A stretch of DNA of 64,000 nt from Alkalispirochaeta sp. (GCA_965242725.1 CBDESZ010000012.1:65247-129246); one strand, 5' to 3'. Numbered from the stretch's first letter, positions 1-64,000 are shown. Program-made: numbers and translations. Notes: a model not told the origin generated them from the sequence alone.

Positions 1-2
1 GC

Positions 3-1607
3 GATCTGTCCGCAATAGAAGAGATTACCGACCTCCTCACAATCGGCTCCTCCGGGATTGAATCCCGGGCTGCAGCAATGATTCGCCAAACGAGGGAACG
101 CCGTAAAGGATGGCTCCGCCTCGCCGGACAGCTGGATCACCTCGACCGGAGTGAGCCGCCGGGGTTCGGCACGACACTCCGGCCATATCAGCGATACGGC
201 TATGCGTGGCTCACGGCAAGCCTCGACGCAGGCCTTGCCCCGCTCCTCGCCGACGAGATGGGACTGGGAAAGACGGTACAAACCCTCGCGGTATTGCAGG
301 AACGGGTTCACTCCGGGCAGATCACGTCTGCCCTCATCGTGGCGCCGACGACAACGCTTGAAAACTGGCGGCACGAAGCAACCGTCTTTGCCCCCGCCGG
401 GACGCCCTATCTCTACCACGGCAGGAACAGGTCCCTCCCGAAGGAAGCCCCTTGTTTAATGATCACCAGTTACCAGACGCTGCGGATGGATATCAACCTT
501 GTGTGCGAGGTTACATGGGATATCGTCGTCTTTGATGAAATCCAGATGATCAAGAACGCCCTCACCAGGACGTATCAGGCGGCAAAAAAGGTGACCGCGA
601 CCCATCGAATCGCCCTGAGCGGTACCCCTGTAGAGAACACCTCTCTGGAACTCCACGCAATCCTTGACCTCCTCAATCCGGGAATTCTCGGTACTCGTGC
701 GGCCTTTATCCGCCGATTCGGCATACCCATCGAGGCGGAGGAAAGTCCCGAAGCGCGCCGTCACCTGCGGGAACTTCTCCGGCCTCTCATCCTTCGTCGA
801 CGAAAAGACGAAGTGGCCCGGGATCTTCCGCCCCGGGACGAGATTCCCCGCTACGTCACCCTCCCGCCGGCGCAACGTCGTATCTACGATCGTATCCGCG
901 ACCAGTACCGTACACGGGTCATCACCGCGCTCCAGTCGGAGTCACCCCAGAAGAGTTTCTTTCTCATTCTTGAGGGCCTGACCCGGTTGCGCCAGGCCGC
1001 GGTCGACCATCGTCTCGTCCCGCCCGCAACGACGGCCGACGGGACTGACCGGCGCAGCCGCTCCGCCGCTTCGGCAACGGTCCGGGCAGCAGTCCCGGCG
1101 AAGATTGCCGCACTGGACGACCTGGTCCCCCGCATCGTTGGGGAGGGCCATCGGATCCTGATCTTCTCGCAGTTTGTGCGGCTTCTGTCGATGCTCACCA
1201 CCTGGGCGCAGGAACGCGGTCTGTCGTACTGCTATCTCGACGGTTCAATGAATCCGCGACAACGACGCACCGAGACGGAACGCTTTCAGCATCCGGCCGG
1301 ACCACCCCTCTTTTTCATCAGCCTTCGCGCCGGAGGAACGGGCATCAACCTGACCGGCGCGGACTACGTGATCCTCATGGATCCATGGTGGAACCCTGCG
1401 GTGGAAAACCAGGCGATCGACCGCACTCACCGGATCGGCCAATCCCGTCCCGTCACCGCATACCGCCTCATATCCGCCGATACCGTTGAAGAAAAGATTG
1501 CCGCCGTCCAGGAACGGAAACGCCGTCTTGCCGCGGATATCATACCGGACGAGCGGACCATCCTCTCGACGTTGTCGACGGAAGAGTTACTGGACCTCTT
1601 TTCGTAG
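3..1607 (+). CDS. SNF2/SWI2-family helicase, 5'-truncated by the window edge
   Basis: Motifs LLADEMGLGKT, FDEIQ, ALSGTPVEN, LIFSQF, AGGTGINLT and QAIDRTHRIGQ are present. The frame is open from position 3, upstream of the ORF-track start at 78. Confidence 0.95.
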   Translation, partial: DLSAIEEITDLLTIGSSGIESRAAAMIRQTRERRKGWLRLAGQLDHLDRSEPPGFGTTLRPYQRYGYAWLTASLDAGLAPLLADEMGLGKTVQTLAVLQERVHSGQITSALIVAPTTTLENWRHEATVFAPAGTPYLYHGRNRSLPKEAPCLMITSYQTLRMDINLVCEVTWDIVVFDEIQMIKNALTRTYQAAKKVTATHRIALSGTPVENTSLELHAILDLLNPGILGTRAAFIRRFGIPIEAEESPEARRHLRELLRPLILRRRKDEVARDLPPRDEIPRYVTLPPAQRRIYDRIRDQYRTRVITALQSESPQKSFFLILEGLTRLRQAAVDHRLVPPATTADGTDRRSRSAASATVRAAVPAKIAALDDLVPRIVGEGHRILIFSQFVRLLSMLTTWAQERGLSYCYLDGSMNPRQRRTETERFQHPAGPPLFFISLRAGGTGINLTGADYVILMDPWWNPAVENQAIDRTHRIGQSRPVTAYRLISADTVEEKIAAVQERKRRLAADIIPDERTILSTLSTEELLDLFS

Positions 1608-1685
1608 CACGAAAACGCACCGTTCCGGAGCCGTTCGAGAAAGAGGTACACCGTTGACACACCCTCCCTGGATTAGTAAGTTTTC

Positions 1686-1763
1686 CCTATCGGGGTGCTT
1701 TTCGTTGCGAAAGGCTGAGATCACACCCGCAGACCTGATCCGGGTAATGCCGGCGGAGGGAAC
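1686..1763 (+). ncRNA. TPP riboswitch aptamer
   Basis: GGGGTGC...GCTGAGA...ACCC...ACCTGATCCGGGTAATGCCGGCGGAGGGAA matches the THI-box consensus and lies directly upstream of a thiamine ABC transporter. Confidence 0.95.
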
Positions 1764-1802
1764 CTGCCCGGCTTGTTTCAAGCCACACTCAGTCTCGTAA
1801 CC

Positions 1803-1828
1803 ACCTCGGAAATAAAATTCCGGGAGGT
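1803..1828 (+). promoter_or_regulatory. SD-sequestering hairpin, probable TPP expression platform (translational control)
   Basis: ACCTCGGAA-ATAAAA-TTCCGGGAGGT can pair over the GGAGG that precedes ATG 1833. Confidence 0.6.
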
Positions 1829-1832
1829 TTTT

Positions 1833-2900
1833 ATGTTTATTTCACTACACAGGCTCAGCCGCACGCTCCTCATGGCGTTGCTGACAGCCGCAGTCTTCTC
1901 TCTTTTTCTTTCCTGTACCGAACGCGAGGCGTCACAGGACGCCCGGCCCGAGGAACCGGCGGAGCCGTCCGACCGGGTGGTCATCTACACCTACGACGCC
2001 TTTCCCGAGTCCCTGGAGGAGGCGATCTCCGCCCACATGGAGGGGGAATACGGGGTCTCCGTCACCACCGAGCGCCTTCAGGACACGGGAGGCCTCTACA
2101 ATGAGCTCATTCTCACCCGGGACGAGGAAGTCGCGGATGTGGTGATCGGGCTGGACAACACCTACATCGGCAAATCCCTTGAAGCGGAGCTCTTTCAGCC
2201 CTATCGTCCCGCGGAGCTTGAAGCGGTACGGGAAGAGCTTCTCCTCGATCCGACCAACCACCTCACCCCCTTCGACTACGGTAACGTCGTCCTGAATTAC
2301 GACAGCGAGGCCGTCGCAAATCCGCCGGAGACGTGGGAAGAGCTTCTTGACCCGGCCTATCGGGAGTCCATCGTCCTCATGAACCCCGCCACCTCGTCAC
2401 CGGGGCGCAACTTCCTTCTCCTTACCATCGATCAGTTCGGCGAGGACGGATATCTCGACTACTGGGAAGAACTGAAACCCAACATTCTCACCATTACCGC
2501 GGGGTGGTCAGAGGGATACGGCCTGTACACCCAGGGCGAGGCGCCCATCGTCCTCTCCTACGAGACGAGCCCCGCCTACCACATCGCTTATGAGGATACC
2601 CACCGATACAAGAACCTCATCCTCGACGGGGTGGGTTACGCCCAGATTGAGGTAATGGGAATCCTCGCGGACGCGCCCAATCCGGAAAACGCACGGCTGG
2701 TGGTAGACTACATTCTGTCGGAGGATTTTCAGAGTCAAATCGCCCTCAACCAGTTCATGTTTCCCGTCCGGGAAGACATTGAACTTCCCGAGGCATTTAC
2801 CGCCCTCGACCGACCGGCAACGTCGGTATTCATTGAAACCGACCGGGTGGACGAGAACTTTGAGCGGTGGCTCAATGACTGGGAAGCGGTGATGCGGTGA
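1833..2900 (+). CDS. thiB: Thiamine ABC transporter substrate-binding lipoprotein
   Basis: Lipobox LFLSC; motifs VIYTYDAF, DVVIGLDN, NPATSSPG and LSYETSPAYH; downstream of the TPP riboswitch. The start was chosen by the GGAGG SD. Confidence 0.9.
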   Translation: MFISLHRLSRTLLMALLTAAVFSLFLSCTEREASQDARPEEPAEPSDRVVIYTYDAFPESLEEAISAHMEGEYGVSVTTERLQDTGGLYNELILTRDEEVADVVIGLDNTYIGKSLEAELFQPYRPAELEAVREELLLDPTNHLTPFDYGNVVLNYDSEAVANPPETWEELLDPAYRESIVLMNPATSSPGRNFLLLTIDQFGEDGYLDYWEELKPNILTITAGWSEGYGLYTQGEAPIVLSYETSPAYHIAYEDTHRYKNLILDGVGYAQIEVMGILADAPNPENARLVVDYILSEDFQSQIALNQFMFPVREDIELPEAFTALDRPATSVFIETDRVDENFERWLNDWEAVMR

Positions 2901-4549
2901 CCTTCCAACGGACGGGATCGATTCCGACGGCGCGGATGGCCCTCTTCGGGGGGCTTTCTCTCTTCTTTCTTCTCTTTTTCCTCGCGCCGGTGGGATCGGT
3001 CTTCCAGCGCGCCGTCACGACGACTGCGGGTGAGTTCTGGCCGGCGGTGACAGAAATTTTCACCTCCTCACGGACGTGGTCCGTGGTGACCTTCACCGTC
3101 GGCCAGGCGACGCTCTCGGCAGTCGTTGCCGTCGTCGTCGCCCTCCCCGGGGCATATCTCGTCGCCCACTACACCTTTCCGGGGCGGCGAATCGTCTATT
3201 CCCTCTCCCTCCTGCCCTTTGTTCTGCCCAGTATCATCGTCGTCGTGGCAATGATCGGATTTTACGGCAAGAGCGGTCTCATCAACCGCATCCTGGGAAC
3301 GGACTACAATCTGGTATACAACTTCCGTGGCATCATCCTTGCCCACGTCTATTACAACTTCTCTCTGGCCATACGCACCATATCCACAGCGTGGACCGGA
3401 ATCGACAAACGGTTCCGGGAGAGCGCCGAAAGTCTCGGCGACTCGACGGCGGGAATCTTCTTTCGCGTCACCCTGCCTCTCCTGCTGCCGGCAATCTTTA
3501 CGAGTTTCATCCTCGTATTCATCTACTCCTTCCTCAGCTTCGGCGTCGTCCTCGTCTTCGGCGGGATATCCTATGCCACCTTTGAGGTCGCCATTTACCG
3601 GGAGATGTTCATAAATCTCGACATCACCGCCGCGGCGGTCTACGCCTTTCTGCAGCTGCTCTTTTCCGGCCTCTTTATCGCAGCGAGCAGCAAATCGATC
3701 CACTGGACGCGCTCCGGCGCGGTGGATGTGAAAGACAAACTCCCGCCCCTGCGCCACGCATCCTCCGCGATTCGCATCGTCATGGGCTCATACATCGTCG
3801 TCCTGCTCCTCTTTGTTCTCGGCCCCATCACCACGATGATCTACCGCGCCTTCTCCACACCGGAGGGAATAATAAGCCTGGAGAACTTCCGGCAGCTCTT
3901 TATTCCCGGCGCGGGCGAGCGCAACGTGGAAAGCATCATGCGAAGCACCGTCGGCGGCGTCGTCCTGAGAAGTTTCCTTATCGCCGGGGCGTCGGGCACG
4001 CTGACCTTCGGCGTCGCCGCGGCTGCGGCGCTGAGCCTCCGCCGCCGCAGCCGCGCCTGGATGGACAGCGCCCTTCAAGTGCCCATCGCCATTTCTCTCG
4101 TCTCGGTGGGACTGGGGCTGCGGCTCCTGTGGCTGGATATTCTCCCCCCCATTTTCCTCATCGTCATAGGCCAGTTCTTTGTCGCCTTTCCCCTGGTCTT
4201 TCGCATCGTCCGGTCCGGCGTCGAGGAACTCAGCGAGCGGGTTGTAAACGCGGCGGAGATCCTCGGAGCGCGACGGTTTCGCGTCCTCAGGGATATCGAG
4301 ATTCCCCTCCTGCGACGTACCTTTCTCAACGCCTACGCCTATTCCCTGGCATTGCCATTTGCCGACCTCACCGTGGTGATGGCCGTCGGACGCGGCAGGG
4401 TGGCAACCTTTCCCGTGGCAATCTATCGTCTCATCGGTTTCCGCAGCTTTGATCTGGCGCTGGCGATGGCGGTCCTCTACATCGCCGTCTGCTTTGCCCT
4501 CTTCTGGATCATCGACACAACCTCACTCCCGAGGAGCATGAAAACATGA
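2897..4549 (+). CDS. thiP: Thiamine ABC transporter permease with two EAA loops
   Basis: Duplicated permease with ESAESLG and NAAEILG loops, overlapping the thiB stop codon. Confidence 0.88.
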   Translation: MTFQRTGSIPTARMALFGGLSLFFLLFFLAPVGSVFQRAVTTTAGEFWPAVTEIFTSSRTWSVVTFTVGQATLSAVVAVVVALPGAYLVAHYTFPGRRIVYSLSLLPFVLPSIIVVVAMIGFYGKSGLINRILGTDYNLVYNFRGIILAHVYYNFSLAIRTISTAWTGIDKRFRESAESLGDSTAGIFFRVTLPLLLPAIFTSFILVFIYSFLSFGVVLVFGGISYATFEVAIYREMFINLDITAAAVYAFLQLLFSGLFIAASSKSIHWTRSGAVDVKDKLPPLRHASSAIRIVMGSYIVVLLLFVLGPITTMIYRAFSTPEGIISLENFRQLFIPGAGERNVESIMRSTVGGVVLRSFLIAGASGTLTFGVAAAAALSLRRRSRAWMDSALQVPIAISLVSVGLGLRLLWLDILPPIFLIVIGQFFVAFPLVFRIVRSGVEELSERVVNAAEILGARRFRVLRDIEIPLLRRTFLNAYAYSLALPFADLTVVMAVGRGRVATFPVAIYRLIGFRSFDLALAMAVLYIAVCFALFWIIDTTSLPRSMKT

Positions 4550-5550
4550 TCACCTTTCAGCAGGTTAAAAAGTCCTATCCCGAATTTGACATGGCCATCG
4601 ATTTCTCTATTCAGGAGGGTGAACTCGTTTCGATTCTCGGGCCGAGCGGAAGCGGAAAAACGACCACCCTGCGCCTCATCGCCGGATTTGAGACACCTGA
4701 CGGCGGTCGAATCATGATCAACGACCGGGACGTCACCGGCCTCTCACCGGCACAGCGGCATATCGGCTACGTCTTTCAGGACTACACCCTCTTTCCCCAT
4801 ATGTCGGTCGCCGACAATGTGGGTTACGGACTGAAAATCCGGCGTCGCCCGGCACCACAGGTCCGTGCCAAGGTGAGGCACCTCCTGGAGCTCGTAGACC
4901 TGCCGGGCTATGAGGAGCGGGACGTCGCCACCCTCTCCGGCGGAGAGCGCCAGCGGGTGGCCATCGCGCGGGCCCTGGCGGTGGATCCGGTACTTCTCCT
5001 GCTGGATGAACCGTTTTCTTCCATAGATGAGGTCCTCCGCCGGGATCTCCGGGATGAGATCGTCCGCCTGCAAAAGCAGCTGGGCATTACCGTCGTCTTT
5101 GTCACCCACAGCCGGCAGGAGGCACTGGCCATCTCCGACCGTGTGGCGGTCCTCAACAGCGGCACGATCATTCAATACGATACGGTGGAAGAGCTCTATC
5201 GCGCTCCCCGTGACGCATTTGTGGCGTCCTTTGTGGGAGAGGCCAACTTTGTCCCTCCCCGGGACGGGAAGTCGGGATCGGTTGTCCTGCGCCCGGAACA
5301 GATACGACTCATCGCCCCCGGCGACGGCGATCCGCCTGCGGACTTTGTCGTCCGCAACACGATTATAGATACCCATCAGTTTCTCGGCGCCGTTCACCGT
5401 TACGGCTGCGGCACCGAATCCTCCCCCGGCAAGGGCGGGTATATCGTGACTGATCCACGGCGATTCCCGGTGGGAACGCACGTTCGACTGGCATATAATC
5501 CCGATGAGGGACATTTTCTTGGACAAGGAGCGCATGATGGCAACCTATGA
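4546..5550 (+). CDS. thiQ: ABC transporter ATP-binding subunit (thiamine)
   Basis: Walker A GPSGSGKT, signature LSGGE and Walker B LLLLDE; operon context. Confidence 0.85.
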   Translation: MITFQQVKKSYPEFDMAIDFSIQEGELVSILGPSGSGKTTTLRLIAGFETPDGGRIMINDRDVTGLSPAQRHIGYVFQDYTLFPHMSVADNVGYGLKIRRRPAPQVRAKVRHLLELVDLPGYEERDVATLSGGERQRVAIARALAVDPVLLLLDEPFSSIDEVLRRDLRDEIVRLQKQLGITVVFVTHSRQEALAISDRVAVLNSGTIIQYDTVEELYRAPRDAFVASFVGEANFVPPRDGKSGSVVLRPEQIRLIAPGDGDPPADFVVRNTIIDTHQFLGAVHRYGCGTESSPGKGGYIVTDPRRFPVGTHVRLAYNPDEGHFLGQGAHDGNL

Positions 5551-6082
5551 GTTTTACGCCCCCTTTGCCCACATTCCGGGACGGTACGAACTGGCGCGGA
5601 TTCATTCCACGACCCACGGATCCTTTGATACGTGGATCATCATCGAGTCCACCACTGATCAACCCGTTACCGTCTACGTGAATGAAGAAAAGGGGCTGCG
5701 CTTCATGACTGAACGCTATCCCGAAAGTACCGCCATTCTCGTTCCGCCTGAATGCCTCGTCATAGAGAGTGACGGCTGGTCGCGAACCGTTACCGGCAAC
5801 CTCATCCCGCCGGATTCGGTATCAGCCGCCGCCGGGCCCATCGCGGAGGGCCACCTTGTATTCACGCAAGTAGGCAAGACGAGCCCGACAGCCGTTCCCT
5901 ACGGTGGTGAAGACTTTGCCGTATGGGGCAGTCGATTCACCTGTTCCGGCGTCGACATGGAAGTCCCCGCCCGGGTGCATGGAGAACTGGTCTTTGCCGA
6001 CGGCACCTCCGAGCGTTTCGGCGGCGCCGCAGGCATCATTACCCTGGGGTCGTACGGGATGATTGAGGAGCGGCATGCCTGA
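5534..6082 (+). CDS. Hypothetical protein
   Basis: AGGAG SD before ATG 5534, overlaps the thiQ end, host-like codon usage. Confidence 0.6.
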   Translation: MMATYEFYAPFAHIPGRYELARIHSTTHGSFDTWIIIESTTDQPVTVYVNEEKGLRFMTERYPESTAILVPPECLVIESDGWSRTVTGNLIPPDSVSAAAGPIAEGHLVFTQVGKTSPTAVPYGGEDFAVWGSRFTCSGVDMEVPARVHGELVFADGTSERFGGAAGIITLGSYGMIEERHA

Positions 6083-6202
6083 GCGCGACGGGGATTGACC
6101 GAGAATTCCCAATCCAATAAGTTAAGACGGTCCGGTTGGTCGACAGAGGCGCTCGCCGCCTCGTTACCATTCGCCTCGCGAGAAGAGGCATAGCCGGTAC
6201 AT

Positions 6203-6276
6203 GCCCCGGTAGCTCAGCAGGATAGAGCAACTGCCTCCTAAGCAGTAGGTCACCCGTTCGAATCGGGTCCGGGGTA
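6203..6276 (+). tRNA. tRNA-Arg(CCT)
   Basis: Cloverleaf with GCCCCGG/CCGGGGT acceptor stem, GCTC/GAGC D-stem, ACTGC-CTCCTAA-GCAGT anticodon arm and ACCCG-TTCGAAT-CGGGT T-arm. CCA is not encoded. Confidence 0.97.
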
Positions 6277-6277
6277 A
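6233..6277 (+). repeat. Left att core (within the intact tRNA)
   Basis: GCCTCCTAAGCAGTAGGTCACCCGTTCGAATCGGGTCCGGGGTAA is identical to 14683-14727. Confidence 0.95.
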
Positions 6278-6319
6278 TTTATAAACCATTTTAATATAAC
6301 GATTTATTAACACGGTACT

Positions 6320-6341
6320 AAGCGCCTTCGGGCGTTTTTTT
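6320..6341 (+). terminator. Intrinsic terminator downstream of the tRNA, supplied by the element
   Basis: AAGCGCC-TTCG-GGCGTTT followed by further Ts. Confidence 0.7.
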
Positions 6342-6428
6342 ATTATCTGTTGCAGAAACGGTTGCAACTTTTTATTGTGACTATTAGACATTTATGTTAT
6401 ATTCAATATGAGAGGTTAAAAATTAAGG

Positions 6429-7754
6429 ATGAGAGGCGCAAAACTACCGTATCCGGAACCATATAAATCTGAAGCAACTGGGGGTAAATTTCATTTCATG
6501 TTCCGAGATCCCCGAACGGGAAAACGACGAAAAAAGTCTACGGGGAAGACGAGTAAAACCGAGGCAATCAAGTTCATCAAAGCCTACATTGATGAACTGT
6601 CACGGAATACTAACGAAGATGGAGAGAAGCCCTTCAGGGAGTACGCTGCATGTTTCTTTATCGACGGCGAGTGTCCACGGCAGCAGCGCATGAGAAACGC
6701 CCGGAAATCTTTCGGTGCTCGTCATATGCGGGATATGCGGCAAAATTTGGAAAGGGTCATTGGTCGCCCTGCCAATGGTAGAAAAAAAGCCCGCAAATCT
6801 TTACCCTTTGCCGATCTAAAACTGTCAATGATTACCCGTTCCGACATATATGACCTGCAAGATAAGCTGTCCCGGTCTCCCGGTGGACGAAGCGGACAAT
6901 TAGCTTTTCAAGCGGTAAAAACCGTACTAAGCGAGGCAACCGAACGCGGCGTTATAGAACGCTCTCCGGCAGACGGAATCGGCGCGTATAAACGGCCTGA
7001 AGCGGGAAGCGGGGAGAAAGGCGAGGAGAAAAGACGCGCCGCTTTCAATTATGAGGAGTACTCATTCCTATGGCAAAATCGAAACACAATTGCAAAACCA
7101 TCGGCCAATGGTATCGGATGGGGGCGTATAGTTGACGGTGCCGATGACGATCCCCGGCACGTCATGACGCTATCGCTTCTATTGGCTCTAGGCGTCCGTG
7201 TTTCTGAATTGCGCGCCTTACGATGGCGACATGTAAACCTTGAAACCGGAACGATAGACATCGTGGAAGCATTCAAGGGCGGTAACGCGGGCGACGCTAT
7301 AGGCTTGCCGAAATGGGGAAAGACCCGCCCCGGTCTCAAAATACCAGTACCATTGATAGGTGACCTTAAGACCTACAGGCAACATATGGAAACAAGAGAC
7401 ACCTCACTTGTTCGCCCTGACACTTTCATTATTTGCAATCCTGAAGGCGGCCCAGTCGGGGAAACTTTCGTACAGAAAACGTGGAAAACGATTAAGAAAA
7501 ACACCGGTGATTCAATCGGCTGGACTGACCGATGGTTAACACCTCATTCCTGCCGACACACTTTGAACACACTTCTATTAATCAATGAAGCACCGCCGTT
7601 GCAGATTCAAACTTTTCTTGGATGGGAGAGCGCCGCCGGAAAAGCGCTAGCTGAAATGCAACGTGGTTATATGGTCATCTTGAAATGGCCGGAACGGCGA
7701 AAGTTGCGGAAGCAATTGCCGAAATACTGGAACTTTCAGAAGCGGAAAACGTAA
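6429..7754 (+). CDS. Tyrosine integrase; probable 2-nt slip after the catalytic Tyr, true end likely 7771
   Basis: N-terminal arm-binding-like region (RKKSTGKTSKTEA); catalytic motifs GVRVSEL, LPKWGK, HSCRH, LGW and RGY; adjacent to att. Confidence 0.92.
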   Translation: MRGAKLPYPEPYKSEATGGKFHFMFRDPRTGKRRKKSTGKTSKTEAIKFIKAYIDELSRNTNEDGEKPFREYAACFFIDGECPRQQRMRNARKSFGARHMRDMRQNLERVIGRPANGRKKARKSLPFADLKLSMITRSDIYDLQDKLSRSPGGRSGQLAFQAVKTVLSEATERGVIERSPADGIGAYKRPEAGSGEKGEEKRRAAFNYEEYSFLWQNRNTIAKPSANGIGWGRIVDGADDDPRHVMTLSLLLALGVRVSELRALRWRHVNLETGTIDIVEAFKGGNAGDAIGLPKWGKTRPGLKIPVPLIGDLKTYRQHMETRDTSLVRPDTFIICNPEGGPVGETFVQKTWKTIKKNTGDSIGWTDRWLTPHSCRHTLNTLLLINEAPPLQIQTFLGWESAAGKALAEMQRGYMVILKWPERRKLRKQLPKYWNFQKRKT

Positions 7755-7922
7755 TCACGATGACACGATAGATTTATAGCAAGTTGGCCCGTTTTTTGCT
7801 TCCATGTTGTTGACATTTGTTTTTATGTATGATAAATTAAATATTGTAACAAATTTCTCAAATCAAACCGGTTAGTTCAGATATTGTTGAGGAAGGCTGA
7901 AGACCACCACAGAGGGGGTCGT

Positions 7923-8105
7923 ATGTCCAAACTCTACAACTACAATGAAGCCGCTGAATATCTCGGTATCAGTCCGTCCACACTTCGCAAATGGGTATGT
8001 AGCGGTAAAATCGCTTGCACCAAACTGGGCACCGGTCCCAAAGCTCCCGTCCGATTCACTGAGGAACAACTTAAAGCGGTCTTGTCGGTTTATGCTGCTA
8101 TTTAG
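7923..8105 (+). CDS. Excisionase-like helix-turn-helix protein (Xis/AlpA-type)
   Basis: 60-aa protein MSKLYNYNEAAEYLGISPSTLRKWV...VRF with a GAGGGGG SD. Confidence 0.85.
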   Translation: MSKLYNYNEAAEYLGISPSTLRKWVCSGKIACTKLGTGPKAPVRFTEEQLKAVLSVYAAI

Positions 8106-8320
8106 CATAAGCTACCGATAAGAGAAAAATTTCTCCATATTGTATAATACATAAATCGTCGAATTTACCGGCGTGCTAGTGACGGCGCAATGCTATTATT
8201 AGTGGTTTCTGTTTAATTTTTACGTGTATATGCCCTTGGTAAAGGTGTATCCAAATGAATAAACAGACCTAATTAATAGCCTATCTGTACTAGCAATCTA
8301 TTACCTATAGAGGCTAGTAA

Positions 8321-8942
8321 ATGTATCAATCAAATCAATCCACCAATCAACAAGTATTACCAATAGCAAAGGACACCTTTGAATCTATGGTAATCCCCGT
8401 TCCTTTCATCACTATTAGCAGACCATCATACTGGCATGATGACATGGATATAACTCTTCCACAATATTCTATCCAAATCGAAACGAATGCTTTTCGGAAA
8501 AACCCGGATAGGTCAACAATCCACTATCACCGCCGTCTTTTCAGTTGAGCATCACTCCCGCCACGGGATAGCAACTACGAATGAACACGTACATGCTTTG
8601 GTTACAATCGATTCCCCGGAATATTCCGACATCTTTTCGTTTACACTTTGGGAACTGTTAGGCATGGACAAGAAGAAAGACCGTATCGATACCTTTCAAA
8701 CAGACAACTATCCTTCAACTCGTAATGATTGGATTACTAACCGTCCCGTTACTTTTTCAATCGGTAACAGACAGATTAACTTCCCTCTCAAACCACAAAT
8801 TTACAATCAACTAGATAACGATTTTCAATTAGCTAATCCATCAGACTATCAAGTAATCATGCACTATTCCGGCAAATCGGAAAGTCTGGAAAGGCGTTTC
8901 AACCTTGAACCTCTTTCATACTCCGGGTATTGGCAGGTATAA
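8321..8942 (+). pseudogene. HUH rolling-circle Rep-like protein split by a frameshift near 8450 (real mutation or assembly indel)
   Basis: Motif-1-like FITIS in ORF 8321-8548. The second frame is open from 8454 and carries HUH motif EHVHALV and motif-3-like YSGK (YxxK), in the canonical 1-2-3 order. Confidence 0.6.
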
Positions 8943-8969
8943 TATGTTAGTTTTGTATCTGGTTTGGCT

Positions 8970-9599
8970 ATGAATGAAGCGCACGATAACTGGTTAAAAT
9001 TCCTTAACCCGGAAGAACTCTATAAGAACTTTCTTCTATCATCTTTATTTATTACTACGCATAACCTGTTAAAATCTTCGATAGTCGGAAGAATCCGATC
9101 TTTTTATAATTGCAGGTTTGACAGTACTGGTTGGCACACCGGAATTGACTACGAACAAAAAGTATTGAGTCTCGACGACAAGAAAGACGTACTGCGTTCT
9201 TCCATAAATTGGTTGTTCGATATGCAAATCATCGATGAACTTGATAAGGAAACAATTGAGAAGGCCAGACGTCATAGAAATGACTTAGCACACGAAATGC
9301 TAAAATATCTTTCTGATGTCAAACATGAAATCGACATCGAATTACTTCAATCGATGCGTGACCTAATAGACAAGATTGAACGATGGTTCATCTTTGAAGT
9401 AGAAATACCCACGGAACCGGATATGACGGCGGAGGAGTTTAATTCTATAAATTGGGATGAAGTACGATCAATGACTATGCTTACACTCGATTACGTTCAA
9501 TTAGCCATATTCGGAGATATTGAGACTACTTCCCGCATGTATGAACAATTGAAAGACACGTTAACGAAACGAAATACAAACGCTGAATCCACAGATTGA
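8970..9599 (+). CDS. HEPN-motif (Rx4H) protein, putative RNase or defence cargo
   Basis: ~209-aa helical-looking protein with RHRNDLAHE. Confidence 0.6.
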   Translation: MNEAHDNWLKFLNPEELYKNFLLSSLFITTHNLLKSSIVGRIRSFYNCRFDSTGWHTGIDYEQKVLSLDDKKDVLRSSINWLFDMQIIDELDKETIEKARRHRNDLAHEMLKYLSDVKHEIDIELLQSMRDLIDKIERWFIFEVEIPTEPDMTAEEFNSINWDEVRSMTMLTLDYVQLAIFGDIETTSRMYEQLKDTLTKRNTNAESTD

Positions 9600-9639
9600 A
9601 ATTGTCGTATTTCGGATACCCAGTTACCGGAATAATATC

Positions 9640-9756
9640 CTACTTCTTTTTCTTCTTCGGTTTGTCCGTCTCTGTAACTGTCGTTTTCGGGTGCTTTTTC
9701 GCAGTCCCTTTTTTAACGTACTGTCCAGTTATTGCGGATCGTTCTTTTTTCGCCAT
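9640..9756 (-). CDS. 38-aa lysine-rich small protein, not in the ORF track
   Basis: MAKKERSAITGQYVKKGTAKKHPKTTVTETDKPKKKKK with a strong GGGAGG SD 8 nt upstream of the ATG. Confidence 0.75.
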   Translation of the reverse strand: MAKKERSAITGQYVKKGTAKKHPKTTVTETDKPKKKKK

Positions 9757-9939
9757 AAGTCTACCCTCCCATTGGATACTTAATGTCTGTATAGTACGCT
9801 AACAACCTGTATAGTTTTATGCAATAGACTACTAGAAAATATTTTTAAAAAAAAAACGATCACGTTATGAGTACTTTTCATTTCTGTATTGTAGCGAGGT
9901 CAAAAGAGATCCTTTTCCCTTTTCGTGTAGAATTCGGCA

Positions 9940-10281
9940 ATGAATCACACCTTCATTCAAAACGCCCTTAAAGAGTACATAGAAAACACTCCCGCCCTGA
10001 CCTACACCTTCACCAACCTGAAAACACGGAGCTTCAAAGCCAGAAATCCCCGCACAAGACTAACCGGTGAGATCCGGCTAACCGGGAACGATCTTGACCG
10101 CTTTTTCCGCAAGGGACAAATGTTTAAGAGATCCGGCTTCATTGTTTTCATCACTTCGATAGGAAAACAGGGAAATACTTTCGTTGTCAAATACAGATGC
10201 GACCTACCCGCGATATCGGAGAGCGCTATACCTTCACCGGCAGACACCTATACATACCGTGTTCCGTTATTTGAGAGATAG
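9940..10281 (+). CDS. Hypothetical protein (element)
   Basis: 113-aa ORF, first of three closely spaced co-oriented ORFs. Confidence 0.55.
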   Translation: MNHTFIQNALKEYIENTPALTYTFTNLKTRSFKARNPRTRLTGEIRLTGNDLDRFFRKGQMFKRSGFIVFITSIGKQGNTFVVKYRCDLPAISESAIPSPADTYTYRVPLFER

Positions 10282-10288
10282 ATAATCT

Positions 10289-10489
10289 ATGGAGAATTAC
10301 ACAATCCAAAAAGGCCATAATGGGAAGCATAGAATCATCCTGCACGTTCCCATAGAAGAAACGAAAGACCGGGTACAACAATTACTTAATACCATGAGAG
10401 ACGAATTCAAGGATTATCGAATTCAAATGTACAGTACCGTAGTAATAGACCGGGAATTCATCACAAATATCGACGTATGGAATAATTGA
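10289..10489 (+). CDS. Hypothetical protein (element)
   Basis: 66-aa ORF 7 nt after the preceding stop codon. Confidence 0.5.
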   Translation: MENYTIQKGHNGKHRIILHVPIEETKDRVQQLLNTMRDEFKDYRIQMYSTVVIDREFITNIDVWNN

Positions 10490-10519
10490 GTAATTCCGTA
10501 AACTTAAAAGGAAAAGACA

Positions 10520-10744
10520 ATGGAAGAATTACGAATTCAGAACCTTAAAGGAACACTATCGGGAGCCGCAAAAAGAACCGTACACGATGAACAAAAGATA
10601 CCTATCAGGGAGCTGGAAACAGTCACGGTAGGGCGTGCAATCATCGTGCTACATGAAGACAAAGCGGTAGACGGTTTTATTGTTATTGACGGGGAATTAA
10701 ATCCATTGGTAGCAGGCAAGAAACCGGAAGATTACTTAGATTGA
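10520..10744 (+). CDS. Hypothetical protein (element)
   Basis: 74-aa ORF with an AAGGA SD. Confidence 0.55.
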   Translation: MEELRIQNLKGTLSGAAKRTVHDEQKIPIRELETVTVGRAIIVLHEDKAVDGFIVIDGELNPLVAGKKPEDYLD

Positions 10745-10998
10745 ATCAATGCAGAAAAGCCCCTTTCCGCTAGCCTAGTCCCTCGCAACTCTGACCGACC
10801 GCTACCGAGGGTATTTTATCGGTCCCCGACCGACAAACTACCCTAATGTATCACAATTGTATATATATACAGTAATTATGTATAAATATGCAATATTAAA
10901 TTGAACACGATTCCGGGACAACACCATACCCATATTGTACACCACACTGCTCCCTCCCGCTACCCCTCAAATTCTCCCCTGAATTCTTCCATATTTAT

Positions 10999-11026
10999 AT
11001 ACTCGATAAGACTAATTATGTTATAT
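10999..11026 (+). other. dif-like (Xer-type) recombination site
   Basis: ATACTCGATAA-GACTAA-TTATGTTATAT has an 11-6-11 layout. The right arm matches the E. coli XerD arm TTATGTTAAAT at 10 of 11 positions, and the site lies 10 nt upstream of a Xer-like gene. Confidence 0.6.
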
Positions 11027-11036
11027 ATGGTATAAT

Positions 11037-11870
11037 ATGAGTATGGAAAACAAAGAGATCACGACGACTAAAAACCATTTTGACCTTGAGACCATCCCGG
11101 CAATGTATCGGAGTGAAGCCCGTAAATTTATACAATATGTTGAGGAACACGGATTCACGGTGGAGACCTATCAAGACTTTATAGAGAGTCTCCGGGATGA
11201 CTACAAAGCCCGGACGGTCAACAAGCATATTGCCGCCTGCCGGTCTGTAATCCGCTCCATGTTCGACGATCCGAGTATAACGGACCTTCAGAAGTATCGG
11301 CTACAAAAAGCGCTTGAAACCGTCTCATACGTCAAACTTGCTCCCAGTGAAAAACAGGTGACGGGTACCCTCTCCCCTGAAGAAGTGGAAACACTTGTGA
11401 CTAGATCCCCTGCCCGTACTGCCCTTATCATTCGATTTCTGGCCGTAACAGGGTGCCGGGTATCGGAATTGACGGGAATTCGCCTCAATAAATGCAAGAC
11501 GGATGGTCAGAAAGCGGTGATTCAGGTGATAGGCAAAGGAAACAAAGCAAGAACAATCCGAATACACCTGAATCTCTATACTAAGATCCGCAAAGCGTTC
11601 CCCGGAGAGATCTTTCTTTTTGAATCGAAAAGCGGAAACGCCCTTAATACCCGAAATATTTACAAGGAAATTGTAAGACTTTCCCTGAAGCATTTGGAGG
11701 GAAAGAGGGTTACCCCTCATGACTTCCGGCACTATTTCGCCACTCAAAAAGGCGTTGAGACGGGCAATTGGAAAGGCGTATCTGAGTATTTAGGCCACGC
11801 CTCGACACAAACCACGATGGATATGTATGTTCATACGTCACTGTCAGACGCCGATTTAGGCATAGCCTGA
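11037..11870 (+). CDS. Second tyrosine recombinase, XerC/D-like, with no arm-binding domain
   Basis: TGCRVSEL, GKGNKAR, HDFRH, YLGH and TTMDMY give a complete catalytic set. Confidence 0.93.
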   Translation: MSMENKEITTTKNHFDLETIPAMYRSEARKFIQYVEEHGFTVETYQDFIESLRDDYKARTVNKHIAACRSVIRSMFDDPSITDLQKYRLQKALETVSYVKLAPSEKQVTGTLSPEEVETLVTRSPARTALIIRFLAVTGCRVSELTGIRLNKCKTDGQKAVIQVIGKGNKARTIRIHLNLYTKIRKAFPGEIFLFESKSGNALNTRNIYKEIVRLSLKHLEGKRVTPHDFRHYFATQKGVETGNWKGVSEYLGHASTQTTMDMYVHTSLSDADLGIA

Positions 11871-12249
11871 ATCTATACCCCCTCAGAATCCCCTCAGAAC
11901 GTCACAGCGCCGTTCTAAGCCCGTCTAATGGTTTAGTGGTACTTCATAGTCATTTAGTGCCCGGAAACGGGCTTACAAGCTAAACTGAGCGGTGTATCTT
12001 TCGGACAAGGTTACTCGATGCGCTGAATTCGCTTTCCTAGCTAGGCCGCAAAAAATCTTGTAATAAATTTTTTAGAATTTTTTACCGATAAGTAATTTTT
12101 TATCTAATATGGTAAAATTCACTTACTCTTTGGAAAGCGGTGGCGGGATGACCACACGGAATAGGTCAAGGGGTTAAGTGCCATTAGTTTCCGCCTGTTC
12201 TGGAATATGCCCGCCACCAAATTCTTACAACGGAACGGACACGGAGAAT

Positions 12250-12678
12250 ATGGGCAGACCTAAAAGCGAATTTCTACAATCCAACGCCAGTACTCAAATT
12301 TCGATCAGTCGGGTAACCGCTTCCCATGAAGACGATACCGATGACGATATCTTTGACACTCCCATATCCCCTGAAGAGGAACAACGCGCCCTTGAGACCG
12401 TCCGCAAAAGAGATTACCGCCTACGGAAGAGAATATCCCAGCCCCAGAAAAATGAAAGCACCTTGAATGATTCCATGCTGGCCGTCTTCCAGCGTCACGC
12501 AATAGAGCTTGCAAACACTGAAGTAATGGCGTCAAAGGATATCCGTACCCTGAACGGTCTCTATGATTCTATTTCCCGTGAATCCCGATTGTGGGAGGAG
12601 TTATATCAGCAACGAACGGAAATTAAGGAAATCGTGCAGCAACTCCGGGAGCTGGAAAAAAGCGTAAAGAGGATCTAA
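12250..12678 (+). CDS. Hypothetical protein, first gene of the putative late operon (possible small-terminase-like)
   Basis: GGAG SD, MGRPK start and C-terminal coiled coil. The function is inferred from position only. Confidence 0.5.
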   Translation: MGRPKSEFLQSNASTQISISRVTASHEDDTDDDIFDTPISPEEEQRALETVRKRDYRLRKRISQPQKNESTLNDSMLAVFQRHAIELANTEVMASKDIRTLNGLYDSISRESRLWEELYQQRTEIKEIVQQLRELEKSVKRI

Positions 12679-12682
12679 CAAC

Positions 12683-12970
12683 ATGGCTAGTACGCAATCA
12701 ATAAAAAATAGAATCGAGAAACTAACAGAGGCGGACAAATCATGGTCCGATAGCGTGGAATTCCGCCCGCAATCAATGGGCCTACGGGTATGGCTCCTCC
12801 ATCCTGACGGGTCTCGAGACCGTATCGTCATGAACGTGCCCGGAGATCCGCCCAGCGTAGAAAGCAGACATACAGGGAAGCGTCTCCCTATCGAACAATG
12901 GGACAGACTTTCAACGCTAGCAAAATCACAATGGATTAAGACGGGAACATACAGGCAGGACCGGAAATAA
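12683..12970 (+). CDS. Hypothetical protein (late operon)
   Basis: 95-aa ORF, 4 nt after the previous stop codon, with an AGAGGA SD. Confidence 0.6.
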   Translation: MASTQSIKNRIEKLTEADKSWSDSVEFRPQSMGLRVWLLHPDGSRDRIVMNVPGDPPSVESRHTGKRLPIEQWDRLSTLAKSQWIKTGTYRQDRK

Positions 12971-13049
12971 ATAAAGGAAACAACCGCCCTGAGAGGCGGA
13001 AACAAAGCGGCAGAACCGCAAATCTAAACAGACCCCGGAGGGTACATAC

Positions 13050-13556
13050 ATGGACACGAACGAAATCAGAGATTTCTTGAAAAACGATCCGGACGGTCAA
13101 GCGCTTTTTGCAGAGCTTACCGACGGATTGAAGGGAAATAGGGACCGGATTTTGACCGAAAAAAAGAGTCTACAGGAACAGCTTAATGACCTTTCCGGTC
13201 AATTGGAAACCATTACGGACCAATTGAACAGGGAACGTCAACGATCAAATGAACTGACAGCCCAGAAGGCAATAAACAGCGAATTTGACCGCTACAATGT
13301 GCCCCGTGATGTCCGCCCTATCCTTGAGAAACACTTTTCAGGTCTGGAAGGCCTTCAGATTGACGACAGCGGGACTGTCAACGTTGGTGAGACTGCCCTT
13401 TCTGAATACATGGATTCTTTTTTCATGTCGGAAGCCGGGAAGAGATTCACCACGGTACGAAGTGCGGGGTCTGGAAGCTCCGGTTCATACGGCACAACCC
13501 CAAATTCTGAAGAACAGAATTTCAGGGAAGCGCTCTCAAAATCACTTAGAAATTAA
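13050..13556 (+). CDS. Phage capsid scaffolding protein-like
   Basis: Acidic coiled-coil protein with a Gly/Ser linker (SAGSGSSGS) and a short C-terminal helix, located directly upstream of the capsid gene. Confidence 0.7.
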   Translation: MDTNEIRDFLKNDPDGQALFAELTDGLKGNRDRILTEKKSLQEQLNDLSGQLETITDQLNRERQRSNELTAQKAINSEFDRYNVPRDVRPILEKHFSGLEGLQIDDSGTVNVGETALSEYMDSFFMSEAGKRFTTVRSAGSGSSGSYGTTPNSEEQNFREALSKSLRN

Positions 13557-13567
13557 AGGATATTTAT

Positions 13568-14410
13568 ATGGCATTATCAGCAGCAATACCAACGATTGTC
13601 GGTGAGGCAATCCTTGAATCACTCCGGGAAAATCTCGTTTATGGAAGTCTTTTCAATGAAGACTACATCGGAGACGTGAAACCGGGCAACGCGGTCAAGA
13701 TCCCCAGTATCGGGTCTGTCACAATCGGAAACTATACGGCGTACACCGACATGGACGATGAAGCGGTTTCTGACAGTTCCCAGACTCTTAGTATCGATCA
13801 ACAAAAGTATTTTTCCATCGTTATGGACGACGTAGACGCGGCAATGTCAAAGCCTCGCGTCATGGCGGCTTATGCGCGTGAAGCAAGTCACCAAATGCAG
13901 GCGACGATTGACAGCTATTTAGCCGGTGTACTCGCGGCAGGCGGTACGATTACGACCGACCTGGGAGACGACACCACGCCGCTTGAGATCAACAGCGCAA
14001 ATGTCGGAAGTACTCTCCGCCTGATTGCGCGTAAGCTCGATGACGCAAAGGTACCCCGCGCCGGTCGTTTCGTGGTCGTTCCGCCTTGGATGGTAGAGGA
14101 TCTTGTGTCCGCAAATATCACGGATAGCACCAACAACGTGGACGCTATCAGTAACGCGATGGTTGCCCGTTATGGCGGTTTTGACGTGCTCATGAGTCAT
14201 CAGGTGCCGAATACCGAAAGCGCAAAGTATAAGATTGTGGCCGGTACTAATCTCAGTGCTACTATGGCGCTGGCAATCGATCAGACTGAACTGATCCGGC
14301 ACCCTACCCAGTTTGCCGACAAGTTGCGTGGTCTCGCGGTCTATGGCTCAAAGGTAACACGGGCGGCAGCTCTCGCGGTTGCTACCTGTAACGAGGCTGC
14401 GGAAGCGTAG
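13568..14410 (+). CDS. Major capsid protein (P22-coat-like family, HK97 fold)
   Basis: Recognisable blocks IPTI...LVYG.LFN.DY.GD...G..VKI, LSIDQQKYF...DDVD, KLDDAKVP..GRF.VV and FAD.LRGL.VYG.KV.R..AL. Confidence 0.88.
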   Translation: MALSAAIPTIVGEAILESLRENLVYGSLFNEDYIGDVKPGNAVKIPSIGSVTIGNYTAYTDMDDEAVSDSSQTLSIDQQKYFSIVMDDVDAAMSKPRVMAAYAREASHQMQATIDSYLAGVLAAGGTITTDLGDDTTPLEINSANVGSTLRLIARKLDDAKVPRAGRFVVVPPWMVEDLVSANITDSTNNVDAISNAMVARYGGFDVLMSHQVPNTESAKYKIVAGTNLSATMALAIDQTELIRHPTQFADKLRGLAVYGSKVTRAAALAVATCNEAAEA

Positions 14411-14461
14411 TTAAACTAGTTCCCATTACCGCCCCCTGACCGGGAGCGGGAACTCCGTTCT

Positions 14462-14494
14462 ACCGCCCAGTGTCCAAGCGCTGGGCGGTTTTTT
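14462..14494 (+). terminator. Intrinsic terminator after the capsid gene
   Basis: ACCGCCCAG...CTGGGCGGT followed by TTTTT. Confidence 0.85.
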
Positions 14495-14515
14495 GTAACT
14501 GAATTCTGCGACTAC

Positions 14516-14547
14516 TTGCAACCATGGTTGCAAAATGGTTGCAACTT
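14516..14547. repeat. GGTTGCAA repeats, probable integrase arm-binding sites
   Basis: Perfect 18-bp palindrome TTGCAACCATGGTTGCAA plus GGTTGCAACTT. The same 11-mer occurs at 6360-6370 near the left end. Confidence 0.65.
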
Positions 14548-14682
14548 CCCCGTACTAATAAAAAAACAAAGAAGAACATAGAAGAACATAGATATTCAAT
14601 AATTATCTACTATGTAACGGTTTATATCCTAACAATAAACAGATAGGAACATTGCGGAAAATATCGGAAAACGCCGATAAAC

Positions 14683-14727
14683 GCCTCCTAAGCAGTAGGT
14701 CACCCGTTCGAATCGGGTCCGGGGTAA
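14683..14727 (+). repeat. Right att core (duplicated tRNA-Arg 3' half)
   Basis: 45-bp exact copy of 6233-6277. Confidence 0.95.
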
Positions 14728-14773
14728 AGCGAACGCTCCGCGTTCGCTGACTCGAGAGAGAATGACTGACGTC

Positions 14774-14899
14774 TACTGAAAGCGCGACAGGCGAATCGAA
14801 AGATTCGCCGATAGCGCATTCGCGTTTTCCGACTCGTTGGGAAACGCTTACCTATACTGAACGCGCGACAGGCGAAAGCGAAGCTTTTGCCGATAGCGC
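14774..14899 (+). repeat. Two ~45-bp hairpin-containing direct repeats
   Basis: TACTGAAAGCGCGACAGGCGAATCGAAAGATTCGCCGATAGCGC (14774-14817) and TACTGAACGCGCGACAGGCGAAAGCGAAGCTTTTGCCGATAGCGC (14855-14899). Confidence 0.75.
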
Positions 14900-15040
14900 C
14901 GCCAAACCCAAACAAACGACAGATGCCCGAGTTGGTGAACCGTGGGCGATTCAGGAGGTGGCGATAGACGGGGAACCACACCTCACTCTCCTCCTACACG
15001 CCAGGTGCGGAGCAACGGACCCGCTTTCAGCAGAGACCGC

Positions 15041-15520
15041 TCACCGCAGCTTGTGGAGTTCCTCAACCGCGGAGCGGGGGGAGAGAACGGGAACGGGGGA
15101 GATGCCGGTATAGTCGTCGGTATTGTCCGTAATAATTGCGCTCACGTGATGACATCCCGCCGCGGCTACGACGTTCGCATCGTGTATCCTCTTGCCCTTC
15201 AGAGAGTGAGTCTCCACCAGAGCGATGAGTTCATCATGTATCTCTGCACTCTCCGGCAGAAGATGGGTCCGCGTACGGAACGCCCGAATGTTCCGTACGG
15301 CGTCACTCGTATCGAGACCGAGACCGTCTGCCTCCACCGGTCTGGTTGCCACCACAAGATACTCCCGCAGGATCTGTCCGATCGTCACGAGGTGTACTCC
15401 CGCCCGGGCCGGGAGTCGAAACAGTTCGGTACACAGGGCGTGACTATTGCGAGACCGATCCTTGGCGGCGAGCAGGACATTGGGATCGAGAAGGAGCGTA
15501 TTACCGCGCGTCATTGTCAT
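15041..15520 (-). CDS. vapC: PIN-domain toxin (VapC-like)
   Basis: LLDPNVL, ILREY, HDANVVA and ITDNTDDY acidic PIN motifs; overlaps the antitoxin gene. Confidence 0.85.
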   Translation of the reverse strand: MTMTRGNTLLLDPNVLLAAKDRSRNSHALCTELFRLPARAGVHLVTIGQILREYLVVATRPVEADGLGLDTSDAVRNIRAFRTRTHLLPESAEIHDELIALVETHSLKGKRIHDANVVAAAGCHHVSAIITDNTDDYTGISPVPVLSPRSAVEELHKLR

Positions 15521-15731
15521 ATATCTCCTGGCGAGACCACGGATCGTTCCGGCGGGTGCGCGTCATGACAAGAAGAAGGGGCTCGTCCATGTCGGGGGTC
15601 GGTGCATACCGCGATGCCTCTTCCAGAATTGCCTTAAACTCCCCTTGCACCGAACGATGATGAGCCCGGGCAAGTCGCTGCAGGTCTTCCAACACTCGTT
15701 CATCGACATCACGTATGTGTAGCGATTTCAT
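15501..15731 (-). CDS. FitA-like ribbon-helix-helix antitoxin
   Basis: MKSLHIRDVDERVLEDLQRLARAHHRSVQGE, upstream of the PIN gene. Confidence 0.85.
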   Translation of the reverse strand: MKSLHIRDVDERVLEDLQRLARAHHRSVQGEFKAILEEASRYAPTPDMDEPLLLVMTRTRRNDPWSRQEIYDNDAR

Positions 15732-15865
15732 ACTGGTTTCATATTGCTACCATCAGAAATCTGTCAACGCGGACCTGAGGCGCGTCGACGCCTGCTCGAA
15801 TCATTTCAAATAAATGGTATGAGTTCCCGAAATTTGCTACCCTTCTCCAATCAAGGGAGGCGACT

Positions 15866-16201
15866 ATGGCGACGGCGAAACTGCTCTGGACGACGGACAA
15901 CAAAGATACCGCGTTGAATATGCTGTGTCTTTACGGACATAACGCAAAGCTGCAGGGGTGGATGGACGAGGTTGAGATTCTCGTCTGGGGTGCTTCCCAG
16001 AATCTGATTGCCCGAGATACGGAAGTTCAGGCAAAAGTAAAGGCAATGATAAACGACGGTGTAAAGATCACCGCCTGTAAAAAGTGCGCCGAGAATATGG
16101 GTGTCGAGCAGGAGCTATCCTCATGCAGTATCGAGGTCTATTACACCGGAAAGCTGTTGAGCGAATGGATTAAATCCGGGGAGAGCATCATCACGGTTTA
16201 G
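15866..16201 (+). CDS. DsrE-family protein
   Basis: EILVWGAS and ACKKCAE motifs; GGAGG SD. Confidence 0.8.
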   Translation: MATAKLLWTTDNKDTALNMLCLYGHNAKLQGWMDEVEILVWGASQNLIARDTEVQAKVKAMINDGVKITACKKCAENMGVEQELSSCSIEVYYTGKLLSEWIKSGESIITV

Positions 16202-16298
16202 CAAAAAGCATATTCCTTCGGAATCTGTGTTATGCGATCCGGGCTCACGTTGCATGTGCGCTCCATTCGATCTATGTTGATATGGAAGGGGGTATGCA

Positions 16299-16979
16299 GT
16301 GTTACGAGGACATGTATACAAGTTGACGGTCGGTGTCGTTCTGCTTTCCTTTATCCTTCTTACCGTTTCATGCGCAACTTCACCGAAAACTCAATGGGTC
16401 GATCCCGACTATGACGGCGGGCCGGTCAGGAAGATCGTCGTCATCGGCATGTTTCGAAACCTCGCCAGCAGAACCGCCTTTGAGCGCGAAATCGTCGATC
16501 TCATAAATGCCAGGTCCGGAACACGGGCGGTTTCGAGCCTGGAATTCATGGCGCCGAACACGAAGTATGAATATGCCGCCATGGAATCCCGGTTCAGGGA
16601 AATGGGAATCGACGGGATCCTTATTATACGGACCCGATCAATTGACAACACCGCCGAGTTCATTCCCGGGGCAACCTATACCGTCCGGGAAGCGGTTCCG
16701 TACTACCAGTACCAGAATCCGTACTATTACCGATATTACGTTTACACCTATACGACCATTCGAGAACCCGGGTACTACATGCATACGGCAATCGTCAGCA
16801 CTGAAAGCACCCTTTTTCTGAATGGGAACGACAGGATGATCTGGACGATGGAAATGAATACGACACAGAAGTACAGAACGATCGACGGTATCACCAATCC
16901 AGGACATGAAGCGCCGTTATCGGCGACGGCAATATTGAACGGTCTCAGGAAGAACAGGCTGTTACTGCCCCGAGGCTGA
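16299..16979 (+). CDS. Putative lipoprotein
   Basis: Lipobox LTVSC and a Tyr-rich segment. Confidence 0.7.
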   Translation: MLRGHVYKLTVGVVLLSFILLTVSCATSPKTQWVDPDYDGGPVRKIVVIGMFRNLASRTAFEREIVDLINARSGTRAVSSLEFMAPNTKYEYAAMESRFREMGIDGILIIRTRSIDNTAEFIPGATYTVREAVPYYQYQNPYYYRYYVYTYTTIREPGYYMHTAIVSTESTLFLNGNDRMIWTMEMNTTQKYRTIDGITNPGHEAPLSATAILNGLRKNRLLLPRG

Positions 16980-17077
16980 ACGTACCGTAAGGTGCGACGG
17001 CGGGACGGGCTTTCCACACTGTAGCCGGTACATCCGACCCGGTGATCGGTGTAGAATACGCAGAATAAGGAGGCACC

Positions 17078-17281
17078 ATGATTCGTTTTATTTTCGGGAT
17101 TCTTCTGGGAATTCTTATCATCATTTTTGCCGCGCAAAATACCGAGATCGTACAATACACCTTCCTGGTCTGGACGCTCACCGCGCCTCGTGCCCTGGTT
17201 GTGATCGGCGTCTTCCTGCTCGGCCTGGTGAGCGGTTGGCTGGCGACCGGGATGCGTGTGCTCCTCCGTCGCAGCCATTAA
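17078..17281 (+). CDS. LapA/DUF1049-like small membrane protein
   Basis: Two transmembrane helices with IFAAQN...V...FL.W; AAGGAGG SD. Confidence 0.8.
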   Translation: MIRFIFGILLGILIIIFAAQNTEIVQYTFLVWTLTAPRALVVIGVFLLGLVSGWLATGMRVLLRRSH

Positions 17282-17327
17282 CCTCCCCGGCACCCGTATC
17301 CCCGGTCACCGAGTCGGCATCGTTCAG

Positions 17328-18209
17328 TCACATTTTTGAAGCGTGTTTCATGACGAGATATCCATACAGCCGTCGGGGAGTCATTCGGCCGATCAGGACG
17401 ATGAGCCGGTTGGTCCAACCGGGAATGTATACGGGATTGCTCGTGCCGCGTCGGCGCGCGAGGTGGCGGAGAGATCGGCGGACAACCTCCTCCGCTGCCA
17501 TCCATCGGACGATACCGCGATTACGACGTGCCTCCGCAGTCCATCCGAGTCGATCATGAAACTCTGTGTGGGTGAATCCCGGACAGAGAGCCTGTATGTG
17601 CACACCCTTCTGGGACATTTCCGGCTGAAGGGCCAGGGCAAGCTCCACGAGAAACCGCTTGGATGCGGTGTACATCGCCTGTTCCGGAGCGGGAAGAAAC
17701 GCCGCAATCGACGAGACGAGAATAATCGACGGCGGCAACGGAGCGAAACCGAGTTTCGCTTCCGATCGGGGATCCTCACTACGGGACGCGCCGGATACGA
17801 TCCGGGGAAATGCGGCGGAAATGAACTCAACAGCCGATTGCATGTGCACGTCTCCCATACCGACAACGTCGTCGGTAGAACTTTCCAGGAAGGAAGCAGG
17901 TAAGCCGTAACCGGCGTTGTGGATGAGTATTTCCAGATCGTCCCGCCCTGACAATTTATTTCTCAACGCCTCACGGACGTTCCGTTCGCGCAAGTCTCCG
18001 ATGACCGTTTCCACGTGCGGCCTCTCCGGAATGTCGTCACTTCCCCGAGCCGCGGCGATGAGTGCCGAAGTGTCTCCGGCGAGGTCCGCCAACGTATCAC
18101 GCCGCCTCCCCGAGATAATTAAACGGTACCCGAGACGGGCCAGGGCGATCGCGTAAGCCTTCCCGAGTCCGCTGGTCGCACCGGTTATACACGCTGAGGC
18201 GCTTCTCAC
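17328..18209 (-). CDS. Short-chain dehydrogenase/reductase
   Basis: TGATSGLG, HNAG, YTASK and LCPGFTHTEF motifs. Confidence 0.92.
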   Translation of the reverse strand: MRSASACITGATSGLGKAYAIALARLGYRLIISGRRRDTLADLAGDTSALIAAARGSDDIPERPHVETVIGDLRERNVREALRNKLSGRDDLEILIHNAGYGLPASFLESSTDDVVGMGDVHMQSAVEFISAAFPRIVSGASRSEDPRSEAKLGFAPLPPSIILVSSIAAFLPAPEQAMYTASKRFLVELALALQPEMSQKGVHIQALCPGFTHTEFHDRLGWTAEARRNRGIVRWMAAEEVVRRSLRHLARRRGTSNPVYIPGWTNRLIVLIGRMTPRRLYGYLVMKHASKM

Positions 18210-19180
18210 GAGGTGATCTCCACGCAGTCACGTCCTTTCGCTTTTGCCCGGTAGAGAGCACTATCGGCGGCGGATATCAGATGTTTGGCGGTCGCGCCGT
18301 GGTCCGGCCAGACTGCGATTCCCTGACTGGTCGTAATAGGTGCAATTACGGCGCCGTCCGGGGCGGAAAACGGCCGGGACGCAAGGGCCGAACGGAGTTT
18401 TGCGCAAAGCCGTCTCGCCTTTGCCGCGGATGTCCGGGGTAAGACGATGATGAATTCATCACCGCCGTACCGCACCAGGATGTCCCCATCCCTGAATGTT
18501 TCGCGCATGATGTTGGATACGTGAACGATGATTTTGTCACCCACATGTGGTCCGTATTGTCCGTTCAGGGCGGTGAAGTTATCCAGATCCAGCATAATAA
18601 CGGTGAGAGGTGCGTCGGTGGTACGCAGGGGATTCACTTTTTCCGTAAGAATTTCATCAAGATATCTGCGGTTGTACATACCGGTAAGCTCATCGGTAAA
18701 GGCGCGGCTTCGCGCGGTTTCGCCCCATTCAACCATCTCCGAGAGTAGCGCGCCGGTATTTTCCAATCGTCCCACTATTTTTTCAAGGATTGCCTGCATG
18801 ATCGCGATGGCGGCGCGGGGCCGAATGTGGATGAGTGTGTGAAAATCGGACTCGTGAAGTTGCAGGACCTCCGCATCTTCGATGGCACGACACGTCGCGG
18901 AACGAGGCGCGTGTTCAAAGACGGACATTTCACCGAGAAAGTCTCCCGGCCCGAGTGTCGCAACGGTCAATTCGCCTCCCCCTTCCGTGGAGATAATGAC
19001 GCCGATCGTCCCTGTTCTGACGACGTACAATGAGTCACCGGCGTCACCCTGGGCAAACAGGGTTGCTCCTTTCTCCAAATTGCGAGGCGTAAGGAGTCGC
19101 GCCGCGTATCGTCTCTCGTCCAGCGACAGCGACGAGAATATGGAAACCTCCTCGAGAAATGGGGCCAGTGTATCTATCAC
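18206..19180 (-). CDS. cNMP-binding diguanylate cyclase, intact
   Basis: cNMP pocket GEMS...PRSA, RYGGDEF active site and RDGD I-site. Confidence 0.92.
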   Translation of the reverse strand: MIDTLAPFLEEVSIFSSLSLDERRYAARLLTPRNLEKGATLFAQGDAGDSLYVVRTGTIGVIISTEGGGELTVATLGPGDFLGEMSVFEHAPRSATCRAIEDAEVLQLHESDFHTLIHIRPRAAIAIMQAILEKIVGRLENTGALLSEMVEWGETARSRAFTDELTGMYNRRYLDEILTEKVNPLRTTDAPLTVIMLDLDNFTALNGQYGPHVGDKIIVHVSNIMRETFRDGDILVRYGGDEFIIVLPRTSAAKARRLCAKLRSALASRPFSAPDGAVIAPITTSQGIAVWPDHGATAKHLISAADSALYRAKAKGRDCVEITS

Positions 19181-20241
19181 GATTGAGAACTCCCGTCGTA
19201 GAGAGCATCGCCGGGTCCTTCGCGAGCCTCCGTGATCCGATGTACGGCAATATCAAAAAGGTGTGCCCCGGGACTCTCACCGGTCCGTATGGTCTTGCGC
19301 CGGTCATGGCGGCGAGGAATGCCCTCATCAGCTGTGGAACGACCTCCCCTCTCTAAATCCTCCGGCGCGGCGGCAATGGCAATACTGACGGTGATCCGTA
19401 GTGACCGATCCTCGGTCAGCGGGAATAGGTCGATTTTTCTGATCCGGGATTGCAGTTTCCTGGCAAGTTTCCTTGCCTTTTCCCGGCCGAGCCCCGGTAG
19501 CAGGGCGACGAGTTCGTTTCCTCGAGTGCGCACAGGTATGCCGATTGATTGGATGTCCTCCCGAAATACGTGTGCGACCAGCTGCAATACCGCGTCACCG
19601 ACGCCGTGGCCGTATCGATCATTCAAATCCTTAAACCGGTCGGGTTTACAGACAAGTACCGCCGACCGTTTTTTTTCAGCGGCGGCAAAGGAACCGAGGG
19701 CGTCTTTCAGGTAGGTGGAATTGTATAAACCGGTCAGTTTATCGGTATAGACTTGTCGGCGTATTTCCGTGACGAGGGAGCTCTTCTTCCCGAGGAGTTC
19801 ATTGGCGGTGCGAATCCGCCCGGCCACGTAGGCGATAAGCTTGGAAAGAATACCGGCAAACTGTTCGGGGTTTTCGTGGACGAGAGAGGCAAAGGTTGTC
19901 GATCGATTCGGGATGGTGAGAAGGGTGCCCGCCGTCGCGGCAACGGCTTCGGCGGAGCGGGTCGACCTCCGAAGAACGTCCATTTCGCCGAACGGTTCTC
20001 CCGGAACATACCGGGCGACATCCCGACTGCGGTGCTTGTCCTGGCGCTGGCGTATGACAACTTCGCCGGAGGCAACGAAGAGAAAGACCTCTGCGGGATC
20101 TCCCTCCTGAAATATCGTTTGACCTTCCTCGATCGATTCAATTGCGGAGTTCGCAGCCAAAAGGGCAATTTCAGCTTCGCTCAGATTTTGAAAAATCGGA
20201 CATGCACCGATCAACGTATGAAGCGGGTTATTCTGATCCAT
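19177..20241 (-). CDS. cNMP-binding protein with a degenerate GGDEF domain
   Basis: GEMD...TRSA pocket; DKLTGLYN and NDRYGHGVGD present, but the active site reads RGNEL. Confidence 0.88.
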   Translation of the reverse strand: MDQNNPLHTLIGACPIFQNLSEAEIALLAANSAIESIEEGQTIFQEGDPAEVFLFVASGEVVIRQRQDKHRSRDVARYVPGEPFGEMDVLRRSTRSAEAVAATAGTLLTIPNRSTTFASLVHENPEQFAGILSKLIAYVAGRIRTANELLGKKSSLVTEIRRQVYTDKLTGLYNSTYLKDALGSFAAAEKKRSAVLVCKPDRFKDLNDRYGHGVGDAVLQLVAHVFREDIQSIGIPVRTRGNELVALLPGLGREKARKLARKLQSRIRKIDLFPLTEDRSLRITVSIAIAAAPEDLERGGRSTADEGIPRRHDRRKTIRTGESPGAHLFDIAVHRITEAREGPGDALYDGSSQS

Positions 20242-20489
20242 ATTTCGTGCCGATACCCTCTCCCATTGTAGCTGAATGAGAGCGGTTGTACACCCTAAAC
20301 ATGAATCGGTTCACCCTAATCTTTACGGGCAATGGGCGATACTCTAAGAACGAATACGGAAACGTCTGCAGGCATTTCTACCGGGCGCTCCATCGTCGTA
20401 AGAGGACCACCCGGAACGAAACACAGCCGCACAACAGCACAATCCGGAAGCCGAGGACAACTATCTGTATACCGCCGTTCTCTCATGGA

Positions 20490-23400
20490 TCATTGATGCT
20501 CGTAGGCGCCGATGTCAACCTCTGTCCCAACCACCCTCGGATTGCCTGCGAGATCGACAGGAGTTCGTTCGTCGGTATTTCCGTCACCGTCGAGATCTGC
20601 GAAATCGTCGATCACGAGCAAGGTATATCCGGCGTCGATTGCCGGAGACATGCTTTGCGGCGTGAGATCACCGTAGTCGTCGTCGGCGGTACCCCAGGTG
20701 CCGTCGGCACCGGCGTTCGGGACGATGGCAACTTGGGGATCAGCGACCACATTACCTGAAAGCGCAACCGCTCCCGACAGCTCCGATGCGGAGATCGAAT
20801 AGTTGATCGCATTGGCGGTTGCATCGTCACCCTTTGCGAAGAGGCTATTACTTATCCCATTGCTGGAGGAGATAATATAAAGTTCGGTGCCGGTGGTCTG
20901 ATCATTGTCTGAAAGGGATACACCGGCAATGAGAACCTGTCCCATCCCCGAGCTGGCTCCGACGGCACCGCCCGAGGAGGTGACGCTCCGATTTCCTACA
21001 AATACGCTTTCACCTACCACGAGGGTCCCCGCCTCTCCCTGGATTGCGCCTCCTTCATCCTCGGCAACGTTGCCGTAGAGCCGGGAATTGACCACTTGAA
21101 CCGTGGCGTTTGTGTTGCCGATATGGATCGCTCCTCCCTGATCGGCCGCAACGTTGCGTTGGAAGAGAGATTCGGCGATGACAAGGGTACCATCCACATC
21201 GATTGCACCGCCGTCGGCGGTCTGGTCGGTACCGTCGGCACGATTGGCGATAAATTCGGCTCCGGAAATTGCGCCGGTGGTGCCGTTCTGCATATGTATC
21301 GCACCTCCGCCGTACACCCCCGCATACGTTCCCGTGGTCACCCGACCGGCAACATTTTCACGGAAGAGCGTGGGCGTACCGTCGGCGGCAGCCGTGATGT
21401 CGATTCGACCTCCATTCACAACGACGATCGCGCCGCCCCAGGTGTCGCTTGCGTTGTTTTCAAAGGCACCGCCGAGGACGATAAGGTTTCCGCCGCTTAC
21501 CTGAACGGCACCGCCGCCACGGCCGTACGTTCCGGTGGATGTGAGCGTCTCGTTCTGGGTAAACGTCACCTTCTCAATAGTGACCTCGGCTCCATCACTC
21601 ACATAGAGGGCGCCGCCGGGACGCGGCTCGCTCCCCTGACGCCCCTGACCGTTATGAAGCGTGAGATTGCGCAGGGTAAACCGTACGTCGGGTTCTACGG
21701 TGAAGTGGCGTCCCGCGTCGCTGGCGTCAAGGACGATCGTATGTTCCTCACCGTCGATTGTCAGTTCCTTTTCTATTGAGAACCACGTGGGCGCATCCGG
21801 CAGCGTCGCCGGTGCGGATATCGTCATGTTTGACGCAAAGATAATCCGCTCACCCGGTGCGGCGGCGGCAATAGCCTCGGCGAGGCTGCCGGGACCGTCT
21901 GCACCGGAGCTGGTGACCTCAGTCGTTCCGTCCGAGAAAGTAACCTCGACAATCGTACTACTGCGAAAGCCCGGTGCTACAACGATGGCACGGAACCTGT
22001 GTTCGGTGAATGCGGCGATCGGTATCGGCCCGGTATAAGGCGTCTTCGATGCGTCCGGATCGGTACCGTCCTCAGTATAGTATATCGAACCGCCGTCGGG
22101 GCTGGTAATGACAAGATTGAACGGCTGGTCGTAGACACCGCCGGGAACGCTGAAGACCGGTGGTGCGGCGACCAGCGCCGTGCTTTCATAGGCGCCTATA
22201 TCGACTGCACTGCCGAAAATGCGATCATTACCGGCGGCGTCCAACGGCACCGACTCATCACGGTCGCCGTCACCGTCGATGTCGAGTATATCCGACGGAT
22301 AGACGCCGATATCGCCCGCACCGATCGCCGGCGATGCATCCTGCAATGAGAGATCGCCGGTGTCGTCGGCGGTACCCCAGATGCCGTCGCTACCCTCCGT
22401 CGGCACGGCGACGACGAGGGGGTCGGCGGCGATGTTGCCGGTACCGCGGGAGGTGTAGTCGGTGCTGCTTACGACGTTATTGAGCGTAACCGTGCCGTCC
22501 GGCTCGTCGCCTATGAGCACCGTGTTTGAGAGTGGGATCGTTGAAGAGGACATTTCGATTTCCGCTACTCCCGCGTTTACGCCGTTCCGGGCAAAGGTAT
22601 TGCCGGTGACGAGCGCCTGCCCGCCGACACGAATCGCCTCGCCGGAGTCCGTTGCGCTGTTTCCGATAAATACGGAGGAGACGACGGCGTGCTCACGCGG
22701 GTAGGAGAAGCTTTCCGGAAGATCGATCGCCCCGCCGCCCGCGGATGCGGCGTTACCGATAAACCTGCTTGCGTAGACGCGCAATGTGGCGATGTCGCTT
22801 CCCTGGACGGCACCCCCGGAAGAGGCCGCGTCGTTTCGGTTAAACGTCGTCGAGATGATGTCGACAACTCCCGTGAATCGAATCGCGCCGCCCGGACCGA
22901 TATTCGACCCGTTCCGTTCAAAGAGGGAGCCGCGGATCACCGTAAAGCCTGAGTTGCTGTAAACGGCACCGCCGCCTGGAGAGACGCCCCCTACCGCAGG
23001 GGGCCCGGTGCGGTTGTCGCGAAACGTAGAGTTAACAATTTCAAGGCGACCGAGTCCGAAGGAGGTAAAAATCGCTCCCCCGCTTACGGGACTTGAATTT
23101 TGGGTAAAGGTGCCGTTTGTAACGTTGACCCATGGCGCATTCACCGCACCACCACTTCCCCGCTCTCCCACAGCCTCATTGGAGTCAAATACCACTGACT
23201 CGAGTACAACGCCAGTCCGGGTACCCTCCGCCCAAATAGCGCCTCCATCACTTCCCCGACCGTTACGGAGTGTCATGTTTCGAAGGGTGAGTGTGGGACT
23301 GTCGTTGCCGAGGTCGGGTACACGGAAATGTCGGCCAAAGGTACCCGCATCGAGGACAACCGTGTTTTCGCCGCCGTCGATGGTGAGATCATGGTCAATG

Positions 23401-25082
23401 GTGAACCAGCTCTCTCCGATGGTGTCGTCCGCCGTGATCGTGAAATCTCCGTCAAAAGCGATGGTATCCTCCGGCTGCGAGCGCTCAATAAACCAACTGA
23501 GACTACCTATACCGCTGAGGGCGTCCGTTTCAACCGCGGTGGGAAGAACGAGAGTGAACATCGCCTCGGCCGGCACGCTGTTAGCGCGCAGCGGAACGGT
23601 GGCGATCGCTCGGACCGTCGTCGTTCCCGCCGTGGTAATCACAAAGGGTGCCGTGTACTCCGTAGAAAGTACCGTCGGGTTCGTGCCGTCAAGGGTGTAG
23701 TAGATCACGGCGTTCTGCTCGGCCGACGAGAGAGTCACGGTGACGCTGTCCGTCTGGAACGTTCCGCCGTCGGGGGTAATCGTCGGAGCGGGCATTTGCG
23801 TACCCATCACCACCTCGTCTTGGTATTCAAAGGGTCCCATATCGATCTGATCGCCGAAGAGACGGGGATTTCCCGCCGCATCGAGGGGGAACGGCTCTGA
23901 GGTGTCGCCGTCACCGTCGAGGTCCGCAAGGTCCAGCGGAAGCAGGCCCGCGTCGCCGGTGTTGATCGCGGGGGAAGTCTCCTGCAGGCCGAAGTCGCCG
24001 AAAGTCGCATCGGAATCGTCCCAGCTGCCGTCGCTTCCAACTGAGGGCATCTCGACGAGGTCCACCGGAGAAAAGAGGTTGCCGTCGCCGGGCAGCGCGG
24101 TGCCGCCGGCACCGTCGGGATCACGAATTGTGTTGGATGCGACGGCGACCGTCGACAACCAGTCGTCGCGAATCAGGATGGAGTTGGATATGGAGTCCGC
24201 GGCGGAGGCGAGTTCAATGATCGCCGCCGTGCCGCTGCCGTTTCGGGCGAAGGCGCTGTTGGCTATCGTCATCGTCCCGCCGCCGCTCACGACGATGTGG
24301 TCGGAACTTTCGCCGTCGGCATTACCCACCATGATCGTTCCAGCGATAATCGTGGTCCCGGATGACCCGGCGGTGGAAATCACCGCTGCATCCGCGTCAG
24401 CGTTGTTGCGGTAGAAGCGGCTGTTGTAGAGGGCAAGCGTCCCGGTGCCGCTCCACGCGACGGCGCCGCCGGCGTCGAATGCGTAGTTACTTTCAAAGCG
24501 GGAATCGACAAGGATCGCATCTCCGGCGCCGCCGACGGCGCCGCCGAAACTGCCGGTGTTGCCGACAAAGGCGACGCTCTCGGTACGGAGATTGCTGTCT
24601 GCGTCGATAAGAATGGAGCCGCCGTTCTCGGTTGTCGTCCCTTCCCCGACACGTCCGTCGACGAGGGTGATGTTACGGACGGTGAGGGTCGCACCGTTTG
24701 TAACGTGAAAGTGACGTCCCCGCCGGCCGGCGTTGAGGGTGATTCCGTGCTCACCGCCGTCGATCGTGATCGATCGGTCGATGGGAAACCACGTCGGCGT
24801 GGTGGTCAGCGGGTCCGGTGAGAGAATCGTATAGTCGCCGTCAAAGACGATGGTGGAACCGTCGGGAATGGAATCGTCGGCAAGCAGTTCCGAGAGGCTG
24901 CCCGGGCCCGTCGGTTCGGCAGTAGTTACCGTAAAGGTGTTGGTGACGGGGGCGGGACCGCCTCCATCCTCGCTGTCGCTTCCGCCTCCGCCACCGCCGG
25001 CACTGAAGGGATTGGGACATCCGGAAAGCACAACCACCAGCGTGGCGATGAAAGCCTGCAAAAATAACCTTCTCCGTCGCAT
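20490..25082 (-). CDS. Large surface lipoprotein with three Pmp-like (GGAI / FxxN) beta-helix modules joined by Fn3-associated domains
   Basis: AGGAGG SD and lipobox VLSGC; repeated GGA(I/V); each module ends DxDGDG...D(I/M)G(A/P)(Y/F)E; linkers IYYTLDGTNP and IYYTEDGTDP. Confidence 0.88.
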   Translation of the reverse strand: MRRRRLFLQAFIATLVVVLSGCPNPFSAGGGGGGSDSEDGGGPAPVTNTFTVTTAEPTGPGSLSELLADDSIPDGSTIVFDGDYTILSPDPLTTTPTWFPIDRSITIDGGEHGITLNAGRRGRHFHVTNGATLTVRNITLVDGRVGEGTTTENGGSILIDADSNLRTESVAFVGNTGSFGGAVGGAGDAILVDSRFESNYAFDAGGAVAWSGTGTLALYNSRFYRNNADADAAVISTAGSSGTTIIAGTIMVGNADGESSDHIVVSGGGTMTIANSAFARNGSGTAAIIELASAADSISNSILIRDDWLSTVAVASNTIRDPDGAGGTALPGDGNLFSPVDLVEMPSVGSDGSWDDSDATFGDFGLQETSPAINTGDAGLLPLDLADLDGDGDTSEPFPLDAAGNPRLFGDQIDMGPFEYQDEVVMGTQMPAPTITPDGGTFQTDSVTVTLSSAEQNAVIYYTLDGTNPTVLSTEYTAPFVITTAGTTTVRAIATVPLRANSVPAEAMFTLVLPTAVETDALSGIGSLSWFIERSQPEDTIAFDGDFTITADDTIGESWFTIDHDLTIDGGENTVVLDAGTFGRHFRVPDLGNDSPTLTLRNMTLRNGRGSDGGAIWAEGTRTGVVLESVVFDSNEAVGERGSGGAVNAPWVNVTNGTFTQNSSPVSGGAIFTSFGLGRLEIVNSTFRDNRTGPPAVGGVSPGGGAVYSNSGFTVIRGSLFERNGSNIGPGGAIRFTGVVDIISTTFNRNDAASSGGAVQGSDIATLRVYASRFIGNAASAGGGAIDLPESFSYPREHAVVSSVFIGNSATDSGEAIRVGGQALVTGNTFARNGVNAGVAEIEMSSSTIPLSNTVLIGDEPDGTVTLNNVVSSTDYTSRGTGNIAADPLVVAVPTEGSDGIWGTADDTGDLSLQDASPAIGAGDIGVYPSDILDIDGDGDRDESVPLDAAGNDRIFGSAVDIGAYESTALVAAPPVFSVPGGVYDQPFNLVITSPDGGSIYYTEDGTDPDASKTPYTGPIPIAAFTEHRFRAIVVAPGFRSSTIVEVTFSDGTTEVTSSGADGPGSLAEAIAAAAPGERIIFASNMTISAPATLPDAPTWFSIEKELTIDGEEHTIVLDASDAGRHFTVEPDVRFTLRNLTLHNGQGRQGSEPRPGGALYVSDGAEVTIEKVTFTQNETLTSTGTYGRGGGAVQVSGGNLIVLGGAFENNASDTWGGAIVVVNGGRIDITAAADGTPTLFRENVAGRVTTGTYAGVYGGGAIHMQNGTTGAISGAEFIANRADGTDQTADGGAIDVDGTLVIAESLFQRNVAADQGGAIHIGNTNATVQVVNSRLYGNVAEDEGGAIQGEAGTLVVGESVFVGNRSVTSSGGAVGASSGMGQVLIAGVSLSDNDQTTGTELYIISSSNGISNSLFAKGDDATANAINYSISASELSGAVALSGNVVADPQVAIVPNAGADGTWGTADDDYGDLTPQSMSPAIDAGYTLLVIDDFADLDGDGNTDERTPVDLAGNPRVVGTEVDIGAYEHQ

Positions 25083-25294
25083 ATGCCTACCTCCTCGTCT
25101 ACCGTTCAAGAGTATAGTCCGCCGTCTATGGGATCGACTGAGATTTTAGAGGTTCATCGGTGTGATTGTTACTAATTTCACCATCCATTCCATTACCACC
25201 GGTTGAGATTTACATCTCAATCGGTCGCGACCTGTCGATATCCAACGTCCCTTCCGTCGTTGCCGGTCTAAATTCCTTTTAATTTCAGTAAAGA

Positions 25295-26914
25295 TTGAAC
25301 CGATACCGGGTGCGAGGTATATTCGACGCTGTCGGCACTATGGCATTGGGTCTAGGTGATAGAGGCTTATCGTTACTATTTCTATCTCTCCTGTTTGCGT
25401 CGATCGGAACGGAGAACATTAACGCACAGTCCGGAGTATTGGATCTCAGAACATACGATTTCGACACACGAGGGCTCGCCGAGCTAAACGGTGACTGGCT
25501 CATTTTCTGGCGACAACTTCGCGATCCGACGGAACTCCAGGATGTTTCACTCACCCATCTGCGCGCTCGATCCGACGGTACCATTACCCTTCCCCACACA
25601 TGGAATACATGGGAATACAAAGGTGAACGGGTCGGCGGCGTGGGATACGCCACCTTTATAGCTGACGTCCTCCTGCCTGCGGATCTCGACCGTCCGTCTC
25701 TGTGGATTCCCAACGCCTCTACGGCGTATACACTCTGGGCCGACGGTAGTCTCATCGCTCAAAGCGGTACACCCGGCGCGAGTCGGGCGGAATCACAGCC
25801 GCACTACGTCATGAATACCGCCGACTTTCTCGTCTCGGAGGGCCGTGCGCGTTTGCTTCTCCATGTCTCCAACTTCCATCACCGACGTGGTGGTATGTGG
25901 AAGTCGATTAAAATCGGCACAACCTCACAGATTGCACTTCTGGACACTCAAGAAACCACCTACGATCTTCTGTTACTGGGAAGCTTTCTCGCCATGGGAC
26001 TCTTCAATTTCTTCCTGTATTTCAGTAAAAAAAATGAAGAGGGCGGTCCCGCCCGGGGCGTTGCGGTGCCCCTGCTCCTAGGGACGGCCTTCTTTTCCCT
26101 GGTAATACGGGTCATGGTAACCGGTCAGATTCTCGTGACACGGCTCATCCCCGCATTTCCCTGGAGCCTGCAGCTGCGTCTGGAATACCTCTCCGCCATG
26201 GTCGTACTCCTCACCTTTGCCTGGATATGCGATCGAACATACCCCGGTGTCGTACCAAGATGGGTGATTTTGTTTATAACCGCATTTGTCGCGGTAAACG
26301 CCGCCATCGCCCTGTTCTTTCCGGTCATCGTATATTCACGAGTCGTGACGAGCTACAATGTAATAAAAAGTATCACCCTCCTGGGGATGACGGTGCGATA
26401 TACGATCTGGGCAACAAGAGGTCACAAGGAGGCGTGGGTCGTAGTGGGAGCGATATTGATTTTCTTTCTCATTACCTTTGGAGAGATGCTCCACTACCGT
26501 GAAGTGATTCTCTCCCGCGATTTTGCCCCGGTCGGCTTTATTGTTACCGCGCTCACAAGTGGACAGGACAATCAGACACTTCTCTATCTCGCATCAACTC
26601 TGGGGACCCTTGGTGCGATGCTCGTCATTTTCAACCTTTTCGTGCTCAAAGTCTCCCTCGTGTTTCTGAAAACCGAGGCCCGTCTTACGCCGCTGGATGC
26701 ATCCCACCTTCATGAGAGTCACGGAATAACCTCCCGGGAGCTAGAAATCCTGCAGCTGGTGGCAATGGGCAAAAGCAATAAGGAGATAGCCGGAGAACTC
26801 TATATCTCCGAGGGAACTGTTAAAAACCATCTTTACCGTATCATGCGTAAACTCGATGTGGGCAATCGCACGGAAATCGCCGTTCGCCTCATGAACTATC
26901 AGTTCTCCGATTAG
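25295..26914 (+). CDS. 7TM-DISM-type membrane sensor fused to a LuxR HTH (start uncertain, possibly 25340)
   Basis: GVLDLR...LNGDW...GYATF...VSNFHHRRGG extracellular domain, ~7 transmembrane helices, and C-terminal TSRELEIL...GKSNKEIA.EL.ISEGTVKNH. Confidence 0.85.
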   Translation: MNRYRVRGIFDAVGTMALGLGDRGLSLLFLSLLFASIGTENINAQSGVLDLRTYDFDTRGLAELNGDWLIFWRQLRDPTELQDVSLTHLRARSDGTITLPHTWNTWEYKGERVGGVGYATFIADVLLPADLDRPSLWIPNASTAYTLWADGSLIAQSGTPGASRAESQPHYVMNTADFLVSEGRARLLLHVSNFHHRRGGMWKSIKIGTTSQIALLDTQETTYDLLLLGSFLAMGLFNFFLYFSKKNEEGGPARGVAVPLLLGTAFFSLVIRVMVTGQILVTRLIPAFPWSLQLRLEYLSAMVVLLTFAWICDRTYPGVVPRWVILFITAFVAVNAAIALFFPVIVYSRVVTSYNVIKSITLLGMTVRYTIWATRGHKEAWVVVGAILIFFLITFGEMLHYREVILSRDFAPVGFIVTALTSGQDNQTLLYLASTLGTLGAMLVIFNLFVLKVSLVFLKTEARLTPLDASHLHESHGITSRELEILQLVAMGKSNKEIAGELYISEGTVKNHLYRIMRKLDVGNRTEIAVRLMNYQFSD

Positions 26915-27044
26915 GTGTGCGATTTCATTAGTCGGGATCGATCTTTTCGCCCTTTCGGTGACCGATATCCTTCAACTCGCCGGTGGTGCCGTTTATTTCC
27001 CCGGTGCCGCCGGCAAACCGTATATTCACAACTGGAATGAGTCT

Positions 27045-27896
27045 ATGACGATGAAACCGGTTCGCGTCCTCCTTTTCGGTTGGACGGTCCTATTGTTGAC
27101 ATCGGGATGTATCACGCCCGCACAACTGCGTCAGGCTGCTACGGAACCGATACATCTCGTGGCGGTACTACAGACCGGCCCTGATGAGCTGTCCGGTCCG
27201 GAGCGACGCCGCCTCATTGATGCGGAGCTTGCTTCGGAAGGTGCCGAATTGACCCCGCTTGTCATTTATCGTGTTCCCGGCAACGACCTGAACTTCCGGG
27301 TCGACCTTGCGTCGTTGGGATCACGGATAGAGGAACTGTACGAATTGTCCTTCCGCGAAGAGCTCGGTGCGCGCCTCGTTCCGGCGGAAGAAACCGCCTC
27401 ACTACCAGGAATTCGTTCCGTCACAACCACAGACCGTTTTAAGTCGTTTGTCGCGGCTCAAAGATCGGGCACATATCTTTTGGTCCGGTTGGCGATCGAA
27501 CCGGACCTTACGTATCCACGGGTCTCGAGTGAAATACGGCTGGAAGACGATCAACCGATTACATTCAAGGCATCGGAAAACGTGCCCCGGATCGTCCGGA
27601 TTTATCTTTCATCCCGACTTGACCTCCGTACACCGGAACATCCTTCCCGCAACATACTGCGGTTCAGATTCAACCGGAAGTACACGCGTACCGGCACTCC
27701 CGGTTACCGAACGGAGATTCTCCGAGCTGCGGAAGCGTTCATTGTATCGGAACCGCCCGGTCCGGTGGTCGTGTTTGTAAATGGAGGCAGTTACCTCACC
27801 ACCGTGCAACAGGATGCTGTAGCCCAAGATCTCATGGCGGCAGCAACCCTTCTCGGAAGTACCGCCGCCCAGCGGTTTACCCATAGGGTAGATTAA
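27045..27896 (+). CDS. Putative lipoprotein (start approximate)
   Basis: Lipobox LTSGC following MTMKPVR. Confidence 0.6.
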   Translation: MTMKPVRVLLFGWTVLLLTSGCITPAQLRQAATEPIHLVAVLQTGPDELSGPERRRLIDAELASEGAELTPLVIYRVPGNDLNFRVDLASLGSRIEELYELSFREELGARLVPAEETASLPGIRSVTTTDRFKSFVAAQRSGTYLLVRLAIEPDLTYPRVSSEIRLEDDQPITFKASENVPRIVRIYLSSRLDLRTPEHPSRNILRFRFNRKYTRTGTPGYRTEILRAAEAFIVSEPPGPVVVFVNGGSYLTTVQQDAVAQDLMAAATLLGSTAAQRFTHRVD

Positions 27897-27955
27897 GTTT
27901 ACCTCTCTCTCGGAACCCGGGTACGTCAAAAAGGGTGAAAGCGACGATCCCCGAT

Positions 27956-30064
27956 TTACTCCGTCTTGAAACGGTCAACCTCTTCGGTGAGCGCCTGTAT
28001 ACTTGACCGGTTTTTGACTGCGATTTCATCGACATTCAGTACGGCATCATTAATCTCGCCGGCCCCGGCGGCCATCTCATTCATTGCGTTTGAAAGCTCA
28101 GCCGTCAACCGGGTGAGGCGTTCCATTTCGCCGCGAATTTCGGTTGTACCGGTGTGCATCTCCACTGATCCATCCCGAACCTGGCTGGTGATATCGTTGA
28201 TCTCCCGTATCGCCGAGAGGACCTCCCCGCCGGCACTGTTCTGTTCGTCCATGGCATTCTTAATGTGCGTCTCCTGGTCGTGGACGGTTTTCGTAAGCTC
28301 AAAAGAGCGCTCGAGAAAGGTCTGTGCTTCGTCGGTGGATGCATACACCGTATCAATGAGCCTTTTCAGTGCCTCGAGGGAGGTGGTTATGTTCTTCGCC
28401 TGTTGTCCCGATTCCTCGGCGAGTTTACCGATTTCCGAGGCTACCACGGCAAATCCCTTTCCAAACTCGCCGGCGTGAGCCGCTTCTATGGCGGCGTTCA
28501 TGGAAAGCAGGTTCGTCTGGGAGGAGACGTCGTGAATGACCGAGCTGGCTTCTAGGAGCGTATCGGAACTCCGGGCGATTTCCTGCATCAGCGTCGCTAC
28601 CTCATCCATCTTTGTCCTGCCCTGTTGTGAAACATCAGAAAGCTCTCTCACGGAGAGTTCATTCTTCTCGAGGATTCGGGAGACGGAGTTTATATTGGCG
28701 ACCATTTCTTCGATAGACGACGATGACTGAACGACATTTGTAGCCTGGGTATCGATAAGGTTTCGCAATCCCTCCACGTTTTTCAGCACCGTCTCGATGG
28801 AAGACTGCATCTCCGTAACACCTGAGGCCTGATTTGTTACCTGGGACTTCACCATTTGGATATTCGCCGTAATCTGATTCACGGCACTCGCTGTTTCGGT
28901 CATATTTGCAGACAGATCGGAGCTTATCTCTCCCATCGACCGCGCCTGCGTCTTGATTTCCATGACGAGGGCCCCGATTTTCCCTATCAGGCGGTTGAAA
29001 TATGTCGCCAGCTCTCCGATTTCGTCGTGACTCGAGATTTCGATAGTCCGCGTCAAGTCGCCTTCGCCCTGGGATATCTCGTCCATGATGGAAACAACCG
29101 TCTTGAGAGGCCGGAAGGACCACCGCATTATGTAAAAGGCACTCAACAGGACAATTGTTGCCAGAAGAAGGGCAGTCCCGATGGAGAAAATCAAGCCCAT
29201 TCGGAGCTGCCCCGCCATGCCAGTCCGGTCCGCTATCGCCAGCACATGACCGATCTCCTGGCCGGTATAATCCCGTAACGGTATGGTGTGTACAAAGGTG
29301 ATACGTCCTTCCGACCGGTCTGACATCGTCTCTGCGTCATACGCTTCCGTCACCGATCGGGCTTCATCGGAACTGAAGGTGTAGTATACAAGCTCGCCCC
29401 GGACAACATCGGTCGGCTGGGTATCAAATCGGCGTGCCTGTTGGAAAATCGCATCTTTGATCGCGACGGCGTATTCTATCCCATAGACGCTTTCCAGCTC
29501 GCCCAGGGCGGCACCGATTGATCCTCCGAACTCCACAGTACCCAGATGTCGATCGTTTTGACGAAGAGGATAGACGACGCGTGTACCCGGTCCCCCCCGG
29601 CCAACCTCCAATCCGACGACGGGGCTGCTCTGCCGGTTGGCGTCAACGACGGTCTTTCGGAATGAGGAGAGGTCATCACCAAAATTTGACGGAGCATGCA
29701 TTCGGAGAAAACTGGTGGCCGGAGGCAAGTGAAACTGGAACTGGGCGATACCGTATGTTGCCGACAGATTTTCCCAGTATGCCTGGAGGCGGTTTTGAAG
29801 CTCCTGCCGTTCTCCCGCGGCGAATAGCTCAACAACCTCGGGATTTGCGGCGAGGGTCTGGACCGCCAGGGACAAGTAGGAGAGGTCCCTCTCTATAGAC
29901 TGATAGAGGGACTGCTCGACTTGTGTAAAAAGTTCCTCATTGGCCTCATCGATCGCGGAGCGGAACTCCAACAGCTGTTGCAGAACATTTGCCCCGGTGA
30001 GCAACGACACACCGACAAAAAGCAGGAGCAATACCCGGGCTTTCATGCCCAATTTGATCCCCAT
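27956..30064 (-). CDS. Methyl-accepting chemotaxis protein (Cache-HAMP-MA)
   Basis: Two transmembrane helices, HAMP (GDLT...DEIGEL) and signalling hairpin [27 protein letters not shown]. Confidence 0.95.
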
Positions 30065-30241
30065 GACAACACCTTATTCAATTCTTTTATTCCACAATAC
30101 GTCCGTTACATTCTGATTGCAATACTATTTATTGAGTTTTTTGAGACATCCTATTGCCCGAAACGGTCACACTCGGACGATTCGCGGTCAAATAGGTCCA
30201 TGAAAAAGTTTGATTTCCTGACTAATTCACACTACTTTTAG

Positions 30242-30269
30242 TTTGTCGGTCGGTCGGTCGGCCGACAAA
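30242..30269. promoter_or_regulatory. Candidate operator upstream of fadD
   Basis: TTTGTCGG...CCGACAAA inverted repeat containing CGGTCGGTCGGCCGAC, 15/16 identical to 37479-37494. Confidence 0.55.
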
Positions 30270-30295
30270 AAAAGCGCCATGAAGGAGGCCGAAGA

Positions 30296-32056
30296 ATGAC
30301 TCGGACGCTCCCGGCCCGATTTCTGCGGGCCCTTGAAACGTATCAGTACTCCGATTTCCTCAATTTCCCCGATCATGAGATGGGGTGGATCAACGTCTCC
30401 GTTGCCCGGACGCGGGAACGGGTACGAAATCTCGCCCTGGGACTCGCCGATCTCGGCGTCGCCCGGGGAGAGCGGGTGGGTCTCATTTCCCCGCCCAGCC
30501 CTGAGTGGATAATCACCGACATGGCGATTCAGTCTATCGGCGCGGTGACGGTACCGATCTTTAAAAAGATCTCACCCGAGAGCTTCCGCCATGAGGTTAC
30601 CGACTCGGGTATGCGCTACCTCTTTATCGGGTATCCCGACGAAATTCCTCTGGCGGTACAACACGGTCAGGGTCTTGCGGAGCTGATCACCTTCGGCTGC
30701 TGTACCGATAATGAACGCTTTACCGAAATCAATAAGCGTGGTGAAGAGATTGCCAAAGCCGACCCCGGGCGCTTTCCCGCCCTCGTCGAGGAGGGAGAAG
30801 CGAGCGATCTGTGTACGATCATCTACACCTCCGGTTCCACGGGACTTCCAAAGGGCGTGGAGCTCACCCAGGAAAACCTCCTGAGCCAGATAGATGCGGC
30901 GGGTGAGCGATTTCCCCTCGTCCCGGAAGAGAACCGGGCGATCTCGCTGCTTCCCCTGGCCCATATCTTTGAACGAATGGTTGTCTATTACTACCTTACA
31001 GCGGGAGTGAGGGTCTATTTTATTGATGATCCAAAGGAACTCACCTCATATGCACCTCAGGTCGGCCCGACGGTCATGACCGTGGTCCCCCGCCTCCTGG
31101 AAAAGGTCTACCTGAAATTCAGGGACAAGGCTGAAGAGCGGAGCGGTCTCGGAGGGATGATCGCCCGCTCCGCAATTGCACGGGCGGAGCGCCGGACGGT
31201 GGAGAGCCGCAGAACACTTGTGGACCATATCTACGATCGGCTGGTGTACAAAAAGTTCCGCGCCGCCCTGGGAGGGAAGATTGCGACGATGATCAGTGGT
31301 TCGGCAAAACTGGCTCCGGAGATTGCCGCCTTTTTTATTAACGTGGGGTTGCCCGTCTATGAGGGATACGGCATGACCGAGACGTCTCCGGTGATAGCGG
31401 CGAATTTCCCCGGTCATCGCAAGGTAGGCACGGTAGGTCCCCTCTTTCCCGGTGTGGAAGTGTCTATTGCCGAGGACGGCGAAATACTCGCCCGGGGCCC
31501 CAACGTCATGAGGGGATATCACAACCGCCCCGATGCAACGGCGGAAACCCTCGTCGACGGCTGGCTGCACACCGGCGACCTCGGTTCCCTCGACGACGAC
31601 GGATATCTCACCGTCTCGGGACGGAAGAAGGAGATCTTCAAGAAATCCACAGGCGAATACGTACCGCCCATTCCCATCGAGGAAGCCATCGCGTCTCATC
31701 CGGCGGTGGATACGGCGATCATTTTTGCGGACAACCGCGTCTACGTTACCGCTCTCGTCTTTCCGGATATGGAGAAGATCCGACAGATTCGGGAGGACGA
31801 TGGTTTTGTCCATATGAGCGACATGGAGTACATACGATCCCAGCACCTCAGGGATGAGCTCCAGCGCCATATCGACGAGGTAAATCGTCACCGCCACCAC
31901 TGTGAAGAGGTTGTGCGTTTTGAGATCATCGACCATCCGGCGACGATCGAAACGGGAGAACTGACACCGACGATGAAAATTCGAAGAGGTAAAATAGAAA
32001 CAATGTACAGCGACCGGATTGAACAGATGTATCAGCAGATTGGAGGAACAAAGTGA
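30296..32056 (+). CDS. fadD: Long-chain acyl-CoA synthetase
   Basis: IIYTSGSTGLPKG, EGYGMTETSP and GWLHTGDLG motifs. Confidence 0.92.
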   Translation: MTRTLPARFLRALETYQYSDFLNFPDHEMGWINVSVARTRERVRNLALGLADLGVARGERVGLISPPSPEWIITDMAIQSIGAVTVPIFKKISPESFRHEVTDSGMRYLFIGYPDEIPLAVQHGQGLAELITFGCCTDNERFTEINKRGEEIAKADPGRFPALVEEGEASDLCTIIYTSGSTGLPKGVELTQENLLSQIDAAGERFPLVPEENRAISLLPLAHIFERMVVYYYLTAGVRVYFIDDPKELTSYAPQVGPTVMTVVPRLLEKVYLKFRDKAEERSGLGGMIARSAIARAERRTVESRRTLVDHIYDRLVYKKFRAALGGKIATMISGSAKLAPEIAAFFINVGLPVYEGYGMTETSPVIAANFPGHRKVGTVGPLFPGVEVSIAEDGEILARGPNVMRGYHNRPDATAETLVDGWLHTGDLGSLDDDGYLTVSGRKKEIFKKSTGEYVPPIPIEEAIASHPAVDTAIIFADNRVYVTALVFPDMEKIRQIREDDGFVHMSDMEYIRSQHLRDELQRHIDEVNRHRHHCEEVVRFEIIDHPATIETGELTPTMKIRRGKIETMYSDRIEQMYQQIGGTK

Positions 32057-33354
32057 AAGAACGCATCGCCATAATCGATGGAGTACGGTCCCCCATGACG
32101 AAGGCGGGGACGGTTCTGAAAGATACGCCGGCGGACGATCTCGGTGCGGCGGTTGTCCGCGAGGTCCTGAACCGCGTCGGCGGGAGTGCAGGTATCACAC
32201 CTCAGGAAATCGACGAGGTGATCATCGGCAATGTAGCCCAACCGGCAAAGGCCGCCAACATCGCCCGGGTCATCGCGTTGAAGGCGGGACTTCCCATTGA
32301 CGTTCCCGCCTATACGGTACATCGAAACTGCGCCAGCGGCATGGAGTCCATCACCAACGGGGCTACCAAAATCGCCGCAGGGGTCGGGTCGATCTACCTC
32401 ACCGGCGGCGTGGAAAGCATGAGCAATGTTCCTCTCTTCTTTAACAAGGAGTATACGGAGTTCATGAGTCGCCTGAGTCGCGCCAAGACGGGAAGGGACA
32501 GGATCCGCACGCTCTTTTCATTTCGTCCGCGGATGCTGAAACCCGAAATCGGCCTCATACAGGGCCTTACCGATCCGATCAGCGGACTCATCATGGGTCT
32601 GACCGCGGAAAACCTCGCCCGTGAGTTTCACATAACCCGGGAGGAACAGGATGAGTACGCCCTGCGCAGCCATGAGCTCGCCATCAAGGCGCAGGAAGAA
32701 AACGCCTTTGCCCGGGAAATCATCCCGGTCCCCAGATTTCCCGATTTCGATCAGCTCGTCACCGAAGACGTGGGACCCCGCAAGGGACAGTCCATGGAGA
32801 GCCTGGCGAAGCTCAAACCCTACTTCGACAAGCGAAGCGGGACGGTCACGGTGGGGAACTCATCTCAGGTGACCGACGGCGCCGCGGCGATTCTCATCAT
32901 GGGCGAAAAGGAAGCGAAAAAACGCCGCCTTGAACCACTTGGATACCTGAAAGAGTTTGCATACGCCTCCCTGGAGCCGGAACGGATGGGTCTCGGACCC
33001 GTATACGCTACAAGCCGGCTCATGGAAAAGGTCAGGTTCTCCATGTCCGACATCGACTATATCGAGCTGAACGAAGCCTTTGCCGCCCAGGTCATCGCCT
33101 GCGAACGGGCAAGCGACTCCGACGAATTTGCCCGCCGCTATCTGGGGCGGGACAAAAAAATCGGACTTTTTGACCGTTCCATCATGAACCTCCAGGGCGG
33201 AGCGATAGCCCTGGGCCATCCCGTGGGTATGACGGGCACACGTATCGTCCTTCACACCCTGCGGGAACTTCGACGCCGGAATAAACAGACGGGGCTCGCC
33301 ACCCTCTGCGTCGGCGGCGGTCAGGGAGCGGCACTGCTGCTGGAGGCGGCGTAG
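32053..33354 (+). CDS. fadA: 3-ketoacyl-CoA thiolase
   Basis: NCASG, ELNEAFA, GHPVGMTG and LCVGGGQG motifs. Confidence 0.93.
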   Translation: MKERIAIIDGVRSPMTKAGTVLKDTPADDLGAAVVREVLNRVGGSAGITPQEIDEVIIGNVAQPAKAANIARVIALKAGLPIDVPAYTVHRNCASGMESITNGATKIAAGVGSIYLTGGVESMSNVPLFFNKEYTEFMSRLSRAKTGRDRIRTLFSFRPRMLKPEIGLIQGLTDPISGLIMGLTAENLAREFHITREEQDEYALRSHELAIKAQEENAFAREIIPVPRFPDFDQLVTEDVGPRKGQSMESLAKLKPYFDKRSGTVTVGNSSQVTDGAAAILIMGEKEAKKRRLEPLGYLKEFAYASLEPERMGLGPVYATSRLMEKVRFSMSDIDYIELNEAFAAQVIACERASDSDEFARRYLGRDKKIGLFDRSIMNLQGGAIALGHPVGMTGTRIVLHTLRELRRRNKQTGLATLCVGGGQGAALLLEAA

Positions 33355-33389
33355 AGGCAGCGTGAGAAGCGGTGCCAGGAGACGGATTC

Positions 33390-35630
33390 ATGAACAAGAA
33401 CGAAACACAGACCCAAACAACCCATTTCACTCTCACCACCGATGATGGGGGTATCGCAACACTGCGATTTGACAGTCCCGACAGAAAAGTGAACACCTTC
33501 ACGCTGCCGGCCATTGAGGAGCTTGAACGGCGCATCAGTGAGATAGAACGGGGCGTCGCCGAAGGCGTTGTCAAAGGCGTCGTCATAGAAAGCGGCAAGG
33601 AGAACAACTTTATCGCCGGCGCCGATATACGCCTCATTCAGGAAATTACGGACGTTGACCGGGGTCGGGAAGCGGCGGCGGCGGGGCAGGCGCTCTTTGC
33701 CCGCATTCAGGACCTCCCGGTGCCTACCCTCGCGGCAATCAACGGCGGCTGTGTCGGCGGGGGGCTTGAGCTCGCCCTCGCCTGCGACTATCGCACCGCT
33801 GCCGCCGGCTCCAGGACAAAGATCGGCCTGCCTGAGACACAATTGGGCGTTCTTCCAGGCTGGGGCGGAACCTTTCGCCTTCCCCGTATCGTCGGATGGG
33901 CTCAGGGAGTGAAAATGATCCTCACCGGCTCCACCATCGACGCCGACAGGGCGTTGAAATACGGTCTGGTGGACGCGGTCTATCCCCCGCCGTTCTTTGC
34001 CGAATGGAGCCGCACCCTCCTTGCACGCATCGTTTCCGACGGCCGGGATCGGCAGGTGATCAGGAATCGGAAGAAGGCGCAAAAGCGACGCTCCTGGTTC
34101 CTCGAACGCACTCCCTTCGGACGGAGGCTCATCTTTTCACAGGCAAAAAGGGACGTGGACAAAAAGACGGGCGGACACTATCCGGCGCCCTACGAGGCGA
34201 TACGGGTCCTTCGGGCTACGACGCGGGGCGGCCTCGTCAATGCCACCGCCCGCCGCCGGGCACACAGGAAAGAAGCGGACGCCTTCGGGCGCCTTGCCGT
34301 CACCGAGGTCAGCACGAACCTGACCACCCTCTACTTTGCCCGCGAGGCGGTAAAACGGCAGGAGGCGCTTCAGTGGGCCCGGGACGACCATCCCATTTCC
34401 AGGGGCGCCGTTCTCGGCGCCGGCGTCATGGGCGGCAGGATTGCGTGGCTCCTGAGCAGCCGCGACATCCCGGTGGTGATGAAAGACATCGCATGGGAGG
34501 CGGTTCACAAGGGGTATGAAAGTGCCAAAGAGGTGTACGACCAGTTGCGGATTCGCCGGAAATATGACGACCGGGAGGTCAACCTCAAGATGAACCATAT
34601 TCACGGTGCCGTCGAATACCCGTCCATCGGTCGTCCCGACATCGTCATTGAAGCGGTTGTGGAGCGACTGGACGTGAAAAAGACGGTACTTGCCGAGGTG
34701 GAAGGGTATGTCCCCGACGATGCGATCGTCGTGAGCAACACCTCCGCCCTCTCCATCGATGAAATGGCCTCATCCCTGCGTCGACCGGAGCGCTTCGCAG
34801 GTATGCACTTCTTCAACCCCGTCAACAGGATGCCCCTCGTCGAGGTCATTTACGGATCGCGGACGGACAAGGCCGTTCTCGGTGACGTGGTGGCCCTGGC
34901 GTTGCGCCTCGGAAAGACGCCGGTGGTCGTACGGGACAGCCCCGGCTTTCTCGTCAATCGCCTTCTTTTGCCCTATCTCAACGAGGCGGCGGTGATGCTC
35001 TCAGAGGGCATCGACTATGAAGGGACCGATCGCCTCTTCACCGACTTCGGTATGCCCATGGGTCCCTACACCCTCCTCGACGAGGTGGGGATCGATGTTG
35101 CCTTCCACGTCGCGGAGACGCTCAACGGCGCATTCGGCGAACGCATGGCGACGGCGGCGGTGCTTGACGAGGTAAAAAGGGACAAAACCCTGCTGGGGAA
35201 GAAGAGCGCTGGCGGATTTTATCTGTACAGCCGCGGAAAGCGACAGGGTGCCAATCCCCGGATGAAGGAGCTCATTTCAAGGGCAGTCAAAGGGCTCGCT
35301 CACGAGGGCAGCTCCCGCACCGGCGGAAGCACCGCCTCCATCCCCGCCGACCGGGACATTTTTGACAGGGCGATGCTCAACATGGTCAATGAGGCGGCCT
35401 ACGCCCTGGACGAGGGAATCGTCGCCTCCGCGGCGGAACTGGACCTCGCGATGATCATGGGAACGGGTTTTCCTCCCTTCCGCGGCGGCCTCCTCCGCTG
35501 GGCGGACACGGTCGGAACAAAGGCGATTTTTGACCGCCTGTCCGAACTTCGGGAACGTTACGGCATGCGCTTTAAACCGGCACCATATCTCGGAACACTG
35601 TCGGAATCGAATCGGAAATTCTACGATTGA
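33390..35630 (+). CDS. fadB: Enoyl-CoA hydratase / 3-hydroxyacyl-CoA dehydrogenase (FadB/FadJ type)
   Basis: FIAGADI, GGGLELALAC, GAGVMGG, SNTSAL and GMHFFNPV motifs; AGGAG SD. Confidence 0.93.
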   Translation: MNKNETQTQTTHFTLTTDDGGIATLRFDSPDRKVNTFTLPAIEELERRISEIERGVAEGVVKGVVIESGKENNFIAGADIRLIQEITDVDRGREAAAAGQALFARIQDLPVPTLAAINGGCVGGGLELALACDYRTAAAGSRTKIGLPETQLGVLPGWGGTFRLPRIVGWAQGVKMILTGSTIDADRALKYGLVDAVYPPPFFAEWSRTLLARIVSDGRDRQVIRNRKKAQKRRSWFLERTPFGRRLIFSQAKRDVDKKTGGHYPAPYEAIRVLRATTRGGLVNATARRRAHRKEADAFGRLAVTEVSTNLTTLYFAREAVKRQEALQWARDDHPISRGAVLGAGVMGGRIAWLLSSRDIPVVMKDIAWEAVHKGYESAKEVYDQLRIRRKYDDREVNLKMNHIHGAVEYPSIGRPDIVIEAVVERLDVKKTVLAEVEGYVPDDAIVVSNTSALSIDEMASSLRRPERFAGMHFFNPVNRMPLVEVIYGSRTDKAVLGDVVALALRLGKTPVVVRDSPGFLVNRLLLPYLNEAAVMLSEGIDYEGTDRLFTDFGMPMGPYTLLDEVGIDVAFHVAETLNGAFGERMATAAVLDEVKRDKTLLGKKSAGGFYLYSRGKRQGANPRMKELISRAVKGLAHEGSSRTGGSTASIPADRDIFDRAMLNMVNEAAYALDEGIVASAAELDLAMIMGTGFPPFRGGLLRWADTVGTKAIFDRLSELRERYGMRFKPAPYLGTLSESNRKFYD

Positions 35631-35707
35631 CGGGAGAAGGCGGCGCCGGGAAAGAGCCCTCGGACCGGACATCGCCACCCTACATCGCCCCCCGACAAAC
35701 CGTGAGA

Positions 35708-37399
35708 TTATTTCCCGTCCACCGCCCCCATGACCGCGCGGTGGGCGCGCTCCCTACCCCCTGCCGCGGCGGTCCCGTGGGTACGATAGGTCTCCTCAGC
35801 CTCGGCGATAAGGTAGTCAAGGAGTGCCCGGGTCTCGCCGTTCAGTCCCCCCTTGTTTTGCCCCTCCTCGTTTCGTCCCTCATCTGCCTCGGTCGGATCG
35901 CTCAGAACCGAGACGGAGCTCAAAAGGGCAAAAACCGCGGTACTGACAAGCGTCATGCGTCGAAGAAAGAACTCCTGTGAGACAACGTTCTTCCCGAACT
36001 TCATCAGCCCGTAGCGCAACTGCTTCCTGAATATCCGCTCTCCCCGCCGCGCCGTCGCGATTGCCCGTCGGATCGTCTCATCCCCGCCTGCGGAGGAGCG
36101 GGGCAGGACGGGCCGACCGAGGCGCACCATGGCAAGCGCCTTTGCAACGGCGCCCCGGCCTTTCAGCTCCTTGCCATACCGGCGAAAGACGGTGAGGGGC
36201 GGATAGATTGCATGTATTTCCGAGGTTCCTTCAAAGATCGTCGTCACCCGGGCATCGCGCATGCGTTTTTCATAGGGAAAGGACTGAATGAATCCGGCAC
36301 CGCCGGCGGTCTGGAGCGCATCGTAGAGGGTATTCCACCCCTCGTCCGTCCCGTACCGTTTGGTGTGGGAACTTTCAATGGCCACGTTCATGAGGGGATT
36401 CATTTCAAGCAGCCGGGCGGTGAAGAAGGTCATGTTCTCTGCGGCAAAACCGTGAACCCGGGCCCTGACGATCTTCTCCTGTATCAACTGGAACTCACGA
36501 ATGGGCACGCCGAACTGCTTCCGCGTTGAGGCGCGATGCTCCATATCCACAACGGATTGCTTCATCATTCCCGCGCCGGCGGCACCAAGACCGAGTCGGC
36601 CGTAGTTGAGGATATTCATGGCGATTTTGAAGCCGTCACCGGGGTCCCCAATCATGTTTTCCTTCGGTACCCGGACATTCTTGAAGCGAATGGGGGTGGT
36701 TGAGCTCACCTTCAGCCCCATCTTGGGCATGTCCTTTCCCACCGTCACGCCCTCCCACGCCGTTTCCACGATAAAGGCGCCCATGTGGCCGGGATTATTT
36801 TCCGGATCCAGCTGGGCAAAGACGGTCATACCGCCGGCGTAGTTGCCGTTGGTGATGTAGGTTTTGCTTCCGTTGAGGATGTAGTGGGAGCCGTCGTCGG
36901 AGAGATCCGCCCGCGTTTCAATGTGCTGTGCGTCGGATCCCGTTTTCGGTTCGGTGAGGGCGTATGCGAAAACCATCTCCCCCGACGCGGCCTGGGGGAG
37001 ATAACGCTCTTTCTGTTCCTCCGTGGCAAAGAGAACGATCCCTTTCAGACCGATCGAGAGGTGCGCAAGGGGAATCAGGACCAGCGCCATGTCCGTCCTG
37101 GCCATCGCCTCGACGACCAGGAGGTACTCCGAAGCAGTGAATCCGAGTCCACCGTATCTCTTCGGAATGGTCAGTCCGAAGATGCCGAGTTTCTTCAACG
37201 CCGTCATGAGCTCCCGGGGAACACGGGAGTCCTTTTCCAGCTCGAGGGGATCGTACTCAGAAACGATTTCGAAGTATCGGGTGATAAAGTCGTCAACTTT
37301 CGTGTGATCAATCACACTCCCCTTCGGGAACAACAACTCCTTCCGGTAGGTACCTCCGTACAGCTCTTCCAGAAATCCCATACTGTCCTGTTTCATCAC
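35708..37399 (-). CDS. fadE: Acyl-CoA dehydrogenase (long-chain type)
   Basis: YALTEPKTGSD, GSKTYITNG, RKQFG and TIFEGTSEI motifs. Confidence 0.9.
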   Translation of the reverse strand: MMKQDSMGFLEELYGGTYRKELLFPKGSVIDHTKVDDFITRYFEIVSEYDPLELEKDSRVPRELMTALKKLGIFGLTIPKRYGGLGFTASEYLLVVEAMARTDMALVLIPLAHLSIGLKGIVLFATEEQKERYLPQAASGEMVFAYALTEPKTGSDAQHIETRADLSDDGSHYILNGSKTYITNGNYAGGMTVFAQLDPENNPGHMGAFIVETAWEGVTVGKDMPKMGLKVSSTTPIRFKNVRVPKENMIGDPGDGFKIAMNILNYGRLGLGAAGAGMMKQSVVDMEHRASTRKQFGVPIREFQLIQEKIVRARVHGFAAENMTFFTARLLEMNPLMNVAIESSHTKRYGTDEGWNTLYDALQTAGGAGFIQSFPYEKRMRDARVTTIFEGTSEIHAIYPPLTVFRRYGKELKGRGAVAKALAMVRLGRPVLPRSSAGGDETIRRAIATARRGERIFRKQLRYGLMKFGKNVVSQEFFLRRMTLVSTAVFALLSSVSVLSDPTEADEGRNEEGQNKGGLNGETRALLDYLIAEAEETYRTHGTAAAGGRERAHRAVMGAVDGK

Positions 37400-37478
37400 A
37401 TACTCCCCTTATCGCGTTAATCCTGATAGATTTCGTCGGTTTTAACCTAATCCCACATTGTCGGGGAGTCAATAAATA

Positions 37479-37496
37479 CGGTCGGTCGACCGACCG
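37479..37496. promoter_or_regulatory. Perfect palindromic candidate operator upstream of fadE
   Basis: CGGTCGGTCGACCGACCG is an 18-bp palindrome. Confidence 0.6.
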
Positions 37497-37546
37497 AAAT
37501 ACACAGGAATCATGTACCCGCCGGGAAGAGTGTACAGGGAGCGTTG

Positions 37547-39973
37547 TTACCGCTCGGCAGCGGGTGGAGGAAACTCCACCACCACCGACGTACCTCCGGC
37601 GTGAGTTGCGGGCGTAAAGGAGACGGTGCCTTCCAGCTGTTCCGCCAGGAGCTGGATGAGCATTAGACCGTCGGACGTACCCGTCGCCCCGTCCTCGTCG
37701 GGCGGGTCGTCCCCCGTTGCGCCTTCGCCACGTCCGCCCGCCCCGTGGCCCGCCCCGTCCCCGGACCTGCCCCAGCCGCCGGCGAGATCGCCATCAGAAG
37801 AGAAAGCGGGCATACCGACACCATCGTCGGCAACGACGAGACGCAGGAGAGATCCCTCGTCCGGCGAAGAGCTTCCGCTCGCTACCGGCTCGAGACGGAC
37901 CGTCAACGTACCGTAGTCGCGATCCCTGAAGGCGTGCTTCGCCGCATTGGTCACCAGCTCATTGGTAATCAACCCGACCGCAACGGCCGTCTGAATATCG
38001 GTCTCTACAGGTTCAACATCTATGTCGAGCTCCATATGCATGTCGTCTCTGCGCAAGGCCGAGACGATGGAGGAAACAAGATCGGGCAGATATCGTCCCA
38101 GATCGATGTGGTCCACCCCACCCTGCCGATGCAGCTTGGCATATATGTCGCTGATCGTCCGGATTCGCTGTCGCGTCTCGGCAAGGACCTTTTTCGCCGC
38201 GCCGTCGCTTACCTTCGGCTCGGCCAGACTGAGGAGGGAGGAAACCATGTTCAGATTGTTTTTCACCCGATGCTGCAGCTCACGGAGAATCACCCGGTTG
38301 GCCTCCAGCGCCTGCTGCAGCTGGCCTTCGATCTCCTTCTGCCTGGTAATATCCGTATTGGTTCCAATCCAGCGACGAGGTTGTCCCTCGTCGTCGCGCA
38401 TAAGGTGGCCCCGGGTCATGACCCATCGCGTACCGCCTTCTTTATGCCGGAGTCGGTGGATCACCTCGTAGCTCTCCGTTTTTCCGGCGAGATGGTCGTC
38501 CACGGCGCGCCGGACCATTTCCGCATCATCGGGGTGCCACAGCGCCCGCCACGTCTCATAGCTCCCGCCCGGCTCCGTTTCGTCGTATCCGAGCATCGAA
38601 TACCATTCGGGACTGAAATATACCTGGTCCCGCCGTAGGTCCCAGTCCCACACCCCGACTCCGGTATTCCTGAGCGCCAGATTGAGCCGCTCTTCACTCT
38701 GTACAAGGCGGTTCAGTGCCGTCTGCTCGTCGGTAATGTCCCGTGCGGCGGCAAAAACCGTCGCATTATCGCCGATCGTCACATTCCACGCAAACGTGCG
38801 ATAACTCCCGTCGGTTGTCCGGTACCTGTTCACAAAACGCTGAACCACCTCGCCGCGGGAAAGGCGATGGAGCAGCTCCCGCGTCGGTTCCACGTCTTCG
38901 GGATGGAGATAGTCATAGATGGAATGGCCTTCCAGCGCGGAGCGGGGAATCCCCAGCGTGCGTACCCACGCCTCGCTAACCATCCCCAGGACGCCGTCGA
39001 CAGTGAGGGTACACATCGGGTCGGGACCGAGCTCAAAAAAACGCTGAAAATCGCTCTGAATCTCAGATACTTCCCGTTCGAGGCGCAGCCGATCGGAGAT
39101 GTCTCGGCTCACCGTCATGACCCCGACAATCTTCCCCCGTCGATCACGGAACGGCGCTTTTACCGTATCGAAGGTAAAGGTCGCGTACTCGACGTTGCCC
39201 GACCCGTCACCGTTCGCCCCGGTCCCGCTCGCCTCGAGATGATCGACGGTATGGATCGTCTCACCCTGCAGAACACGTTCATTGTCGGCCCGCAGTTTCC
39301 TGAGAAACTTCTCTTCTGCATCGAGAAAATTGAACTCCGGGTAGGATTCATAGGCGCGACGCAGCACCTCCACGTCACTCTTTCCAACCACCTCATCGGG
39401 AGTGCTCCCGACGGCCGTCGCAAAGACGATGTTGCACAATACGACCCGGTGCTCCCGATCCTTCACATAGATAAGGTCCGCCGACGAGTCGATTGCATTT
39501 TGAAGGAGCCATTGTCGATTCCACCCCTCACCTTCACTCTCACGGAGAAGAGAGGTATGCCGTTCAAGCTTCCGCTGGTCGCGAACGTGACGCAATGCGT
39601 TTGAAACGGTGAAAACCAGCAGGGACGTACCACATTCCTTCGGTACATATCCCCACGCCGGGATTTCCGCCGCCCGGTCCAATGAGACCCCGTCGGTCCG
39701 GGACGCGAAAAAGACGACCGGCACATCACGTTCGGCGAGGATCTCCCTGGCCGTGGCAACGCCGTCACGTCCACCTTCAGCGAGGATGTCCAAAACGAGA
39801 ATATCGACGACGGACTCGTCGTGTCCTGCATACGCAAAGGCTTCTTCACCGCTTGCGGTATGTACCACCTCAAAACCCGCCGCACCTAGTGCTCGCGTCG
39901 TTGCCGGCACGATTGCGGCATCGTTCTCAATAAACAATACCGTCTTTCCCAGCGTTTCCGTGGGTATTTCCAT
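37547..39973 (-). CDS. REC-PAS-PAS-PAS-HisKA_2 sensor histidine kinase
   Basis: N-terminal receiver domain, PAS/PAC repeats, ELQHRVKNNL, NELVTNAAKHAF and DDGVG. Confidence 0.9.
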   Translation of the reverse strand: MEIPTETLGKTVLFIENDAAIVPATTRALGAAGFEVVHTASGEEAFAYAGHDESVVDILVLDILAEGGRDGVATAREILAERDVPVVFFASRTDGVSLDRAAEIPAWGYVPKECGTSLLVFTVSNALRHVRDQRKLERHTSLLRESEGEGWNRQWLLQNAIDSSADLIYVKDREHRVVLCNIVFATAVGSTPDEVVGKSDVEVLRRAYESYPEFNFLDAEEKFLRKLRADNERVLQGETIHTVDHLEASGTGANGDGSGNVEYATFTFDTVKAPFRDRRGKIVGVMTVSRDISDRLRLEREVSEIQSDFQRFFELGPDPMCTLTVDGVLGMVSEAWVRTLGIPRSALEGHSIYDYLHPEDVEPTRELLHRLSRGEVVQRFVNRYRTTDGSYRTFAWNVTIGDNATVFAAARDITDEQTALNRLVQSEERLNLALRNTGVGVWDWDLRRDQVYFSPEWYSMLGYDETEPGGSYETWRALWHPDDAEMVRRAVDDHLAGKTESYEVIHRLRHKEGGTRWVMTRGHLMRDDEGQPRRWIGTNTDITRQKEIEGQLQQALEANRVILRELQHRVKNNLNMVSSLLSLAEPKVSDGAAKKVLAETRQRIRTISDIYAKLHRQGGVDHIDLGRYLPDLVSSIVSALRRDDMHMELDIDVEPVETDIQTAVAVGLITNELVTNAAKHAFRDRDYGTLTVRLEPVASGSSSPDEGSLLRLVVADDGVGMPAFSSDGDLAGGWGRSGDGAGHGAGGRGEGATGDDPPDEDGATGTSDGLMLIQLLAEQLEGTVSFTPATHAGGTSVVVEFPPPAAER

Positions 39974-40201
39974 ACTAAACCTGTGTGTTGAATCTTTCTT
40001 ACTTGACGAATATTCGAATGGCAGGAGAATTCCGGATCCATGCAATCCTTGTCTCAAGTCTATCTCACTATCTGATTTTATTCCATACTATTTTACTGAA
40101 CCATCCGGTTCCGCAGTGAACTGTCCGGCAACATCGGCACCACCCCCGCGGTTCGCCGTGCATCGGTCTTGACCAATTGCACGCGAGCACGTACATTGGG
40201 G

Positions 40202-40406
40202 GTGGTTTTCGGGGCAGGGTGCGTCGATTTTTCGACAATTCCCGACCGGCGGTGAAAGTCCGCGAGTTTCCCCCAAAATTTCGTATATCGCGTTGCGGTA
40301 TATGAAACGGCAAAAATATTCGGCTGCAGCCGTCTGTTTTTGTTCATGGAAGCTGAACCGGTGAAATTCCGGTACCGACGGTACAGTCCGGATGGGAGAA
40401 AACCAC
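40202..40406 (+). ncRNA. FMN riboswitch (RFN element) with insertions
   Basis: P1 GTGGTTTTC/GAAAACCAC; GGGGCAGGGTG...AATTCCCGACCGGCGGTGAAAGTCCGCGAG...CCGGTGAAATTCCGGTACCGACGGTACAGTCCGGATGGGAGAA; upstream of ribD. Confidence 0.93.
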
Positions 40407-40493
40407 GGAATCGCACAATTGCGGGAGAAACGGCGTCAATCTGCCGTCCTTGATCCCCCTTGCGTGTATTCCCTCCTCCCATGGAACGGCAAC

Positions 40494-40518
40494 GGAAGCG
40501 CAAGCTTCCTTTTTTTTT
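40494..40518 (+). terminator. FMN riboswitch attenuator terminator
   Basis: GGAAGC-GCAA-GCTTCC followed by 9 Ts, between the aptamer and ribD. Confidence 0.85.
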
Positions 40519-40562
40519 GCCCTTCCATACCACTTGAGATCGCCCCGGACCAGGAGGATCTC

Positions 40563-41729
40563 ATGTCATTTGAAAAACACGCGCAGTTTCTCGCGCGGAG
40601 CGCACAACTCGCGCTGAAGGGCCGGGGAGCGGTAACGCCCAACCCGCTCGTTGGAGCGGTGGTCGTATACGGCGGCCGGGTCGTCGCCGAGGGATACCAC
40701 CGACACTACGGCGCCCGCCACGCCGAGGCTGATGCCCTCGACACCGCCGGTCACACGGCGCGGGGAGCAACGCTCTACTGCAATCTGGAGCCCTGCTCCT
40801 ACACCGCCCCGGAAAAGCATCAGCCGCCGTGCACACGCCGCATCATCGACGCCGGAATCGAACATGTCGTCATCGGCCAGCTCGATCCCAACCCTCGCGT
40901 CCGCGGCGACGGGGTGCGGCAGCTTGAGGACGCCGGTATCACCGTCACCGTCGCGGCGGACGGTGCGGACTATCTCCGCCTCAACGACGCATTCAACACG
41001 TGGATGACCTTCGGGCGCCCTCTTGTGCATCTCAAGGCGGCGGTGAGTCTGGACGGACGAATCGCCGCCGCCGGCGGGGATTCAAAGTGGATCACCGGAG
41101 AGGAGTCACGCAGGGAGGCCCATCGTCTGCGGGCTCAGCGTGATGCGATCGCGGTCGGAATCGACACCGTTCTGACCGACGATCCCCGTCTCACTACCCG
41201 CCTTACCGACGGGCAAAATCCCCGCCCGATCGTCTTTGATTCCAGGCTGCGTATACCCCTGGATTCATACCTCGTCAGAAGCCGCAGCGAGGAACTTGTG
41301 GTCTTCCACGGTGAGGATCATTTCGACGTCGAACGGGCGGCGTCACTGAAGCGCGTTGGGGTCACCCTTCACGCCCTGCCCCGCCGGAATGACGGCACCA
41401 TTGACCTCCCGTCGGCCCTTGCCGTTCTCGGGACGATGGGGATCACCTCGCTACTTGTTGAAGGCGGCGCGACGCTACTCTCCTCCTTCATCCGGCACGA
41501 GCTCTTTGACCGCCTCACCCTCTTTATCGCGCCTATCGTCATCGGATCGGGCCCCTCCGTGGTGGACGGGAGCGGCATTTCACGGATAACGGATGCCCTC
41601 AGACTGGACGGCGTCACATGGCGCACCATCGGGAGCGATCAGATAGTGGACGGTTACCATCCGGACTGGCTCGCCTCCGTGACGGCCGCCACTTTTCAGG
41701 AGGAACACAGTGTTTACGGGACTCATTGA
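40563..41729 (+). CDS. ribD: Bifunctional pyrimidine deaminase/reductase
   Basis: PNPLVGAV, HAE, LEPC...PPC, SLDGRIA and LLVEGG motifs; AGGAGG SD. Confidence 0.95.
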   Translation: MSFEKHAQFLARSAQLALKGRGAVTPNPLVGAVVVYGGRVVAEGYHRHYGARHAEADALDTAGHTARGATLYCNLEPCSYTAPEKHQPPCTRRIIDAGIEHVVIGQLDPNPRVRGDGVRQLEDAGITVTVAADGADYLRLNDAFNTWMTFGRPLVHLKAAVSLDGRIAAAGGDSKWITGEESRREAHRLRAQRDAIAVGIDTVLTDDPRLTTRLTDGQNPRPIVFDSRLRIPLDSYLVRSRSEELVVFHGEDHFDVERAASLKRVGVTLHALPRRNDGTIDLPSALAVLGTMGITSLLVEGGATLLSSFIRHELFDRLTLFIAPIVIGSGPSVVDGSGISRITDALRLDGVTWRTIGSDQIVDGYHPDWLASVTAATFQEEHSVYGTH

Positions 41730-42357
41730 AGAAATCGGGACCGTCCACTCCGTCCGCCGCACCGGACACTATCAGGTTGTTGAAATTGCGGCACGGAAGG
41801 TACTGGAGGGAACGGCACCGGGCGACTCAATCGCCGTAGACGGCGTCTGCCAGACGGTAACGCGTATCGAAGGCTACACGTTCCAGGTGGAAACCCTCGC
41901 CGCCAGCCTTGAAAAGACGACACTGGGAATGCTCAACCGGGGCAGTCCGGTCAATCTGGAACGGGCGGTCACCGCTTCAACGCGGCTGGGCGGTCACATC
42001 GTCCAGGGACACGTCGACGGCATCGCCACAATCCGTCGTATCGAAAAAAAGGGCCCCAATGTATACCTCACCGTAGAACTGCCGGAAAGGCTCATACGCT
42101 ACTGCATCGCCGAGGGTTCCATAACAATTGACGGCATCAGCCTCACCATCGCGTCGCTGTCGGGCAGGTCGGTAACGACCAATGTCATACCCGCAACGTG
42201 GGACGCCACGACCCTGAAGGGTCGCTCACCGGGAGACACGGTCAACATCGAGGCGGACGTCATCGCCCGATACGTGGAACGCCTCCTCGGCGCTCCCGGA
42301 GCGCCAGGGGCTCACAGAGGAATGACGGAGGAAGGACTCCGGGCATTGGGTTACTGA
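41710..42357 (+). CDS. ribE: Riboflavin synthase
   Basis: MFTGLIEE N-terminus, VNLERA and GGHIVQGHVDG. Confidence 0.95.
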   Translation: MFTGLIEEIGTVHSVRRTGHYQVVEIAARKVLEGTAPGDSIAVDGVCQTVTRIEGYTFQVETLAASLEKTTLGMLNRGSPVNLERAVTASTRLGGHIVQGHVDGIATIRRIEKKGPNVYLTVELPERLIRYCIAEGSITIDGISLTIASLSGRSVTTNVIPATWDATTLKGRSPGDTVNIEADVIARYVERLLGAPGAPGAHRGMTEEGLRALGY

Positions 42358-42383
42358 TGAAGAGAAAACAAGAGGAGAAGATA

Positions 42384-43643
42384 ATGAACGAACTCATACA
42401 GCGTATCGACGAGGCACTGCAGCGTCTCGCCGAAGGTCGATTGATCATGATTCGCGACGACGAAGGACGGGAAAATGAAGGCGACCTGGTCGGCGCCGCG
42501 GCACATGCAACGGCGGAAATGGTCAACTTCATGGTCCGTTTCGGCCGGGGACTCGTCTGTCAGCCCATCACCGAGGAGACGGCGCGGCGTCTCCAGCTCG
42601 CACCCCAGGCGGCGCGAAACACCGACAGTCACGGTACCGCCTTTACGGTGAGCGTCGACGCCGCGGAGAACACCTCGACCGGTATCTCCGCGGAGGACCG
42701 TGCCGTCACCGCGCGGCGGCTTGCCGATCCCGACTCACGGGCCGAGGATTTTCGGCGGCCCGGTCACATGTTTCCGCTGGTGGCGCGTGAAGGCGGTGTC
42801 TTTCGTCGTTTCGGCCACACCGAGGCGTCCCTGGACATGGTCCGCCTCGCGGGGCTCCCGCGGTCCGCGCTCATTTGTGAGGTGCTCTCCGAGGACGGAA
42901 CGATGGCCCGCGGCGCGGAGCTGGAACGACTCGCCCGCGAGTGGGATATGCCGCTTATTTCCGTAGCGGATATTCGCGAATATCGTCGCCGTATCGGAGA
43001 CTTCGCCGTGAAATCCTCGTCGTCGGCGCAGCTGCCCACGGAATTCGGCAATTTCCGGATATCAGTATTTCATACCGACGATCCCGCCGGCGCAGAGGCG
43101 GTCCTTTTGGAGTCGGAGAAGGTGCCGGAGGAGCACCCGATTGTCCGCATCCATTCTGAGTGTCTCACCGGTGAGGCATTTCACAGCCATCGCTGTGACT
43201 GCGGGCCCCAGCTGGAAGAGGCGCTGCGGACTGTGGATAGCCTCGGCGGCGCCGTCGTCTATTTGCGGCAGGAGGGACGGGGCATCGGACTGTTTGAGAA
43301 GATACGTGCCTACACGCTCCAGGACGAGGGGCGGGACACGCTGGAAGCCAATATCGAACTGGGCCACCGGGCCGATGAGCGGGACTACAGCGTCGCCGCC
43401 GCAATCCTGAAGCACCGCGGGTATGACCGCGTGAAACTGCTCACCAACAATCCTGACAAAATACAGGGACTGGAGGCGGCGGGGATCACGGTGACGGAAC
43501 GCATGCCCATTCACGTCGGTCACAGCAGGTGGAACAGGGACTATCTGACAACCAAGTTTATCCGGATGGGACATATGGCACCGTCGGAGGAGCAACACGA
43601 TTCTATATACAGCCATACCACACACATGGGAGGAACAATATGA
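42384..43643 (+). CDS. ribBA: DHBP synthase / GTP cyclohydrolase II
   Basis: [20 protein letters not shown]...RCDCG and QEGRGIGL motifs. Confidence 0.95.
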
Positions 43644-44125
43644 AGGAAATTCGCACATATGAAGGAACCTTGCAGGGAGAGGGTACGCGCTATGCTCTCG
43701 TGGTGGGACGGTTCAACTCGTTCATCACCGATCGGCTCGTGGAAGGGGCGATTGATTGTCTCCTGCGCCACGGCGTAGACGGGAAGGATATTGAGATTTT
43801 TCGCGTACCCGGAGCGTGGGAAATCCCGTTGGCCGCAAAACGGGCGGCCCTCCGCGGTACCTGCGACGCCGTCATCTGTCTCGGAGCGGTAATACGGGGC
43901 GGGACTCCCCACTTTGACTACGTCGCCGCGGAAGTGAGTAAAGGCGTCGCCGCGGCAGGCATGGAGACGGGAGTCCCCACGGCCTTTGGCGTTCTCACGA
44001 CGGACTCCATTGAGCAGGCCGTTGAACGGGCGGGTACCAAAGCCGGCAACAAGGGATGGGAAGCCGCATCGGCCGCTCTGGAAATGGTGAGTCTCTTTCA
44101 CACAATGGAGCGGACGACGAAGTAA
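43640..44125 (+). CDS. ribH: Lumazine synthase
   Basis: [19 protein letters not shown] and GNKG motifs. Confidence 0.95.
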
Positions 44126-44187
44126 GGGTGACGTCGTTCCTTTCCGTCCGTCTTTTTGGCATACTGCCGGGCGGAAAGGAACAGTAC

Positions 44188-44844
44188 ATGACGCTTTATC
44201 TCATCCGTCACGGCCAATCGGGCGAAAACGACGGAAGCACCATAAGCAGTGATTCACCACTCACGGAACGGGGCCGGGAGCAGGCGCGCCGTACGGGCGC
44301 GCGCCTTGCCTCGGGGGGGATCGACTCTCTCGGGCACACGCCTCCCGCCGTAGTCTACACAAGCCCCGCCCGGAGGGCGGTGGAGACGGCGCGGGAAATC
44401 GCAACTGCCTGTTCGGCATCGTTAAATGTAGAACCGAAGCTCTGTGAGTATGGAATGCTCTATGACGACCCGGGGCTGACGGCGTCGGAACTTAAGGACA
44501 TCGCCCCCGACGCGATCCTACCCGCAGGGTTTCCCGTTCACCACGGCTGGGCTGAAGAGTATCGGGGAGAGACAAAGGAGGAGATGGTTTCCCGCGCCGA
44601 CGGGGTGATCGACCTCCTGACAACGACCCATCCCGTGGGTACCGCAACGATCGCCGTTGTATCCCACGCTCACTTCGGCGGCTTCCTGATGGGGCGTCTC
44701 TTCGGTATTCCCCGGGAGGGACTCTCCCGGAACCGCATACGCCTCTTTAACTGCGGCATTACCAAGGTCGGATTTTCCGGGACATACAAGATCATGTTCT
44801 ACTCAAATCAGACGAGCCACCTGAACGGCGTTACCACCCCGTGA
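44188..44844 (+). CDS. Histidine phosphatase family protein
   Basis: LIRHGQS, SP..RA.ETA and VVSH motifs. Confidence 0.88.
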   Translation: MTLYLIRHGQSGENDGSTISSDSPLTERGREQARRTGARLASGGIDSLGHTPPAVVYTSPARRAVETAREIATACSASLNVEPKLCEYGMLYDDPGLTASELKDIAPDAILPAGFPVHHGWAEEYRGETKEEMVSRADGVIDLLTTTHPVGTATIAVVSHAHFGGFLMGRLFGIPREGLSRNRIRLFNCGITKVGFSGTYKIMFYSNQTSHLNGVTTP

Positions 44845-44908
44845 CGTTGGGGGCGTCCTGTATGGTTCGGATTTGAGATTCTGTTCAGAGCGGGTATACT
44901 GAATTGAT

Positions 44909-46294
44909 ATGGCTGATCGCCACGATGCGTTGTACCAACAGATTCTCGAGTCCATGCGGGACGTCGTCTTTACTCTGGACAGGGAGATGCGCCATACCGG
45001 TGTCTTCGGCAGATGGATCGAGGAAGCGGGCCTCACGCCGGAGGACTTCCTCGGAAAAACCTTCGCCGAGATCCTCGGAGAAACGGCGGCGACAGTCCAT
45101 GAACGGGAATTTGCCCGGGCGCTGGCCGGGGAGTTTGTCCTCTATGAGTGGAATCTGCCCACCGAGGAAGGGACGCAGTACTTTCAAACCTCACTCTCAC
45201 CGATCTACGATGAAGCCGGTGCGGCTACCGGGCTGGTCGGTATCGGCCGGGACATTACGGAGCTCAAAGGGGCGCAGACGATGCTCGCCAACATCATCGA
45301 GGCTACCGAAGTGGGTACGTGGCAGTGGAACGTGAAAACGGGAAGTGTTGTCTTCAATGAACGCTGGGCGACGATGGTGGGGTACACCCTTGACGACCTG
45401 GAACCCCTTTCCATTGAAACGTGGCTCGCCTTTCTCCATCCCGAGGACAAGGAACCTACCGCACGGGCACTGGAACGTCATTTTTCCGGTGAGATGCCCT
45501 TTTACGACGTGGAGGTGCGCATGCGTCATCGGGACGGCTACTGGATCTGGATCCAGGACCGGGGTAAAGTCATTTCCCGGGACGGTGCCGGCAATCCGGT
45601 GATGATGTTCGGCACCCACACGGACATTACCACCCGGAAGACCGCATCCCGGCGCATTGAGGAACTCCTTGAGGAAAAGACGCTGATACTGCGGGAAATC
45701 AACCACCGCACCAAAAACAATCTCGCCATGGTGGCATCGCTCATCCACCTGAAGGAAGCGGAACTGGGGGCGGGGATAGACCTGTCGGATCTGCAGTCCC
45801 GGGTGTCCACCCTTTCGGCACTCCATGAACGCCTGCAGTATTCGGGCGGTACCGATCGTGTCGCCATCCTTCCCTATTTCCGGACCGTCCTGGACGCCGT
45901 TTTTACCGGTTCTGCCATACCGGTCACGCTCTCCATAGACGTTGAAGACCGAACATTTCGTTCACGCACGGCGACGTCTCTTGGTCTCATACTCAATGAA
46001 CTGGCGACAAACGCCGTGAAGCACGGATTTGTTCCGGCAGCGACGGAAGAGGCCGCCTTTTCCGTAACCCTCGCCCGAGACGAGGGCAGTGAAAACAGCG
46101 CGGAGGGAACATCGGTATACACCCTCACCATTTCCAACTCCGGAGTGTCCCTGCCGGAGACAATCGATACCGCCGAGCCGGCATCGATGGGTTTTCAGCT
46201 GGTCGGACATCTCGCAAATCAGCTGGGGGGAAGCTTTACCGTCACGGGAAGAACGCCGCCGGAGTTCACCATCACATTTCATGTCAGGGAGTGA
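44909..46294 (+). CDS. PAS-PAS-HisKA_2 sensor histidine kinase
   Basis: PAS/PAC domains, EINHRTKNNL and NELATNAVKHG. Confidence 0.9.
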   Translation: MADRHDALYQQILESMRDVVFTLDREMRHTGVFGRWIEEAGLTPEDFLGKTFAEILGETAATVHEREFARALAGEFVLYEWNLPTEEGTQYFQTSLSPIYDEAGAATGLVGIGRDITELKGAQTMLANIIEATEVGTWQWNVKTGSVVFNERWATMVGYTLDDLEPLSIETWLAFLHPEDKEPTARALERHFSGEMPFYDVEVRMRHRDGYWIWIQDRGKVISRDGAGNPVMMFGTHTDITTRKTASRRIEELLEEKTLILREINHRTKNNLAMVASLIHLKEAELGAGIDLSDLQSRVSTLSALHERLQYSGGTDRVAILPYFRTVLDAVFTGSAIPVTLSIDVEDRTFRSRTATSLGLILNELATNAVKHGFVPAATEEAAFSVTLARDEGSENSAEGTSVYTLTISNSGVSLPETIDTAEPASMGFQLVGHLANQLGGSFTVTGRTPPEFTITFHVRE

Positions 46295-46337
46295 CTTTAA
46301 TTTGACTAAATTACTGAGAGACATCAATACTGGTTGT

Positions 46338-47780
46338 ATGAGCACACCAGGGCATACAGGCCGGTATTTCATTGGCCTCTTTTTCGGTCTCATCCATCTG
46401 TCCGTCCTCGCCGCGCTTGAACCGCTTCCGGTTACCCTGCACATGCAACCGGCCGACGAGGTATTCTCGGTACCCCCGGGATTCGAGCGCAGTATCGATC
46501 GAACCGTTGAAAACCGGGTGTACGCCCTTGGTCGCTTTGACGTCGTTGATGCAGGAGAGACGGCTGCGGAGCCGTCGGAGCTGGAAGCGCTGCGGGAAGA
46601 GCATTCTGCCGAGGGAGAGTTGGCGGAGGCGGCGCTCCGCGCGGCAGGCCAGTCCGCTGACGATCCCGGCGTCCATGTGCTGCAATACGGTATCCTCTCC
46701 TACAGCGAAGAGCTGGTCTGGGTCCCCTACGAAGATGAGGACGAACAGGAAGAGGAGGAGAGTGACGACAGTCTGTTTGGCGCGATACTCACCTTTTTCT
46801 TCCCCGTACTTGAAGAAGAGAATGAAGAGGAACAGGGGCGATGGATGACGGAGGCAAGCGTCACCCTCGACGTGCGCCTCATCGCCCCCCGGGACGACGG
46901 TCGCAGATCCGGCGGCGACAAGGCCTTTTCCACAACCGCCTATGCCCTGGAAGAGAGTCCTGGCGCCGCTCACAGCACCCTTCTTGACGGCATTGCCGCT
47001 TCCCTCGATACGGAACTGCGGCGCCTCTACGTTCTCCGGGGACAATCGGCCGTGACGGGAAGACGATACGGGACGATAGACTTCGGCGACGAGGTGGGTG
47101 TACGGTCGGGTCAGCTCTTCACCGTGCGATCGGAGACGGCACCGGGAAGTACGACGCTCCTGCGGGTGGTGCAGGTTGACCCGGGCAGCAGCGACGTCCG
47201 GGTGGTCCGGCAATGGGGTACCCGGGACGCGAGCGGTGCCGCACGGGAGGTCATCGGTCCGTCATTTGACGTCCGTGTGGACGGGATCGTTGATATTTCC
47301 GATGACGGGATGCTCCGGGTCGGTCCGGCGTTGACCATCGTCGCCGCTCCCTACGCACCCATTCACGGCGGCGGGGGCATGCGTTTTTTCGGTGTGGAGG
47401 ACTCCGCGGACCGCGTTGATTTCGGCTTCACCTTTTCCGCCTTTGTCGGTGCCCATCTCATCGCCCTGCCCCGCTTCCGTCTCACCGCGGTGGGAACTGG
47501 CGAACTCGGTATCGTGACGCGTCCCGACGACAACAATGACTCGGCGTCGGCCCTCGTTCCCGCCATCGCCCCGGAACTCCAGGCGAGTATCGTCATCACG
47601 CCTCACCTCGATCTCCTCCTCGGCGGGGGATATCGCTTTGCCGCCTCCACCACAGACTGGACGGTCACTCCCGACGTGGAGGACGCCGAGCCGGTATCGG
47701 CTGAATTCGGGGGCGACCCGCCGTCGGTGACGACCACCGGTCCCTTTGCCTACGCGGGGATGCGCTTTGTTGTTTTCTAA
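46338..47780 (+). CDS. Exported protein, possibly with a C-terminal outer-membrane beta-barrel
   Basis: Signal peptide, acidic insertion, amphipathic beta-strands and a terminal Phe (YAGMRFVVF). Confidence 0.6.
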   Translation: MSTPGHTGRYFIGLFFGLIHLSVLAALEPLPVTLHMQPADEVFSVPPGFERSIDRTVENRVYALGRFDVVDAGETAAEPSELEALREEHSAEGELAEAALRAAGQSADDPGVHVLQYGILSYSEELVWVPYEDEDEQEEEESDDSLFGAILTFFFPVLEEENEEEQGRWMTEASVTLDVRLIAPRDDGRRSGGDKAFSTTAYALEESPGAAHSTLLDGIAASLDTELRRLYVLRGQSAVTGRRYGTIDFGDEVGVRSGQLFTVRSETAPGSTTLLRVVQVDPGSSDVRVVRQWGTRDASGAAREVIGPSFDVRVDGIVDISDDGMLRVGPALTIVAAPYAPIHGGGGMRFFGVEDSADRVDFGFTFSAFVGAHLIALPRFRLTAVGTGELGIVTRPDDNNDSASALVPAIAPELQASIVITPHLDLLLGGGYRFAASTTDWTVTPDVEDAEPVSAEFGGDPPSVTTTGPFAYAGMRFVVF

Positions 47781-47892
47781 TTTTCGTTGAACTTACGTTC
47801 TGCCCGGCTGCGACGCTACCGTAACACCATACCCGCCTCGCCTACGCGCGATTGGCCGGCTCTGGCGGCGGGACGATGCGATGCGCCGAGTG

Positions 47893-48501
47893 TCACTCCG
47901 CCCGGGCGCCGGAAGGAAACATCCAGGTGAATCCTGCAAGCTCCTGTGAATCAACCGCATCTCCCCGGCGGTACTCGCGTACCGGTTCAAAACTTCGATC
48001 ACCACCGCTGAGGCGGGTCCAGCGTAAAACGGTGCCGGTCGTCGGATTGACCACCCAATATTCACTCACGCCGGTCTGCTCGTATAGGAGCTTCTTTTCG
48101 GAAAGGTCTTTATACGCAGTGGAGTCGGAGAGGACTTCGATTACCAATGTCGGCGCTCCGGTGATGCCCTTCTCGGACACGATGCGTTTATCGCAAATGA
48201 CCATAACGTCCGGCTGTACGACCGTGTCTTCCTCGCCCTGTTCATTCTGTGTCGGCAGGAACAAATCCGTCGGTGCAATGAATGCTTCGCAGGAGCCGAC
48301 CCGGCCCGTATACTCTCTCAGCTCACCAAAGAGGTTACCCACGATCCGCTGGTGAGTAACGGAAGGAGCCGGGCTCATGTTATAGGGGACGCCATGAATA
48401 AGTTCCCACCGCTCCTCGCCGGACCAGGTGAGATACTCTTTTACAGAATACAGAGTAGTGTGTTGTATCGCCGAGCTACCTGCCGTTGGTTGAGTGGACA
48501 T
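47893..48501 (-). CDS. Uma2-family (PD-(D/E)XK) endonuclease
   Basis: MSPAPSVTHQ, VQPDVMV, LVIEVLS and GVSEYWVVNP motifs. Confidence 0.92.
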   Translation of the reverse strand: MSTQPTAGSSAIQHTTLYSVKEYLTWSGEERWELIHGVPYNMSPAPSVTHQRIVGNLFGELREYTGRVGSCEAFIAPTDLFLPTQNEQGEEDTVVQPDVMVICDKRIVSEKGITGAPTLVIEVLSDSTAYKDLSEKKLLYEQTGVSEYWVVNPTTGTVLRWTRLSGGDRSFEPVREYRRGDAVDSQELAGFTWMFPSGARAE

Positions 48502-48663
48502 GGGACACGTCTCCTATATCATGTCCATTATACTCCGTAGCCAGGGAAGATCGGAAGTCCGGACGAAAATGTTGTCGTGAGAGTAATGCCGAAAACAACA
48601 ATGGCGCCGTCCAACTTCAAGATGAACGGCGCCAAAAATCGTCTCCAACAGTGGAATTACCTG

Positions 48664-49960
48664 CTATTGAGACGTGTCAAACTCCGAAACGAAGAACGGA
48701 TAATCGGTAGCATTACTGCGATTGCCCATATAGTACTTTGTTCCCACGGCTCGATAGAAAAATTGCCGCACGTCATATCTCTCGTAATCACCCATAGCCA
48801 TTTGAAGAGCCTCGGCGGCATCGGTAAAATTCGTGCCATCGTACGTTTTCAGTAGAATACTGTCGTCATCGACCGGTTCAACGTAAGAAACGACGATATC
48901 CGTACCGTCAAACACGACGTCAGCAGTTTCGTTGTTAAGGTCACCTGTAGAATCGGTGCCCGTGGCGATTGTTGAACCGACCGCGGTCAAGCTCCCGCTC
49001 GTAACGCTGTAGAGATCCAACCTCCTTGTTACCGACTCTCCCTTCCGTGTCACTGCAAGGTACGGCGTGTTGTCTGTAGTAAACGCAAGTTTGACGCCAT
49101 TGGGCGAACTGCTGTAACTATCCGTCATGGTGTCGACTTCTACAAAGACCGGCGGAGTTGTATTTTTCTATCCCGACTGTTTTTATGTCGTCCAGGACAT
49201 ACGTGACATAGACTTCTCCCTCATACTCAAGTCCGAGATCATATGTTTTGTCACCGGAACTGGCCGTATAGACGTTGTTTACCTCGTCGTCTGCTGGTAC
49301 TTGACCGAGGAAGTTCCACGTCGGACTCGCTTCCGAACCACTATATTGAAAAACAACAACTCGGGACTTGTCTTCGGCTGTGTCAGCGGGAGTGGGAGCA
49401 TAGGCGAGAAAAGCGATGTAGATATTCCCGTTACTATCTACCTCGATATCGTATTGTCGCCACTCCGGGACCGAAATTGAAGCGCTACCGAGTGCCGTCT
49501 GCAGCCCGGCGCTGTCAACTTCGGCCCAGGAACTGCCGTCATACGTTTTGACCGTGGCGTATTGGTTATAGGCCGTTGGTGCGACTACAACCGGATTTCC
49601 GTCGGCGTTCAATGTCATCGCGGGTGCGGATGAGCTATATGATGTAAAACTTGGATTTATGGACGCCTAACTACCTCCGGAATACCGTTGGACCGATAGG
49701 GCGTAAGGGCTTGCATCGGGCGCTGATAACACCGTGGCTATACCGCCGCTGTTGACTTCAAACCCCAATACGTAACCCCATTTCGCCAATCCCGGTAGTG
49801 CAGAAGACGTCGTCCATGGTGAATCCGAGGTGTCTCCGCCGCCACTGCTGCTTCCGCCGTCGTCGTCGCCGTCACTGCCTGTAGGATTGGCGCATCCGAA
49901 AGCAATAAACGCAACCAGGACCGCGAGCAATACGATCCCCATCCGTTTCCATAGTTTCAT
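48664..49960 (-). pseudogene. Fragmented surface lipoprotein gene with beta-propeller-like repeats
   Basis: Lipobox IAFGC and GGAGG SD; in-frame TAG at 49667-49669 and a frameshift near 49140 join three ORFs. Confidence 0.75.
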
Positions 49961-50180
49961 GGAACTCCTCCATATGATGAGAATGCGAAACAGCTGTTTC
50001 GTATGGAGATAACTATTGGCACGCTTTGCGGGGAATACAATACCTCAAGTTGGGTATTTTACGGCGAAAAGTGCGGGCAATCAGCTACCTAAAGCGGGCT
50101 GCCGGGCGAGGCGGTTTGCTGCGGTGGTTTAAGGGACAGTGCTCCGCAGAACGTCAGTTCAATATAAATTTGAATACAGA

Positions 50181-50699
50181 TTACGACGGTTCGGCGAGCG
50201 CGCAATGCGCGTCGATGTCGTCGGCGTCCCAGGGGTAGACGACCCACACGTCGTCGAGCTCTTCTCCCACGTAGACGCGTTGGACCGCCGGGGGAAAGGC
50301 GCCGCGCTTGGGTTTGTTCTTGCGATGGAGGACGGCCACCGCCGTTTCGGCGGGTCCGTTGGACAACAGCTCCCTGAGACAGTACTCCAGGGTGGTCCGG
50401 GTGTCGTCCACCTCATCCACGAGGAGGACGTTGCGGCCGGCGAGCTTTTTTTCCACCTCGTCGATCCACTGTATCGTCCGGGGGACCTCGGCGGGGACGT
50501 TGTTTTCGTCGTAGAGGCGGAGTCCCACCGTGAGAATGGGCCGGTCGATGAAGGTCTTGAGGATGCGTGCCGGGATGAAACCGCCCGTCCCGATGGCGAC
50601 GATGAGATCGGGGTCAAATCCGTCGTCATTGATACGCCGGGCGAGGTCCTTTACCGTCCGATGGATCTGGCGGTAACTGAAGTAACGTTTGTCGGGCAT
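50181..50699 (-). CDS. Purine phosphoribosyltransferase (type I PRT)
   Basis: PRPP-binding loop VLLVDEVDDTRTT; AIGTGG and WVVYPW. Confidence 0.88.
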   Translation of the reverse strand: MPDKRYFSYRQIHRTVKDLARRINDDGFDPDLIVAIGTGGFIPARILKTFIDRPILTVGLRLYDENNVPAEVPRTIQWIDEVEKKLAGRNVLLVDEVDDTRTTLEYCLRELLSNGPAETAVAVLHRKNKPKRGAFPPAVQRVYVGEELDDVWVVYPWDADDIDAHCALAEPS

Positions 50700-50849
50700 G
50701 GGTCAGAGTATCCTTCCGGTGCGAATGCGTCACCCCCCGAACGTTCCTCGGAATTCTCCCCGAGCGTCACCGCCGATTTCTTCCGCAGGAGGCACCTTTG
50801 CGGCGGGACGGACACGATAAAGGCACCCGCACCGCAAAGAGCGCGCAGC

Positions 50850-52799
50850 CTACACCGGCTTCTTGAGCAGGCGCAGGCCGTTGAGAACGACGATAATGGT
50901 ACTTCCCTCATGTCCCAATACGCCCAGGGGAAGGGGTACCCCTACGGTGAGCGTTAATGAGACCAGCACCACCACCACACCCATTGCAAAGAGCACGTTC
51001 TGTGTGACGACGCGGCGGGCGCGACGGCTCAGATTGACCGCACGAACGAGGGCTCCCAGATCATCGGCCATGAGCACCACGTCGGCACTTTCAAGGGCCG
51101 CGTCCGTCCCCGCGGCGCCCATAGCAATACCCACCTGGGAACGCGCAAGGGCAGGTGCGTCGTTGACCCCGTCACCGACCATAGCCACGTTCCCGTACCG
51201 CCTCTGGAGCTCTTCAACACGGGTCACCTTGTCTTCCGGGGAGAGGCCGGCGTACATTTCGTCCACTCCAAGACGGTCGGCAACGGCCTGTCCCGTGGCG
51301 GGATCGTCACCGGTGAGCATGACGATACGACCGATACCGGCCTCCCGGAGTCGTTGCAGCTGCGCGGCCGCGTCGGGCCGTTCCCGGTCCATGACGGTGA
51401 TAGTCCCGAGATACGCACCGTCATGGCGCACCTGAAGTACCGTCTTTCTCCCCTGCCGGCGCAGATCGGCAATGCGATCACCGGACATGGCGTCCGCCGC
51501 AAGACCTTTCGCTTCCATCATCCGGGGAGAACCGACGAGCGTCTCCTTCCCATCCCAGTGAGCCCGGACGCCGCTGCCGATGCTCTCCTCAAAGTGGTCG
51601 GGCTCACGGGGCTCGATCCCCGCTTCCCGGGCGTGTCGGATGATGGCCCGGGCAATCGGGTGCTGGCTGTGAATTTCCGCCCGGGCGGCAACGGCAAGCA
51701 GGTATTCCGGCCGTACTCCGTCGGCGGGCAGAAGATCGGCAACTTCCGGACGGCCGAAGGTCAGGGTGCCGGTCTTGTCAAAGGCGATCGTTTTCACGCC
51801 GTAAAGCGATTCCACGTATCCACCGCCCTTGAAAAGGACACCGCCCCGGGCACCGCCGGCGATGGCACTGAGAAGCGTCGCCGGGACGCTGATCACCAGT
51901 GCGCAGGGCGACGCCACGGTGAGGAGAACCATTGCGCGGTAAAAGACGTCGTGAAAGAGATTTGTCGTGAAGAGGGACATACCGACGATGTAGAGCGCCA
52001 CCACCACAATGACGCCGGCGGCGTAGTACTTTTCCGCGCGGTCCAGAAAACTCTGCATCGCCGCTTTACGCTCCCTTGCGTCGGCGACCATGGTGATGAT
52101 GCGGGAAAGAGTGCTCTCCGACGCCGGCCGGGATACGCGCACGTCAAAGGCGCCGCTCTGGTTCAGGGTACCCGCGAGGACGGTATCACCGACGGTCTTG
52201 TCGACGGGCAATGACTCGCCCGTCACGGAAGACTCGTCAAAGTATCCGCTGCCTGCGATGATCTGACCATCCAGGGCAACCCGATCACCCGGTCGAAGGA
52301 CGAATACATCACCCGTTCCGACGGCGCTCAAGGGCGTATCGACGATTTCCCGTTTCCGCCGCAGACGTACCGTGTCGGGACGGAGTTTCAGCAGTGCCGA
52401 AATCGCCTGATGGGTCCGGCCCATCGCGTAATTCTGCAGAACATTGCTGAGGGAGAAAAGAAAAAGGAGCGTCGCCCCCTCGCTCCAGGCGTCGACATAT
52501 GCCGCACCGAGGGCTGCCAGGACCATCAGCATATCGACTTCAACGGTGAACGCCCGAATCGCCTTGACGATCTCCACGGCGGCAAAGTAACCGCCGAAGA
52601 AATAGGTCGCCCCATGGACCGACAACGTCACCGCCGCCGGTGCCCCGCGATTTTCCACGATCACCCCGGCGATCAGCCCAAGGAGCGTCAAAACGACAAA
52701 CACCGCTTCAATTCGCTCTTCATTGCTTCGCCAGACATCAAGGCGTGCCAGGACGGGATGTGGCTCACCATCGATACGTGCTATCGTTGCTTCTTTCAT
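50850..52799 (-). CDS. Heavy-metal P1B-type ATPase, P1B-4 subclass
   Basis: TGES, SPC transmembrane motif, DKTGT, HP, GDGVND and HEGST. Confidence 0.93.
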   Translation of the reverse strand: MKEATIARIDGEPHPVLARLDVWRSNEERIEAVFVVLTLLGLIAGVIVENRGAPAAVTLSVHGATYFFGGYFAAVEIVKAIRAFTVEVDMLMVLAALGAAYVDAWSEGATLLFLFSLSNVLQNYAMGRTHQAISALLKLRPDTVRLRRKREIVDTPLSAVGTGDVFVLRPGDRVALDGQIIAGSGYFDESSVTGESLPVDKTVGDTVLAGTLNQSGAFDVRVSRPASESTLSRIITMVADARERKAAMQSFLDRAEKYYAAGVIVVVALYIVGMSLFTTNLFHDVFYRAMVLLTVASPCALVISVPATLLSAIAGGARGGVLFKGGGYVESLYGVKTIAFDKTGTLTFGRPEVADLLPADGVRPEYLLAVAARAEIHSQHPIARAIIRHAREAGIEPREPDHFEESIGSGVRAHWDGKETLVGSPRMMEAKGLAADAMSGDRIADLRRQGRKTVLQVRHDGAYLGTITVMDRERPDAAAQLQRLREAGIGRIVMLTGDDPATGQAVADRLGVDEMYAGLSPEDKVTRVEELQRRYGNVAMVGDGVNDAPALARSQVGIAMGAAGTDAALESADVVLMADDLGALVRAVNLSRRARRVVTQNVLFAMGVVVVLVSLTLTVGVPLPLGVLGHEGSTIIVVLNGLRLLKKPV

Positions 52800-52972
52800 A
52801 GTAGTTTATATACTAACTACTATTTAGAATGTCAACGACTATTGCATATTGATTGGCGGGCGACCGCCGGAACGGCGCAGAACATGTTCTGAGGGGCGGC
52901 ACCCCCGGGGACCCTTCCCATTTCCCCCGACAAGCGGGAAAATGGGATACAAAACAGGTAGAATGACCATAT

Positions 52973-53758
52973 ATGGAAACTTCGGCGCAAATAGAAAAAC
53001 TTACCGCCCTGGGCATGACGGAGTACGAGGCCAAGGTGTATGTCGCCCTCCTGCCGGAATACCCGGTGACGGGTTACCAGGTTGCAAAGCGGGCCGGGGT
53101 ACCCCGCTCCATGGTCTATGAGGCGCTGTCCCGGCTTGAAAATCGCGGCGCCGTTCTGAAAACCCGGGAGGAGAACGCCAGCTACTACCGGCCCGTCGAC
53201 CCATCGGTCATCCTTGACCGCTATGCCGAGAATACACGATCACGAGTGGAAGAACTGAAAGGTGCCCTCGGTCCGCTCTTTACACACAACGACGACGGAC
53301 GTGTCTGGAACTTTACCGGCCACGCTGAAGCGGTACACCACTGCAGGGGCATGTTCGGCGAGGCGAAAAAAGAAATCATGGTGGTCCTCAATGACGACGA
53401 CCTCGCGGCGCTCGCCGGCGATCTTCGCGCGGCCCACGCCCGGGGCGTATCCCTGGGAGTGATGCTCACCGGTGACGCCGATTTTGATTGCGGAGAAATC
53501 ATCCATCACCCCAAACACGAAACGGAACTCCATCAGCTCGGCGGTGCCATCCTCGCCGTGGTTGACGAGCGGGAGTGCCTCATTGCCGGTCCCGGAGAAA
53601 CGGCGCTCGCGACGGTGACGTCAAACACAAACCTCGTTCTTATTACCCGCCAGTTCATCTGGATGGAACTCTTCTCCCAGCGCATCTTTTCACGCCTCGG
53701 CGACGACCTGCTCAGCCGTCTTGATGACGAGGACCGGGCCCTCCTTCAGGGGGGGTAG
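52973..53758 (+). CDS. TrmB-family transcriptional regulator
   Basis: LGMTEYEAKVY..LL...GVPRSMVYEAL..L..RG. Confidence 0.9.
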   Translation: METSAQIEKLTALGMTEYEAKVYVALLPEYPVTGYQVAKRAGVPRSMVYEALSRLENRGAVLKTREENASYYRPVDPSVILDRYAENTRSRVEELKGALGPLFTHNDDGRVWNFTGHAEAVHHCRGMFGEAKKEIMVVLNDDDLAALAGDLRAAHARGVSLGVMLTGDADFDCGEIIHHPKHETELHQLGGAILAVVDERECLIAGPGETALATVTSNTNLVLITRQFIWMELFSQRIFSRLGDDLLSRLDDEDRALLQGG

Positions 53759-53890
53759 CTTTCTTGCATACACATTCACTGCCTATTTTTATCTTTTTAT
53801 AAACTGAACTTCGTTCTGCGGAGCATCACCTGTCGGACCACAGCCCCAACCGCCTCGTCGGGTTCGACGGGGAAAAATACCGGTTGGAAA

Positions 53891-54301
53891 TCACCGATGA
53901 CGTGACTTGCGAACCGGCGGAATGAAAAGGTACGCAGCCGCGACGGCGGCCGCAAAGGCGACATAGATCACGAGAAACACCCATGGCGGAAAGTCATAAA
54001 AGACAACGCGCTGAATGATCCGGGCGACCAGCGACGTTGCCTCACCACCTGTTTGGCCGCCGGCGCGGCGCAACGCGAACTCCCATTGCGTCAGGGGGCA
54101 GAGCACACCGAGGGCCGCCTCCACGGCGACGAGGACGACCGCCGCAAGATGCATGAGCCTGAAGGTGATATTTCGCACCCAGCGCCGATGCAGGAGTGCG
54201 CCGGCCAGAATCGCGGCGAAGCCGCCGACGGTAAAGAGGATGTAACCCAGGTGTATAACGAGAACGGCGTCGGCGGCGAGGGAGTACCAGTTACCGGCCA
54301 T
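53891..54301 (-). CDS. DUF2784-like membrane protein
   Basis: LAADAVLVIHLGYILF and CPLTQWE..LR motifs. Confidence 0.8.
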   Translation of the reverse strand: MAGNWYSLAADAVLVIHLGYILFTVGGFAAILAGALLHRRWVRNITFRLMHLAAVVLVAVEAALGVLCPLTQWEFALRRAGGQTGGEATSLVARIIQRVVFYDFPPWVFLVIYVAFAAAVAAAYLFIPPVRKSRHR

Positions 54302-54392
54302 GTCTTCACCATATCACATCGACGGGCGGAGGTTGAGAGCCTCAACGAGGACGATCCGGCGCGGCGTCATTCAGACGTCCGCGTTCAACCGT

Positions 54393-56651
54393 CTAATACC
54401 ACCGGACGATCTCGTTCCGGGGATAGTAGTGGCGCAGGATCGTCTCCGCGTCAAAACCCGCCTCCGCCATTCCGGCGGCGCCGGTCTGATCAAGGCCGAC
54501 ACCGTGGCCCCATCCGGCGCCCTGAAAGTAGAAATAGCCCGGTGCGCCGGCATTTTCGGCGTTATCGGCATTTGCGGCGGCTGCGGCGACCGGTTCGCCG
54601 GGGCCGTCTGCAGAAGGCAGGGACGGTCCCGTATAGGCACTCACCACAAAGAGATTACTCCGCAGTCCGCCCAGGCGGGAGCGAATCGCGTCCCGACGAA
54701 CAACCGTTTCACCTTCGCCGCCGTAAATGGTCACCGCCTCGACGCGACCGGTGATGCCCCGTGGCCCGGGGATAATCTTTTCAATGGTCCCGACGGACTG
54801 ACCCGCGTCGGCGAGGCGCCGTTCTATCGTCTCCCGGGGAACGAAAAGCTCCCAGCGGTAGGAGCTGCGCGCGGCGTAGGGAGGGCGGCCTGAGTAGCTG
54901 TCCGGTCGCGACACCAGCCATTGATAGACTGCTCCGGGACTTCGGTATCCATCAAGGGCAGGCAGGAGGGGATCGGAGGTCACCACAAGGGAGTTTGGCC
55001 AGCCCCAGACGCTGCCGGCGGCCTCGGCATAACCGGCGTGATTGGCGCTGTAGACCGCATCCAGCGGCCGCCGCCCGTCCCGCAGTATCGATCCGCGGGT
55101 GGCGTCGACGGCGGTGGTGGTCCGGGGATGTTCATTGGTGACGCCGGGATAGTAGGCAGAAGTCACTGAACTGAGCAGGTCAAATCCCCGCTCCCCAAAG
55201 CGGTTGCGGGGATGGAGGGTGTAGGAACGGGCGGCGATCGCCTGTGCCTCAAGCGCCGCCTCCGGCCACCAGGCGGGCATTTCCGACGGGACGACGCTGT
55301 AAAGATACTCCTCAACGGAGAGGCGGTTGACGACGGTGAAAACGTCACCGCGCGGCAGAATCTCGATCTGGCCGCGGTAACTGCGGTCCTCCCGCCCCGA
55401 GGAGAACTGCCCGTGACCGTAGGTCAAATCAAAAACGGTGGTCGTATAGGTGCGGTCACGGTAGCCTATGCGTATCGGATCGGTACCGCGGTAGAGCGTC
55501 TCACCTTCCCCGGTGGCAACGGTGATCTCCCCTTCGTCGGAGGTGACGTGGAGAATGTCCCCTGCTTCGGGGCCGGTGTCACCGTTTCCGTCCCCGTGCG
55601 CACTTTCATGGACGACATTTCCCCCCGCGGTGAGCAGGTAGGGACCGCCCGCCTTCAGATAAACCGAATTGAGGTTTTCCACAAGGCCGACCCGGAGCAC
55701 CTCTTCGTCGGTGTACGTACCCGGTGAAACGGCAACACGCGGTGGTGTAGCGGCGGCGCGTCGTGCAACGGCGCGGGCTTCACCGTCGGCGGTGAGGGCG
55801 GGTCGTTCACCCTCCCACGCGGCAAGGAGCGTCGGGATCGTCTTGTCCCAGGGAAGGGCGATGCGCGCCCGTTCAAGCTGATCCCAGGCTGCCCGGTAAT
55901 CCCCCAGTTCCCAGTGCGCCCGAGCGAGGGGAACAAGGACTTCCGTCAGGTTCCGGTCCTGGGAAAGCGCGCGCTGATAGGCCTCCCGGGCGGAGGTAAA
56001 ATCGCCGCGCCCCGCCGCCAGGCGTCCCAGGGCGTAGTGGGCGTAGGGGTAATGTCCTCCGTCGGCATTATCGATCGACCGGGAAAAGTGGCGGGCCGCC
56101 CGGGACCAGGAACCTCCCGCAACGGCTCGAACCCCTCGCCAGAAGTTGGCTCGGGAGGCGGCTGGATCGGAAGTGGCGGGAACCGGACCGGTGGCGTCCT
56201 CGTCAGAACCGGTTTCGGCGGCCGGCTCCACGCTCTCCGGCTCCTCCAGCGGGACTCCCAGGAGGGCGAGATTCACTTCGTGTTCTACCTCCTGCACGCC
56301 GGTGAAATCGGCGGAGTAGCGTACCGCCTCGTCAACCTTTCCCGCTTCCCGCAGGAGAACGACGAGACTGAGGCGGAATTCCTGGTTGTCCGGGTTCTGC
56401 GCGACCAGCCGCTTGTAGATCGCAACGGCTGTGGCGTGGTCGCCGTCGTACCACGCGGCGTCGGCAACCTCCGGGTCGACCGTCAGTTCCGACGAGGCGA
56501 CGCTATCGCAATCGTCGGATTCCGCGGCTTTCAGGGGAATGGGGGCGACACAGGAAATGGTCGCAAGGACGGCGAAAACAACACAAACGGTCAGTCGGGC
56601 TGAGTGGATCAGGCGGGTCAGACTATGAAAGACGGGTCGCGGATATCGCAT
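54393..56651 (-). CDS. TPR plus SpoIID/LytB domain protein (peptidoglycan lytic enzyme family)
   Basis: VEEYLYSVVPSEM, ALEAQAIAARSY, GWGHGVGLDQTGA and ILRHYY; N-terminal TPRs. Confidence 0.92.
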   Translation of the reverse strand: MRYPRPVFHSLTRLIHSARLTVCVVFAVLATISCVAPIPLKAAESDDCDSVASSELTVDPEVADAAWYDGDHATAVAIYKRLVAQNPDNQEFRLSLVVLLREAGKVDEAVRYSADFTGVQEVEHEVNLALLGVPLEEPESVEPAAETGSDEDATGPVPATSDPAASRANFWRGVRAVAGGSWSRAARHFSRSIDNADGGHYPYAHYALGRLAAGRGDFTSAREAYQRALSQDRNLTEVLVPLARAHWELGDYRAAWDQLERARIALPWDKTIPTLLAAWEGERPALTADGEARAVARRAAATPPRVAVSPGTYTDEEVLRVGLVENLNSVYLKAGGPYLLTAGGNVVHESAHGDGNGDTGPEAGDILHVTSDEGEITVATGEGETLYRGTDPIRIGYRDRTYTTTVFDLTYGHGQFSSGREDRSYRGQIEILPRGDVFTVVNRLSVEEYLYSVVPSEMPAWWPEAALEAQAIAARSYTLHPRNRFGERGFDLLSSVTSAYYPGVTNEHPRTTTAVDATRGSILRDGRRPLDAVYSANHAGYAEAAGSVWGWPNSLVVTSDPLLPALDGYRSPGAVYQWLVSRPDSYSGRPPYAARSSYRWELFVPRETIERRLADAGQSVGTIEKIIPGPRGITGRVEAVTIYGGEGETVVRRDAIRSRLGGLRSNLFVVSAYTGPSLPSADGPGEPVAAAAANADNAENAGAPGYFYFQGAGWGHGVGLDQTGAAGMAEAGFDAETILRHYYPRNEIVRWY

Positions 56652-56745
56652 AGAGAACTGCCATGATAGGAAATCGCGTCTCCGAAGACAAGGATGTGCG
56701 GCGATACCGGCGTCGCCGCGAACCGGGCGTATGAGAAGGGCGATT

Positions 56746-57192
56746 CTACGGGGTGTTGTCTTCGTTCATGAGTTCCAAATCCAACTTATCTTTGGCCCTG
56801 CCCGTTGCGGCCTTGTTGCGTTTCAGGGACTCCAGATCGAGAAAAGGGATTTCCCGGCCATTAATTTCGATCATAACCCGTCCCGCCTGTTCGTAGGTGA
56901 CGCCGTCAATAGCAGTGAGAATATCGATGCGGTTGGGAGGTACACCAATCTGATAGACAGTCCCAGGCACGGCGAAATCATTTTCCGTTACTTCCGCCAA
57001 GGGCGCACCGAACGCGATAAGCGAAGCATAAACCGCCGCCGAGTTGGATGGTGTCGGTTTCACCAGGATATCGATATCACCGGTTGCTCGCACGTACCCA
57101 TGCGCAGCCATCGCGTACGCTCCGACCACCACATAGTCGACGTTATGGGCGGAGAATTCGTTCAACAGATCGCTGTAGTCCGGATTGAACAT
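56746..57192 (-). CDS. Nucleotidyltransferase-fold protein (DUF6036-like)
   Basis: VVGAYAMAAHGYVRATGDIDI and K.ATGRAKD..D motifs. Confidence 0.8.
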   Translation of the reverse strand: MFNPDYSDLLNEFSAHNVDYVVVGAYAMAAHGYVRATGDIDILVKPTPSNSAAVYASLIAFGAPLAEVTENDFAVPGTVYQIGVPPNRIDILTAIDGVTYEQAGRVMIEINGREIPFLDLESLKRNKAATGRAKDKLDLELMNEDNTP

Positions 57193-57328
57193 CGTATTTC
57201 CCCGACAATGCGAACAATCGAAGCGTCAACGGCCAGATTTCCTGGAGCGCCCGTTGCGGGTCGATCCGATTGGTTCCTGGATGTTCCCCTGAACGCAGGA
57301 TTCGCTCCGTCGTTTTCCGGTTCGTCAT
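57143..57328 (-). CDS. Small hypothetical protein, partner upstream of the nucleotidyltransferase
   Basis: 61-aa ORF overlapping the NTase start. Confidence 0.45.
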   Translation of the reverse strand: MTNRKTTERILRSGEHPGTNRIDPQRALQEIWPLTLRLFALSGKYDVQSGLQRSVERILRP

Positions 57329-57549
57329 ACTCCCATGATACCACTCTTGTCCCTGGTGTCGCCAGCCGGACGTCGCGATGACGCGGGGGAGGCAACGCGC
57401 CGCACGATCAGCCTCTGAGTTCCAAGATTGTAGTTATCGGATCGGTAAGTCGTATTGGTCCACCCGAGTTGAGATCGAACATTGTCAGTTATGGAGATAA
57501 CTTCGGATCGCGAGGATTCATCGCTTCACCTCCGTATGTTAACCGGTAA

Positions 57550-57804
57550 TTATCCGGTTCCCAGCACCCGCTCAAGGAGCAGGTCGGCCCGCTCATTCCT
57601 TTTAGTGGTTATTTTTGCCAGTTGATCGCAGAGCGCCATGAGTTCGTCGACGCGGCGGGCGATATTTCCCCGGACCGTTACCCGCCCCGCGGTGAGTTGC
57701 AGCTCCTCTCTGAATTGAGTCATTGGGTCCCAGCCGGCGGCGGTAATTGCCGGTGTGATGAACTTGGTGCGGATGTCCGCCTCGGATAGCCCCGTTTTGT
57801 TCAC
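57550..57804 (-). pseudogene. In-frame hsdR'-'hsdS fusion remnant of a type I restriction-modification locus
   Basis: The N-half LSEADIRTKFITPAI..AGWD...REE..LTAGRV.VRG resembles an EcoEI/EcoAI-type HsdR start. The C-half RVDELMALCDQL resembles an HsdS C-terminal coil. Confidence 0.75.
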
Positions 57805-58034
57805 ACTGGAGATTATGATCTCGATTTCTCAGATATTCAAGGGTTGGCTGAAGTATCGACTGGAGGGTACGGCCGCTACTCAGTCCGCAGCCACCTTCCG
57901 GCTACGTGTGCACCCCCCTTACCCTTACCGGGACGATCGGTGCGGTGCACGATGGGGAATAACCGGCCGGCCGCCCCCCGATCCGGTCCGACGCGGTGGG
58001 GCGCGGAACAGCGCCCGGCAGAACGTCAGTTCAA

Positions 58035-59246
58035 TTATACATTCAGGAGGGCGTCGGGAACGATGACGAGGTTGCCGATGTGCTTCTTGGTCTGAAAGGC
58101 GGCCTGGGCGTCCCGGAGGCGGGAGAGGGGGTGGACGCCGCCGAGGACGGGGCGGAGGCGGCCGTCGTTGATCGCCGCGACTATGCGGCGGAAGTCTTCG
58201 GGCATGCCCTGGGATGATCCGCGGAGGGAGAGGAAGCGCATGTAGAGGGTGTGCATGTTGATGCGCGGCGTGTAGCCGGCGATGGTGCCGGCTGAGATGT
58301 AGTTGCCGCCGGGTCGGAGCGTTTGGAGGAGGCTGTGAAGCATGACGCCGCCCACCTGATCGAAAACTGCGTCGATGGAGAATGGCGCGCCCGTTGCTTT
58401 TTCGACCGCGGCGACGAAGGCGGCGCCGTCGAAGGATGGGGCGGAGGGAGTCGCGGGAGGTGTGGGACTCGAAGGGACTACCGGGCCGGGCGTGGTGAAT
58501 TCCTCGCGGAGGATGCACGCTTCGGCGCCGAGGGCGCGGAGCTTCTCTTCCTTTCCCCGGCTGGTAACGGCGTAGGGAATCGCGCCCCTGATACGGGCGA
58601 GCTGCACGGCGGCGGAACCGACTCCCCCTCCGGCGCCGGTGATGAGGACTTTGTCGCCGGGACCGATATTGAGGCGAGCCAGCATGTGCTCAGCGGTGAG
58701 GGTGGAGCAGCCGAAGGTTGCCAGTTCCTCGTCGGTGATGTCGGCGGTGATGCGGTGGGCGTTGGCCGCCGGGACGGCGGCATATTCCGCGTAGCCGCCG
58801 TCCCGGCCGTGGCCGATGTAGTCGACGTCGGCCAGATCCATTGTGAGCCGCCCTTCTTCATCAACAGCTTTGTATATGCTGAAGTCCACAAGCACCCGCT
58901 CGCCGATTCTTTCCGGCGGGACGTCCCGCCCGACGGCGACGATTTCCCCGGCAATGTCGGCGCCCTGGATGCGGGGAAAGGTGAGGGATGTCTCTCCCCC
59001 GATGGCGCTGATGGAGGCGGCCGCCTCCTGGTGGTCCCGGGAACCATTGGGGTCAAAGTTGGCGATGTATTCCGCTATGCGGACCTTAATATCCGTGTTG
59101 TTCATGCCGCAGGCGTGGACGCGGATGAGCACCTCGTCAGGTTGCGGGTGCGGTACGGGTACGTCGGTGCGATATACGAGCTTTTCCGGTCCACCATGGC
59201 CGGTCAATAAGACGGCCGCCATCGTTTTTGGTATGTTCCGTTCCAT
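58035..59246 (-). CDS. Medium-chain alcohol dehydrogenase/quinone reductase family protein
   Basis: CGMNNTD, PRIQGAD, DGGYAEY and ITGAGGGVG motifs. Confidence 0.9.
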   Translation of the reverse strand: MERNIPKTMAAVLLTGHGGPEKLVYRTDVPVPHPQPDEVLIRVHACGMNNTDIKVRIAEYIANFDPNGSRDHQEAAASISAIGGETSLTFPRIQGADIAGEIVAVGRDVPPERIGERVLVDFSIYKAVDEEGRLTMDLADVDYIGHGRDGGYAEYAAVPAANAHRITADITDEELATFGCSTLTAEHMLARLNIGPGDKVLITGAGGGVGSAAVQLARIRGAIPYAVTSRGKEEKLRALGAEACILREEFTTPGPVVPSSPTPPATPSAPSFDGAAFVAAVEKATGAPFSIDAVFDQVGGVMLHSLLQTLRPGGNYISAGTIAGYTPRINMHTLYMRFLSLRGSSQGMPEDFRRIVAAINDGRLRPVLGGVHPLSRLRDAQAAFQTKKHIGNLVIVPDALLNV

Positions 59247-59267
59247 CGACTTCCTCCTGATCCGTAT

Positions 59268-60581
59268 CTATTGCGCGTCGCCGGCCGCACCGGCCACGAC
59301 TGCAGGCAGCTCCCGCAGCACTTCCCGCGCAAGGGCGAGGGCGGCGTGGGCGGCGCGTTCCTTTATCTCCCGACGGTCGCCGGGAAAGTGATAACGCCGG
59401 CAGGTGACGGCCGGTCCACCCTCAGGTGCCGGTGCCGCCACGGCGATCCATGTGAGTCCGACAGGTTTTTCTTCACTCCCGCCGTCGGGCCCGGCAATTC
59501 CGGTTACGGCGATGCCGACGTCGCTGTGAAAAGCTGCACAGGCGCCGCGGGCCATCGCCGCTGCCACCGATTCACTGACCGCCCCGTCGCGGAGAATCAC
59601 CTCGTCCGAGACGCCCAGGTGTGAGACTTTGACGTCGTTGCTGTAGGCGACGACGCCGCCGAGGAAATAGCGCGAACTTCCGGGGACGTTGGTGAGCCGG
59701 TCGCCGATGAGCCCGCCGGTGCACGACTCCGCCGTCGCAGCGGTCATGTTTCGTTCCAGAAGGAGGCGGCCGACCACCTCTTCAAGTGTTGCATCGTCTT
59801 CACCATAAATAGCGTCACCGAGTATGTCGTATATCCGGGCCGCGGCTTCGTCTATCAGCCGTTCCGCCTCGGTACGATCGGTTGAGTGAGCGGTGAGACG
59901 GAATGTCATTTCCCCAAGATGGGCAAGGGGCGCGATCGTGGGATTTGTCTGGTTGTCCAGGATCTCCTTCAATAGCTCCGCAGCCCGGGACTCGCCCACA
60001 CCGATCACCCGCAGGACCCGGGATACGAGGACCGCTTCGTTCCCCTCTTCCGATATGAGGGAGGCGAGGCGGGGGAGGACCTGTTCCCGCATGAGTCCCC
60101 GCATTTCTCCGGGAGGTCCCGGAACGAGAGCAAAGGTCGTACCCCGACTGGTCAGAAATATCCCGGGAGCCGTTCCCCTGCTGTTGGGAAGGAGTTCCGC
60201 ACCGTCCGGGACCATAGCCTGGCGGAAGTTGTTTTGCGGAAAGGCGTGTCTCCGCGCCCATCCCCGGCTCACAAAGAGTTCCTGTAAATGGTGCGCCCAC
60301 GCCTCGTTCCGTTTGAGGGGCAATCCCAGTACCTCGGCCACCGTCTCCCGGGTGAGGTCGTCCTCCGTCGGACCCAGCCCGCCGGTGAGCACCACCAGAT
60401 CGACGCGATCGGCAGCCGCGGAAACCGCCGCCTGCAGACGATCGTGATTGTCCCCCACCACCGTCTGATGGTAGACGCCGATACCAAGTTCGGCGAGCAT
60501 TTGGGCGATCTCCGCCGCGTTTGTGTTGACAACGTGTCCCATGAGAAGTTCCGTACCGACGGCGATGATTTCCGCTTTCAT
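59268..60581 (-). CDS. cinA: Competence/damage-inducible protein A (MoCF plus PncC domains)
   Basis: VGTELL.G..VNTN, TGGLGPTEDDLT, AESCTGG and TGIAGPDGG motifs. Confidence 0.93.
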   Translation of the reverse strand: MKAEIIAVGTELLMGHVVNTNAAEIAQMLAELGIGVYHQTVVGDNHDRLQAAVSAAADRVDLVVLTGGLGPTEDDLTRETVAEVLGLPLKRNEAWAHHLQELFVSRGWARRHAFPQNNFRQAMVPDGAELLPNSRGTAPGIFLTSRGTTFALVPGPPGEMRGLMREQVLPRLASLISEEGNEAVLVSRVLRVIGVGESRAAELLKEILDNQTNPTIAPLAHLGEMTFRLTAHSTDRTEAERLIDEAAARIYDILGDAIYGEDDATLEEVVGRLLLERNMTAATAESCTGGLIGDRLTNVPGSSRYFLGGVVAYSNDVKVSHLGVSDEVILRDGAVSESVAAAMARGACAAFHSDVGIAVTGIAGPDGGSEEKPVGLTWIAVAAPAPEGGPAVTCRRYHFPGDRREIKERAAHAALALAREVLRELPAVVAGAAGDAQ

Positions 60582-60703
60582 ATTCTTCCTTTCCCGCGAC
60601 GCCGGACGCCTGATATCCCTTGTGGCCGGCGGGCGAGTCATGCTACATCACGTCCAGAGAGAGAACAACCGTTCCCGCCCGACCCTGCCAAGGAAGGAAT
60701 ACA

Positions 60704-61708
60704 ATGAACCGATTTCATGAACGCCGTGACGCCGTCACATTCATCATGGTCGTCACGATCGCAGCCGCCGCCGCGATTGCCGCAACGACGGGCATCGTTT
60801 CCAGCGGCGGTCTTGAGCGCGCCGCCGCGGCGGAGACTCATGTTTCCGTCAGAGGTGAGTCGATTCCACTCTTCGGGAATGGGGTGTACCGCCACATGTC
60901 CGCGGACGTGGCAGTCCAGGGTATCGGCCAGGATGTGGTCACCCTCCTGCTCGGCGTACCGCTTCTCCTTGTCGTCGGCATGCTCGCCCTTTCGTCGGGG
61001 GCGGTGGTACGGGCGGATGGGAAAACACGTGCTGCCGCCGGGCCGGAAGCAGTCTCGCCTGCGGATGCGAAGGCGCAGGCGAAGGCGCGGCCGCATAAGC
61101 CGCAGAATGGGATTCACCGTCTGCCGGCTCATCTCGCCCTTGCGGGTATCGTCGGCTACTTTTTTGTCAGCTATCTGTTTTATATGCTCATGGGGACCTA
61201 TAACGTCCTCTTTCTTCTCTATGCATTCCTTGCGGGAATGTCGTTTTTTACCCTCGCCCGGCTCATGCTCGGTCTTGATCCGGAAACGGTGGCAAAGGCG
61301 GTCGCGGGGAATGCGCCGACTTCAGGCGCAGGTATTTTTCTCATCGTCAATGCCCTCCTCGTCGCGTTCATGTGGCTGGGGGTCGTCGTTCCACCTCTCT
61401 TTGACGGCACCCTCTATCCGCAGGGACTCGATCACTACACGACCCTCGTCGTCCAGGGTATGGATCTGAGCATTCTTCTCCCCCTGTCGTTCGTCACGGG
61501 CATCATGATCCGCCGTCGCACGCCCCTGGGCACGCTCCTCGGCCCCGTCTATCTCGTCTTTCTTTCAATTCTCATGGTTGCCCTTACCGCCAAGATTGTC
61601 GCGATGGCGGCAACGGGCGTTTCCGTTATTCCTGCGGTTTTCATCATTCCGACTATTACGATCGTCGCAATCGTCGTAACAGTACGACTCCTGAGAAGAT
61701 ATTCATAG
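60704..61708 (+). CDS. Multi-pass membrane protein of unknown function
   Basis: AAGGA SD and ~8 hydrophobic segments. Confidence 0.7.
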   Translation: MNRFHERRDAVTFIMVVTIAAAAAIAATTGIVSSGGLERAAAAETHVSVRGESIPLFGNGVYRHMSADVAVQGIGQDVVTLLLGVPLLLVVGMLALSSGAVVRADGKTRAAAGPEAVSPADAKAQAKARPHKPQNGIHRLPAHLALAGIVGYFFVSYLFYMLMGTYNVLFLLYAFLAGMSFFTLARLMLGLDPETVAKAVAGNAPTSGAGIFLIVNALLVAFMWLGVVVPPLFDGTLYPQGLDHYTTLVVQGMDLSILLPLSFVTGIMIRRRTPLGTLLGPVYLVFLSILMVALTAKIVAMAATGVSVIPAVFIIPTITIVAIVVTVRLLRRYS

Positions 61709-61744
61709 GTATAAATATTTACAGTTCTTATGGTAACGGGTCGA

Positions 61745-62440
61745 TCAGAAGATAATCTCCGGAAGGTTTAAAATAGACGGAAGAACGATATCGGCGTGAG
61801 GTTCCAGGATCTCCCTCTCCACGGCACCGGTCAGTACAGCCACCACAAGTCCCACCCCGGCATCTCGCCCCATGTTCATGTCGTGGAGCGTATCGCCCAC
61901 CACGGCGATCTCCCCTGCCTCGACGCCGACCGCCCGGGAAAACTCATCTACAACCGCCCGGTCCGGTTTTACCGCGCCGCCGCTGTCGTATCCCGCAATC
62001 CAACGAAAGTACCGGCGTACTCCGGAAACATCGAGTGTCAGCCGCGCGCCCTCCTCCGAGTCACTCGTGGCGAGGCCCAATTGTATATTCCCCGCCGTCA
62101 GCGCCTGAAAAAGGCGTGAAAGATCACCGACCGGCACCGATCGACGGGGTCCCACCGTCGCGCTGTAGGAGTTTACCGTCCGCTCCAGCTCATCGATGTT
62201 CCGGGCCGGCACAAGCTCCACCCACGCCCGGGCGATATCCCCGGCGTTCCCGGCGGCAATCGGTCCATCCGGTACAAATCGTTCCGCCGTCCCGTCATAT
62301 CCTGCGGCAATAACCAACTTCCCCGCCAGCTTCGTGTCGCCTTCGGCGACGTGCAGCGCCGCCTCACGGACGATTGGAATCCATGTCTTCCTGAAATCAT
62401 AGAGGGTGCCGTCTTTGTCAAAAAGAATTGCCCGTATCAC
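61745..62440 (-). CDS. HAD-family hydrolase
   Basis: FDKDGTL, ATSD, KP and VGDT.HD motifs. Confidence 0.9.
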   Translation of the reverse strand: MIRAILFDKDGTLYDFRKTWIPIVREAALHVAEGDTKLAGKLVIAAGYDGTAERFVPDGPIAAGNAGDIARAWVELVPARNIDELERTVNSYSATVGPRRSVPVGDLSRLFQALTAGNIQLGLATSDSEEGARLTLDVSGVRRYFRWIAGYDSGGAVKPDRAVVDEFSRAVGVEAGEIAVVGDTLHDMNMGRDAGVGLVVAVLTGAVEREILEPHADIVLPSILNLPEIIF

Positions 62441-62605
62441 GGCGCCATTCTAACCCGCAGAGAAAATATCCACTACGGGGACTAAACATTTCGCAAAAAG
62501 AGTATTATAATTAGTTCTCTATAATTTATTGTCGGAAACGTCCATGACGACCGACGTGGTTGTCCGGACGCTTATCACTCATCCAAACCTTTAAAAGGAG
62601 TTTGT

Positions 62606-64000
62606 ATGGACAGAAAGTTTATTCGAATTGCAGGAATCCTGTTCCTCATGTTCGCCGTCGCCGGCGGAGCATTTGCCGGAGGAAGCGGAGAGAGCACCGA
62701 AGAAGATATCTCGACGCTCCGCGTTGCGGTGCCGACCTTCCCCAATTCCCTCGACGCGTCGATCGCATCGGAGCGGAATGCCCAGAACGTGGCATGGCAG
62801 ATGTTTGACAGCCTCGTGTGGGCAAATGACAAGAACGTCATCGAGCCCGCCCTCGCCACCGATTGGGAGGTATCGGAAGACGGTACGGAGTACACCTTTC
62901 ATCTTCGCGAAGGAGTGACCTTTCACAACGGCGAGCCCTTCAACGCCGAAGCGGTCGTCTACTCGTGGGAGCGGGGTATCCAACCCGAGATTGAATGGAG
63001 CGATCGCTGGGCACGAGCCGATTCCGTAGAAGCGATCGATGAGTACACCGTCCGCATTACCACGGAAGAACCGGACCCCCTCCTGCTCGGAATCATGGCG
63101 CAACACTGGAATATCGTTCCCCCCGTCTACACCGAGGAAGTGGGAAACGATGAGTTCGGCGCGGCTCCCGTCGGTACCGGTCCCTTCAAATTTGTCGAGT
63201 GGGTACGGGAAGACCGAATCATTCTCGATGCCAATGAAGATTACTGGCGCGAAGGACTCCCCAAAGTCGACCGCGTCGTCTACCGCCCCATTCCGGAAGC
63301 GTCGACCCGGATGGCCGCCATCCAGACCGGTGAGGTCGATATTGTTAATCGCCTGACCGCGGAACAGGCCGGTGCGCTCGAGGATGTCGACGGCGTCACG
63401 GTCGTCACCTATCCGGTGGACCGTGTCTTCTACATCGCCTTCAATAACCTGACTTCTGGACAGGGAGAACCCACCGAGAACAAACTCGTCCGTCAGGCGA
63501 TGAACTACGCCGTGGACCGGCAGGCGATCATCGACAGCCTCTTTGAGGGGCATGCGCAACTCGCCACGGGTTTCATGACCGAATCAAACCTCGGATACGA
63601 TGACTCAATCGAACCCTATCCCTACGACCCCGAAATGGCACGGGAACTCCTCGCCGAGGCAGGATATCCCGACGGCTTTGAGATGGGCTTCGCCGCGCCG
63701 GCCGGTGCGTACACAAACTTTGAACAGGTAGCCGAGGCGATTCAGGGGTATCTTTCCGACGTCGGTATTGAGACGAACCTGGAGATCATGGAGTCCGGTC
63801 GTTACTGGGATCTGGAAGCTGAAAAACAGCTCCCGCCACTCTTCGGCGACAGCTGGTCCGAGCGCTCGGGAGAATCCCTGCCGCGCCTCCTCGGTGCACT
63901 GGGCGGATGGGACGCGAGCTTCTCGCGTGGAGCGATCCCGTCATTGACGACTACCTCGACCAGATCGCCGTCACCATAGACCAGGACGAACGGGCACAAC
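62606..64000 (+). CDS. Peptide/nickel ABC transporter substrate-binding protein (family 5); apparent frameshift near 63924, runs off the window
   Basis: PALA.DW, LREGV.FHNG, PVGTGPF and VRQAMNYAVDR motifs; AAGGAG SD. Confidence 0.92.

Follow-up and report, generated by a model that had tools for sequence, protein, structure and literature searches.

P4-like satellites encode an alpha primase/helicase together with Sid, Psu and Delta, and capsid-forming PICIs (cf-PICIs) encode a portal. The published systems closest to the locus described here are the following. In PICIs, which have a median size of about 9.5 kb and were more than 99.9% chromosomal in the survey, the core components include a capsid gene unaccompanied by portal or TerL, and cf-PICIs encode TerL, a head-tail adaptor and a connector (10.1101/2022.09.14.508007). 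The capsid-gene PICI PmCI172 makes small heads (PMC6092414), and so does SaPIbov5 through Ccm, which cannot replace the helper coat protein (PMC5052747). Prochlorococcus tycheposons carry MCP or TerS as sole packaging gene (10.1101/2020.12.28.424599), and SRCEs and pSSVx are plasmid-like satellites of spindle-shaped archaeal viruses (10.1101/2025.02.15.638363). Finally, Aguilar 2026 (Nat Commun, PMC13669383) described HK97 "twilight" mini genomes, among them genomes of about 8.75 kb with an integrase, in some cases an excisionase, a RepA or helicase, and an MCP and a scaffold as sole structural genes, without terminase, portal or tail; a satellite and an ssDNA-virus hypothesis were both offered, and left open.

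We analysed a stretch of 64,000 nucleotides from Alkalispirochaeta sp. (GCA_965242725.1, CBDESZ010000012.1:65247-129246), hereafter the window, in which all features given below lie on the + strand. A perfect 45-bp repeat at a tRNA-Arg gene borders an element of 8,450 bp. The 3' 45 nt (6233-6277) of the host tRNA-Arg(cct) (6202..6277) form attL, and attR (14683..14727) is a copy of this tRNA 3' end with 100% identity, at a spacing of 8450. The att 45-mer occurs only at these two sites in the genome (G000; n = 2). The intact ends proposed in the original prediction are confirmed. The GC content of the element is 0.448, versus 0.599 and 0.566 for its flanks. Its genes encode an integrase, a Xis, HUH-like and HEPN-like proteins, a second recombinase, small proteins, a scaffold and an HK97-fold capsid. 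Profile scans of the 13 ORFs (Pfam, PHROGs, NCBIfam) detected neither portal, TerL, tail, head-tail or holin genes, nor the alpha primase/helicase, Sid, Psu or Delta of P4-like satellites. Since the only ORFs of more than 211 aa are those of Int (441 aa), the capsid protein (280 aa) and the second recombinase (277 aa), there is no room for a hidden portal or TerL. The predicted absence of portal, large terminase and tail stands. PADLOC returned nothing at a useful level, a promoter scan found no more sites than in shuffles, and no spacer-like match linked G000 to phage or element loci. Neither an attP or attB joint nor a raised element depth was seen in the contigs of runs X1-X4, which come from one sample.

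At each of positions 7664, 7667, 8457 and 9847, the contigs of runs X1-X3 (short-read contigs from one sample, probably the source of the window) are one base shorter. These four differences are assembly errors in the window sequence. Two of them (7664 and 7667) shift the frame of the printed C-terminus of the tyrosine integrase (6429..7754; phrog_1, E 4e-33), and a YGH motif lies in the alternative frame, whose end is near 7770. The 60-aa Xis-like HTH protein (7923..8105; HTH_17, E 4e-11; TIGR01764; phrog_66) has HTH_17/excisionase as best match, MerR_1 being barely above its cut-off (22.5 vs. 21.6 bits); no AlpA or Stl match was found in the window with Pfam, PHROGs or NCBIfam. The second tyrosine recombinase is Xer-like (11037..11870; phrog_1, E 2e-32), with intact R-K-HxxR-H-Y catalytic motifs. 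Because its homologs (32-34% identity) adjoin MCP and ParA genes in plasmid forms, it is probably a dimer resolvase. For these three genes, the profile matches bear out the predicted functions. The HEPN assignment of the 209-aa cargo protein (8970..9599) is weak: there is one RxxxxH motif, and the match with the Pfam family HEPN_Cthe2314 (E 0.025) falls below the cut-off. The protein is possibly an anti-phage RNase. Downstream, a 113-aa ORF (9940..10281) matches no family, and none of the compared loci encodes a homolog of it; two ORFs of 66 aa (10289..10489) and 74 aa (10520..10744) have no assigned family.

The head cassette consists, in this order, of a 142-aa protein, a 95-aa protein (X), the scaffold and the MCP, all intact. 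The MCP (13568..14410) is of the P22-gp5/N4-gp56 type (phrog_267 major head protein, E 5e-54). Its AF2 model (pLDDT 81) has the Che8 capsid 8e16 as best Foldseek match (E 5e-16, TM 0.67), so that the HK97 fold predicted for the 280-aa protein passed the test that could have refuted it. The head scaffolding protein (13050..13556) has a weak profile match (phrog_206, E 4e-5), and its family is common to the window, its relatives and the siphovirus L027. A terminator-like 12-bp stem followed by a T run (14462..14499, hairpin 14462-14489) closes the operon; as 8 such sites were found for 8.6 expected, this hairpin is not significant alone. The predicted four-gene unit is intact, with a scaffold and a terminator less firmly identified than the capsid. 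In nine out of nine comparisons, pN of the MCP was 0.18-0.45 and pS was saturated or nearly so; these sequence comparisons indicate that the cassette is under purifying selection.

The same capsid data bear on the proposal that the shell now serves another purpose, as an encapsulin-like compartment or an empty particle spread on plasmids and islands, and packages no DNA. Encapsulins do appear among the fold matches, from rank 12, and DNA-packaging genes are missing. However, the top fold and sequence matches are phage capsids, a Pfam scan of the window MCP gave no family at all, encapsulin included (close MCP relatives carry PF19821/PF25209), no conserved cargo enzyme accompanies the capsids, and these are always on small replicons within a narrow size range. 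We therefore consider this proposal highly improbable.

The 142-aa protein (12250..12678) is helical, with a C-terminal coiled coil, and its gene occupies the slot of a TerS-like gene in relatives. It shows no detectable homology with this TerS-like family (hhalign probability 2%) and no TerS match in Pfam or PHROGs. Among the 90 members of the TerS-like family itself, one has a weak TerS match (E 0.007); the family has no PDB match, and nothing was found in viral contigs. A link with the DUF5681-type TerS was dropped, being unsupported by Pfam. Protein X (12683..12970) has a homolog in the circular L047/L053 (21%, E 6e-5). The predicted complex of the 142-aa and 95-aa proteins scored 0.02, a value uninformative either way. 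The two-protein module of TerS-like protein and X was found in 678 clusters at 50% identity.

With the mini genomes of Aguilar 2026 (5-11.6 kb), the element shares an integrase, an MCP and a scaffold, and the lack of terminase, portal and tail. The MCPs of their main group, which derives from the human gut, contain encapsulin domains, unlike the window MCP; this contrast covers the encapsulin-enriched main group. In addition, the spirochaete elements occur both in chromosomes, between att sites, and as plasmids with ParA, and a term search for "Spiroch" in the text and four supplements of PMC13669383 gave no match. Capsid-gene PICIs (EcCICFT073 c1499, PmCI172 and SaPIbov5 Ccm; SatelliteFinder type A) likewise have the integrase first, a capsid and accessory cargo. 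In the SatelliteFinder component list for PICIs, the integrase with att sites, the capsid gene and the absence of tail, holin, TerL and head-tail genes are all found in the window, and the primase-replicase is not. The element also differs from PICIs in having no AlpA/Stl match and no recognisable TerS; its scaffold is encoded by a gene of its own, there is a second recombinase and, in its family, free plasmid forms occur. With cf-PICIs (10.1101/2022.09.08.507074), it shares an own capsid protein and the absence of a tail, but not TerL, portal or head-tail adaptor/connector. PICI-like tycheposons resemble it in tRNA integration and modular replication genes; they belong to another phylum, and the description compared here includes no scaffold or plasmid form. 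SRCEs and pSSVx also combine a plasmid replicon with an incomplete morphogenesis module, but in another domain and with a capsid fold that is not HK97. VEIMEs were rejected as closest kin, being without capsid genes, and Charybdis elements because the fold given in their source is another one. The claim that the combination was unrecognised cannot be kept, as PMC13669383 already contains the layout and PICIs carry a capsid without portal or TerL. The layout is not new; what is new is the spirochaete lineage, the P22-gp5-type head cassette and the plasmid forms. In the literature searched, we found no phage satellite of spirochaetes.

Syntenic small elements exist: counting the one in the window, seven complete elements were identified, five integrated and two circular. 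The six others comprise four att-bounded elements of 5.9-8.8 kb and two circles of about 7 kb with ParA and a recombinase. The integrated ones are L003 (6,533 bp, 50-bp att, tRNA-Asp, O-like winged HTH), L040 (5,947 bp, 42-bp att, tRNA-Lys, DUF6291, no scaffold gene seen), L048 (8,815 bp, 56-bp att, tRNA-Leu, AAA_25 helicase) and L097 (about 8.0 kb, imperfect repeat, tRNA-Leu, O-like winged HTH). The circles are L047/L052/L053 (about 7.0 kb, recognised by circular permutation, Prim-Pol in L047) and L098 (6,872 bp, Prim-Pol). Four kinds of tRNA serve as sites for the five integrated elements, whose integrases are 24-33% identical where alignable at all; between the window MCP and the MCPs of the four other integrated elements, identity is 44-72%. 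Primase-replicase genes occur in L044, L047, L048 and L098 and not in the window. Moreover, L097 carries a KAP NTPase, and two capsid-less islands with this TerS-like gene were found (L111, 5.4 kb; L115, 10.6 kb), which a modular PICI-like group would be expected to include. TerL was seen in two relatives, L042 and L114; in L042 (MCP 45%), its C-terminal part adjoins the head genes.

These relatives largely refute the reading of the element as a prophage remnant, from which an internal deletion removed the genes for portal, terminase and tail. That reading can appeal to a head cassette of tailed-phage descent (scaffold, MCP and decoration common to L027), to the lack of excision in the contigs and to some close capsids without visible context. 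However, the seven small complete elements are independently organised, at different tRNAs or as circles, synonymous change is saturated while the protein is conserved, and att sites and genes are intact once assembly errors are allowed for. Furthermore, none of the 24 loci with an MCP identity of at least 40% (12 of them shorter than 2.2 kb) has a portal, minor-head or head-tail marker, versus 38 of 55 loci below 40% with such markers or TerL, a contrast that is partly circular since it was the phage loci that supplied the phage markers. The close capsids without visible context are P0006 (78% identity), on a phage-sized contig of 48.6 kb, P0004 and P0030. The window capsid clade (11 rows, support 99/97) contains no row with phage context, this support being lost in the LG+G4 tree; the elements spread over three capsid clades, and their monophyly is not rejected (p-AU 0.24). 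We consider a remnant very improbable. Six relatives with swapped integrases and replication genes uphold the prediction that this is not a randomly decayed prophage, and the closest relatives are not full prophages, among loci with visible context.

Concerning replication, the 75-aa and 151-aa ORFs are a single HUH-like gene of about 206 aa (8321..8942), split by the extra base at 8457, because the contigs lack this base and P0240 is a natural intact homolog (203 aa, 61% identity, 95% cover). A pseudogene and a programmed frameshift were rejected, assembly error being preferred, and a frame break near 8510 was dropped since the contigs put it at 8457. A motif I-like sequence, motif II (HxH) and motif III (YxxK) occur in order and are kept in P0240 (by eye, in two sequences). 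The protein has an Atlas score of 0.96 to a cluster with PF23343 REP_ORF2-G2P on 13% of its members, and no profile or fold match in Pfam, PHROG, PDB or the phage collection. The 151-aa half alone gave no homolog and no Atlas match of at least 0.9, the read-through protein no relative among viral contigs, and P0240 no match in the phage collection; the AF2 model of P0240 (pLDDT 35) is unusable. From its motifs, the product is probably a nickase or rolling-circle initiator, and we lean slightly towards rolling-circle replication of the window member. This route does not define the family, because the HUH-like gene is found in one of the seven complete elements and the six others use non-HUH replication genes. 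The Rep-like gene of the original prediction is therefore retained on its motifs, and its rolling-circle route for one member.

The HUH-like gene is also an argument for the alternative hypothesis of Aguilar 2026, an autonomous virus with an HK97 fold, portal-less and tail-less, packaging circular ssDNA via a HUH Rep. Besides the motifs and the Atlas score, this printed hypothesis agrees with the absence of a helper phage in G000 (0 Terminase_6N, Terminase_3 or Phage_portal matches in a genome 91.8% complete). We nevertheless regard it as very unlikely here, as others of the complete elements have replication genes of kinds that are typical of dsDNA replicons (Prim-Pol, helicase or O-like initiators), no gene for entry, lysis or a pilot protein was found, and the TerL of L042 and L114 ties the cassette to dsDNA packaging. 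One head cassette type is combined with five kinds of replication genes (one HUH-like), att sites, plasmid forms, and capsid-less and TerL-bearing cousins, which favours the satellite reading for the spirochaete lineage. The family thus addresses the question left between satellite and ssDNA virus in PMC13669383, with concrete, host-linked elements, and would extend phage satellites to spirochaetes.

A satellite way of life is likely. That the element makes its own complete shell is probable, and so is its description as a PICI-like satellite whose small head is its own and whose portal, terminase and tail come from a helper. The capsid and scaffold genes without portal, TerL or tail were correctly predicted, and the element would depend on a helper, none being found in G000. 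In a satellite or defence island, the capsid could instead be a modifier or decoy that co-assembles with the helper coat to shrink the head, or soaks up the helper's portal and scaffold, and does not make a shell by itself. SaPIbov5 Ccm, an HK97-fold homolog, sets a precedent, PICIs have capsid morphogenesis among their core functions, L040 has an MCP without scaffold, and capsid-less relatives exist. However, a dedicated scaffold lies beside a full-length MCP in six of the seven complete elements, L048 also has a decoration-like gene (phrog_24894), and the element capsids are at most 39% identical to every portal-bearing phage capsid found, a divergence that makes co-assembly with a helper coat less likely. 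We consider this alternative unlikely, though less so than those above.

For a satellite with its own head, Int and Xis would release a circular form of about 8.45 kb upon infection by a tailed phage. The circle would be amplified, in the window member probably by the HUH nickase and a host helicase, and dimers would be resolved by the Xer-like recombinase, which would stem from a plasmid form. MCP and scaffold would assemble on the helper portal into a small head (a T=4 head would fit a monomer of 6-9 kb), the 142-aa/X pair (TerS-like/X in relatives) would steer the helper terminase onto element DNA, and the helper neck and tail would complete the particle. L027-type siphoviruses would be likely helpers because scaffold, capsid and decoration families are in common. 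The HEPN-like gene and the KAP NTPase may be defence cargo. Tentatively, such elements may form a distinct class between PICIs and cf-PICIs: replicons of 6-9 kb, alternating between tRNA-integrated and ParA-plasmid forms, with a complete small HK97 head of their own, helper portal, terminase, neck and tail, and a helper motor steered by an undescribed small TerS-like and X module. If so, spirochaetes would have their first described satellite family, on the literature searched, and capsid and portal would be shown to be separable. The two normally co-evolve, and a shell accepting a foreign portal would therefore be of structural interest.

Finally, we looked at the distribution of the capsid. 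Single-protein scans of viral and genome contigs gave nothing, an alignment query being needed, and no family member was present among 23 viral-contig matches. The capsid profile matched 6 of 401 genomes of the class, 3 of 99 of the order and, in two further orders, 1 of 38 and 2 of 7 genomes; these counts overlap. The matches correspond to a fragment resembling a phage in G789, a distant capsid in G256 and a partial match in G678. In PLSDB, 43 capsid matches were found, and among the best 30 of the 43 all have at most 37% identity, in records of at least 42 kb. One of the elements has a capsid protein (P0009) that is recorded under a named species, Alkalispirochaeta americana.

The element integrated at tRNA-Arg(cct) (6202-6277) is bounded by two exact copies of a 45-nt repeat, the 3' end of the tRNA gene and a second copy at 14683-14727, spaced by 8,450 bp. 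No further copy was found elsewhere in the window's genome (G000), which bears out the intact attachment ends of the original prediction. The GC content of the element is 0.448, versus 0.599 and 0.566 in the flanks, and all its genes lie on the + strand, in the order integrase, Xis-like HTH, HUH-like, HEPN-like, three orphans, second tyrosine recombinase, 142-aa gene, 95-aa gene, scaffold and capsid. The tyrosine integrase matches phrog_1 (E 4e-33), the catalytic motifs of the second recombinase are intact, and the Pfam match of the HEPN-like gene (209 aa; E 0.025) is below the cut-off. The head-gene run, which ends with a terminator-like hairpin, encodes a scaffold (phrog_206, E 4e-5) and a capsid protein (phrog_267, E 5e-54). 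The predicted capsid structure (pLDDT 81) has Che8 8e16 as best fold match (E 5e-16, TM 0.67), encapsulins appearing only from rank 12 down; this model matches the HK97 fold, as had been proposed. Portal and TerL are absent from the element because no unassigned ORF exceeds 211 aa, and the idea of a capsid and scaffold without these two genes is therefore upheld.

Compared with the window, contigs from sequencing runs X1-X3 (one sample from one study, probably the source sample) show single-base gaps at 7664, 7667, 8457 and 9847, and one X2 contig covering 6248-14712 differs by these four gaps alone. Because the base at 8457 is absent from the contigs, two ORFs of 75 and 151 aa form a single HUH-like gene of about 206 aa, with a ribosome-binding site at the upstream start only. 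A natural 203-aa homolog (P0240) shares 61% identity with its product over 95% of the length. The C-terminal tail of the integrase is also frameshifted by the assembly, the YGH motif being in the other frame, and split genes elsewhere in the same genome may likewise be assembly errors. Neither attP nor attB joints were found in the run contigs, in which rare forms are lost by assembly, and the depth of the element is similar to that of its flanks.

The rolling-circle replication initially proposed holds only in part. In its favour, a motif I-like segment, HxH and YxxK occur in the 206-aa protein in the order typical of HUH proteins, and all three are retained in P0240. The Atlas puts P0240, with a score of 0.96, close to clusters of proteins of ~200 aa; in one such cluster, PF23343 (REP_ORF2-G2P) is found on 13% of the members. 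Against it, the protein gave no HMM match, no PDB match and no usable fold model. An HUH fold is likely, and the chances that this protein is a replication initiator are about even. Since one of the seven complete elements has the gene, it is an exchanged module and does not characterise the family.

From 8,000 scored candidates, we retained 87 capsid relatives, 56 of which (window capsid included) share at least 45% identity. Those recorded under a named organism come from Alkalispirochaeta americana (P0009, 73% identity) and Marispirochaeta sp. (P0028, 66%), and locus L008 is recorded as an uncultured Spirochaetaceae bacterium; together they point to a spirochaete as the probable host. A capsid alignment search returned 48 metagenome, 23 viral-contig and 2 genome loci, with matches in 6 of the 401 genomes of the class. 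The small syntenic elements sought do exist: six complete ones (5,947-8,815 bp) were found besides the window element. Four are integrated. L003, in a genome of the same genus (G002), is 6,533 bp long at tRNA-Asp and carries an integrase, regulator, Xis, O-like winged-HTH initiator, TerS-like gene, variable small gene (X), scaffold and MCP. L040 (5,947 bp, tRNA-Lys) has DUF6291 and HNH-like genes, and no scaffold was seen; L048 (8,815 bp, tRNA-Leu) has an AAA_25 helicase and a decoration-like gene. L097 (G497; about 8.0 kb, tRNA-Leu, imperfect repeat) has a cargo gene between its integrase and capsid genes: a KAP-family P-loop NTPase of low GC content (7585-8979, - strand), likely a defence gene. 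The other two are circles: one of ~7.0 kb in permuted assemblies (L047/L052/L053; Prim-Pol, Xer-like recombinase, 125-aa and 89-aa genes, scaffold, MCP, ParA) and one of 6,872 bp (L098, G664; Prim-Pol, ParA, recombinase, TerS-like, scaffold, MCP). In the fragments L038, L059, L039, L041 and L065, the MCP gene adjoins a homolog of the second recombinase, with ParA in two of them. The window element therefore looks like a chimera of an integrase arm and a plasmid-form recombinase/head cassette. Its 95-aa gene is homologous to a gene of L047/L053 (E 6e-5), and its 142-aa protein has 26% aligned identity with the counterpart there (BLAST not significant). A 5.9-kb island in G678 (L099, 5004-10941), with 28-bp repeat bounds, Xis, IS elements and a C-terminal capsid fragment alone, is perhaps a decayed family member.

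Upstream of X, five of the seven complete elements carry a helical gene of ~70-105 aa with a coiled-coil end, labelled TerS-like from position and shape only: one weak match to TerS was obtained in 90 members. Its profile matched 678 clusters and 9 of 401 class genomes. The window 142-aa protein occupies the same position, with no detectable homology to this family. The TerS-like gene is also present in capsid-less spirochaete tRNA islands, namely L111 (9577-15030, 5.4 kb), L115 (5217-15845, 10.6 kb), L112 and L113; L115 has an integrase plus a 43% homolog of the plasmid-type recombinase. Other arrangements, with no portal seen, are TerS-like, X, scaffold-like gene and TerL without MCP (L114, 1210-4264), and TerL C-terminus, 81-aa gene, scaffold, MCP and decoration (L042, 2-2656).

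We also considered a decayed-prophage relic. Five integrases share 24-33% identity where alignable, and window DNA matched, among 12 loci, only the capsid genes of L003 and L038. Capsid pN (0.18-0.45) is below pS (0.75-0.86) in 9 of 9 comparisons. Portal, minor-head and head-tail markers were found in none of 24 loci with at least 40% capsid identity (counted besides the window and its duplicates, L008, L049 and L050 being one element), L042 alone having part of TerL, versus 38 of 55 loci below 40%; in this contrast, 12 of the 24 loci measure less than 2.2 kb, the set of 55 contains redundant loci, the markers were drawn from phage loci, and the neighbourhoods of capsid relatives P0006 (48.6-kb contig), P0004 (327 kb) and P0030 (106 kb) are left out. 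A mixture-model tree places the window in an 11-row clade (99/97) without phage rows, with two more element clades; this clade is unresolved under LG+G4. Constraining the seven complete elements together against nine phages was not rejected (p-AU 0.24), which is no proof of a clade. Given the divergent integrases, the low capsid pN, the lack of portal markers in the 24 loci and the six further complete elements, we rejected the relic, in line with the original prediction: the window element is real, intact and selected.

Its gene combination, initially thought unrecognised, is already published: the available text of Aguilar et al. 2026 (PMC13669383) describes ~8.75-kb gut genomes with integrase, excisionase, RepA/helicase, MCP and scaffold, without terminase, portal or tail, and proposes a satellite or ssDNA lifestyle. 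The term 'Spiroch' was not found in that text or four supplements. According to the SatelliteFinder main text (10.1101/2022.09.14.508007), the capsid gene is one of five PICI core components; 'Spirochaet' is absent there, although supplements may list hosts. PmCI172 and EcCICFT073 are described as having capsid genes, and PICI-like tycheposons as carrying MCP or TerS (10.1101/2020.12.28.424599, as far as available). The window element resembles a capsid-encoding PICI but lacks a primase module and, unlike cf-PICIs, has no portal or TerL; it would work like a capsid-encoding PICI. In the literature searched, no paper on satellites or PICIs in spirochaetes was found, nor any precedent for the spirochaete lineage, P22-gp5-type head cassette, integrated and plasmid states, and modular packaging genes. 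A ~14-kb element with 36-38% capsid identity to the window recurs in L009, L010, L015, L061 and L064 (~6305-20000), with recombinase, scaffold, capsid, decoration, adaptor-like genes, TerS, TerL and portal. No tail gene was seen in it by eye, host genes flank it in L061 and L064, and it looks like a head-only cf-PICI type.

The window element is most likely a phage satellite borrowing from a helper, a mechanism that we infer beyond the gene inventory. Upon helper infection, it would excise and then replicate; its capsid and scaffold would form a small head upon the helper portal, the helper terminase would be redirected to it and the helper tail acquired. In the available part of Aguilar et al. 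2026 (PMC13669383), a T=3 shell is projected to take about 5 kb and a T=4 shell 10 kb, so that monomers of 5.9-8.8 kb would fit T=4. The main rival is that the capsid protein is a Ccm-like modifier of the helper head, since Ccm of SaPIbov5, an HK97 homolog, is described as unable to replace the helper coat protein. As for the helper of the proposed satellite, siphovirus locus L027 has GP3-type TerS, Terminase_3, a DUF4055 gene at the portal position, minor head and tape measure genes. Scaffold, capsid and decoration families are common to such siphoviruses and the elements, and on these shared genes they are plausible donors and helpers. No resident helper phage was seen in G000 (91.8% complete): Terminase_6N, Terminase_3 and Phage_portal had no match, and ORFs from nine phage-context loci matched only capsid, scaffold and host Xer genes.

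Directly beyond attR, a toxin-antitoxin pair (FitA-like RHH and PIN-like; 15041-15731, - strand) is preceded by two short repeats ~81 bp apart (14766-14899), whose 30-nt unit occurs only twice genome-wide. In the same genus, L100 (G014:C59, 1266-7630) has the same tRNA-Arg(cct), and after it come several short att-like repeats at spacings of 0.9-5 kb, which suggests a hotspot of stacked small islands.
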